Shown here: piece after piece, positions 1 to 64,000 of the stretch | Position numbering within the stretch: the stretch's first letter is position 1 | Layout of the letters: every line of letters starts with the position of its first letter | Source of the DNA: Eledone cirrhosa | Lineage: Eukaryota | Length of the DNA: 64,000 nucleotides | Assembly (NCBI GenBank): GCA_964016885.1 | Contig: OZ024740.1 | Coordinates: 225,618,001-225,682,000 of the forward strand | Direction of reading: 5' to 3' | Made by a program: the position numbers and the translations under genes | The notes under the pieces: generated by a model | What the model was told of the DNA's origin: nothing | Databases searched by the model: none | What the model saw: the letters and a program-made list of their open reading frames with translations, nothing else

Positions 1-3000
1 GGGTATTTTTGTTTGAGCAAAAATTCTCTCATTCTGTTAGGCGTTTGTTCCTGGTATTCGTATCTTCTACAATGGTACAAATTCTTCTGGCTAGGCAGTA
101 TGGGGTGTTGCGTTTTGTATGAGGTGGATGGCACGACTTAAAATTCAGATATAGATGGGTGTCTGTGTGTTTATAATATATATCCGTGGTAATGGTGGTG
201 TCGTTTTTTATTACCATTATATCTAGGAATGGTAATTTGGTCCTACTCATCTCTTTTGTGAATTGGAGAGATGGGTGCAGGTTATTCAGGAGGATATTGA
301 ACTCATCCAGAGTATCTAGAGATTCTGGCCAGATGATGAAACAAGATTTTTCAATGTACTTTCTAAAGTCAGTACTATATTGTTCCTCTATTTCTTGGTA
401 GAGTTGTCGTTCTAAGTATCCCATTACAGAGTTCGCGTAAACGGGAGCAAACTTCGTTCCCATCGCTGTGCCTCTAATTTGGATGTAATTCTTTCCATTG
501 AAGAAGAAAGTGTTGTTTTCCAGAATAAGTTTAACTGCATCTAATATAAATGGCGCTGTGAATCTGATGGGAATCACTTCTTTATGTTTTTCTACCCGAT
601 ATTTAACCGCCTTTATTCCTAAGTCATGTGTAATGTTGGTGTAAAGGCTTACCACATCCAAACTATGTAGAAGTGAATTCGTTTCCGTGGTTTTGGGAAG
701 ATAGGACAGGAAGTCGATATCATCCCGGATGAAACTGGTTATGTGAATACTTAGTGGTTTCAAAATAATGTCAACACAATTGCTTAGACGGTGGGTGGGC
801 ATGTTGGACCAGCTATAATAGGTCTAAGTTTTAAGTCTTTTGGGTGTAGTAATTTAATGTACTCACTGTTTTGTTCTCTTACTGCCAGTTGTATTTCTTT
901 TGACTTATGAACTTTCGGTAGGCCATACAGGTTGGTGGGTTTTGGCTCAAAATTGGTGATGTAGTCTCTTTCCTTATCAGTAAGTGAGTTGTGGTATTTT
1001 GAAGCCAGGTTGTTGATCTTCTTCATGATGTTGTGGTCTATATTTGACGGTATTTCATGATAGAATGTTGTGTCTTTCAGTTGTTCCTCAACCAAATCCT
1101 TGTAGTATTCAACATCCATTATAACAACTGCACCCCCTTTATCTGCTTGTTTAATTATCATTGTTTTATCATTTTGTATACGTTTAAGTGCAGACATTTC
1201 TGATTTGTTAATGTTTGGCCTAACATTAGTATTACGTCTAAGAGGAAATTTAGACAGGATGTCAATGTATTGGTCGGGATAGATATTTCTTCCTTTTGGC
1301 GGAGTGAATATTCTTTACTAGTGATTCATCACTCTCATTACTTTTATCAGCGAAGAATTCTACAAGACGTAATTTTCGACAGAATTCTTGGGTATCCTCC
1401 TTCAGTTCTTGGTGGTTGACTGTTGGAGTCGGTGTGAATTTCAGTCCTTTTGACAGAATTTGCATTTCATCATTGTCAAGATCTCTTTTGGATAAATTAA
1501 TTATTTTAGGATCTACGTGTACAGTTGTTTTGGGTATGTTTCCTCCTGGAGTTTTTCTTTTTCCGGTTTTTGTTGTTCTGACGTTAAAAAATGAATTTTT
1601 CTCTGTTCAGGATTTATATTCCTGTTGGTGTTTGCTTGATGAACTTTTGGTCGTGATATTATATTTGGTTTCGTTATGTATTTTGTCCTATTTTTGGTAT
1701 TATGTATATTATTTTTCCATTTCTTGTTAACATTATTTTTAACAATCTGGGCAAATGGCCTAGGTTTGCTTTCAGGTTTAGATCGTTTTTTTTCGCCCTG
1801 TTTCTTGTGGGTTATCTCTGTTGACATCTTGAGAGTGATCTGGTTATTCTACGTTTTGTTTCCCCGTTCCTTGTGGGTAGTCTCTGTTGAGATCTTGAGA
1901 ATGATCTCCTGGTTTTACTACTTCTCATGGTCTGGTCAAAGGCATATCTACCGTGTTTGTGCTTTTTGTTCATGTTGTGTGCGATAGGGTGTTTTTGTAG
2001 AAAAAGCGAAGAGTTATTACCGTAGTTCTTCTTTGATTCAAGGTAAGGTGAGTGTTTGTGTTGGCACGTGTTCTGGCGTATGTTGTGTTGGTGAGATTGT
2101 CCACTTTTAATGCTTTTTCTCAGGGTTCCAGAGTCTTTACCGTAATTTGCAGCATATTCGTCGAGAAATAATTGTTTCTGCTGCCATACCTTTCTTGATT
2201 TGTTTTCTTATTTTGAGATATCTCTGATCCATAGTTCTCGTAGTTTTTCAGCTATAATACCAGTCGTTAGCTTTGAAATTTCAACTTCAATTTGGTCTTC
2301 GATAGCTTTATATTTGGCTTTGTAGCGGGATTGTTTACATTGAGAAATGGAGATGTCGGTCCTGAATTTTGTCAATGTAAGTTCCCATCAGAGTTTTGTT
2401 TCTTCTTCTGGTTCTCCTGCAATTTCTGTAATTAGGTATTTACGAGGGAGTATGGGTGCCGTTAGAGAGAACCATTTCGAATGTGTTTCAACATATTTTT
2501 CGCATTTGTATGCTTTCCAGAAGTTTTGTTTTCTTATGCTAAGAAATGTTTTCCATGTCTTCCACATTTCTTTTCTTATTCGATGTGTTTTGTTTTCCAA
2601 ATTTCTTTCGTTTAGTTCTGACATCCAAGGGGGTTGTAGTAGGCTTTCTGTTGTATCTTTGATAACTGTTGGTATAATTTCAGCTAAATTCTTAATTTCA
2701 GAGTTTATATATTCAGTTATAAGTTTTCCGTCTGTAGATTGTTTTTCTATTTCCTTTAAAATAGAGGATTGTGTGTCAATCATCGTGATAAGTGTTGATA
2801 ATTTCGATGATATCTCCTTTAGAATTCTTTCTGATTCTGTTGATTTCATTTGTTGCTTTCCAGACATGTTGGCATATACACAATAGGAATATATAGATAG
2901 ATAAATATACACGGGTGTGTATGATTGTGTATAGAAGATTATATTAATAAAAGGAATTCCAACTTTGTCTGATTTACTCGTTTTATTTACAATCCTTTAA

Positions 3001-3138
3001 AATTTATAATGGTATTGGAATGAAATAGTATGGTAGAATATTAAATGTTAAGTGTTAATTGAATAAAGTACTTTCATGCTTTCGCAATCTTCAGGTTCAT
3101 AATGTGTGGTGACAGTCAAGTTTGCAATTTTCAACTGT
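1..3138 (-). mobile_element. Penelope-like retroelement (Neptune-like), degenerate: N-terminal region and RT, running off the left edge; upstream pseudo-LTR at 2912-3138
   Basis: Frameshifted ORF pieces 2388-2912, 1262-1465 (LSKGLKFTPTP), 784-1197 (IIKQADKGGAVVIMD, LYGLPKVHK, LRPIIAG) and 29-802 (LDVVSLYTNI, QIRGTAMGTKFAPVYAN, LPFLDI, TDIYYKHTD, HPPHTKRN) are typical PLE RT motifs. The catalytic RYLDD is deleted here but present in the copy at 20.4 kb. 2912-3138 is near-identical to the 3' end of that copy (18681-18900). Confidence 0.93.
3059..3100 (-). ncRNA. Minimal type I hammerhead ribozyme in the PLE pseudo-LTR (CUGAAGA core)
   Basis: Minus strand reads UGAAC-CUGAAGA-U-UGC-GAAA-GCA-U-GAAA-GUAC-UU-UAUUCA: stem II UGC/GCA, palindromic stem III AGUACU, slightly mutated stem I. 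Confidence 0.75.
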
Positions 3139-3382
3139 TGAAAATTGACAGTTGAAAATATTGTTGTTTAGTCATAGGTCAGTCATGACCAAGCAGATAT
3201 ATGATCAAATATGTATTCCAGTAAGCACAGTATATCTAAGACATCATGTTCCAATATGTCATTTCAGATTTAAGACCTTAGGGTGTAATTTCAGAGAAAT
3301 TTGGTTTTTATATCTAAAAATAAGCTGATTTTATAAAGTAGAAAAAGGAATTTATGTTTGAATTGGTCTTTCCATTGCTAAT

Positions 3383-3545
3383 AATTGTTTCTACGTTTGG
3401 CACAAGGCCAGTAATTATCCCAGTGCATTACTGGTACTTTATTTTATCGACCCCATAAGGATGAAAGGCAAAGTTAACCTCAGCGGGATTTGAACTCAGA
3501 ATGGCAAGGGCTGTAGCTCTATATGTCAAAGCATGGCCCTAATAT
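3383..3545 (-). mobile_element. tRNA-derived SINE (family A)
   Basis: Reverse complement of the 8238-8425 SINE: B-box GAGTTCAAATCC and body GCCTTTCATCCTTA.GGGGTCGATAAAATAAAGTACCAG. Confidence 0.85.
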
Positions 3546-3692
3546 TTGTCAGTTGTAAATCCTTGCAAAAGCATCAACACTTTTCTGTTGGCAGTAGGCA
3601 GTATGTGAACTCAAAATGCTCAGAGCAACAACAGATATCACATGACATCCCATTGCCGCTTTAACAGTTTTCTAATCCATCACCACTTGATT

Positions 3693-3838
3693 GGTATTGG
3701 TACTTAATTTAATCAACCTCTAAAGGATAAAAGGCAAAGTTGACCTCAGCAGGATTTGAACTCACAGCATAGAACATTAAAACAACTACTACAAATTATT
3801 CTTTGCAATGCCCTAATGAGTCTACCAGTTTGCTGCCT
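3693..3838 (-). mobile_element. Degenerate SINE family A copy
   Basis: aaaggcaaagttgacctcagcaggatttgaactc matches the family core. Confidence 0.7.
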
Positions 3839-6800
3839 ATCAAAGAACTCTGTAAAGGCTCTTCTCATTGGCTTGAATTAATTCTGTTCTTGCTTGTTAG
3901 CGATTTTCCAAATAAAACTGTAAAATTAGGTGACTTGTCCCTTTAGTCATTTACATACTTTTAAAACAAAATTTGGTTAATTGATAATAACAACAGGGTC
4001 TATTTCCTCTTTCATTGATGACTTTCAAAGTATCTCCAAATGAAGATTACAGAATCTGGTAATGTGTCAAAACTTTAAAATCTAAATGTAATTAAATTAA
4101 AGTAATCCTATATGTAATTATTTAAATCAGCTTCTGGTCTTGATAATTAAGAACAGGATTACTTTATCAAGCTAAATAATTCTCCTTATTGTAGTTGCTT
4201 AAATTCCATGCCTTCCATAGCAAATTCTCGCTTCTATATATTTCCCTTGTGTTTTTAAAGCAATATCAATAATTGTAGCAATATTTTGGTGTTTTAGATT
4301 GCAAAGAAGAGAGAAATTATCAAATGCTTTAGAATTCCAAAGACTTTGCCTGAAGCAGATATCTCATCTTTTCACTGCAAGCTGCCTAGCAAACCTCATT
4401 TTCCACTTTGGTTGTAATGGATGTTGCCAACACAAATTACCATTAGTCTTTTCAAACACTACTGATTAAATTTCTTATCTTACTTTTAAGAACTTTGGGG
4501 AATGAAACCTGGTTGCCCTTTACATCAGTAGAAATTTGTACCATATATGGTGTAAGCATATGACTGGCTTATGGGCTTCAAATATCTCTCATCTCTTGGA
4601 TCAGAAATTCATTGCTAGATTGATCCATAACAATGTACATTGTCTAGGACTAGTCTATCTCACATCTTTGCAACTCTAGTATACTTCAATGTCTTGTTTT
4701 ATCTATACTCTTCCTTGTATATATTAACACTTTTTTTTACGATATTTCTAATGAAAGAAACTTCCTGTGATTTTCAGATAATGTTCAAAACAATCAACGA
4801 TTTGGAGGGATTTAGTAACATTTAGTAATTGACTTTCCTGGTATTAAGGTTATGTTTGTAAAATAACTTAACAAACATTCTTACATAAAATCATAATAAA
4901 AGATTTTAAACAAATAGAAACACTTTAGAACAACAGTTCTGTATTGTAGAACCAGAAATGGTTTCAGATGGTTTAATATTAGAGTGTTAATAAACATCTC
5001 ACTGTTACTTGTAACCACACAAATTCTGTAACAAATGACTCAACACTTCCCTCTAGAACCTACTGCACATATTTAAATGCAGGACTGATACACTAGATTT
5101 GCACTGTATTCAAAACAAAATATCTCAAACATATTGTCAAGTAGAGACATGACAGCCCTGTAAATAATATGACGGCCCAATTACTTAATGTATCAAGGAA
5201 AAAGTCCTTGTCTAGTTTCTACATAAACATAAAAAGTATATGGCTAAAATGGTTAGTGTTAGGAAGGGCATCCGACTGTAAAATGTTGTCTCAAAGTTGC
5301 ATCTATTCCATGCCAGCATGGAAAATATGACATAAAAACTATGATTATATGTATACATTTGGCATAGTGAACTTCTGTCACTCATATAATAGGAATAATC
5401 AGATGTATAAAAACAAACATCTCTGAATTTTGTATACTCATCTGATATTTTCATGAATAAATGACTTGAAGTGGTATTGTTGTATTACTTTTATGTGTTC
5501 TTGTATGCTAAATATTTAAACTTGTGAGGAAGAAATATAATTTCTACTTACTAATATCATGGAAATCAAAGATTACCTCTTAACCGTTTCAGCCCTGAAT
5601 TTATGAAATTAATGGAATTGCTATTTCCCTAAATATCAATTTATAAAACTAATCATTTCCTTGAAATACTGTCTAAACCAACACTATATATGTATATTGA
5701 AACTATGTAATATGACAGCAGCAGCTTGATAATGTTTGTCTTCCTCATTGAATGGCTATTACAGTACCTTTCCCCCTGCCTATTTGACAACATTTATAGA
5801 TATATAGGAGTACACTCAACTGAATCTATCTCTCCATATTATTATGCGTGATTGATTGGCAAAATCCTGAGAGATCTGGACAAAATGCTACCATACAACT
5901 ATTTGTTTGGACTCTTTAACTAAAACAAGTTCTAAAACAAGTTCTACTGAGGTTAACTTTCTTTTTTGTCCTTCCTCAGCTAATGAAATATATTATTAGA
6001 TATATTATTAGATAAATTTCAACCCTGTGTCTATGATAGAAACAATTATTAATACCAACCATAATCATCCTCCACCCTCTGTCCAATACTAACGAATGCA
6101 AATAGTCAAATCACGGGATATTTAAAATCAGAAAATAGAAATATAAAATTTAATAATTGTTTCTAATAATGCTATGTGTTTAATCTATTGAATGGAGTTT
6201 AAATGTCACACATTTAGTCTGGAGTTCCTCACTCTCATTCTCTATTGCTGCTCTTCAAATTCAAATTATTATTCAGTAAATTTCACTTTTATCAGTTTTA
6301 TTTCTAAAACCCGAGATCAAACCTTAGTATGCCATAGAAGGTGAAAAGAGAGGTATCAATAAAAACACACAAGAAATACTACCTTTCTCACTACTTCTAA
6401 ATGTAATGGAAATTAACCTTTTGTGAGTGAAAGTTTCAGTAAAGTAGAAAATATCTATTAAAACATAAAAATTCAATAGCAAATTTTATAAACAGAGAAA
6501 GCTAACAAGATGATATCAGAATTGTATTTTTATTTCAATGTAATCATTTCAGAAATTGATACTTACGTAAGACAAACCACAAAATTTAACTCATTTTCCT
6601 ATTATTTTATATCTCCAAGCAAGTTAAAGGAGTTTTGTTAAACCAGTAGATACTTAATCTATCTAAGCAACTCTATATCATTATCTCCAATGAATACTCC
6701 ATAGCTATAATGTGCTTATTTTCAATTTTTCCCTCAAAATCCCTTTCTCTACCCTTATCATTAAGTGTCTTCCTTTTCTATTTTTGTGCTTTATATTTTT

Positions 6801-7819
6801 CTCCAAGATGTTCATTATATATTTCTTGTTTGCTTTTGGTGGCATATTATAACATTATTTTCTTTGTTTTCCTTTTCATTCAAATTATTTGTCACTATTC
6901 TAGACATTGAATGTGAAAAGATTTCAATATAAGCCATTATGATATGACAAGCAAATTTACTGGAGAAACTTTGACTGTCACTACCAATTAATTTCCAATT
7001 GATCTGTTTATAGGTTATCGGTGACATTTGAAACAAAATGTGACTGAGGAGCATTTCACAAAGAACTATCTTGCAGTTCTGCATACGAGATGTTTAGAAA
7101 AAAGAAAATTTGTTTAAGAAACAGCACGACTAAAAAGGCAACAACAAAAACCAAAAATAAAAGAATGCAATGATCGAAATGGTGGTGGGGATAAGGAATG
7201 AAATTAGCTTACATTATTTAAATATAATTATTAATGATATATCAGAATAGTTGACATGTTTCATAAATAATGGTGTGTATTTTCTAGCTTGAAAATAAGG
7301 GCTAACGTTTCTCTCACATTTCCTTGCTTTAACCATCTGTGACAAAATTGTTGGAATTTTTGTCAAAATCTTTCTTTTTCAGAAATACAAAATAATGTTA
7401 TTATTACCATTATCACTATTATTATTGATGTTATTGTTATTTTGCCAAAGGAGTGGCAGAATGAGTAGAGTTTCAGATTAATGCCTTACAGTAATTTAAT
7501 GTTTTCAATTCAAATTCCACCTGGGTGGATTATATGTTTTATTTCTCTGAGGTTGATAATATAAATACCAGATAAAACCAACTATTTCCTAGCTAGTCAT
7601 TTGTTATCCACATCTGGATGATGCTTCAACCAGGGCTGCATCAAATGGGTATGGGGCAGAGGGAGCAAACCCTTTCCATCACCACCACCACAGAGTGTAA
7701 ATATAACTTCTTTTGAGTTATCCTTCCTGCTAATTTAGGTGGGTGAGCCCAAAGTATTTGGTCTTCAGGGGCAGAGAACCCTTGCTATGTCAATAGCCTT
7801 AGCAACCTTGCTGATAAAT

Positions 7820-7958
7820 TGGCACCCATTAGCACATTGGACAGACTGTTTTGCAAAATTCATTCTGGCTGTCTGAGTTCAAAACGCACTGAGGTAAACT
7901 TTGACTTTCATCCTTTTGAGTTTGATAAACAAATAACTTGTTCAGTACTTGGATCAAT
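7820..7958 (+). mobile_element. Degenerate SINE family A copy (other decayed copies at about 5855-6050 and 7450-7570)
   Basis: ctgagttcaaaacgcactgaggtaaactttgactttcatccttttgagtttgataaa matches the family core. Confidence 0.65.
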
Positions 7959-7975
7959 TCTCTCTCTCTCTCTAT

Positions 7976-8009
<34 letters not shown>

Positions 8010-8237
8010 CTCTCTCTGTGGAAGAAATTAGCTGTATTCAGCTCTGGAATGGGATGGGCTCCATCTGATTTAAATGCCTAGGACAAGGTATATGTCATGG
8101 CAATACACATTTCACACCAACAGAAGCTCAGGACCCATGGACGAATACTTCATCTAAACAATTTTCTGAAGATTATTGAACAAATGCTTTGGTGAAACAT
8201 CTTAGTTCTATGAATAAATCCCATTGTTTAATTGATT

Positions 8238-8425
8238 GGCGGTGGATTGGCAGTATCGGTAGAGGGTCGGACGCCATGCTTTGACGCATAGAGTTACGGC
8301 CCTTGCCATTCTGAGTTCAAATCCCGCCGAGGTTAACTTTGCCTTTCATCCTTACGGGGTCGATAAAATAAAGTACCAGTAATGTACTGGATAATTTCTG
8401 GCCTTGTGCCAATAGTAGAAACAAT
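8238..8425 (+). mobile_element. Full-length tRNA-derived SINE (family A) with target-site duplication
   Basis: A-box-like TGGCAGTATCGG, B-box GAGTTCAAATCC; flanked by direct repeat ATTGTTTAATTGATT(GGC). Confidence 0.92.
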
Positions 8426-8539
8426 TGTTTAATTGATTGGCTGGTTAGTTATATGAAGTAAATCCAGCTGTATAAATTACTAATAAAATCATATGTAGCA
8501 TAACCAATAAAGCTGTATGAAATATATCTTGACAAAGAA

Positions 8540-8778
8540 AGGATTTCCCTCATTTACCAGGCTCTATACTATTTCTAGACATGGCTTCTCCTGACTTATG
8601 GTTGTTCCCAAAAATGAAGATGCCACTAAAAGCCTCTTGTTTTGAGAATTGAAAGGACATAATGCAGACTGTGATAGCAGATCAGATCTATTCTAGAAGT
8701 TCATATGCTTGAAATACTTAAATGATCTATAAACTATGTGTGGAAGTACAAGAGGCCTTCTTCAAAATGGACTATTAA
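8540..8778 (+). pseudogene. Mariner transposase C-terminal relic
   Basis: Manual translation YFLDMASPDLWLFPKMKMPLKASCFEN*KDI ... KLCVEVQEAFF resembles the mariner YSPDLAPxDFxLFPKLK...G.RF and KCVE..G.YFE motifs. Confidence 0.7.
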
Positions 8779-9739
8779 TTGAACGCCACCAAGTACAGAA
8801 TCATTTTCCCTACATAGAGCACAGCTAGTTAAGAAGTTACAAATACAGTTGATTAATGGAACTGTAGAAATATATAAATCATTTCAGAAATTCAGCATGA
8901 TGTGGGAAAAAGTTCAGAGAGGTACTAGTACTGACTACAGAAGGTTTCTGCCTCCATATGAAAGGCAGATTGTATGACACCTGTGTATGGAATGCAATGC
9001 TCCATGAGTATGAGAATTGGACCTTGAACAAGATGCCTGTCAATATGCTGCCTGACAGAAGTGGGTTTCAACAAGCATTGAGATGGTAGAGATGAATCAA
9101 CATTCTTCTACTCTCACACAATTCCTCTGACCACCATCACCACCCTAATTCCCCATCTTCAACTATCCTCTTCACTTTACTATCTACAGAGCCCTCCTTA
9201 GTCATTCCTCCACTCACATTCTTCATGCATGGGAAGATGTTCACCACCTACCATTATATGATGGTGGTGAGTGGCTGTGATGATGATGATGATATATATA
9301 TATATATGTGTCTGAGATTACTTTGGCTTATGACAAATATACATTTGATATGTATTGTATATGAAGTAATTATTTTTATTAATCTAAATATTCTATAACT
9401 AGAGAATAAAATTGAAGATTCTACATATAAAATGTAAACCTAGCAATTTAAATATATTCAAATGTCTGCCATAAATACTTACTTCTTCTGATAGATGAGA
9501 TAAATTTATATTGCAAGTTTATAACAAGCAATTCATATCAAATTATTTGCTGTTTCAATCAGAATATATTTAAGTACAGAGTAACATATATAATATATTG
9601 TTTTGGACATAAAATAAATCTAATATAAACACGTATAAGTAGCGATAAGTAGAAATAGACTTAATATATTAAAATAGAATAAGAAGCAAATGCTCAATGG
9701 CAGTAGAATTTCTTGGAAATTATTAAAATAAAATGAAAT

Positions 9740-9742
9740 TAC

Positions 9743-9803
<61 letters not shown>

Positions 9804-9820
9804 ATTGTATGTATATATAT

Positions 9821-9907
<87 letters not shown>

Positions 9908-10055
9908 TGTGTGTTTAATGTACATATATATATATTTTGGAATACATATGTGTACATTCACATATATATATATGCATATATATATATATATGTAAATATA
10001 TATGTGTGTATGTATGCATGCATCCATGTATATATGTGTGTATATAAATATATTT
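9740..10055. repeat. Compound (TA)n/(TG)n microsatellite
   Basis: Direct sequence. Confidence 0.97.
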
Positions 10056-10979
10056 ATTCATAAGAACAATCACAGATAATGCACCAGCTTACAATGAGTC
10101 GTGCATCCACATCATCCCCATTATTGTTTAACATTCATTTTTCTGTAATATCTGCCTAACAGATAAATATCTCATCAACCACAAGGATTCTCTAATCCTA
10201 AACAAAGTATCAAAACTTATCTCAACTTGCCATCATATCTCCTAATTTCTGCTAACTAGTTTTCAGCTCAGCAAACCTGGATTGCTCATTTAATTCAAGT
10301 CACTCACCTCTTTCAGTTCAAACTGGCTGTAACCAGCCACTCATACTGATCTTAAAGTATTGTTCTCAAAATAAATAATATCAAAGTCTCATAGATTTGA
10401 TGTTATGTGTGGTAAAGCCATGACCACGAAAATATAATAGTATGTATAGAGTAATGTAAATGCTAAAGGGTTAATGTGAAGCACAGGTGCCACTAACAAC
10501 ACAACCAGTCTCATGTCTAACCACACAACATGAGCAATCATGTGTGCACCCTTAAAGTAGAACCACACACTAATGCTTGTCAAACGGATCAGACGCCATC
10601 ACCAGCACTTCTAGCTTTGTAATTAATTGTGGAATAGAACCACCTTCTCAAATTTCATTGATAGTATTGCCACCCATCTGATTAACCCATAAAATTGAGC
10701 CAACTAAAAACATCAGTCATATATAGCTCTAACACAAACCAGCTGATATCATTCAATATAGATGGACATCATCAACAATGGTACAGTATATGTGACCAAT
10801 ATCCTGGCATGCAACGTCAGCAACTATATAATCAATTAAAAAGCACCTGTCTCCTCTAACTACCCTAATGAACAATTTTATCATTTCTCACTCTCAGATT
10901 GGTATATTTGACTAACACACCAACAACACAGAGACCTTTAAATATGATGAAATAATTCTGTTTAATAAAAACACAAGTA

Positions 10980-11342
10980 AATGTGTGTGTGTGTATATGT
11001 GTGTATGTGTGTATGTGTGTATGTGTGTATGTGTGTATGGATATGTGTGTGCCTGTGTATGTGTGAGTGTATATATGTGAGTGTGTATGAGCATGTGTGA
11101 ATGTGTATTTGTATGTATGTTATGTGCATGTGTGTGCACGTGTGTACATGTGTGGACATGTGTGTGCATTTGCATGTTTGTGCATATGTGAGTATATGTG
11201 TGTGTGTGTGTTCGTGTGTGAGAATGCGCATGTGTGTATGCATGTGTGTACATGTGTGTATATGTGTTTGTGTATGTTGTGCATGTGTGAGTGTGTGGGC
11301 ATGTGTGTGCATGTGTGAGTGTGTACCTACATATATATACAT
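10980..11342. repeat. Degenerate (TG)n/(TGTA)n low-complexity tract
   Basis: Direct sequence. Confidence 0.9.
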
Positions 11343-13850
11343 GGTAGACAATAATTAGTTTACCAGCTTACTGTTAAGAAATGTGAATAAAAAAGAACCC
11401 AAAGTAATATAAAACATTCTCCAAAAAGTAATACATAAGAGTTTGTGTAAACCTATACAGTTGCATTAAACATTGAAAGTGTTGCCCGTTTTCAATCACA
11501 GCAGAGCAGAATCTCATCAGAGACATTAATGAAACAATTTTGCACTTCATCATCATCATTTAACGTCCATTGTCCATACTAGCATGAGTTAGTAGAGTTA
11601 TCCCGTTGTGAAAAACGTTTGATCAAGTGACTGTGTGTTGCACATGCAGAACTGTTTCTGACTTGCTGGATGTCCTTCCTAAAATTAACCACTTTTACAG
11701 CATGGATTTGGTTTGTTTTTTTATTGTGGCACCAAAAGGACAAGCTGAGAGGTTGGACTGGGTACTTTTTCATTGTGTCACTAGCACAACCTTACAGAGT
11801 GGACTGGGCACTTTTTGTGCATTTAAATCCCTTAAAATTGCTACATATACCTGAACTTTAAATAACTAATCAGCTTTCATAGGGAGTGCCCATCTACTTT
11901 ATAAACTGCACCTTGAAAATTAAGATTTCTCTTTTTATTGTATCACCAGCAAAACGACCTTACACAGAGGACTGGGTGCATTCTGTGGCATTAAAACCCT
12001 TAAAATTGCTATAGATTCTCTTCAGGACCCCACAATACTTCATCCCTCAGTAATTACTGATGCTCTACAAAGGTGATATGAAAGCAACAATACAGTAGTA
12101 TTTTGATGTCGGTGACAGGGTTTACAGTTATTCACACAAACATATTAAACCACATCCTTACAACATGCTATAATGGCTGGCCCAGGTATATTCTCCCAAA
12201 GTTTTCTTTCTCTACTGTTCAGTTGAACTTTAAATTGGGCCTTTCTGCTCAAACCCATTTCATTCATCTTTTGATTGGTAGTTTAAACATGACAGTTTGT
12301 ATAGGTCTACTTGATCATAGTTCAGCTGGAGTTAAACAACAACTTGATGCACCCACCTCTCCTTTCTGTGTTTGTCCTCCAAATTTTATACTAAACACAA
12401 TGTTTCATCTTTTCTCCAAATGACCACAGCTTCTTATAAATTCTTCTCTCCTTATAAGTTTTAACCTATATACATTGTACATCAACTATATTAATCTCAC
12501 AAGTCAGAAGAGCTAGAATTATCAAACTAAAGAAGATAAAAGAAAAGAAGTAGCCATGCGCTCAGCACCATAGCCATTTTATCACTTATACTAAATATGA
12601 TAATGATGAATATATTACAATATGTTTGTGATATCTAGCACATGTTTTGAAAAGTTCATAAGATGGTAGGAATGAATGTAATAAAATCTCTATTTCAGCT
12701 TTCATGGAAATCATAACTTTTATTCATGCGAGGTCACTATGAAGGGCAGATAATGCACTAAAAGGCTTATATTCATTATGAAATAACACTAATAGTGCTT
12801 TCGAAATTGAATGTCTATTCATATCAATTTCCTACAATCAATACTAGCAATATAATAGGTTGGTGATAAAAAGGTGTTTCAAACTACAGTACAGGAAATA
12901 AAGATCTTATTTCCAAATAACTTGGCATAATTTGATTCATAAGAAAGATTTTATTAAAGAAAATAATGGAACACATTTCAATAAAGAAGGAAATGATTAA
13001 TACATGAATTAAAAAAGGGGATGCAAGATGAAATGCAATCATTATTGGGGAGGTTTAATAACTTACTATTAAATGAAATGGAGATATAAAAGATTATAAC
13101 TATATTATAAAAGAAGCTTGACTCAGTTTCTAAACAGCATTGATATTTCTTTGTATGTACAGCCAAACAGTGAAAACATTAGCAGCTTAAACATTTATAG
13201 ATTTTCCTCAACAGGTTATCTAGAAATCCAGAACCCAACACGTTAATTCATTGCCTCTTTATTCACAGTATTCACATCTTTGGATAGATCAATATGATTG
13301 TTTATCTACAACTAACCCCTTTACTGAGTCTATAATAACTTCTTTAGTGTGGGTGTGAATTCAGAACAGGGTTACTATGAAAACCAGTGCTTGAATAGCA
13401 AGTACTGGTAGTATTTGCTAATGCAATTAAGCACTTACTTTGACTAATGTATTTCAAGAAAATACATAATGCTCAGTTTTCTCTTCCATTTTAGCAGTGA
13501 GAATCTTCACAAGTTTCATTTATTACAATTTCTTATACCTAGAAGCTTGAACAAACATTGTAAATGTCTTACTCACACTGATCTCTCTTGCAATAGTATG
13601 ATGTAACAATTTGTTCTTACTTGTATTGATTGAGCATTAAAATTAATGGTGTAAATTCGAACACCTTTTACTTGGACATGGCTTCTACAAAAACGATTTT
13701 TCTTGTTTTCCCTCAATGTGAATGAATATTGATTGTACAGCTAGTGTTGCAAGTGGCTGACACAATGGAAAGTGTGTAACTGCTAGCCATGGGATTGATG
13801 GTGGTAGCTAATCATTGGTGATGTGCAGTGTATGTTACCAAGGACAAATT

Positions 13851-14043
13851 ACCATATATAATCGAATATAAGCTGAGAAATATGTGACCGAAAAATCGAT
13901 GGTAGAAGGGAGCTGGCTTATTTTCGGGGTCAATATTTTGATGATTTTAGCAACTTCAAATTCTACATAAATAAGGTTTGGATATTTGCCAATCTCTCAG
14001 GCATAAAATAGTGGGGTCAGCCTATATTTGAGTATATATGGTA
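13851..14043. mobile_element. Tc1/mariner-superfamily MITE (TA-flanked, about 25-bp TIRs); partial relative at about 28808-28890
   Basis: Left end CCATATATAATCGAATATAAGCTGA versus reverse complement of right end CCATATATACTCAAATATAGGCTGA; TA on both sides. Confidence 0.7.
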
Positions 14044-15942
14044 GTTATATTAAGGTAGTGTGGAAGATATACCACACAATAGATGGATGTAAATATGGAT
14101 GATTTTAGATTTTTAAGTTCCAACCACTTTCAGTTAATTGTTCTTCAGTTGTAGCTATTTATGATAAGATTTTTCGAAAATTGATTAACACTTTGAGCCC
14201 AGACACACTTACACATGTATTGCCCCCATCACTAAATGTCTGCATGGATATCACTGATAAAAATGGTACTCCAAAATTAAACCTGAAAAATGATGATAAA
14301 TGTACAAACTAGACAAAAATCATAACAATGTTTTACCAAGGCACTTGGGTTAAAGCAACAATGTAAAACAATCACTTATCCATGCTGAAAGCATTGTAAA
14401 TAACAATAGTAAACAGAAGTGTATGACAGAATAAAATAGTTTGCATTCTTTAAGTAGAAGAAACAAAGGTACAATATTGCTTGAACTTTGATGATCTTTA
14501 CAGCTTTGCATTATGTCACTGTTTCACCATCATAAACTGATATGAATTTCTAGTTTAAGAATTAAAAAACAAACATCACAGGCATATTTAAGGTAATTTT
14601 CTCTGCTAAATCATAAACATCAATGCGACTTTGTTGAGGCAATGTTGTATGACCAGATGCCCTTCCTAGTACCAACCCATTTAATTGCAGCCTTCAGGGT
14701 CATGGTGTACGTATTCTAAACAAGATACACTAGAAAACATAAATCTAGAAAATAATTTACACTATTCAAATGTGAAATCATGTTTCAATTTCGAATTTTG
14801 CTGGCAGTCTTATATTGTTGATTTTTGCCCTATTAGTTAAGATATTGGTCTCATCTGTGGTGTGCAGAGGTTTGGTGATGCCTGAGCGATATCCTTGATT
14901 GTATGTCCCTAAAACTCATGTATAGGGCTTAGTGCTAAGAGTTGTGAGCGAGGACAACACATTAAATATGTAAAAACAGATAAAACTTGAAATAAACTCT
15001 TCAAATTAATATAAAATCAGCCACATAATTCGTTTCTGAGCATATACATTGAATGTCAATTTTAATAAATTTCTCAAATTAATCTGGATGGAAAGCTTGA
15101 GAAATCTAAGTGGGTGCTGTGTTCAGTAGCCATATTGAATATAGAATTCTGCATGATTGGAGGCACCACCACTTTCCTTGATATGTTTGCCTGAGTCCAT
15201 CACACCCCCTGCATCCTCTCTGCATGCCATTGGGCTTCATAATCATAAGGTCATGGGTTTGATTGCAAACATGGACAGTACATTTCATCCTTGAGTAGGA
15301 AACTTCCTTTCATGTTGCTCTCATCTACACAGCTGAAAATGTGTACCACTGGCAGATGTGGTTTACTTCATATTCACAGTCATTTAACACAAGATGAGAA
15401 TAGAATAAGCTCCAGCTTCTGTCCAGCACAGTAAATGGAGAGCAAACCAATGATGTACATGATGATGATGGTGATGATGATAGACAGCAGCTTTTCTGGA
15501 AAATATTAATGAAACATATCACTCTTTAACAGACACCCTTAATTGTAAAACATCAAACACACTGCGTTTGTGTGAGTTTGTGTATGTGTGGATAAATGTT
15601 CTCTTTTGTTCAAATCACACTTCAATATTTTCTCTACATTGTGGAGAAACATCTGTTTTAATAATGCAGTACATAGCTTTACATTCTAAAAATGTATTAA
15701 ACCTGTTATAAAGTTAACTGTATAACAAGAGTATTTCATAGAGATTGGTGAATCACTATGAATCAGAATTCTTCTCAGAAATTTATATCTATTTCTCATA
15801 TTGAAACCCTAAAAGGATTTTAGAAAATAACATTATTCTATATAATTATGAATAAGAGAAAAAGAAAACAAATACTACATTCCACCTAAGAGACAGAACA
15901 TTTGAAGCTTTAACTTTAAAATGTTGAGCTAACACATTTTCA

Positions 15943-15998
<56 letters not shown>

Positions 15999-16073
15999 TA
16001 ATACAATGATGATGATGATGCGATGACGATGACGTGGTTCATGGTAAAAATAACGGTGCCAATGATGATGATG

Positions 16074-16126
<53 letters not shown>

Positions 16127-16231
16127 TGCCCTAGGTGTCAGGAAGACACTCGGCATATATCTCAGAAACAATAATGAAAGAAAATAAAAATGATAATAAT
16201 AATAATAATAATAATGAGGATGATAATAACG

Positions 16232-16279
<48 letters not shown>

Positions 16280-16360
16280 TGATGATGATGATGATGATGA
16301 TAACGATGACGAGGTTGAATGTAATGATAATAGTGCTAATAATAATAAATAATAATAGAT
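15943..16360. repeat. (AAT)n/(GAT)n trinucleotide microsatellite cluster
   Basis: Direct sequence. Confidence 0.97.
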
Positions 16361-17413
16361 AACAACAAGCATTATTCAACCAAGTGTTGCTTCATGGAAA
16401 TATTTATAAGAAAATAAAATTCATCAATATTAAAAGGAAAAGAACTTTGTTGGGTTTAATATTCTAAATAAAAAAGCTCCCCATTCTGGTTTTTTTATAG
16501 TGTTGAAATTGAATGTTCTTTATGGAAAAGGACGAGTCAGAGAAACATTAAAGAATAAAAAAAATAATATAATTTAAAAAGAAAGTGTTGTTTGAGTATA
16601 GTTTTTCTGAGCCTTTGAATTGATATAAAAATAACATACACTTTAGGGCTTAACAGTAATGTTCCAGACTCCCTTTTATCACTACACCCATTTTTTTTCT
16701 CCGTACCTATATTTTTCTTTCCCTCCCATATTTGGCAGAGGAAGGGGTTGTGTTGTTTTATTTTTTGTTGTGTTTATTGTGTATGTGTGTGTATGTTTTT
16801 TATATTGATCAACTTTTACACTAAGTTTGCTTTAAATGATTTTGTGAAACAAGCGGTGGAAGTATGTATATTTCATACATATCTATTTCTTCACTTTTCT
16901 TTTTCACGTAAGTGTTAATTTAGATTCTCTTGCCTGCAAGATATGTCTTATTTGGTCAGCCATTTTAACATTTCAATGCAATGAGTGCTATCAATTAGTG
17001 CAGAAATACATATGACGAATTCAACAAAAGACCAAAATAGCTATTAGAGCTTTTCAGATGGGAAAAAATATTGAAATGTTAGGGTGACTCATAAGATAAA
17101 ACCACACTGATCTTAAGATGAATAAAACTTTTAATCTAAAAACAAAAATAAAACGTTTTCTGAAGTATCAGATACACTAAGGATATTTAAATAAATTCTT
17201 AGGTAAATCATCTTAAAAGTGAACATTTTACTATTGGAATATATAGATTATCAAATGTAACTGATGTATATGTATATATATGTATATATATATATATTAG
17301 AAACAGAAAGACCTCAGCCGTCGGGTTCTGACTCTTCTGATATAGTCATACTCTACTATCCCAAGTATCGTGTAATCTGTTGAATAATGGTCTAAATGAC
17401 TGGTTTAATCCAT

Positions 17414-17490
<77 letters not shown>

Positions 17491-17901
17491 CTTTCAAAAA
17501 ACGAATGTCATATACATATCAAACATATAGTTTGATTTTCTCTCTCACTGACCATCCCAAAATTAGCTATTGAACTTCAACATTAAATGGTGAAACAAAT
17601 TTCTAATGCAATAATGGAATATATATGTGAGACTATAAATAATTATTAAATGTCAGGTATTTGTATTTGAAATTTTTGTTAAATTTAAATATGCTGCCTT
17701 TTATAATCATATGTTCTTAAATTCTTTGCAAATTATCTCCTGTTAATGTTTGATATGTTATTGTATGTCATTCACGTTTTGAATTTGTTATAAATGCTCG
17801 GATTTATTTCTTAGAAGCTACCCTTAAAGGTGATATGTCACGTGTCTGAAATTGTCTCAGAAATGACATATTTATTCTTGTTAGTAATATATATATATAT
17901 A

Positions 17902-18579
17902 CTAGCTAAACTACCCTTCCTTTGGACGGTTCAAGTAGCTTGACTAAACAAAGTAAATTTGAATACATAGAAGAAAAACGTACTTTATGTAAACATGAAA
18001 GCCTTAGGCACTATTCCAGCGAAATAATTAATATTTGAGCTCGGTGTCTTTTTTGACAACAGTAAAAGCTCACCATCAAATAGAGAAGTGAAGTGAATAA
18101 TAGACACTATTATGTACAAAGCATAATGTTGTAAAAGTTATGACATCCCTTAATGTATGAACATCAAGCCTGAAACGATAAATTATACAATGTCAAATCT
18201 ATAACTTAACTTAGTAATCTGTTAGAAATCGCTGGTTGTGAAATAAACATAAAGATATTATTAGTCTCAAGGGAGCGTACCTTTTGTTTCAAGTACAAAG
18301 AGTAAATTAAAATCCTACTGAGCCGAATTACGAAATATAACTCTTGTCTTACTTAACCACGAAAATTGACACAAATAACCGAAACTTTTTTAATGTCTCC
18401 AAAGGCCCCAATATCGATTTTTGAAAGCCTTTGTAGATCATGTACAGGTTTTGTCCAAGGAGAAGTTCTGTAAAAAATTTCAAAGAAATCGCATGAATGG
18501 TTTAGAATATATGAGCTCCCATTAAAAATTGTCCACACACACACATACAGAAAACTTCGTCTTTATATATATATACAGA
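17902..18579 (-). mobile_element. Non-autonomous Helitron-like element
   Basis: Minus strand starts TCTGTATATATATATAAAGACG followed by a (TG) tract. It ends with a short hairpin (CCGTCC-AAA-GGAAGG) and then GCTAGT, matching Helitron 5'-TC / 3'-hairpin-CTAG termini. Confidence 0.65.
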
Positions 18580-18594
18580 TATAATTAGTTAGTA

Positions 18595-18683
<89 letters not shown>

Positions 18684-18823
18684 GTGTGTATGATGGTGTA
18701 TAGAAGATTAATAAAAAGAATTCCAACTTTGTCTGATTTACTCGTTTTATTTATAATCCTTTAAAATTTATAATGGTATTAGAATGAAATAGTATGGTAG
18801 AATATTAAATGTTAAGTGTTAAT

Positions 18824-18863
18824 TGAACAAGTACTTTCATGTTTTCGCAATCTTCAGGGTCAT
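18824..18863 (-). ncRNA. Minimal type I hammerhead ribozyme in the PLE 3' pseudo-LTR
   Basis: UGACC-CUGAAGA-UUGCGAAAACAU-GAAA-GUAC-UU-GUUCA. The consensus with the 3059 copy restores perfect stem I (UGAAC/GUUCA) and stem II (UGC/GCA). Confidence 0.78.
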
Positions 18864-19244
18864 ATTCTGTGGTGACAGTCAAGTTTGCAATTTTCAACTG
18901 TAATGAGATGGGTAAATTTTGTGCCTTATATACAGTGAAAAGCGGCTACAGAATGCTAGATTCTGCAAACTGTACTTCGACCAATCGGTGTGTAGTTTCA
19001 CTGGGTTATTAAAGCTGATTAGTTTAGGCGTCACGGTTGGTTGAGCATTTCTAACGACTACTATTTGAGCCTATCCAAAGCATCAATTGTTTTGCTATTT
19101 TTAGAAATGATGAAAATAGCATTTTCTAGTAATCATCACCATCAACATCACTTTTATTATTATTATTCTTGTTGTTGTTGTTAGTGGTAGTAGTCGACAT
19201 GGTCGTAGTCATAGTAGGAGTAATCCCCCATTATTATTGTTCAA

Positions 19245-19425
19245 GGGTGGTGGATTGGCAGTGTCAGTAGAGGGTCGGACGCCATGCTTTCCAGCATAGT
19301 TACGTCCCTTTACGATCTGAGTTCAAATCCCGCCGAGGTTGACTTTGCCTTACGGGGTCGATAAAATAAAGTAATAGTAATGCACTGGGTAATTGCTGGC
19401 CTTGTGCCTAAAGTAGAAACAATTA
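19245..19425 (+). mobile_element. SINE family A with TSD, inserted in the PLE
   Basis: Matches the 8238 SINE; flanking direct repeat ATTATTATTGTTCA. Confidence 0.9.
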
Positions 19426-20568
19426 TTATTGTTCATTTAGCTTGGGTTGGATTTTATCAATAAAATTATTTTCTTTGATTTTTCTCTTGATTTCACTTGG
19501 GCTGTGTAATTTGTAGAATGTAAATATTATAAATATTCTTTGACCACAGATGGTTACTCAGGGGTACCTGACGGACATTTGGGTCTCTGATTTGTTGTCG
19601 GTGCACCCGTGCACGTTCCGATAGTGCATTTCCAGTTTGAACGACATATAGTTAGTTCTTCACAATTCAGGCATTTAATGCAGTAAATTAGATTTCTGAT
19701 TTTGCAGTTCATATTTGTATATGGGAATATTTTCCCAGTTTTTGTGTACATATATTGACCGTTGTGTATGGATTGACATGTGCCACATCGACTATCATTG
19801 CATTCAGATGCAGTGAATGATTGGTCTTTGTTGTTAGTTCAAATTTTGTTTTTGTTAGTAATTGCCTCAAATTTTTCGGCTGTCTTTTACTAAGAGTCAA
19901 AGATCGGTCTGTGATGAAGCCTTTTAATTCATTACTTTGAGCAATGATCGGTAGGTTTGCTTTGGTAGTGTTGAAGATATTCTGGGTTGTGAAGGTATGA
20001 CCAGTTTCTTCTTCCTTGGGTTGTCCTGAGTTGTTGTATAGGTATTTTTATAGCCCGCTGTATGCCATTTTCTATAAGTAGAGATGGGTATTTTTGTTTG
20101 AGCAAAAATTCTCTCACTCTGTTAGGCGTTTGTTCCTGGTATTCGTATCTTCTACAATGGTACAAATTCTTCTGGTTAGGCAGTATGGGGTGTTGCGTTT
20201 TGTATGAGGTGGATGGTATAACTTAAAATTCAGATATTGATGGGTGTGTGTGTGTTTATAATATATATCCGTGGTAATGGTGGTGTCGTTTTTTATTACC
20301 ATTATATCTAGGAATGGTAATTCGGTCCTACTCATCTATTTTGTGAATTGGAGAGATGGGTGCAGGTTATTAAGGAGGATATTGAACTCATCCAGAGTAT
20401 CTAGAGATTCTGGCCAGATGATGAAAGAATCGTCAAGGTATCTCTTCCAAGATTTTTCAATGTACCTTCTAAAGTCAGTGCTATATTTTTCCTCTATTTC
20501 TTGGTAGAGTTGTTGTTCTAAGTATCCCATTACAGGGTTCGCGTATATAATATATATAGTATATATAT

Positions 20569-20599
<31 letters not shown>

Positions 20600-20686
20600 A
20601 TATATATATATAATGTATATAAACATATATAATATATCTTATATATATATATATATATATAATGTATATAAACATATATAATATAT

Positions 20687-20767
<81 letters not shown>

Positions 20768-20836
20768 TATGAAGAGAGAAGAAACATTTAGATATAATTA
20801 ATAATAAAGTGTATCATACCTAAACTGCTCCTACAT

Positions 20837-20926
20837 TCCTCGACTACGTAGTTTCGTGGCATAAACAAAAACAATATATCATAAAGATATAGCGTCCTTG
20901 CGAGGTCTGCCGACTTATCAAGAGGA
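20837..20926 (-). ncRNA. Type I hammerhead ribozyme, U3-A8 variant (595-bp monomer)
   Basis: Reverse complement of the motif at 22934-23023. Confidence 0.85.
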
Positions 20927-21431
20927 TACCTCATTTTACTAGTCTCAAGAACGCGTCTACACGACGTGAGAAAGAATCCCAAAAGGCGGAGGGGGAGAGA
21001 GTCACGCGATATAACGGTCGAGAAACAGAGCTAAGCCTCTTATAACCACGAAGAAAATACCACGGAGGCGGAGGGGGTATTCATATCGAGGCCGTAGAAG
21101 AGGTGGTGAAGAAGACGAGAAGTATGAGTAATGGAAGCTTTCCAGTTGTCCCCACACTTCAAAGATTGCTCGACCAGAGGGAGTTATTAAAAATATATTT
21201 AGAAACACACAGATACATGCGGACACACACATATATACATGAATGCATCCGCACCCAACTGTGAGTTAAGGGTGCCAGCTTCACCGATGTTGCTCAATGA
21301 ATGACTGGGACAGACCAATTCAGTTGAACTAGACTGAACCAGTATCAGAGTTAAAAATACATTATGAAGAGAGAAGAAACATTTAGATATAATTAATAAT
21401 AAAGTATATCATACCTAAACTGCTCCTAAAT

Positions 21432-21521
21432 TCCTCGACTACGTAGTTTCGTGGCATAAACAAAAACAATATATCATAAAGATATAGAGTCCTTGCGAGG
21501 TCTGCCGACTTATCAAGAGGA
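21432..21521 (-). ncRNA. Type I hammerhead ribozyme, U3-A8 variant (595-bp monomer)
   Basis: Same motif, 595 bp from the previous copy. Confidence 0.85.
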
Positions 21522-22339
21522 TACCTCATTTTACTAGTCTCAAGAACGCGTCTACACGACGTGAGAAAGAATCCCAAAAGGCGGAGGGGGAGATAGTCAC
21601 GCGATATAACGGTCGAGAAACAGAGCTAAGCCTCTTATAACCACGAAGAAAATACCACGGAGGCGGAGGGGGTATTCATATCGAGGCCGTAGAAGAGGTG
21701 GTGAAGAAGGCGAGAAGTATGAGTAATGGAAGCTTTCCAGTTGTCCCCACACTTCAAAGATTGCTCGACCAGAGGGAGATATTAACAATATATTTAGAAA
21801 CACACAGATACATGCGGACACACACATATATACATGAATGCATCCGCACCCAACTGTGAGTTAAGGGTGCCAACTTCACCGATGTTGCTCAATGAATGAC
21901 TGGGACAGACCAATTCAGTTGAACTAGACTGAACCAGTATCAGAGTTAAAAATACATTATGAAGAGAGAAGAAACATTTAGATATAATTAATAATAAAGT
22001 GTATCATACCTAAACTGCTCCATTCATGTATATATGTGTGTGTCCGCATGTATCTGTGTGTTTCTAAATATATTGTTAATAACTCCCTCTGGTCGAGCAA
22101 TCTTTGAAGTGTGGGGACAACTGGAAAGCTTCCATTACTCATACTTCTCGCCTTCTTCACCACCTCTTCTACGGCTTCGATATGAATACCCCCTCCGCCT
22201 CCGTGGTATTTTCTTCGTGGTTATAAGAGGCTTAGCTCTGTTTCTCGACCGTTATATCGCGTGACTATCTCCCCCTCCGCCTTTTGGGATTCTTTCTCAC
22301 GTCGTGTAGACGCGTTCTTGAGACTAGTAAAATGAGGTA

Positions 22340-22427
22340 TCCTCTTGATAAGTCGGCAGACCTCGCAAGGACTCTATATCTTTGATATATTGTTTTTGTT
22401 TATGCCACGAAACTACGTAGTCGAGGA
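22340..22427 (+). ncRNA. Type I hammerhead ribozyme, U3-A8 variant (595-bp monomer)
   Basis: UCCUC-UUGAUAA-GUCGGCA...UGCCAC-GAAAC-UACGUA-GUC/GAGGA; predicted cleavage after C22422. Confidence 0.85.
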
Positions 22428-22933
22428 ATTTAGGAACAGTTTAGGTATGATACATTTTATTACTAATTATATCTAAATGTTTCTTCTCTCTTCATAATGT
22501 ATTTTTAACTCTGATACTGGTTCAGTCTAGTTCAAACTGAATTGGTCTGTCCCAGTCATTCATTGAGCAACATCGGTGAAGTTGGCACCCTTAACTCACA
22601 GTTGGGTGCGGATGCATTCATGTATATATGTGTCTGTCCGCATGTATCTGTGTGTTTCTAAATATATTGTTAATAACTCCCTCTGGTCGAGCAATCTTTG
22701 AAGTGTGGGGACAACTTGAAAGCTTCCATTACTCATACTTCTCGCCTTCTTCACCACCTCTTCTACGGCCTTGATATGAATACCCCCTCCGCCTCCGTGG
22801 TATTTTCTTCGTGGTTATAAGAGGCTTAGCTCTGTTTCTCGACCGTTATATCGCGTGACTATCTCCCCCTCCGCCTTTTGGGATTCTTTCTCACGTCGTG
22901 TAGACGCGTTCTTGAGACTAGTAAAATGAGGTA

Positions 22934-23023
22934 TCCTCTTGATAAGTCGGCAGACCTCGCAAGGACGCTATATCTTTATGATATATTGTTTTTGTTTATG
23001 CCACGAAACTACGTAGTCGAGGA
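22934..23023 (+). ncRNA. Type I hammerhead ribozyme, U3-A8 variant (595-bp monomer)
   Basis: Stem I UCCUC/GAGGA, core UUGAUAA, stem II GU(C)GGCA/UGCCAC with a branched insert, GAAA, palindromic stem III ACUACGUAGU, GUC triplet. Confidence 0.87.
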
Positions 23024-23528
23024 ATTTAGGAGCAGTTTAGGTATGATACACTTTATTATTAATTATATCTAAATGTTTCTTCTCTCTTCATAATGTATTT
23101 TTAACTCTGATACTGGTTCAGTCTAGTTCAACTGAATTGGTCTGTCCCAGTCATTCATTGAGCAACATCGGTGAAGTTGGCACCCTTAACTCACAGTTGG
23201 GTGCGGGTGCATTCATGTATATATGTGTGTGTCCGCATGTATCTGTGTGTTTCTAAATATATTGTTAATAACTCCCTCTGGTCGAGCAATCTTTGAAGTG
23301 TGGGGACAACTGGAAAGCTTCCATTACTCATACTTCTCGCCTTCTTCACCACCTCTTCTACGGCCTCGATATGAATACCCCCTCCGCCTCCGTGGTATTT
23401 TCTTCGTGGTTATAAGAGGCTTAGCTCTGTTTCTCGACCGTTATATCGCGTGACTATCTCCCCCTCCGCCTTTTGGGATTCTTTCTCACGTCGTGTAGAC
23501 GCGTTCTTGAGTCTAGTAAAATGAGGTA

Positions 23529-23618
23529 TCCTCTTGATAAGTCGGCAGACCTCGCAAGGACTCTATATCTTTATGATATATTGTTTTTGTTTATGCCACG
23601 AAACTACGTAGTCGAGGA
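23529..23618 (+). ncRNA. Type I hammerhead ribozyme, U3-A8 variant (595-bp monomer)
   Basis: Same motif; GUC at 23611-23613. Confidence 0.85.
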
Positions 23619-23878
23619 ATTTAGGAGCAGTTTAGGTATGATACACTTTATTATTAATTATATCTAAATGTTTCTTCTCTCTTCATAATGTATTTTTAAC
23701 TCTGATACTGGTTCAGTCTAGTTCAACTGAATTGGTCTGTCCCAGTCATTCATTGAGCAACATCGGTGAAGTTGGCACCCTTAACTCACAGTTGGGTGCG
23801 GATGCATTCATGTATATATGTGTGTGTCCGCATGTATCTGTGTGTTTCTAAATATATTGTATATATATATATATATAT

Positions 23879-24073
23879 ATTTATTAAAATAACAGATTAA
23901 AGTTTAAACAAAGAATCGCTGCTTTCACCCTAAGGGTGAAAGCAGCGATTCTTTGCTTAAATTTTAATCTGTTATTTTAATAAATATTTGCTCTACGGTT
24001 CTTATATATTTGATATATATTTATCCTTATCGAGCCCTCTTTGGATTTTAGTCTTCAAATTTATTATTATTAC

Positions 24074-24075
<2 letters not shown>
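23879..24075. repeat. Fold-back palindrome (about 52-bp arms centred at about 23932) in a dispersed repeat also found at 37660-37830
   Basis: ttattaaaataacag...gctttcaccc-taa-gggtgaaagc...ctgttattttaataa. The right part is the reverse complement of 37660-37805. Confidence 0.9.
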
Positions 24076-24112
<37 letters not shown>

Positions 24113-24118
<6 letters not shown>

Positions 24119-24715
24119 CGGGGTATACGTTCCAGAATCAACCGCGATAAATGAAAATCTGCGATAAAGACAACCGTTATTTTCATAGTTTAAGCCTTAA
24201 AATACCTCTCCTACACGCTTTAAGTACATATAAACTCATTAAAACACACTTTTCTATTTAAACACCAAAAACAGCCAGTAACGATCGTATAGAAACTACC
24301 ACCAACGATCGTACCACTAGTTACCAATGACGACCATTACCAGCCACGTTAGCCTCTTGGTAATACTTGGCACATCTCCCGTCAATCTATGAAGGGTTTG
24401 TAGTAGATTAGAGAAAAACACAATCAGTAAAACAGTAATGCAATGAAAAATAGAAACATTTTTATAGTTAAAGCCTTAAGATGCCCCTTCCTTGCGCTAT
24501 ACACTTCAATCACATTGAAACTTATTTAATAAGTTTAAAATTTAAACACTTTTTATTCGGACGTACATACCGCGATAAGAAAATAGATATGTTCTAACAA
24601 AAATTCCCCCGATATAGCGAGTATTACTGTGATAGGAAATTAAATTCGTTCCAAAGAAAAATCCGCGATGTAGCGCGACCGTGAAAAGTGAACCACGATA
24701 TAGCGGGGGATTACT
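24113..24715. mobile_element. Tigger/pogo-like MITE with internal duplication
   Basis: Right end ...AACCACGATATAGCGGGGGATTACT resembles Tigger-type termini (CAGTAATCCCCCGCTATATCG). CCGCGATA subterminal motifs recur; the left end is eroded into (TA)n. Confidence 0.65.
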
Positions 24716-25450
24716 CTTTCTCACTCTCTCAACCTTCTTGACCTCTTCCTGTTGCGCGCCCCACAATTTTCTACTTCCTCTTCACCAATTCCACGGATTC
24801 TACACCGCTGGCCACACTCTCTAGACATCTACCCGATAACACTCGGAATTTCACCATCTTTCCACACTCTCACCTGTAAAACATTCAGGAACACACACAC
24901 ACAAACACTTACACCATTTTCGCACACACGCAACCATAAATTCCCACGTATCCACACCACAAAAACACAGACACATGCATGTGTATCCTCACATACACCT
25001 ACTCTATCTCAGGACTCCACACGCTCCATCCTCCCAACCCTTCCGACCCCTCTCCATCTACATAGGCTTACACCCCACCCTACGTACACACTGTTTTCCT
25101 AATACCCGAGCATGGAACCTCATTCTCCCCCTAACTCTCACACTCACATCCACGCATACAAACACACACGTACGCCAACACATATACTCACACACCACCT
25201 TCCGCCCTCCCCGCTCGGACCCCCAATATTTTTGTTGATTATGTTGTAGGCTCCTCAAAAAACACTTCCCACTACAACACCGTTACCACAACATAATCAA
25301 CAAAAACATCATCAAATTCTCCTACAGCACCACACCTAACTTCCCACAAAACACTGTCTCCTCTAAAAACAAAAACTAAACCTCTATGGAAGAAATAACC
25401 TAAACACCAGTGGAGAGCCGACCAGGAGGTGTAACTGTCCTGGTAGATCC

Positions 25451-25885
25451 ATGTGCCCCCTCAACAATAGATGCCTAGATCGTAATGTGATCTACCAGTG
25501 CAACGTGAGGACGGACACCTCCAAAAAAGCTTATATAGGATTAACCGCTTGTGACTTCAAGACCCGGCTCTACCAACACCGACATACTTTACGAAACCCG
25601 GCCCGGCAACATGCCACTACACTTTCGGGCCACATCTGGGACCTCAAAGATTATAATATAACCTACAATCTCACTTGGAACTTACTGTCCAGAGATAACT
25701 CTTACACGGGAGGATGCCGTCCGTGTAACTTATGCTCGGAGGAAACATTACAAATGGTGTTTTCCAAGGACCAACTCCTAAACAAGAAAGACGAACTGGT
25801 AACCGCATGTAAACACAGATTGCGTAGGACTTACCTCGCCCTCAAACCCCATAATGACCCGGGGGAGGGGGGAGGCAAGGGCTGA
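25451..25885 (+). CDS. GIY-YIG endonuclease domain of a PLE (fragment of the element ORF)
   Basis: VIY...YIG, FKTR...H, and a C-terminal CxxC..E...LLN pattern. Confidence 0.88.
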   Translation: MCPLNNRCLDRNVIYQCNVRTDTSKKAYIGLTACDFKTRLYQHRHTLRNPARQHATTLSGHIWDLKDYNITYNLTWNLLSRDNSYTGGCRPCNLCSEETLQMVFSKDQLLNKKDELVTACKHRLRRTYLALKPHNDPGEGGGKG

Positions 25886-26787
25886 TACCCCCACTTGCCG
25901 CTTTTGTAAGGGGTAACCCCTGCTTACAAAGGTAGACGTAACTTTTTTATCTTTTCCTCTGTTTCCTACTTCCCCCTACCTCTTCCTAGTCCTTCCACCC
26001 CAGATCTCCTTCCTCGTCTTTTTTTCACCTTTCGCCTACCCCGATGCAGCCCATCGGTCCTCTGTAGCCTCAGTACCCCCTCCCTCCTAATTTTAAGATC
26101 GAATTGGCCAATTACGCTTTTTATAGCAGATGTGTTAGACCCCAGTAAATTTTATTCTTTCTGGTTGCTGCTCAATTTCTGTGGTTTCTAAATTTCTTAG
26201 TGGTATTTTTGTATTAATATTTTGTATTAGTATTTTTGTAGTAGTATTTTAGTATTTTTGTTCTCAACTTATTAACCTGTCATTGTAAGATAGCATTGAC
26301 TGATTACTAAATATCTATAACAGTGGTGTTAGACCCCCTGTAAAGCCGGCTTTATAAAATTGTTTCACTACTATCTCGTATTTAGTATTGTTCCCATTCT
26401 CCACCTATTAAACTTTTTTATAGCTTACCCATATCAATGAGAGATTTGGTGATTGTGGAAATGGCTTAGTAACCAGAAATTGTTTTTTATATATTTATTT
26501 CCTTATTTTTATAATGGGGTTTTTTTACTCCCTTTCGATTTACCTATTCTTTCACCCCCCCCCCCTTCCTCTTCTCCAGTACAGTTTTTTCGACCTTTTA
26601 TACACTATCCTTAGAATCTGGTGTATAGATTTCACTTTCAACGCTTGACTGGGTTTTCCCCACTCCCTCTTTGTTCTACCAGCAAGTTCAGCCACCCTTA
26701 CCTCCCACCAAATGCCATGATACATGTCTTTACAACAAACTTTTGACCATTCCTCTCGACAATTACTATCTTCCCAAATAAGAAAAT

Positions 26788-26886
26788 ACCCCCTGAGAAG
26801 TTCGGCTATGTATTTACCCCCAGGCTAAATGTTCTTATTTAGTCCAGAAATAGCCGTCGAAACCGCTTGAGCTCTGCCGTCGGGGT
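26788..26886 (+). ncRNA. Type I hammerhead ribozyme of the Naiad-like PLE (core mutated to CUGAGAA)
   Basis: ACCCC-CUGAGAA-GUUCGGCUA...UAGCCGUC-GAAAC-CGC..GCC-GUC/GGGGU. C3-A8 is a mismatch in this copy; an intact version is at 37023-37119. Confidence 0.75.
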
Positions 26887-26977
26887 CATACTTGTTCCTA
26901 TTACCCACTTTACTACCCTAAGTATTGAGTACTTGGGTGCGTTATGGTCCTTCTGGTTCCTTACCACAATTCCTTCG

Positions 26978-27028
<51 letters not shown>

Positions 27029-27040
27029 TGAGGATGTCTG

Positions 27041-27083
<43 letters not shown>

Positions 27084-27282
27084 TGTATATATGAAGCAAA
27101 GCAAAAATTAGTAAATGTTGTTAGAGATGAAATAACTGAAAATAGATGGTTTCGTTTTGATACAAAATTTACTTCACTTCAGTTAAAAAGAACAACGAAT
27201 AAGTTACTACAAGTTATAAAGGTTGACGATGTTTTTGTTGTTAATGTGAAATCGTCTGTGGCCAGAGAAGGTGTGTGTGTGT

Positions 27283-27321
<39 letters not shown>

Positions 27322-27346
27322 AAGGTCTGTAGAAGTCTAAGAGGTC

Positions 27347-28769
27347 TGTAGAAAGCAAATGTTTTACATAGTTATTCTCTCATAAACTGCTGCGAACTGT
27401 CTTTGCTTGTCTGAGACAGACTATTTATATCTGTCACTTCCCCTGCCCCGAGGGATTGCCCACGCATTGACTTGTTTACGCCCAAAAGGAGGTAACCCAG
27501 AATTTGGCCGTTATGTGTCACCTAGGGGTCAAGGTGTGGACAGATTTCGCTACATTAGTTCCCTACCCAGATCGATGATCGATTACAAAAGTGGTAGCGA
27601 AATTTGATCACAGGAGCGTGTTCCAAAACACATAAATCATGGGCACTGCGCTCGTATTCCGAGTGGAGAGAAATTTGGAGAGAAAAAAAAATCGTGTAAA
27701 TATGTATGCATGTGTAACATTTAAAAGAAATTGTAAATATACAGAGCTGTGATCAACTCATGTATTTCTAAACTGTTGTATATGGATGGCTTGAATTGCA
27801 AGGTTGCGGTATCGGATTATATAATACAGAGAACTATTTCTCTCGATGTATAATACGTATGACGCTTTCCCAGTGAGTCTGAGAAGTCGTAACTGGATTG
27901 AGGTTTACGCTATGACAAGACTGTGTGCAATTTCGAGTGAGTTGCGTGTCTGAGTGAGTCCAGGCGAGTTGAGTCCCAGTGTGGGTGAGTTTCATGTGTC
28001 GAGAGCTGTTGCCATACCTCAGACAGGTGAAAAGTAATCTCGCAGAATCCCCACACGAATCAAGACCATACATTATAGATAAAATATTTGTGTGTAAAAA
28101 GGAATGTGTGTTTGATGCAAAACGTGTATGAGCATGCAGGCATATAATACAGTAAACATGAACGGTCATATATAACCTGTAAAAAAAAAAAAATATATAT
28201 ATATATATAATTGTTCTTAACAAAAAGTTCAGATTTTCTTTTCTTTGTGTGTCTGAGTTCTTTTTTTTAAAAATATCTTTGGTATAAGAATGTTATCGTT
28301 TCTTGCTAGGAAGCTAGTAGTGTTGTCTGTTGTCGTTGTTGTGGAAGAAGATGACTAATTTCTCGGGTGTGTAGCATTTTCGCAGTGAATTGTTTGGTAA
28401 TTAATTCAAGAATCGAAGCGAAGTCAGTAAATCTTCTGTAGAATCGAAGTTTGGTAAATAACTTGATGAAGTGAAATTTTATAATATAGATGAGAAGCTT
28501 GGTAATTATAGATTGCCCAGAAAGCTGCATGTTCGAATCACAACGGGATGTCACCAAGGGTCTGTAGAAAGCAAATATTTTACATAGTTATTCTCTCATA
28601 AACTGCTCCGAACTGTCTTTGCTTTGTTTAAGATAGGCTATTTATATCTGTCACTTCCTCTGTCTCAAGGGATTGCCCACCCATAGACTTGTTTACGCCA
28701 AAGAGGAGGTAACCCAGAATTTGACCGTTAAGTGTACCGGGGGTCAAGGTTTGAACAGATTTCGCTACA
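27347..28769 (-). mobile_element. Small non-autonomous LTR retrotransposon derivative (TRIM-like)
   Basis: Direct repeats at 27347-27554 and 28563-28769, bounded by TGTAG...CTACA. On the minus strand there is a PBS-like TGGTGACATCCCG (28556-28544) after the 5' LTR and a purine tract GGGTAGGGAACTAA just before the 3' LTR. About 1 kb of non-coding interior. Confidence 0.72.
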
Positions 28770-28891
28770 CACACATATATATATATATACAGTGTATATA
28801 TATATATACTGTGTATATTCATACATAGGCCGAGTAATGTGTGACAAAAAATCGATGGTAAAATAGGGGTTGAATTATATTCGATGTCAAT

Positions 28892-28977
28892 ATTGCCTTT
28901 CATCCTTACGGGGTCGATAAAATAAAGTACCAGTAATGAACTGGGTATTTGCTGGCTTTGTGCCTAAAGTAGAAACA
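28892..28977 (+). mobile_element. SINE family A 3' half
   Basis: ttgcctttcatccttacggggtcgataaaataaagtaccagtaatg...gtagaaacaa. Confidence 0.85.
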
Positions 28978-29292
28978 AATAATTTGAAAATTTTCAATTT
29001 CAAAAATGTTATGTAAATGAGGTCTTAAAATAGTTTCGCTTTCGGGGTGAATAGTACACACGTTTCCCTTTGGAGGTGAATATTACACCGGTTTTACTTT
29101 TGAAGTGAAATTCGTAATTCGTATAGCTTTTGTTATGTTTTAAATCAATATGGCCTTTAAAATGGCCGGAAATTAGTAAAACAGTATTATGTAATAGAGT
29201 TGTGAAACAAAATATACTTTAATCGACATTTAAAACATTTTTAAAAACTTCATAAATATATTCTCCGTTCATGGGAATTTTGAAACCACACC

Positions 29293-29499
29293 ATCTCAAT
29301 ATAATGTGTTGATTACATGATTCGGTTGATAAACAATATAGCTTTCTTAATCAGATAATTTTGATACAGAAAACAACGTATATATATATATATATATGCG
29401 TGTGTGTGAGTGTATATATATATATATATATATATATTACTCTTTTACTCTTTTACTCTTTTACCTGTTTCAGCCATCCGGCTGAGGCCATGCTGGGGC

Positions 29500-29547
<48 letters not shown>

Positions 29548-29739
29548 CTGGTTCATAAAATTCTTTCCGTGATGGGGTACACCATTGTAGAGTTTATTAG
29601 GCTATATCAACCCCAGTTTTATGTATCTCAATATAATGTGTTGATTACATGATTCGGTTGATAAACAATATAGCTTTCTTAATCAGATAATTTTGATACA
29701 GAAAACAACGTATATATATATATATATGTGTGTGTGTGA

Positions 29740-29793
<54 letters not shown>

Positions 29794-29852
29794 TCTTTTA
29801 CTCTTTTACTCTTTTACCTGTTTCAGCCATCCGGCTGAGGCCATGCTGGGGC

Positions 29853-29894
<42 letters not shown>

Positions 29895-29972
29895 CTGGTT
29901 CATAAAATTCTTTCCGTGATGGGGTACACCATTGTAGAGTTTATTAGGCTATATCAACCCCAGTTTTATGTA
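29293..29972. repeat. Local tandem duplication (about 332-345 bp unit); each unit holds a 62-bp LINE-B 3' stub in a (TA)n tract
   Basis: atctcaatataatgtgttg recurs at 29293 and 29625. Stubs at 29438-29500 and 29792-29853 are identical to 55810-55871. Confidence 0.92.
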
Positions 29973-30506
29973 TATTTCATAGAAGAAATGAAACGTATCA
30001 GAACAAAACTTTGTATTATATATCAATTCAAATACCTATTAGAGAATAAATGGTAATAAATTAACACTTGGAACTGCTTTACTTCATTAAGGGAATAATT
30101 GTTATATGTTTATTATATAAACTTACAATATACACAATGTTGTATTCTTTTGATATATGAATGTTATAGTAATGTTAGACTTATATATTTTGAGACAGAG
30201 CAAATTAAGATACTAGAAATAACATAATACGTATGTACAAATATAAAAATAAATACATGTATGAGACTAAAAATCTCAACGCTTCAAGCACATTATTTCA
30301 GGAAGAGTGGCCTTAATATCATATATATCTAATTCATTGTAGCAAAATTTGACGTGTTTCCGTAGATGAAACAGAACGCAGTAGTACAAGTGGAACTATT
30401 AATAATAAATGCTGCATATCTATAGTCACAACAAATGAAAATGTATTATCATAATAAACATATCTACTTCGTTACGTAGGAGCTAAATATTAAACTAAGT
30501 TTTCCA

Positions 30507-30573
<67 letters not shown>

Positions 30574-30656
30574 CGTTATTCCGGGTTGAATCGGAGGTAA
30601 CCACAGTAAGTAAGGTACTCAATACATAGCAGAGTATAAAAGTTTTAATATAGATG

Positions 30657-30707
30657 AGATTATACAGGACTAGAACTGTTTCATTCATTAGAAATCATCA
30701 GGAATCT
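30657..30707 (-). ncRNA. Type I hammerhead ribozyme in a pLTR-like fragment (about 30574-31130) between microsatellites
   Basis: AGAUUC-CUGAUGA-UUUC-UAAU-GAAU-GAAACAG-UUCUAGUC-CUGUA/UAAUCU: canonical core, stem III ACAG/CUGU, GUA triplet, stem I AGAUU/AAUCU. Confidence 0.8.
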
Positions 30708-31149
30708 GGGTATCAAAAAATAAAAATGGTATTTATAGGTCTCTACAAGTGGTAGGAGAGGGTGGGGAGTGGGATGGGTTCAGGTCATTGGTTGATAGAA
30801 AAGGGAATTCATTAAAAGCTAATTCTACAAAGCTATAGTTTATTTTTATTTATTTATGTTTTTAGAGTAACAAGGGCAGACAGAGTTCTATAAACAGGTT
30901 CCGGATGGCATACCATTCCTTGTCATTAAGTTTCTCTTAAGCTAACAGATGTCTATAAAATCAGTGGGGGGTCAGTCATGGTCGATAGAATTAAAGAAAA
31001 GGGAGATTCTTTAAAAGCTAAAATCATTAAGGTTCTACTAAGTGACAAAGGTCTAGAGAATTCTGTAGACAGATTCAAAATACTGAGTGCATATCTTACA
31101 ATTATCTTCGAACTTCTCTTAAACTAATCAACTATATGCCAAAAATCAA

Positions 31150-32260
<1,111 letters not shown>

Positions 32261-32506
32261 AAGTTATATTTAAAATTGTTGGGTTACAACTAGTAAATAT
32301 TTATAACTGATATAAAAGCACTCGACAAATACTTGGAGTATATTTACAATATTAAATAAATGGAAAACTATATTTATAAAACCATATTTATTTCATTATA
32401 TATATTTAGGGGATATCATAGATACTGCTAGAGTAAACCTCTTCAAATGAAGTTGATGTTTATTACGGTATGTCGAATATATTTATCTATAAAACTGTTT
32501 ATATTG

Positions 32507-32572
32507 TATTTTGTCTGATGAAGGCATAGCATATTGTTAATATGATATCCCCGAAATATATATAATGAAATA
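32507..32572 (+). ncRNA. Type I hammerhead ribozyme in a short inverted-arm element (32257-32615)
   Basis: UAUUUUGU-CUGAUGA-AGGCAUAGCAUAUU-GUU-AAUAUGAUAUCCCC-GAAA-UAUAUA-UA/AUGAAAUA. 32347-32420 is an inverted copy of 32541-32614. Confidence 0.72.
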
Positions 32573-32614
32573 AATATGGTTTTATAAATATAGTTTTCCA
32601 TTTATTTAATATTG

Positions 32615-32646
<32 letters not shown>

Positions 32647-32741
32647 TATATACACATACAAACACACATACAAACATACATATACACATACATATATATA
32701 AACATATATATACACATATATACACGTATGTATATATACAC

Positions 32742-32810
<69 letters not shown>

Positions 32811-32891
32811 CACACACACACACATATATACATATATATATACACATATACACACACATACACACACACATATATACACATACACACACAC

Positions 32892-32954
<63 letters not shown>

Positions 32955-33042
32955 CATATACACACACATATATATACACGCGCACACACACACACACACA
33001 CACACGTACACATGCATATGTATATATATATACATACATATA
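32615..33042. repeat. Compound (TA)n/(CA)n microsatellite
   Basis: Direct sequence. Confidence 0.97.
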
Positions 33043-33594
33043 TTGTTATACTTGAGAAGGGTCATATTGTAACCCTATATATATATACTGTATTTTGATA
33101 TATGAATATAAAGGAAATAATTATAATGCTCTGTATCTGCACATAGAGCTAGGTATAATGGTTACGGTTAAACGTCTGAATAAACTAGAAGCGACAACGT
33201 AATTTACTCTCAAATAATCACTCCATTCACCACCACCGCTTATCCCACCCCTTCTTATTAAATTTTGCTAATCTAACTCCGGTGAAATTTATATTAATTG
33301 GTAACATTCCTACGACAATTAATTTTCTTTAGACATTAAATAATATTATGTATAATAAAAATGAACAATACTAGAAATCTCATACATTATCAAATAAATA
33401 GGATGGGTTGGTGTCTCAATATGTAAACTAAACAACTATTTCTGTTTATTTTTAAATCAACGGAGACAACCTAACGATTTTCCACCCTCTTGCTTATTCC
33501 ACCCCTATTATTTGGGTAGTATATTAAAAATCAACTTATATTTCAACATATAGTTCATTAACGTGATAGTCATTTCACATATCAATGATATATA

Positions 33595-33880
33595 AAGGAT
33601 AAAGACCCTCTTCGGTCACGAGTGACCATGGGCTTTGTATGTAGAATGTTCACCTTCGAGGCACAAGTCTGGGGAAGGTTGTTTGTATAAGACCATCCGT
33701 CGCCTCTGCATACCAGGCTTCTTTCTCTATGCCATCGATGTTACCAAGTGAAAAGCAATGGCCTATACAGCGAGACACCAGTTATGTCGCAATCCATTTC
33801 TATAGCTGAGTGAACAGGAAAAACGAACTAACAACCTCATTAATGCATGCCTAAAGATCGAACCGCTACACCACGTACCT
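33595..33880 (-). mobile_element. Degenerate SINE family B (related copies at about 39440-39690 minus and 15230-15380 plus)
   Basis: Shared gaatgaccatggg...cacaag.ctggg and tttcta.agctga.tgaac.gg segments. The 39.6 kb copy has a tRNA-like head (reverse complement of atcgaactcacaacctcacgattgcga). Confidence 0.6.
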
Positions 33881-34237
33881 TTGATGATATATAACATGGT
33901 CATGGTATATATTGCAGAATTCAATTTACTATATAGTCACTTCTTAATTAAGTAGTGTATCCTGTAATATTCATTTATTCTCCGAGATATGATGTGAGTA
34001 TGCATATACTATACGTGTTTGATAATTCCGTTTCTCTTTTTGTAAAGAAATACACATAATATTATGTTACTTTAAAGTAGATATGTATGAGTATATGGCT
34101 ACACTTTCGTCGCTGATTAGTGTGTTTAACACTTGCAACTTTGAGCTCTCGAAGTTTGGACTCTCATACGGAATATTTAAGTAATTATATATATTATGAT
34201 GTTCTTATTATATTTAGATGTTTACTTGTATATACTC

Positions 34238-34293
<56 letters not shown>

Positions 34294-34495
34294 TCAAAGG
34301 GTATATATATATATATAATTAGACAACAGATACATATATGGGTTTGGCAACCATTCACGGTGTGGCTCAATGAAGAATTAATTAAATAATTATAATATAT
34401 AAAAAAGTAAGTCCAAAGAATCATTAGATAAAATATTTACAGTATTTCCTCTCCGAATCAGTATTAATTAACCACACAAAAAATCATTTAAACGA

Positions 34496-34530
<35 letters not shown>

Positions 34531-34692
34531 CATATTTTTGGGGAGGGTCATATAATATTGCCAGAAATATATACTAAATCACTCTCATTGTGTGGTTGAG
34601 GTTGGTTTTTGCTTCCGTGTATTTTATATCCCTGTAGTTAACTTGGCAGCCAATCAATGGTTTTCATTGTTTGACTAACAGTTAAAAATATT

Positions 34693-34788
<96 letters not shown>

Positions 34789-34875
34789 CAGGATTCTTTC
34801 GTCGCACACCTGTGTCATCGTCAGCAATACTACTATGTTTCCCCCCTTGTATTGTAATGTTTACTTATTCTATTT

Positions 34876-35028
<153 letters not shown>

Positions 35029-35469
35029 GCTATTAAGTTTGACATGGCCTGTGTCAATAGTGACCGAAACCATTAATGAAACACTATGTGTTGTGAATCT
35101 GGATAATGTAAATTTACAATAGTAGTTATAAGCTATTGCGATAGTGAGTAATTATCACACTGGGCGAATATATGTTTTGATTTCTCTGTAGACAGAAAAA
35201 GAAGGATGAGTCCCACGATGTTCGCTGCTTTGGGGATGACACTCCAGGAAAAATGCACGACACCTATAGTCTTAAACTCTTAACATTAAATAATTAAATA
35301 TATAGAAATAGACGAACTCACTAAATACCGACACTCCAATGGGAACAATGTTAATTAACGAAACACCCAGAACTGTGATGCTAGTATCTGATCCAACCTG
35401 TGGCCATTATACAAAAGGAAATATCACAAATACGCACAATACCGCGACTGTCAAGACAAAACAAAATAA

Positions 35470-35955
35470 CGATCAGCATGCTCTTGATTGAGCTGCGACT
35501 CTGTCGAGCCTTTTTCAATCGTGGAGATGAATGGCTTTTCCACTGTGTTGACTGTTGCGTCGTCTCAGGGTCGTACCCGTAGACCCAACTCTTGTCACCT
35601 CACCAGAGATTATCCTCGACATGAAGGATGGGTCATCAGCAGCACGCAGACGGAGATCTTGACTGACTTCAACGGGATGTTCTTTCTGCTCAGTGGTCAG
35701 CAGGCTGGGGACAAACCTGGCAGCGACACGCTGTATGTTCAATTCAGAAGTTAGGATTGTCTGCACGGACCGATACGACAGACCAACAACATCAGCAATA
35801 TGAATGATTGTCCTCCGACATTTCTCATTCAGAAGCTGATTAATTTTCTCGACATTTCCGGATCGTGACAGGTCTTCCAGATGGCGCATCGTCTTCCAGG
35901 GACGTTTTTGCGCTTGTAAAACGCCCGTGCCACTCGAAACATTGTGTACGATCCA
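35470..35955 (-). pseudogene. Mariner transposase N-terminal/central relic
   Basis: EDLSRSG..NVEKI...RRTIIHIADVVGLSYRSVQTIL...RVAARFVPSLLTTEQK...FMSRIISG, then frameshifted WVYGYDPET..QS.QWK. Confidence 0.88.
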
Positions 35956-36181
35956 TATATAGATAGCAAAATTTAATAAGTGGAATAAGAGCTAGGGTTG
36001 AAAAAATATGAAAAATTACATATGCGGAGTAGGGGCGATTATTCGAGACTCAAGTATAGTTATCCATTCATTTTTATATCTAGCACATCCAGTCTTTACG
36101 TAAAATATTCACCCTCTACAGGTTAATACCAACAACATGAACATATTTACAATAAAATGCTTACATTAATTAATGTCATTA

Positions 36182-36370
36182 GGGCGGTGGATTGGCAGTA
36201 TCGGTAGAGGGTCGGACGTCACGCTTTGCAGCAAAAAGTTACGGCCCTTTATGGTCTGAGTTCAAATTCCGTCGAGCTTAACTTTGCCTTTCATCCTTAC
36301 GAGGTCGATAAAATAAAGTACCAGTAATACACTGGATTAATTGTCGGCCTTGTGCCAAAAGTAGAAATAA
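36182..36370 (+). mobile_element. Full-length SINE family A with 17-bp TSD
   Basis: Matches the 8238 SINE; flanking repeat ATTAATTAATGTCATTA. Confidence 0.92.
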
Positions 36371-36899
36371 TTAATTAATGTCATTACAATAACGTTTCTT
36401 ATCTTTTAAGTTATGTTTATGTTAATATATGTTGAATGCCATCATAATACAATTTATTAAATTTGACGTCTCATAATTTTAGATATTGTACATGTGATTT
36501 TCTGTTAAAAAGGTACAATGAAAGAACTTCGCAAATACTGAAAATGTAAAAAAGCGAGTACAAACATTTCTCAAGAAAACCCCCAGCGGGGTTTAATTGA
36601 TAAAATCTATTGTATTACCATTTCCAGATTTATTTATTTCCTTTTTGTCCTAATTTCTTTCCCCTACTTTCTCTCTTTTTATTTCTTTTCTTTCTATTAT
36701 CATTCACACCTTTCTAAAAGCCCCTCCCAATTTCATGAAATATCCGCTATCCTTTGTCTTTTTCACACAACTACTTAAATATTGCAATAGCGACATTTTT
36801 ACTATGCATGTAACCCTCCTGTTTTAAGAGAAAACCAATATATATACATATATATATATAGTCTTAAACTCTTAACATTAAATATATAGAAATAGACGA

Positions 36900-36968
<69 letters not shown>

Positions 36969-37009
36969 GGGGACAGGAGCACCTTATATATATATATATA
37001 TATATATAT

Positions 37010-37530
37010 AGGAAAAAGTATGACCCCGACGGCAGAGCTCAAGCCGTTTCGACGGCTATTTCTGGACTAAATTAGAATTTTTAGCCTGGTGAATAAATAG
37101 CCGAACTTGTCAAGGGGGTATTTTCTTATTTGGGAAGATAGTAATTGTCGAGAGGAATGGTTAAAATTTGTTGTAAACACAAATAAGTCTATCATGGGAT
37201 TTGGTGGGAGGTAGGGGTAGCTGAACTTGCCTGTAGAACAATAGGGGAGTGAGTGGAGTGGTCAAGCGTTGAAAGTGATATGTATACGGCAGATTCTAAG
37301 GATAGTGTATGAAATGGAGGAGAGAGGTTATAGAATAAGTAATTCGAATGAGAGTAGGAGACAATAAAATATAATAGAAATAAATTAAAAAATATATAAA
37401 ATTAGATAGTGAGAAATGAATAAAAAAAAAATCACAATGCTAACTTACAATTACAGGTTAATAAGTTGAGAATAGAAAAAACTTGTAGAAATTGAGTAGT
37501 AACAAGACAACAAAATTAAAGGGGTCGAAC
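37010..37530 (-). mobile_element. 3' UTR/pLTR fragment of the Naiad-like PLE, between (TA)n tracts
   Basis: Reverse-complement similarity to about 26150-26895. Confidence 0.85.
37023..37119 (-). ncRNA. Type I hammerhead ribozyme, U3-A8 variant (Naiad-like PLE)
   Basis: CCCC-UUGACAA-GUUCGGCUAUUU...AAAUAGCCGUC-GAAAC-GGC-UUGAGCUCU-GCC-GUC/GGGG: all three stems intact, long stem II. Confidence 0.87.
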
Positions 37531-37533
37531 ACA

Positions 37534-37627
<94 letters not shown>

Positions 37628-38841
37628 TGTATATAAATGCGTATATATATATATATAAATATAGTAATAATAATAAATTTGAAGACTAAAATCCAAAGAG
37701 GGCTCGATAAGGATAAATATATATCAAATATATAAAAACTGTAGAGCAAATATTTATTAAAATAACAGATTAAAGTTTAAGCAAAGAATCGCTGCTTTCA
37801 CCCTTAACGGGATCTTCTGAAACTAACAAAGTCTATCTGTGAACGCAGAAGTGAATATTTCAAAAATCTTTGCAACCGGAGGAAGACAGGAAGACGATAC
37901 TTTGGTTCGTGGAAACGTTCCCTGGCAAAGAACAGGAAAAAACGAATATAGTACGTCATTATTTGGAGCGGTGAAAAACAATTACACGCAAAGACAGAAC
38001 CACGTTTATGGTATAAAAAAGTCGTAGACTAATATTCTCTTAGGTGGTTAATAAATATATATAAATATATATATAACAACCTGTTGAGTCATTCTGCACT
38101 TTTAGTGATTAAATACCATATGCTGAACTACCATTTACCGGCTATATCCACGTGCGTCTATCTAATGCCCACACAAATATTACATACATACATAAATGCA
38201 CGCACACACACACACACATATATATATATATGTTTGCGTGTCTGTGTGTTTGTGTGTGTGTGTATTTGCGTGTGTGTGTATGTATGTATATATGGTTTAA
38301 TTAATATAATATAAATATGCAGAGCCATATTGAGATGTTTAATTTGAAGGTTTAATTGAGCCCATGAAATGTAGCTTTCCCCAAATGGGGGATATTTCAA
38401 AGCGCTAATCACATCTGTGACTTGAGCAGAGCTATATAGGCAGATTCATGTTTTTCTTAACATATGTACAGACCTTTAATAACTTTCGAAAGCTCAGTTG
38501 TTGGGTACTAACACCTGTTTCTATGAGACCCCTCCTTCCCCAGTGAAGTTGACACCCTGACAATCTCTTGTGAGTAGTTTGGATCACTGATCACAACTAT
38601 GGTTTCTTGGCAAACCAGATGTTATATACTAACAAGCAATATTGAATAAACCACGGAAAAAACGTCGGAAATATTAACTACTAGGAACGTATAAAAAGTT
38701 TTGACAAAAAACTTTGATTGAGAATAAAAAAACAAAACAAGACTGATAAGATTAGTTTCAACATATATCGGCGTTTCACCAAATATTGATCACTTATTAA
38801 ATACCTGGAAACGCACTGCCAAGACAGATAGGCTTCTAAAC

Positions 38842-39120
38842 ACTTACCATCAAGGGTGCCTACGTAAGATAGGTCAATTGGCGAGATCAGGTTAGGAACG
38901 AAGAGATCATGGAGCGTCGGTTTCGTTTTTCAAGTTTTTTTTCTTTTTTCAAGATCAAGTTTCGCACCTCCCAGTACACCGCACGTCCAAAACGGTGATA
39001 ACGTGGATTTCCCCGGAAGGAAAGCGGATAAGCGGCCGACGGAATATAACATGGCGGCGAACATTCCAAAGCGACCTACAAAGCGTCAACAGCACTTGGC
39101 ACTGATGTCAACGAGCTGTC
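38842..39120 (-). promoter_or_regulatory. Candidate host promoter and first exon ending ATG|GTAAGT
   Basis: Locally CpG-rich, non-repetitive-looking island. ETS-like CCGGAAG (39013-39019), YY1-like AACATGGCGGC (39048-39058); on the minus strand ATG (38850-38848) directly precedes a perfect donor GTAAGT. Confidence 0.35.
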
Positions 39121-39687
39121 ACGGACCGACAGTGTTGGAGAGGATTAGTTGACTTATTTTCCCGATAGAACAAGCCGAACGAGGAGCTAAGAGTCAATTG
39201 CTCTTAGAGAATATAGTAGCAATAAACATACGAGAGCTATGAACAAATTATTTTAACTTATTTTTCTCTGTGAACATATCACAGATATCTCAGTTGTAGT
39301 TGAGAATGCCAGACAGCTGTTTCAAGATTCGTTAATCTGTCATCGATACATTCACTCAATGGGTGCAGTATAAACATATCATATATGCTTTCATATACAC
39401 CCCTATTATGCTTAATGCTATATGTGTATATAATGGGTAAATACTCATCTCGATCCCGAATGACCATGGGTTGTGCACACACTGAGACACAAGCCTGGGC
39501 AAAGTGTATTTGAGAAAAGTCACCAGTCACCCATACATACTAGTTTCTCTTTCCGTCACCACCAGTGACATTGCACAATATTTCTACAGCTGATTGAACT
39601 GGAACATGTAGTAAAGCATCTTACAAAAGGACATAACGTTCCACTCTGTCCGAGCATCGAACTCACAACCTCACGATTGCGAATCCA

Positions 39688-39773
<86 letters not shown>

Positions 39774-41648
39774 AGGACAGGTTTGGGTTTCGCTATTCTG
39801 GAATTTCTCCTGTATACTAATAGAGCCATTACACAAGACTTGCCTGATAATCCTTTGGGTACACAGGAGAAATTCCAGGAGTAACATGACTCAAACTTAG
39901 CCTTAATAAAGAACATATTAATCTCTTCTATTATTATGGTATTGTCTACTCATTCTCATGACCACTAATACTAGGCGCATATATTCATATATTCTAAAAC
40001 TTTTCTCATATTTATTACTTTTATCTAAATTATCAAATATAAAATTATAATCATTTCTACAGTTTCATATATGTATCGATATTCGGTGCTAATGTAATAC
40101 CTTAAGCAAACCCATCCTTCAAATTCTGTAAGCACTCATTATATAATTCACGATGCTAAGACCATTTTAATGCATTAATGATTTCCTCAATCTTCTGGTT
40201 TTAACCACCATTTGTCTTTGAAATATTGCGTTTTATTGTATATTTTTATTCAAAGTTTTGTCATAATTCATATTTCATTTCCTTTCGTATGACAAGATTC
40301 TCGCATCATGCATTATCTTTTGATGGAAGTAGCTTCTTTTCTGTTATATATTATTTCTCCATTGAGAGATAATCATAATTATCAGAAATCTATTTTATTC
40401 ATAATGTTAACCCAGTGAAAATGAAATGCGCTACAACTCATCATTAATTCTTCTCTTTCATTCTCAGCTCAAGATAATGCTTTCCAGGTTTGATGCATCT
40501 AATCATCAAGCCAATGTTATATATTATCCGCTGATTTTTGTCATTAATTCTCTGTTGTATATTCAAAATATTTATTTTTCTTTCTCGAAATCACGCATGA
40601 AACTTTTGATAACTTCATCTAATTTCTCATTAAATTGATGTATTCTATTACTGTTCGTATTGTAATTGCATTACAAAATTCCTGATTAAATCTTTATTCT
40701 CAGGTCATTTAAACGTTATGATAAATGATATCTATATTTATACGAACCTCTTCATTGCAGCTTAGACTATAAATAATTACCTACAATAATCCCATCAATA
40801 AAGTTTCTCAAAAATTAGCCAAGCGGTTATTATTTAAAATATTGAACACCATAACACTGCTTCCTGCAACGAAACTATATTGTTATTTCAAAGCAAATGT
40901 GTGTGGCTAACTAATTTGTAACCTTAACACTTAATATCCTAAAATAATGTAGAAGAGAAATAAAACAAAATGTGTTGTTTTAGTATCATTACTAGTTGAC
41001 AGATTGCAGTGAAAATATGCAATATTAGATTAAAAGCTTTAATTCTCAATGCAATTATGTGGTAGTGTGCTATCCTAGATTTTCCGGTTGTATAACTAAT
41101 GTGATTTTGTAGGGTAAACGATATTAAATGTTAAATTGGTTACACACTTCTAATATAGAAATACAACAATAGTAGTTATAATGAAGAAGGTAAACATTAT
41201 GATAATTGTAACATGATTTGCAGTATGGAGAATGTATTGAAATGAAACAACTCAACTATTTTTCCTTTTCATTTTTTCTCAATCTAAATTATTCAATACT
41301 GTATGAATATTAGCACATATGCATCAAATGCTTTGCTAGATAATTCTTTTTAAAAGTTCACTTTTAACGGGCGGTTTAAATCTACCGTTACACACACACA
41401 CACACGCACACACATATATATATGTGTGTGTGTATGTGCGTGCCTGTGCCGGCGCGCGCGCGTGTGTGTGTGCGTGTGTAATTATATTATCTATTTATTT
41501 TCATACACGTCGAGGCATCTGAAGATTAGGTAGCGCTTTTGTTCCGTATTTGAACATAAATAATATATATATATCAGCTCTCTTTCCGATTGAGCACTGT
41601 TTTCCTTTTTCACATCTACGGATATTCTCTACACATACGCACACACAT

Positions 41649-42856
<1,208 letters not shown>

Positions 42857-42874
42857 AATATATATAAATATATA

Positions 42875-44560
42875 TCTCCTTATAATATATAACCAGCAAT
42901 TTCTCTGTCTGTCTGTCCGACGCGTAGAGAGAGAGAGTGAGAGTGAAAGAAAGAGACAGACTACAAGAGGGGGATAGCGGGAGGGAGAGAGAGAGACGCT
43001 GGAAGAGGGGAAGGAAAGCCATGTCTTGCTGTCTGCATTACGATACATATATATATATACACACACACACTGAGCGCGTCATAATGACGTAATGCAGACA
43101 GCCAGACATACAGACAGATATTATAAGGGCGCAACGTTATATCTATGTATCTATCTAAAAAGAAAGACTAAGAATTATATAGAGAGAACGCTAAATCGCC
43201 TAATGCGGTCCCTAGGGCATTGAAAATTTGAAATAAATTTTGCTCAAAACACTCACAGGACCATAAGTATTACATGTCTAAAGTTTGAAAACAATCGGTT
43301 GGATGGTTCTCAAGTTTTAGTGAGCTGACAGACAGACATTCTCTGTTTTAGATATATAGACTAGCAGAAAACCGCCCAACGCGTGGTTTTCTGCTAGTCT
43401 ATATATATAAAACTAAGGATGTCTGTCTGTGTGTGTGTGTGAGTTTGAATCCTTAAAACTCAAGAACCACCCAACCGACTGTTTTCAAACTTTACATATG
43501 TAACACTTATGTTTCAGGGAGTGTTCTGAGCAAAAGATATTTCAAATTTTCAATGCCATAAGGATCGCATTAGGCGATTTAGCGATCTCTCTCTATAATT
43601 CTTAGTCTTTCTCTTTTTAGATAGACACATACATATAACGTCGCGGCCTTATAATACCTGTCTGTATGTCTGTCTGCATTACGTCACTTCCCACAATTCT
43701 GTCTGCGTCCAGAACGCACCCTTAAAATATATGTCTGTATGTCTGGCTGTCTGCTGCCTCCAGTTATTTCGGCACCCTTGCTCAAGATAAATCTCACACT
43801 CATTCCCCAAACAGTTGGTAAGTGCACACAACTTCTACCTCACGTTTTAAGCCACAGTGTTGCTTACTTACGTACCACCAGACCATTACTTCTTTGCCAG
43901 CCGTGGTTGTGGCAATACTAAGGTTAGCTAAGGAGGTTATATATTTCACACAACACTAAAAATTAAAGCTGGTAAAGAAAAACATCGCTATAATAGCTTG
44001 GGTTTTCAGTGTTGCTTACTTACGTGCCTTTACGAGAACAAAGGTTACTCAGGGAGTGTTATGCACATAAAAAATTCAAATTTTGATTCCCTAGGGACCG
44101 CATTAGGTGAAAAACTGTGTTTTTTCAGCTTTTTAGGGGTATTTTGTGGTGTTAGGTCAGACAGATTTCCTTGAAATTGTAACTATGTATTAGTCAGTCT
44201 CTTCTTCATAATGTGAGCAAAGAAAATCCAACTTTTTTCATCGCCTAAGGCTAGCATTAGCTGAAAAACTTCATTTTATTCAGCTTTTAGGGCCTTTTTG
44301 AGGCGTTACGTCTAGCCGATTTTCTAGAAATTTCAAGGTATATTATGCACATAAAAAAATTCATTTCCTTAATGCATTAGGTGAAAACCTGCATTTTTCC
44401 TGCTTCATCGAGGAATATCTTCAAGATTATCCAGCCATCAGAGTATTCGGTTTATTTTCTTTACATATTGTCGGGGCATGCAGTTTTTCCACGATTAGGT
44501 CTGTTGGCGGCCCGCGTTCCAAAATACCTTATCCCGTGCAACGCCAGGTACCAATGCTAG
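42875..44560. mobile_element. Composite of non-autonomous Helitron-like elements, including a plus copy at 43398-44560 and an inverted partial copy at about 43085-43360
   Basis: 5' TCTATATATATAAAACT..GATGTCTGTCTGT; 3' CCCGTGCAACGCCAGG..GCTAGT; (CTGT)n tracts. Central palindrome CTAGCAGAAAACC-11nt-GGTTTTCTGCTAG. Confidence 0.75.
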
Positions 44561-44679
44561 TATATTATAAAGAACGAGGAATCAGAGTTGCATTATCTCA
44601 CATTTATTACATATGTTCATATATCACATATTACATATGTTTCCTCGTCGATCAGCTCGAGGCAACATCTGTGACAGAA

Positions 44680-44684
44680 TATAT

Positions 44685-44732
<48 letters not shown>

Positions 44733-44747
44733 ATGTATGTATGTATG

Positions 44748-44780
<33 letters not shown>

Positions 44781-44815
44781 ATGTATGTATGTATATGTAT
44801 GTATGTATATGTATG

Positions 44816-44858
<43 letters not shown>

Positions 44859-44897
44859 ATGTATGTATGTATATATATATATGTATGTATATGTATG

Positions 44898-44942
<45 letters not shown>

Positions 44943-44951
44943 GTATGTATG

Positions 44952-45028
<77 letters not shown>

Positions 45029-45034
45029 ATGTAT

Positions 45035-45066
<32 letters not shown>

Positions 45067-45069
45067 ATG

Positions 45070-45100
<31 letters not shown>

Positions 45101-45157
45101 ATGTATGTATGTATGTATATATATATATATATATATATACATATGTATGTATATATG

Positions 45158-45188
<31 letters not shown>

Positions 45189-45338
45189 ATATGTATGTAT
45201 GTATGTATATATATATATGTATGTATGTATATATGTATGTATGTATATATATATGTATGTATGTATATATATATGTATGTATATATATATATGTATGTAT
45301 ATATATATATGTATGTATATATATATATATATATATGC

Positions 45339-45375
<37 letters not shown>

Positions 45376-45459
45376 TGTATGTATATATATATGTATGTAT
45401 ATATATATATATGTATGTATATATATATATATGGATGTATATATATATATACATGTATG

Positions 45460-45490
<31 letters not shown>

Positions 45491-45545
45491 GTATGTATAT
45501 ATATATGTATGTATATATATATGTATGTATATATATATATGTATG

Positions 45546-45596
<51 letters not shown>

Positions 45597-45750
45597 GTAT
45601 GTATGTATGTATGTATATATATGTATGTATGTATATATATATGTATGTATGTATATATATATGTATGTATGTATATATATATGTATGTATATATATATAT
45701 ATATATTATGTATATATATATGTATGTATATATATATATATATATGTATG

Positions 45751-45781
<31 letters not shown>

Positions 45782-45954
45782 GTATGTATGTATATATATA
45801 TGTATGTATATATATATGTATGTATATATATATATATATGTATATATATATGTATGTATGTATGTATATATATATGTATGTATGTATGTATATATATATG
45901 TATGTATGTATATATATATGTATATATATATATGTGTATGTATATATATATATG

Positions 45955-46008
<54 letters not shown>

Positions 46009-46041
46009 TATATACATATATATATATATACATATATATAC

Positions 46042-46074
<33 letters not shown>

Positions 46075-46161
46075 CATACATATATATATATACATACATA
46101 TATATATACATACATATATATATACATACATATATATATACATACATATATATATACATAC

Positions 46162-46192
<31 letters not shown>

Positions 46193-46283
46193 CATACATA
46201 CATATATATATATACATACATATATATATAAATATATATATACATACATATATATATATATACATACATATATATATACATAC

Positions 46284-46353
<70 letters not shown>

Positions 46354-46355
46354 GT
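44680..46355. repeat. About 1.7-kb (TA)n/(TATG)n array whose polarity switches to (TACA) near 45990
   Basis: Direct sequence. Confidence 0.97.
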
Positions 46356-46552
46356 AGATAAATCTACCAAGAGTTTACGGTAGTGTCCAATCCGTATGAA
46401 GAACTCAATGTATTCCGGATATCATGGAAAGAAGAGATGTAATGAAAAATCACTTTCGGTGAAAGATAAACGGAATACAGAGTCAAGATAAAATATTAAA
46501 CAAATAATGAATAAAACAATGAAACAGTTCCTTATATTAAACAAAAAAAGTT

Positions 46553-46703
46553 CATTATTTAACGATCGTTTCTAGGATATATATGTGTTAGAATTGGCAT
46601 GCATATTCAACAGATCTATGTACAAAATTATACAAAATTATACAAACTATCAAGATTAAATATACATACCAAACACACATATATGCCGTCTTCAGAAATA
46701 ATA
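46553..46703 (-). ncRNA. Type I hammerhead ribozyme with about 115-nt extended stem II, in a 350-bp island between TA arrays
   Basis: UAUUAUUU-CUGAAGA-CGGCAUAUAUGUGU...ACACAUAUAUAUCCUA-GAAAC-GAUC-GUU/AAAUAAUG: 7-8 bp stem I, palindromic stem III ACGAUCGU. Confidence 0.72.
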
Positions 46704-46718
46704 TATATATATACATAC

Positions 46719-46818
<100 letters not shown>

Positions 46819-46823
46819 GTATG

Positions 46824-46876
<53 letters not shown>

Positions 46877-46967
46877 GTATGTATATATATATGTATGTAT
46901 ATATATATATATGTATGTATATATATATGTATATATATATGTATGTATATATATATATGTATGTATG

Positions 46968-46998
<31 letters not shown>

Positions 46999-47141
46999 GT
47001 ATGTATATATATATGTATGTATATATATATGTATGTATATATATATGTATGTATATATATATGTATGTATATATATATATGTATGTATATATATATATAT
47101 GTATATATATATGTATATATATATATATATGTATATATATG

Positions 47142-48730
<1,589 letters not shown>

Positions 48731-48733
48731 GTA

Positions 48734-48780
<47 letters not shown>

Positions 48781-48853
48781 GTATATATATATATATATGT
48801 ATATATATGTATATATATATATATGTATATATATGTATATATGTATATATATG

Positions 48854-48884
<31 letters not shown>

Positions 48885-48899
48885 GTATATATATATATC

Positions 48900-48930
<31 letters not shown>

Positions 48931-48933
48931 GTG

Positions 48934-48966
<33 letters not shown>

Positions 48967-48995
48967 GTATATATATATATGTATATATATATATG

Positions 48996-49026
<31 letters not shown>

Positions 49027-49287
49027 GTATATGTATATATATATGTATATACATATATATATATATATATATATGTGTATATATATATGTATATACATAT
49101 ATATATATATATATGTATATACATATATATATATATATGTGTATATATATATATATATGTATGTGAATATAGACATAGAATATTCGAAAATATTCTGTAT
49201 GTTTATAATAAACATTTTGAAGACATAATCGCTATAGAATAGAATACGTCACGTATTACAATTAGATTCTCGATAAAAGCAAGGGAA

Positions 49288-49330
49288 GTAATCTACGCGT
49301 TTCATTCTTGTTAGAACTCATCAGGACTAC
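49288..49330 (-). ncRNA. Minimal type I hammerhead ribozyme (310-bp monomer)
   Basis: Reverse complement of GTAGTC-CTGATGA-GTTC-TAACAA-GAAT-GAAAC-GC-GTA-GATTAC. Confidence 0.92.
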
Positions 49331-49597
49331 ATATCCAGTGCTTTTATCGAGAATGACACAGCTAGAGACTTATAGAATACTTAGCTGTGTACAGGAACTG
49401 GTTTGAAAGAGCGGTTGCCGGTCCGGCAGAAATTAGAAATTGGAATGAATGCTCTGAAATAGCGATATATATGTGAATATAGACATAGAATATTCGAAAA
49501 TATTCTGTATGTTTATAATAAACATTTTGAAGACATAATCGCTATAGAATAGAATACGTCACGTATTACAATTAGATTCTCGATAAAAGCAAGGGAA

Positions 49598-49640
49598 GTA
49601 ATCTACGCGTTTCATTCTTGTTAGAACTCATCAGGACTAC
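49598..49640 (-). ncRNA. Minimal type I hammerhead ribozyme (310-bp monomer)
   Basis: Same motif. Confidence 0.92.
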
Positions 49641-49815
49641 ATATCCAGTGCTTTTATCGAGAATGACACAGCTAGAGACTTATAGAATACTTAGCTGTGT
49701 ACAGGAACTGGTTTGAAAGAGCGGTTGCCGGTCCGGCAGAAATTAGAAATTGGAATAAATGCTATAAATTCTATAAGTCTCTAGCTGTGTCATTCTCGAT
49801 AAAAGCACTGGATAT

Positions 49816-49858
49816 GTAGTCCTGATGAGTTCTAACAAGAATGAAACGCGTAGATTAC
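49816..49858 (+). ncRNA. Minimal type I hammerhead ribozyme (310-bp monomer)
   Basis: Stem I GUAGUC/GAUUAC, core CUGAUGA, stem II GUUC/GAAU, GAAA, palindromic stem III ACGCGU, GUA triplet; cleavage predicted after A49852. Confidence 0.93.
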
Positions 49859-50125
49859 TTCCCTTGCTTTTATCGAGAATCTAATTGTAATACGTGACGT
49901 ATTCTATTCTATAGCGATTATGTCTTCAAAATGTTTATTATAAACATACAGAATATTTTCGAATATTCTATGTCTATATTCACATATATATCGCTATTTC
50001 AGAGCATTCATTCCAATTTCTAATTTCTGCCGGACCGGCAACCGCTCTTTCAAACCAGTTCCTGTACACAGCTAAGTATTCTATAAGTCTCTAGCTGTGT
50101 CATTCTCGATAAAAGCACTGGATAT

Positions 50126-50168
50126 GTAGTCCTGATGAGTTCTAACAAGAATGAAACGCGTAGATTAC
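50126..50168 (+). ncRNA. Minimal type I hammerhead ribozyme (310-bp monomer)
   Basis: Same motif. Confidence 0.92.
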
Positions 50169-50435
50169 TTCCCTTGCTTTTATCGAGAATCTAATTGTAA
50201 TACGTGACGTATTCTATTCTATAGCGATTATGTCTTCAAAATGTTTATTATAAACATACAGAATATTTTCGAATATTCTATGTCTATATTCACATATATA
50301 TCGCTATTTCAGAGCATTCATTCCAATTTCTAATTTCTGCCGGACCGGCAACCGCTCTTTCAAACCAGTTCCTGTACACAGCTAAGTATTCTATAAGTCT
50401 CTAGCTGTGTCATTCTCGATAAAAGCACTGGATAT

Positions 50436-50478
50436 GTAGTCCTGATGAGTTCTAACAAGAATGAAACGCGTAGATTAC
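50436..50478 (+). ncRNA. Minimal type I hammerhead ribozyme (310-bp monomer)
   Basis: Same motif. Confidence 0.92.
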
Positions 50479-50745
50479 TTCCCTTGCTTTTATCGAGAAT
50501 CTAATTGTAATACGTGACGTATTCTATTCTATAGCGATTATGTCTTCAAAATGTTTATTATAAACATACAGAATATTTTCGAATATTCTATGTCTATATT
50601 CACATATATATCGCTATTTCAGAGCATTCATTCCAATTTCTAATTTCTGCCGGACCGGCAACCGCTCTTTCAAACCAGTTCCTGTACACAGCTAAGTATT
50701 CTATAAGTCTCTAGCTGTGTCATTCTCGATAAAAGCACTGGATAT

Positions 50746-50788
50746 GTAGTCCTGATGAGTTCTAACAAGAATGAAACGCGTAGATTAC
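50746..50788 (+). ncRNA. Minimal type I hammerhead ribozyme (310-bp monomer)
   Basis: Same motif. Confidence 0.92.
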
Positions 50789-51010
50789 TTCCCTTGCTTT
50801 TATCGAGAATCTAATTGTAATACGTGACGTATTCTATTCTATAGCGATTATGTCTTCAAAATGTTTATTATAAACATACAGAATATTTTCGAATATTCTA
50901 TGTCTATATTCACATATATATCGCTATTTCAGAGCATTCATTCCAATATATATGTATATATATATATATATATATATGTATATACATATATATATATATA
51001 TATGTATATA

Positions 51011-51086
<76 letters not shown>

Positions 51087-51096
51087 TATATGTATA

Positions 51097-51579
51097 TAAA
51101 AATAAAAATAAAAATAATAAAATAAACAATGAAAAATAAGGGGTGCTATCAGTCACAGTTGGGCGGGGTGCTGTCAACATATAGTTACATACAAGCATAC
51201 ACATGGATAAGAGAACAGACAAGAGTAGATAAGATAGATAGGATTAGGTAAGAGTAGGTAAAAAATAGGTGAAAAACAGACTTATAATATATATAAGAAA
51301 ATATTTAAAAAAAAATATATAACAAACTTACATATAAAATATAAAATATACAGATAATAGTGATACAGGGTAAGGAATGAAATAAAATAATATAAAATTA
51401 AGATTAAAATTATATAAAATAGAACATAATATAATATAATCATAAAATAAGATAAAATAAGGTAAACTAAAATAAAATTAAATAGACTAAAGTAAAATAA
51501 TATAATATAAGATATAATTAAATGTAATTAAATAAATAAATAAATAAAATTAAATAAATAAATAAAATTAAAATTAAAA

Positions 51580-51611
<32 letters not shown>

Positions 51612-54207
51612 GTAAATAAATAAATAAATAAATGAAATTAAATAAATAAATAAATAAAATTAAATAAAATGAAATGAAATAAAATAAAATGAAATAAAGT
51701 AAATTGAGATAAGATATATATTTTTTTAGAATATATCTCTTGAATATATCAGGGGCCCACGAAGGCACTAAGTGTCACAGTTATCTGTATCACTTGACCA
51801 TTTTTTTAGAATATATTTCTTGAAAATATCAGGGGCCCACGAAGGCACTAAGTGTCACAGTCACCAGTATCACTTGACCATTGCAAGGCAATGGAGGCGT
51901 CCCAGGTTGGGCAGTCTCAAAAGTTCACTCGAAAGTCACGGGTGTGCATTCACACAGTTGAGCGGTGGGGTAATCACAAACCGGTTCACACCCGGGCAGG
52001 AGTCCAATGGTCAAACAGAGGTGCATCGAAGGAAGGTAGGAGAATTCACGTGCAGTAGCAAGAGGCCGAAAGCGAGGTGCAGGCGGGTTAGCCAAAGCAA
52101 GCAGACACAGTTGGAGCGCATACAAAAGATATATAAAAAGACAAAAGATATATAAAAAATAGCTTCAAGAGCCATGAAGTCACCGCATTGGGACATCACA
52201 ACATTGTACACACCAATATGTTCAGCACGTATATGCACATATACACACCACATGCATATGCAGAGACGGTATACATATATATATATTTTTTTATATACAG
52301 ACATATACAACCACCTACACCCATACACATATAAATGTATACACAGACACACACGCACACACACACAGCGTAGGACACCCGGGTCAAAGCTGATATTAAA
52401 CACAGAAATACCACATTAGGCAAGACCCACCACCACGGATAATACGTTCAAAATAAATACATACGATGAGATGTAGTAAAATAAAATTGATCCTACGGAG
52501 ATAATCATGTCCGCACGTGCCATTGCCCGATTTAAGTGTACACAGACCGTTAGTAACTACGGAGGGCTATCGGGGCCAAAACGTTACTTTCGGGATCATA
52601 ACAACGACCGTCAATATATAGAAGGCCGATCGTGCTAGAAAGACTTGTATGGGTGTAGGTGGTTGTATATGTCTGTATATAAAAAAAAATATATATATGT
52701 ATACCGTCTCTGCATATGCATGTGGTGTGTATATGTGCATATACGTGCTGAACATATTGGTGTGTACAATCTTGTGATGTCCCAATGCGGTGACTTCATG
52801 GCTCTTGAAGCTATTTTTTATATATCTTTTGTCTTTTTATATATCTTTTGTATGCGCTCCAACTGTGTCTGCTTGCTTTGGCTAACCCGCCTGCACCTCG
52901 CTTTCGGCCTCTTGCTACTGCACGTGAATTCTCCTACCTTCCTTCGATGCACCTCTGTTTGACCATTGGACTCCTGCCCGGGTGTGAACCGGTTTGTGAT
53001 TACCCCACCGCTCAACTGTGTGAATGCACACCCGTGACTTTCGAGTGAACTTTTGAGACTGCCCAACCTGGGACGCCTCCATTGCCTTGCAATGGTCAAG
53101 TGATACTGGTGACTGTGACACTTAGTGCCTTCGTGGGCCCCTGATATTTTTAAGAAATATATTCTAAAAAAATGGTCAAGTGATACAGATAACTGTGACA
53201 CTTAGTGCCTTCGTGGGCCCCTGATATATTCAAGAGATATATTCTAAACAAATATATATCTTATCTCAATTTACTTTATTTCATTTTATTTTATTTCATT
53301 TCATTTTATTTAATTTTATTTATTTATTTATTTAATTTCATTTATTTATTTATTTATTTACTTATTTATTTATTTATTTATTTAATTTTAATTTTAATTT
53401 TATTTATTTATTTAATTTTATTTATTTATTTATTTATTTATTTAATTACATTTAATTATATCTTATATTATATTATTTTACTTTAGTCTATTTTATTTTA
53501 TTTTAGTTTACCTTATTTTATCTTATTTTATGATTATATTATATTATGTTCTATTTTATATAACTTTAATCTTAATTTTATATTATTTTATTTCATTCCT
53601 TACCCTGTATCACTATTATCTGTATATTTTATATTTTATATGTAAGTTTGTTATATATATATTTTTTTTTTATATTTTCTTATATATATTATAAGTCTGT
53701 TTTTCACCTATTTTTTACCTACTCTTACCTAATCCTATCTATCTTATCTACTCTTGTCTGTTCTCTTATCCATGTGTATGCTTGTATGTAACTATATGTT
53801 GACAGCACACCGCCCAACTGTGACTGATAGCACCCCTTATTTTTCATTGTTTATTTTATTATTTTTATTTTTATTTTTATTTTTATTTTTATTTTTATTT
53901 TTATTTTTATTTTTATTTTTATTTTTATTTTTATTTTTATTTTTATTTTTATTTTTATTTTTATTTTTATTTTTATTTTTATTTTTATTTTTATTTTTAT
54001 TTTTATTTTTATTCTTATTTGTACTTTTACTTCCTTAATATCCTTTATCTTCTATTATTTTTCATTCTTCAATGTCTTGGATTTGTTATTGCTTGTGTGG
54101 TATGTAATTAACCTTTATGCTCTGATGAGTCTCACTTATAGTGCGGATGAAACAATGTTAGCAAGTAAAGATATGCATATGCTATAGGCGTTCTTTGTTA
54201 TTTATTA
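51097..54207. mobile_element. HHR-terminated non-coding element with about 1.23-kb inverted arms (51097-52327 / 52646-53885) and a 318-bp spacer, flanked by (TA)n
   Basis: Mirror-image ORFs in the track (51772..52155+ versus 52818..53201-). Internal 80-bp tandem duplication at about 51720/51800, (TTTTTA)n tract at 53860-54012, HHR near the right end. Confidence 0.88.
54118..54163 (+). ncRNA. Type I hammerhead ribozyme
   Basis: UGCU-CUGAUGA-GUC-U-CACU-UAU-AGUG-CG-GAU-GAAAC-AAU-GUU/AGCA. Confidence 0.8.
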
Positions 54208-54329
54208 TATGTATATATATATATGTATATATGTATGTATATATATATATATATATATATGTATATGTATATATGTATGTATATGTATATATGTATGTAT
54301 ATGTATATATGTATGTATATATGTATGTG

Positions 54330-54360
<31 letters not shown>

Positions 54361-54663
54361 ATGTATATATGTATGTATATGTATATATGTATGTATATAT
54401 GTATATGTATATATGTATGTATATGTATAATTGTATGTATATATATATATATGTATGTAAATGTATATATGTATGTATATGTATATATGTATGTATATAT
54501 GTATATGTATATATGTATGTATATGTATATATGTATGTATATATATATATGTATATATGTATGTATATATATATATGTATGTATATGTATATATGTATGT
54601 ATATGTATATATGTATGTATATATGTATATGTATGTATATATATATAAATATATATGTATATG

Positions 54664-54709
<46 letters not shown>

Positions 54710-54766
54710 TATATATATATATGTATATATGTATGTATATATATATATATGTATATATGTATGTAT

Positions 54767-54807
<41 letters not shown>

Positions 54808-55193
54808 TATATATGTATGTATGTAAATATGTATGTATGTATATATATATATATGTATGTATGTGTATGTATGTATGTATATATATATATATGTATGTAT
54901 ATGTATATATGTATGTATATATATATATGTATGTAAATATGTATGTATGTATATATATATATGTATGTATGTGTATGTATGTATGTATGTATATATATAT
55001 ATATGTATGTATGTATATGTATGTATATATATGTATGTATGTGTATGTATGTATATATATATATATATATATATGTATATGTATGTATATATATATATAT
55101 ATATGTATGTGTATGTATGTATATATATATATATATATGTATGTGTATGTATGTATATATATATATATATGTATGTATATGTATGTATATATG

Positions 55194-55252
<59 letters not shown>

Positions 55253-55355
55253 GTATATATATATATATGTATATATATATGTATATATATATATATGTAT
55301 ATATATATGTATATTTATATATATATGTATGTATATATATATGTATATATATAGG

Positions 55356-55450
<95 letters not shown>

Positions 55451-55505
55451 GTATATATATATATATATGTATATATATATGTATATATATATATATATAT
55501 ATATG

Positions 55506-55555
<50 letters not shown>

Positions 55556-55637
55556 GTATATATATATGTGTATATATATATGTGTATATGTATATATATA
55601 TGTATATATATATATATGTATATATATATGTGTATAT

Positions 55638-55675
<38 letters not shown>

Positions 55676-55688
55676 GTATATATATATG

Positions 55689-55719
<31 letters not shown>

Positions 55720-55720
55720 G

Positions 55721-55810
<90 letters not shown>
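54208..55810. repeat. About 1.6-kb (TA)n/(TATG)n array
   Basis: Direct sequence. Confidence 0.97.
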
Positions 55811-58222
55811 CTCTTTTACTCTTTTACTCTTTTACCTGTTTCAGCCATCCGGCTGAGGCCATGCTGGGGCACCGCCCTTGTTGCTACACATTTTATCTCC
55901 AGCCTGTATAGGTTGGCCACTGGTGTAGGAGGGAGTTTGTTGCTGCTGCCCTTAGGTTTCCCTCGTGTCTTGCTGTGGGCTCATCCGGGATCCTGGATAA
56001 CAAGGTGTCGAGATGTTTCTTAAAGACATCCACCTCCACGTCATGCAAGTCTCGCAGATGCCTCGGCAGCCTGTTGAAGAGTTGAGGGCCCTTGAATCCC
56101 AGGCTATTGCAATACCTGCTCCTTATTCTAGATGTGGAAGACGGGACCTTTGGCACCACACAGTGACGTCCTGTTCGACGGTTGGTCCAGCTCCCAATGC
56201 CAAAGTTTGGTGCTAGTCCCTCCAGGATTTTCCACATGTAGATCTCTGCGTATCTCTCCCGTCTTCGCTCCAAGGAGTAGAGGTTCAGTTCCTTCAGCCT
56301 CTCCCAGTAGCTTGTCTCCCTCATCTTGGCAATCCTCTTGGTGTAGCTTCGCTGGATTGCCTCAAGCTCTGTGGTTAGTTTGACACTATGGGGTGACCAC
56401 AGCTGGGAGCAGTAGTCCAGGCGGCTTAGGACAAAAGTCCTCCACAGTGTCAACATGGTGTCTCGATCTCTTGTAAGGAAAGTCCTCAAGATCCAGCCAG
56501 CGAATCGTCTACATGCTGTCGCCACCTTCATGATGTGTGAAGAAAAAGATGCATCATCGCTCATGTCTATGCCCAGGTCTCGTATCGATTTTGACACGGG
56601 GATATCGGTCCCTCCTGGTCCTGTGTAGCTGTGTTCCGCTATATTTGTGTTTGTGTTTGCAGGTTTGTATTGTAGGGCTTGGAATTTGCCAGCATTAAAC
56701 TGCATGTTGTTTTCTTCCGCCCATCTGTATATGGCATCCAGATCCTGCTGTAAGAGGGCAGCGTCAGCCGGGTTTTTGATTGCCTGTGCTACCTTAGTGT
56801 CATCAGCATAGCTAGTGAGGGATGTTGTTGCATGCACCACAGAAGGCATGTCCGAGAGAGCCACCAAAAACAGTAGTGGTCCCAGGACTGTCCCCTGAGG
56901 CACCCCACTTGTTATCGGTGTTTCCCTCGAGAGGGCCCCATTTGCTGCGACTGCCTGGCTTCTGTCCCTTAAGAAGCCATGCAGCCACTCACCTACTTTT
57001 CCAGTTATGCCGAGTCCGTGTAGTTTGTGACATATCATTCCGTGGTCGACCTTGTCAAAGGCCTTCGCAAAGTCAAGATATATCACGTCTACATGTGAGC
57101 TGTCTAGTAGTTGTCTCAGTACCCAGTCGTAGTGATGTAGCAGCTGTGTAAGGCAGCTTCTTCCTGGGCGGAAGCCATGTTGCGTGCTAGTCAGGCGGTC
57201 ATTTTCTTCGAGGAAAGTGATTAGTTTCTTTCTGACGACTCGCTCCATGACCTTACTGATATGCGACGTCAGGGAGACTGGCCTATAGCTCTTGGCCTCC
57301 GCTCTACTACCTCCTTTATGGATAGGGCATATTGTGCCTTCTTTCAGCTCCCTGGGTAGTACACCGCTAGCCAAGGAGCTTCTGAAGAGCATCTTCAGTG
57401 GAGTTGCTAAGGCCCGCTTACATATTTTTAGGAGAACTGCTGGGAATCCATCAGGTCCAGCAGCCGAGTCTGTTCTAATTTCATCAATGGCGTACACCAC
57501 ATCCTCCTCATGTTATGTCTATGTGGTTGATGGTTGCCATTTCTTGATGTAGTGTTGTGGCATCAAATAACTCCTCTGGCTTCGTTATTTGCATGTGCCT
57601 CAGTGGACATGTGAAGACACTTTTGTACTGTTCGTTCAGTATTTCACATATCTCTTGGGGATTTTCGGTTAATGAACCGTCCGTGTGGAAGAGTGGTCCA
57701 ATCTTGCAGTGTACTGAGGCAGTTTCTTTTGCAAATTTAAAGAACGCCTTAGGGTTTGTTTTAATGTTTTCTATGGCCCTGTTCTCTTTTCTTGCCCTCT
57801 CATTCTCATGTGAAAGCTTGAGTGCAATCTCGGTGTCAAGTAGTGCACGTTTCAAATAGGATTCCTTCTTGTTTTGGTTTTGTTGACTATTCAACTGGTT
57901 TGAGAGTTTAGTTCTACGTCTCATAAGGATTTTCCTATCTCTGGGAATAAGATTTTTGTGTCTGTTTGCCTCTTTCTCCGGGACACACTTATTGCATATG
58001 GTGTGTATCGTTGTCATGAAGTGTTGAAATTGTGTGTTAGTGTCTTGTGTGGCGATGTTTGCACTCCATGTTTGCTTCCGGATTTCACTCTTAATCTTCT
58101 TCCAGTCAGCCCCGTAGAAGTTAAGGCTGGATAGCGTCCCGGAGCTTCTTGGTGGTTTTGTCTCTGTTGGTTCTCTTGGACCACATATCATTAGCTCTAC
58201 CAAGTTATGATCCGAGAGAATT
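55811..58222 (-). mobile_element. LINE family B (CR1/L2 group), 5'-truncated; RT ORF 55893-57500 plus frameshifted linker 57508-58203
   Basis: AAGPDGFP, YRPVSLTS, QHGFRPGRSC, YLDFAKAFDKVDH, SGVPQGTVLGP, YADDTK. 3' stem-loop TCAGCC/GGCTGA and (AGTAAAAG)n tail abutting (TA)n. Confidence 0.96.
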
Positions 58223-58225
58223 GTA

Positions 58226-58275
<50 letters not shown>

Positions 58276-58287
58276 TATATTTATATG

Positions 58288-58384
<97 letters not shown>

Positions 58385-58395
58385 GTATATATATG

Positions 58396-58462
<67 letters not shown>

Positions 58463-58465
58463 GTG

Positions 58466-58562
<97 letters not shown>

Positions 58563-58563
<1 letters not shown>

Positions 58564-61500
58564 ACTTTGAATAACTTTGAAATGTTTTGGCCAGTATTGG
58601 CCCAGGCCATGTCTAACTTAATAGCACCACCTGGCGAAGTCTTTCAATTCAGGATTTGGGCACCATGGCCCATTCGAGAAGAGAATTACTGTTTGCGGAG
58701 ACATATCCGGGTGTGGGTGGTTTGTCCGGGATTACTTGGAGGAATTTGTCCAAAGACTTCTTGAATTTTGTGTGGTCAGTTTCTGTTTTGACGTGTCCTG
58801 GTGTGATGTTGAAGAGAGCAGGGCCGATTGAGGTGAAATAATTGTGCCGTATTGTTGTTATGAGTTGCGATTTAGATTTTTGAATGGGACGGATAGCACG
58901 GGGCCCAAGCCTTGGGTGTATCTTGAAGGCGATGCCAACATCATTTGGGCAGTGATGATGGAACATTTTCCACATCATGCAGATAATATAACGCTCACGG
59001 CGACGTTGGAGTGAGTAAAGTTTCAGGTTTTCCAATCGACCCCAGTAGTCAAGGTCTGACATGCCATCTATCTTTTTCGTGATTGCCCTTTGAGGAGCTT
59101 CAAGTTTCATGATACTTTGTTTCGTGTGGGGAGACCACAGTGGACAACAGTATTCAAGGTGTGGTCGGGCGAAAGTAGAGAAGAGAAGGATAATGGTGCG
59201 GGAATCTCTCGACTGGAAGGTTCTGAGGATCCAGGAACACATTCTGCGGGCCATGTCAACTTTGCTGCTTATATGCGTGGTCCAGATTATGTTGCTGTCC
59301 ACGGTTACTCCCAAGTCTCTGATGTTGTTAGATGCCACGAGAGTTTCCCCGGAGGGAAGGGAGTACGGGAGTTTCAGAGCATCCTCTTTTCCAAAGTGGT
59401 TCAGTTCGAATTTGTCTTCGTTCAGTAACATGTTGTTCTTTTCTGCCCATTGGGTAACAGCCAGTAGGTCTGACTGAAGGCTTATCCGGTCATCCACGCC
59501 ATTGATGACCTTTTGGAGCTTGGAATCATCAGCGAAAATTTTAATGTTGCTGTGTTTGATGATGTCAGTGATGTCATTAATATAGATGATGAAGAGAAGT
59601 GGGCCCAACACAGTGCCTTGTGGGACTCCACTACTGACTTTGGCTGGGCTTGATTTGACTCCCTCAACTACAACATGTTGGGTTCTGTTTGACAGGAAGC
59701 TCTTGATCCACTGCAGCAGCTTTCCAGTTGCACCAATATTGGACAGCTTTCTCAGTAGAATGTTATGATCAACCCTGTCAAAGGCCTTGCTGAAATCAAG
59801 GTAGATAACATCAGTGTTGGAACCCTCTCCCAAGGCTCTCAAAATGTCATCAAAGTGATGCAGTAGTTGCGTCAGGCAATCCCTTCCATTACGGAATCCA
59901 TGCTGGTTGGAGTTCAGCATATTGTTACTCTCAAGGAAGTGGGTCATTCGCGATCTCACCACTCGCTCAAATACCTTAATGATATGAGAGGTGAGTGAGA
60001 TTGGACGGTAATTCACGGCAAGGGATTTGTTTCCCTTTTTGAAAACTGGGACAACAGACTGGGATAGAAGGTTTTCTGGCACATATCCAGCATCCAGTGA
60101 GTTCCGCCACAGATTGGCAAGAGGAGAAGCAAGTTGGTGTTGACACGCCTTCAAGACACAAGCAGGGAACCTATCGGGACCTACTGCTGAATTATGCTTG
60201 ATTTCCTTTATTGCCGCCAAGACATCAGGGGCGCCAAACGTTATGTCCGATAAGGTGTAATGGGGAGTAACATCGCCGATACAGCCCAGATCGGCCATAT
60301 CAGGATTGCTGAAAACAGAGCAGTATTGTTTCTGCAGTATCTCACCCATGGTTTTAGCATTGTCTTGAAGAGTGCCATTTTCATCAATTAGAGGGCCAAC
60401 AGTAGAGCCAGTGATTTTGTGTTTTTTTTGCAAATGAAAAGAACACTTTGGGATTGAGTTTGATCTTCTCAATGGCCCAGGCCTCTTCAGCTCTTCTCTG
60501 ATTGTTGATGAGGGACATTATGTTGTTTTGGAGGTTATGTTTTTTAATCTCTAGTGATGAAATGGCAGTCAAGTTGATGTGTTGCTGCTGACAGTATTTC
60601 AGCTTGTTGATTTTTTTGTTCGTTCTCTTAATTTTTCTGATGAGTGTTTTTCTATTTCTAGGGATTCTGCTCTTAGATTTGTTTATAGTTCTTAATGGGG
60701 TGTGTTTAGCACATATGTTTGTAACAGTGTCCACAAATGTCTGCCAGGACTTTTTGATGTTAGTGGGTGTATGAGTGTGCGTGAAGGACCAGTCGACATG
60801 TGCAAGATCATGACTGATCGCTTCCCAGTTTGCATTGTGGAAATCCATAGCGTCAAACGGATGGACAGGAGAAATGACATTGGGTTTGTATATTGGACGG
60901 TGGAAACTCAGATCACAGAGAACCATGTCATGATCAGAGAGTAGAGTTTTCTCCACTGCAATATTGTGGATATTGTCAGTGTGATTGCTGAAAATTAAGT
61001 CTAGGACGTTTTTGTGGCACCTCGTTGGTTCGAGCACTAGTTGGGATAGGAAGAAATCATCCATGAAGTCAAGAAGCGATTCCACAGCTTCCCTGTCAGA
61101 GGTTGAGGCAGAAGAACCTGGTGGCAGGGTGTTTGTGGACCAGTCAACTCCGGGGAGGTTGAAGTCCCCCATCATTAAGATGTTGTCAGGGTGACACTCT
61201 TGGATGAAACACTTTATGCTGTTGAGGCATTCCTTGAAGCATGGTACAGGCGTTTGGGGTGGCCTATAGAGCCCAACTACTAATAGGTTGTTGGTTTGAC
61301 TGAATACAGTGACTGCCTCACAGTATCCATTAGTGAATATGTTCATAGCCTCTGTTGAGAAAGAATTATGGACATAAATGGCAGTTCCGCCCTTTCTTCT
61401 GCCAGCGCGATCAGCACGGATGGCTTTGAAATTTTTCACTTTCACCTCGGCTTCCAAGTGGAGGTTACTGAGATGGGTTTCAGTGAGGACGAAGAAAGGG

Positions 61501-61587
61501 ATGTGGTTTGGATGGACATCAATCCAGTCCTCCAGGAATTTGATCTTCCATTTTTGAGTATTGGTGGAAGGGCTGGTGGAATAACTA
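58563..61587 (-). mobile_element. LINE family A, near-complete ORF2 (APE endonuclease plus RT) with one frameshift at about 60420
   Basis: APE motifs LTETHL, GGTAIYV, GLYRPP, MGDFNLP, PTR..NVLDLIF and SDHDMV (60384-61587); RT 58649-60472; tail (TTCAAAGTTA)n. Confidence 0.97.
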
Positions 61588-63261
<1,674 letters not shown>

Positions 63262-63850
63262 TACTGTTGTCCACTGTGGTCTCCCCACACGAAACAAAGT
63301 ATCATGAAACTTGAAGCTCCTCAAAGGGCAATCACGAAAAAGATAGATGGCATGTCAGACCTTGACTACTGGGGTCGATTGGAAAACCTGAAACTTTACT
63401 CACTCCAACGTCGCCGTGAGCGTTATATTATCTGCATGATGTGGAAAATGTTCCATCATCACTGCCCAAATGATGTTGGCATCGCCTTCAAGATACACCC
63501 AAGGCTTGGGCCCCGTGCTATCCGTCCCATTCAAAAATCTAAATCGCAACTCATAACAACAATACGGCACAATTATTTCACCTCAATCGGCCCTGCTCTC
63601 TTCAACATCACACCAGGACACGTCAAAACAGAAACTGACCACTCAAAATTCAAGAAGTCTTTGGACAAATTCCTCCAAGTAATCCCGGACAAACCACCCA
63701 CACCCGGATATGTCTCCGCAAACAGTAATTCTCTTCTCGAATGGGCCATGGTGCCCAAATCCTGAATTGAAAGACTTCGCCAGGTGGTGCTATTAAGTTA
63801 GACATGGCCTGGGCCAATACTGGCCAAAACATTTCAAAGTTATTCAAAGT

Positions 63851-63852
<2 letters not shown>
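63262..63852 (+). mobile_element. LINE family A 3' fragment (opposite orientation)
   Basis: [12 protein letters not shown]...[10 protein letters not shown], 3' UTR and TTCAAAGTTA tail. Confidence 0.96.
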
Positions 63853-63913
<61 letters not shown>

Positions 63914-63930
63914 GTATATATATATGTATA

Positions 63931-64000
63931 TAACTTTGAATAACTTTGAATAACTTTGAAATGTTTTGGCCAGTATTGGCCCAGGCCATGTCTAACTTAA
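63931..64000 (-). mobile_element. LINE family A 3' end (continues beyond the window)
   Basis: (TAACTTTGAA)3 atgttttggccagtattggcccaggcc, matching 47271 and 58563. Confidence 0.95.

What the first reader, a model, noticed from the sequence alone, without database searches (positions are those of the whole stretch)
20763..23860. 595-bp ribozyme concatemer with a rare U3-A8 hammerhead and a branched stem II
Seen: five HHRs, one per 595-bp monomer. The core reads UUGAUAA instead of CUGAUGA, so C3 and G8 are both changed to U3 and A8. Stem I UCCUC/GAGGA, the 10-nt palindromic stem III ACUACGUAGU and the GUC triplet are intact. Stem II encloses about 45 nt with two sub-hairpins (CCU/AGG and AUAUC/GAUAU). 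Established: positions 3 and 8 form a tertiary Watson-Crick pair, and U3-A8 is a functional but uncommon variant that CUGANGA searches miss. Inference: a second, unrelated retrozyme-like family with a monomer larger than the few hundred nt typical of animal non-LTR retrozymes.
Basis: partly seen in the sequence, partly recalled or inferred. Interest (0 to 1): 0.9.

Follow-up and report, generated by a model that had tools for sequence, protein, structure and literature searches.

The report
Hammerhead retrozyme with two-site Penelope insertion
This is one of thousands of copies of a small non-coding jumping repeat in an animal genome that carries a predicted self-cutting RNA fold of an already described variant, and its mirror-image insertions always use two fixed end points, which suggests that a borrowed retrotransposon enzyme likely copies one RNA from two places at once.

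Summary
Five type I hammerhead motifs with a U3-A8 core are real (0 of 2000 shuffles). But the array is a head-to-head inversion (two units minus, three plus, joined at 22021) in (TA)n, and stem II is not branched: 27 copies support one long hairpin plus a likely 6-bp pseudoknot. The genome holds 6635 exact matches to the motif. U3-A8 is already described in animal Penelope-like elements (PLEs), and 595 bp is within the published retrozyme range, so this is a non-LTR retrozyme.

The informative part is the insertion pattern. 3' ends fall at two sites about 165 nt apart (PLE tails are 30-40). Of 88 inverted insertions, 83 use one site on each arm, none uses the same site twice, and 5 are atypical. 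Where measurable, both arms share a haplotype, and in 12 cases neither arm contains the other. This fits a PLE reverse-transcriptase dimer priming both cut strands on one RNA, likely a circle. Cleavage, expression and the partner PLE are not shown. The scan reported this family, with the same reading, on other DNA of this genome.

The parts
20544..20764 (.). (TA)n microsatellite, left target of the insertion
20762..22021 (-). Minus arm, 2.1 units. 5' end at monomer position 11, 3' end at site A (monomer position 80; position 1 = 23019)
22021..23860 (+). Plus arm, 3.1 units. 5' end at monomer position 192, 3' end at site B (position 247)
22021..22021 (.). Head-to-head (5'-to-5') junction of the two arms, 1-nt overlap
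20837..20926 (-). U3-A8 type I hammerhead, predicted cut after 20842
21432..21521 (-). U3-A8 type I hammerhead, predicted cut after 21437
22340..22427 (+). U3-A8 type I hammerhead (2-nt deletion in the distal loop), predicted cut after 22422
22934..23023 (+). U3-A8 type I hammerhead: stem I 22934-22938 with 23019-23023, core 22939-22945, palindromic stem III 23008-23017, predicted cut after 23018
23529..23618 (+). U3-A8 type I hammerhead, predicted cut after 23613
22927..22959 (+). Predicted 6-bp pseudoknot: UGAGGU (22927-22932, 5' of stem I) with ACCUCG (22954-22959, internal loop of stem II)
   Evidence: 95.7% of cells paired, U-G/U-A/C-G at the terminal pair; little two-sided covariation, so inferred
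22960..22994 (+). Unbranched distal hairpin of stem II (up to 15 bp)
23019..23089 (+). Hairpin 3' of the cut site; pairs GAGGA with UCUUC and is predicted to block stem I once transcribed
23694..23860 (+). The approximately 165-nt 'tail' between site A and site B, present at the outer end of this arm only
23860..23879 (.). (TA)n, right target of the insertion

Best explanation
The locus is one insertion of an abundant non-coding repeat with one U3-A8 hammerhead motif per 595-bp unit (a non-LTR retrozyme), laid down in a TA microsatellite as two head-to-head arms that end at two fixed sites, likely by the enzyme of a Penelope-like retrotransposon copying a single, probably circular, RNA from both sites. 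Steps: (1) Arrays are transcribed (inferred; no RNA data). (2) The hammerhead cuts after GUC, probably during transcription, before the downstream hairpin captures GAGGA (predicted). (3) Monomers are ligated into circles (inferred from other retrozymes). (4) A PLE protein dimer cuts both strands of (TA)n, and each subunit primes reverse transcription at one of two internal sites, monomer 78-80 and 242-252. The two fixed ends and their one-each use are shown; the dimer is inferred from PMC11167929. (5) Each subunit copies a variable length, often several turns, and the two cDNA ends join, mostly through 0-9 nt of overlap (junctions shown; route inferred).
For: There are 6635 exact motif matches in G000 against 0 for the reversed control. 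The motif is conserved: 0 of 41 hammerhead positions outside the search pattern differ between old and young subfamilies, against 114 of 595 overall. The 3' ends fall at two sites. Of 88 resolved inverted insertions, 83 carry one of each, 0 carry the same site twice and 5 have one atypical end (hand count). Single-arm copies use the two sites equally, 19 and 18. Arms of one insertion differ by a median of 0 (n=50 pairs with enough overlap); arms of different loci differ by a median of 1.8%. Alleles that segregate in the family are in all units of a stretch 184 times and in only some units 24 times. In 12 insertions neither arm's range contains the other's. 5' ends are not enriched at the cut site (6 of 202, p=0.13), so reverse transcription runs through it. 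A PLE protein cuts and extends both strands, is predicted to be a dimer, and starts at two internal sites that bound the tail (PMC11167929). Inverted copies, a one-sided tail and (TA)n bias are PLE hallmarks (PMC8557442). A PLE family in the window also has two 3' ends.
Against: No cleavage or expression data exist. The partner PLE was not found: there is no similarity to the pLTR of the window's PLE, and no PLE frame was seen running into an arm among the tblastn hits in 220 loci. The tail is 4-5 times longer than described PLE tails. In vitro, PAc showed no difference in start site between the two strands, which does not by itself predict one-each use. The window's own array is more mosaic than most (1.1% between units against 0.6% on average and 0.07% in L258), and some arm pairs differ (L139 13 of 394, L007 6 of 331). 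In Xenopus, 8 of 9 tested retrozyme dimers did not cleave. Folding predicts no stem I once 70 more nt are present.
Confidence: 0.6

Rival explanations
1. The same element and enzyme, but the template is a linear, uncut multimer transcript of a homogeneous source array, or two RNAs from one source locus. The ribozyme is needed at another step.
For: PAc used unprocessed RNA in vitro, and its hammerhead mutants inserted normally. Source arrays are themselves homogeneous. There are no RNA data.
Against: A new variant arises in one unit, yet variants are nearly always array-wide (184 against 24), up to 13 units, which needs a single-unit bottleneck. One array exceeds 25 units, while median arms are 0.56-0.76 kb.
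Confidence: 0.25
2. The inverted arm arises by fold-back self-priming of one cDNA or of an antisense template (PMC3846280), with endonuclease trimming making the tail (PMC8557442).
For: Some junctions are near-mirror (L027 409/405, L150 343/343, L158 175/175, L251 409/405). The arms share a haplotype.
Against: In 12 insertions neither arm lies within the other (L089, L106, L121, L136, L191, L192, L203, L207, L208, L209, L264, L280), and three are fully disjoint. Either arm can be the longer one (p=0.82).
Confidence: 0.08
3. A DNA-level satellite or an assembly fold-back artefact in which the hammerhead is inactive or arose by chance.
For: Cleavage is untested. The window's own junction was not bridged in four short-read contig sets.
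Against: Thousands of dispersed copies with fixed, unequal ends and different flanks. Short-read contigs laid across the window's inversion show 12 other joints between its two arms. The motif is selectively conserved, and 0 of 2000 shuffles carry it.
Confidence: 0.05

Closest known systems
Animal non-LTR retrozymes (Cervera and de la Pena 2020, PMC7229834; Li, Clavereau and Pollet 2026, bioRxiv 10.64898/2026.07.22.740005)
   Same: Non-coding tandem units with one type I hammerhead each, dispersed in thousands of copies. Short helix III (2 bp plus palindromic tetraloop). Size within the 51-972 bp range.
   Different: U3-A8 core. Stem II is about 55 nt inside, with a long hairpin and a predicted pseudoknot. 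The ribozyme is predicted to be blocked by self-pairing in the monomer, which PMC7229834 says is unusual for metazoan retrozymes. In the parts read, neither paper describes inverted two-site insertions.
Endonuclease-bearing Penelope-like elements (PMC8557442, PMC3846280, PMC11167929)
   Same: Head-to-head inverted 5'-truncated copy, a tail on one end only, (TA)n targets, two fixed internal start sites, type I hammerhead.
   Different: No ORF. The tail is about 165 nt instead of 30-40. Both arms can be multimers of several units. No homologous pLTR was found.
U3-A8 minimal hammerheads of Schistosoma mansoni Cercyon PLEs (PMC4209133) and U3-A8 natural variants (PMC3088659)
   Same: The same compensated 3-8 pair, in an animal PLE context.
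   Different: Here the motif has a helix III, a much longer stem II and a predicted pseudoknot, and it sits in a tandem non-coding unit.
L1 twin priming
   Same: Two primers at one cut give divergent arms joined by microhomology.
   Different: As recalled, L1 uses the poly(A) end plus a variable internal site and copies non-overlapping parts. Here both sites are fixed and the arms overlap repeatedly.

Membership tests
Type I hammerhead ribozyme | Conserved core (with a 3-8 pair), G10.1-C11.1, GAAA, UH triplet, three helices | tested here: met
   stem I 95.6%, stem II base 97.5%, stem III 100% of cells paired in 27 copies; U3-A8 complementary. No C3-G8 version in the family (0 matches); U3 with a non-A8 in 14 copies. 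No Rfam hammerhead model matched.
Type I hammerhead ribozyme | [quoted passage not shown] | tested here: inconclusive
   A 6-bp pseudoknot fits, but only one cell changes on both sides, 24 of 500 shuffles reach the covariation score, and one strand lay in the search pattern.
Type I hammerhead ribozyme | Self-cleavage | not testable with these tools
   No assay. 5' ends of genomic copies are not enriched at the site.
Non-LTR retrozyme | Tandem units with a type I hammerhead in each | tested here: met
Non-LTR retrozyme | Non-coding and dispersed | tested here: met
   Longest ATG ORF 76 aa; copies on many contigs
Non-LTR retrozyme | Expressed as linear and circular monomer RNA | not testable with these tools
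   No RNA run was listed
PLE-mobilised element | Inverted 5'-truncated copy head-to-head, with a tail on one end only | tested here: met
   83 of 88 inverted insertions, 0 with like ends
PLE-mobilised element | Insertion into AT-rich or (TA)n targets | tested here: met
   Nearly all 3' ends abut (TA)n
PLE-mobilised element | Tail of 30-40 bp | tested here: not met
   About 165 nt here. The 310-bp family in the window has about 30 nt.
PLE-derived element | Sequence homology to the pLTR of an autonomous PLE | tested here: inconclusive
   None to the window's PLE ends; no short-stem-II relative with this stem III; other PLE families of the genome were not surveyed.

The most novel reading that the evidence does not exclude
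A PLE reverse-transcriptase/endonuclease dimer loads on one circular retrozyme RNA at two copies of a start motif about 165 nt apart. Each subunit primes from one strand of the cut TA repeat, and both roll round the same circle by strand displacement. This would explain the head-to-head, one-tailed structure of Penelope insertions in general, without antisense self-priming, and would be genomic evidence that retrozyme circles are transposition templates.
Probability: 0.45. Interest if true: 0.7.

Novelty: new variant of a known kind. Interest (0 to 1): 0.45.

Why it matters
The ribozyme variant and the element class are known. Two questions remain open in the papers read: how PLEs make inverted, one-tailed insertions, and whether retrozyme circles are really copied by PLE enzymes. 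This family gives a clean record: thousands of young copies, two widely spaced start sites that are easy to tell apart, and haplotype-marked arms. It turns a qualitative remark (a tail often at one end only) into a strict rule and gives a defined RNA for an in vitro test.

Tried and rejected
Branched stem II: rejected.

A-to-I editing footprint: one search showed an A>G excess among array-wide variants (17 against 7 T>C). After removing ancestral alleles, and in 48 new loci, it vanished (1 against 4; all loci 10 against 10). Rejected.

In vivo cleavage read from 5' ends at the cut site: not enriched; L020 and one arm of L285 start exactly there.

Register of the two sites from the window's unit variants: not resolvable.

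Expression: no RNA holder was listed. The runs laid are contigs of unrecorded kind; a 620-nt self-closing contig in X4 cannot be told from a collapsed tandem repeat.

Rfam: nothing at gathering score, and only weak hairpin matches below it. No tRNA. The promoter scan is bacterial and uninformative. The metagenome scan gave 0 matches.

Partner PLE: not found. DNA searches in G000 score only the top candidates, so counts come from pattern searches.

L082+L095 (over 25 units) has an unresolved right end and was left out of the count. Duplicated stretches (L165, L289, L199/L200) were counted once.

Full report
Observation. The region holds a 595-bp repeat with five hammerhead motifs: three on the plus strand (C17 at 22422, 23018, 23613) and two on the minus strand (21437, 20842). 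Each reads UCCUC, UUGAUAA, stem II, GAAA, CUACGUAG, UC, GAGGA. None of 2000 dinucleotide shuffles of one monomer gave such a motif. Rfam had no match. Numbering the monomer from 23019, the minus arm runs from position 11 (22021) through 2.1 units to position 80 (20762), and the plus arm from position 192 (22021) through 3.1 units to position 247 (23860). Both outer ends abut (TA)n. The longest ATG ORF is 76 aa. The unit is unrelated to the 310-bp hammerhead array at 49155-50947.

Family. The window lies in G000, a 3.0-Gb assembly. Its repeats reminded me of a cephalopod; that is recalled and untested. The pattern stem I + U3-A8 core + gap + stem III has 6635 exact matches against 0 for the control. 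The C3-G8 form has 0 matches, and U3 with another base at position 8 has 14. So the pair is fixed in this family and shows no covariation within it. An older group (472 matches) is 73-92% identical to the window copy and has the same two ends; its search pattern contained most of the core. Between old and young copies, 114 of 595 positions differ in 40% or more of old copies, but 0 of the 41 hammerhead positions outside the search pattern do. Young copies vary less in the core (0.36% against 1.8%), though part of that sample was picked by the core pattern.

Ribozyme fold. On 27 aligned copies, stem I, the stem II base and stem III are paired in 95.6, 97.5 and 100% of cells. The distal stem II forms one hairpin of up to 15 bp (90.3% paired; nine pairs vary on one side and two on both; one pair runs U-A, U-G, C-G). 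The CCU instead lies in ACCUC(G/A), complementary to UGAGGU just 5' of stem I. This 6-bp pseudoknot is paired in 95.7% of cells while the bases upstream vary. Covariation is weak (24 of 500 shuffles reach the score), so it is inferred; pseudoknots between stems I and II are common in hammerheads (PMC3088659, passages). Helix III is 2 bp plus a palindromic tetraloop, and two copies co-fold as a double hammerhead (-61.9 kcal/mol against -42.0 for two singles). Once 70 nt downstream are present, GAGGA is predicted to pair elsewhere (p 0.94-0.97) and stem I vanishes. This suggests cutting during transcription and a protected monomer; it is a prediction only.

Insertion pattern. 3' ends fall at site A (monomer 74-83, mostly 80) or site B (241-253). 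I counted inverted insertions by hand in four samples. Similarity-ranked: 19 of 19 had one end of each kind (one further array unresolved). Position-ordered: 20 of 22. Two subfamily samples, chosen mostly for having several units: 33 of 35. Old copies: 11 of 12. In total 83 of 88 were mixed, 0 had like ends and 5 had one atypical end (L116, L140, L204, L260, L274). Single-arm copies in the position-ordered and subfamily samples end at A 19 times, at B 18 times and elsewhere twice, so independent choice would give about half like-ended pairs. In old copy L094 the two sites share a motif, and in the consensus fold each follows a hairpin. Short-read contigs of other runs show both TA-joined ends and 12 further joints between the two arms, so this is not an assembly fold-back, although the window's own junction was not bridged.

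Template. The arms of one insertion are identical in 52% of 50 pairs (median difference 0); arms from different loci are identical in 1.2% (median 1.8%). Family-level alleles occupy all units of a stretch 184 times and only some units 24 times; 11 of the 24 come from two stretches that hold two insertions, and 3 from the window. In 12 insertions neither arm's range contains the other's, and three are disjoint, so one arm is not a fold-back copy of the other. 5' ends are spread round the unit and not enriched at the cut site (6 of 202). Together these fit one single-unit template read repeatedly from two sites, most simply a circle. A homogeneous linear multimer is not excluded. The window's array is more mixed than most (1.1% between units).

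Comparison with what is known. Non-LTR retrozymes are tandem type I hammerhead repeats expressed as circles, with PLEs proposed as drivers (PMC7229834, passages and part 4 of 6). Consensus sizes reach 972 bp, and Xenopus families resemble pLTRs (bioRxiv 10.64898/2026.07.22.740005, parts 1-3 of 5). U3-A8 is described in about 1300 Schistosoma PLE hammerheads, and circle-templated reverse transcription was proposed there (PMC4209133, parts 1-2 of 4). PLE insertions have an inverted copy, a 30-40-bp tail often at one end only, and a (TA)n bias (PMC8557442, passages; PMC3846280, passages, which proposes antisense self-priming). A purified PLE protein cuts and extends both strands from two internal sites (PMC11167929, parts 1-2 of 4). 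Searches listed no paper that, in what I read, reports a strict one-each rule, a 165-nt tail or this family. I saw no supplements, and subscription papers are not searched, so either may bear on this.

Context. The 310-bp family shows the same rule with a tail of about 30 nt (4 of 4 inverted copies). A PLE family in the window has two 3' ends, but its pLTR is not similar to the 595-bp unit, so the partner is unknown. Earlier notes of this scan, opened after my reading was fixed, describe the same family and mechanism at other loci and other U3-A8 families in this genome. They agree but are not independent support.

Verdict. The feature is real and is a variant of a known class. The headline features of the finding are either known (U3-A8, size) or wrong (branching). 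The two-site, single-template insertion record is what deserves follow-up.

Noticed in passing
window 49155-50947: A 310-bp array with a canonical C3-G8 type I hammerhead, two units minus and four plus, in (TA)n. It has two fixed 3' ends about 30 nt apart, one on each arm in 4 of 4 inverted copies; 163 candidates in the genome search.
   Followed up: partly
window 18681-20545 (-) and 1-3138 (-): Two broken copies of one PLE family (RT, CxxxxxCxxC linker, endonuclease region), with a minimal hammerhead in the pLTR and two 3' ends in (TA)n or (CT)n.
   Followed up: partly
window 23877-24075 and 37662-37806: A small inverted insertion next to the array: a 108-nt palindrome whose right arm runs about 90 nt further, so likely another long-tailed family. 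The second copy has a hammerhead-like CAGAAGA...GAAA stretch.
   Followed up: partly
window 25367-25885 (+): Endonuclease-like remnant of a second PLE type; related pieces occur near many loci.
   Followed up: no
window about 51286-53700: A large inverted duplication: mirror-image repeat sets around 52480.
   Followed up: no
window 47357-48682, 55893-57512, 58649-61736: Several non-LTR RT and endonuclease ORFs, interrupted by or embedded in long (TA)n tracts, partly duplicated.
   Followed up: no
L082+L095 (G000:C1:193981000 onward): One arm of the 595-bp family exceeds 25 units and its end was not reached.
   Followed up: partly
window 23379-23395 and 23459-23472: A repeated CCCCCTCCGCCT motif in the monomer, conserved between subfamilies; role unknown.
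   Followed up: no
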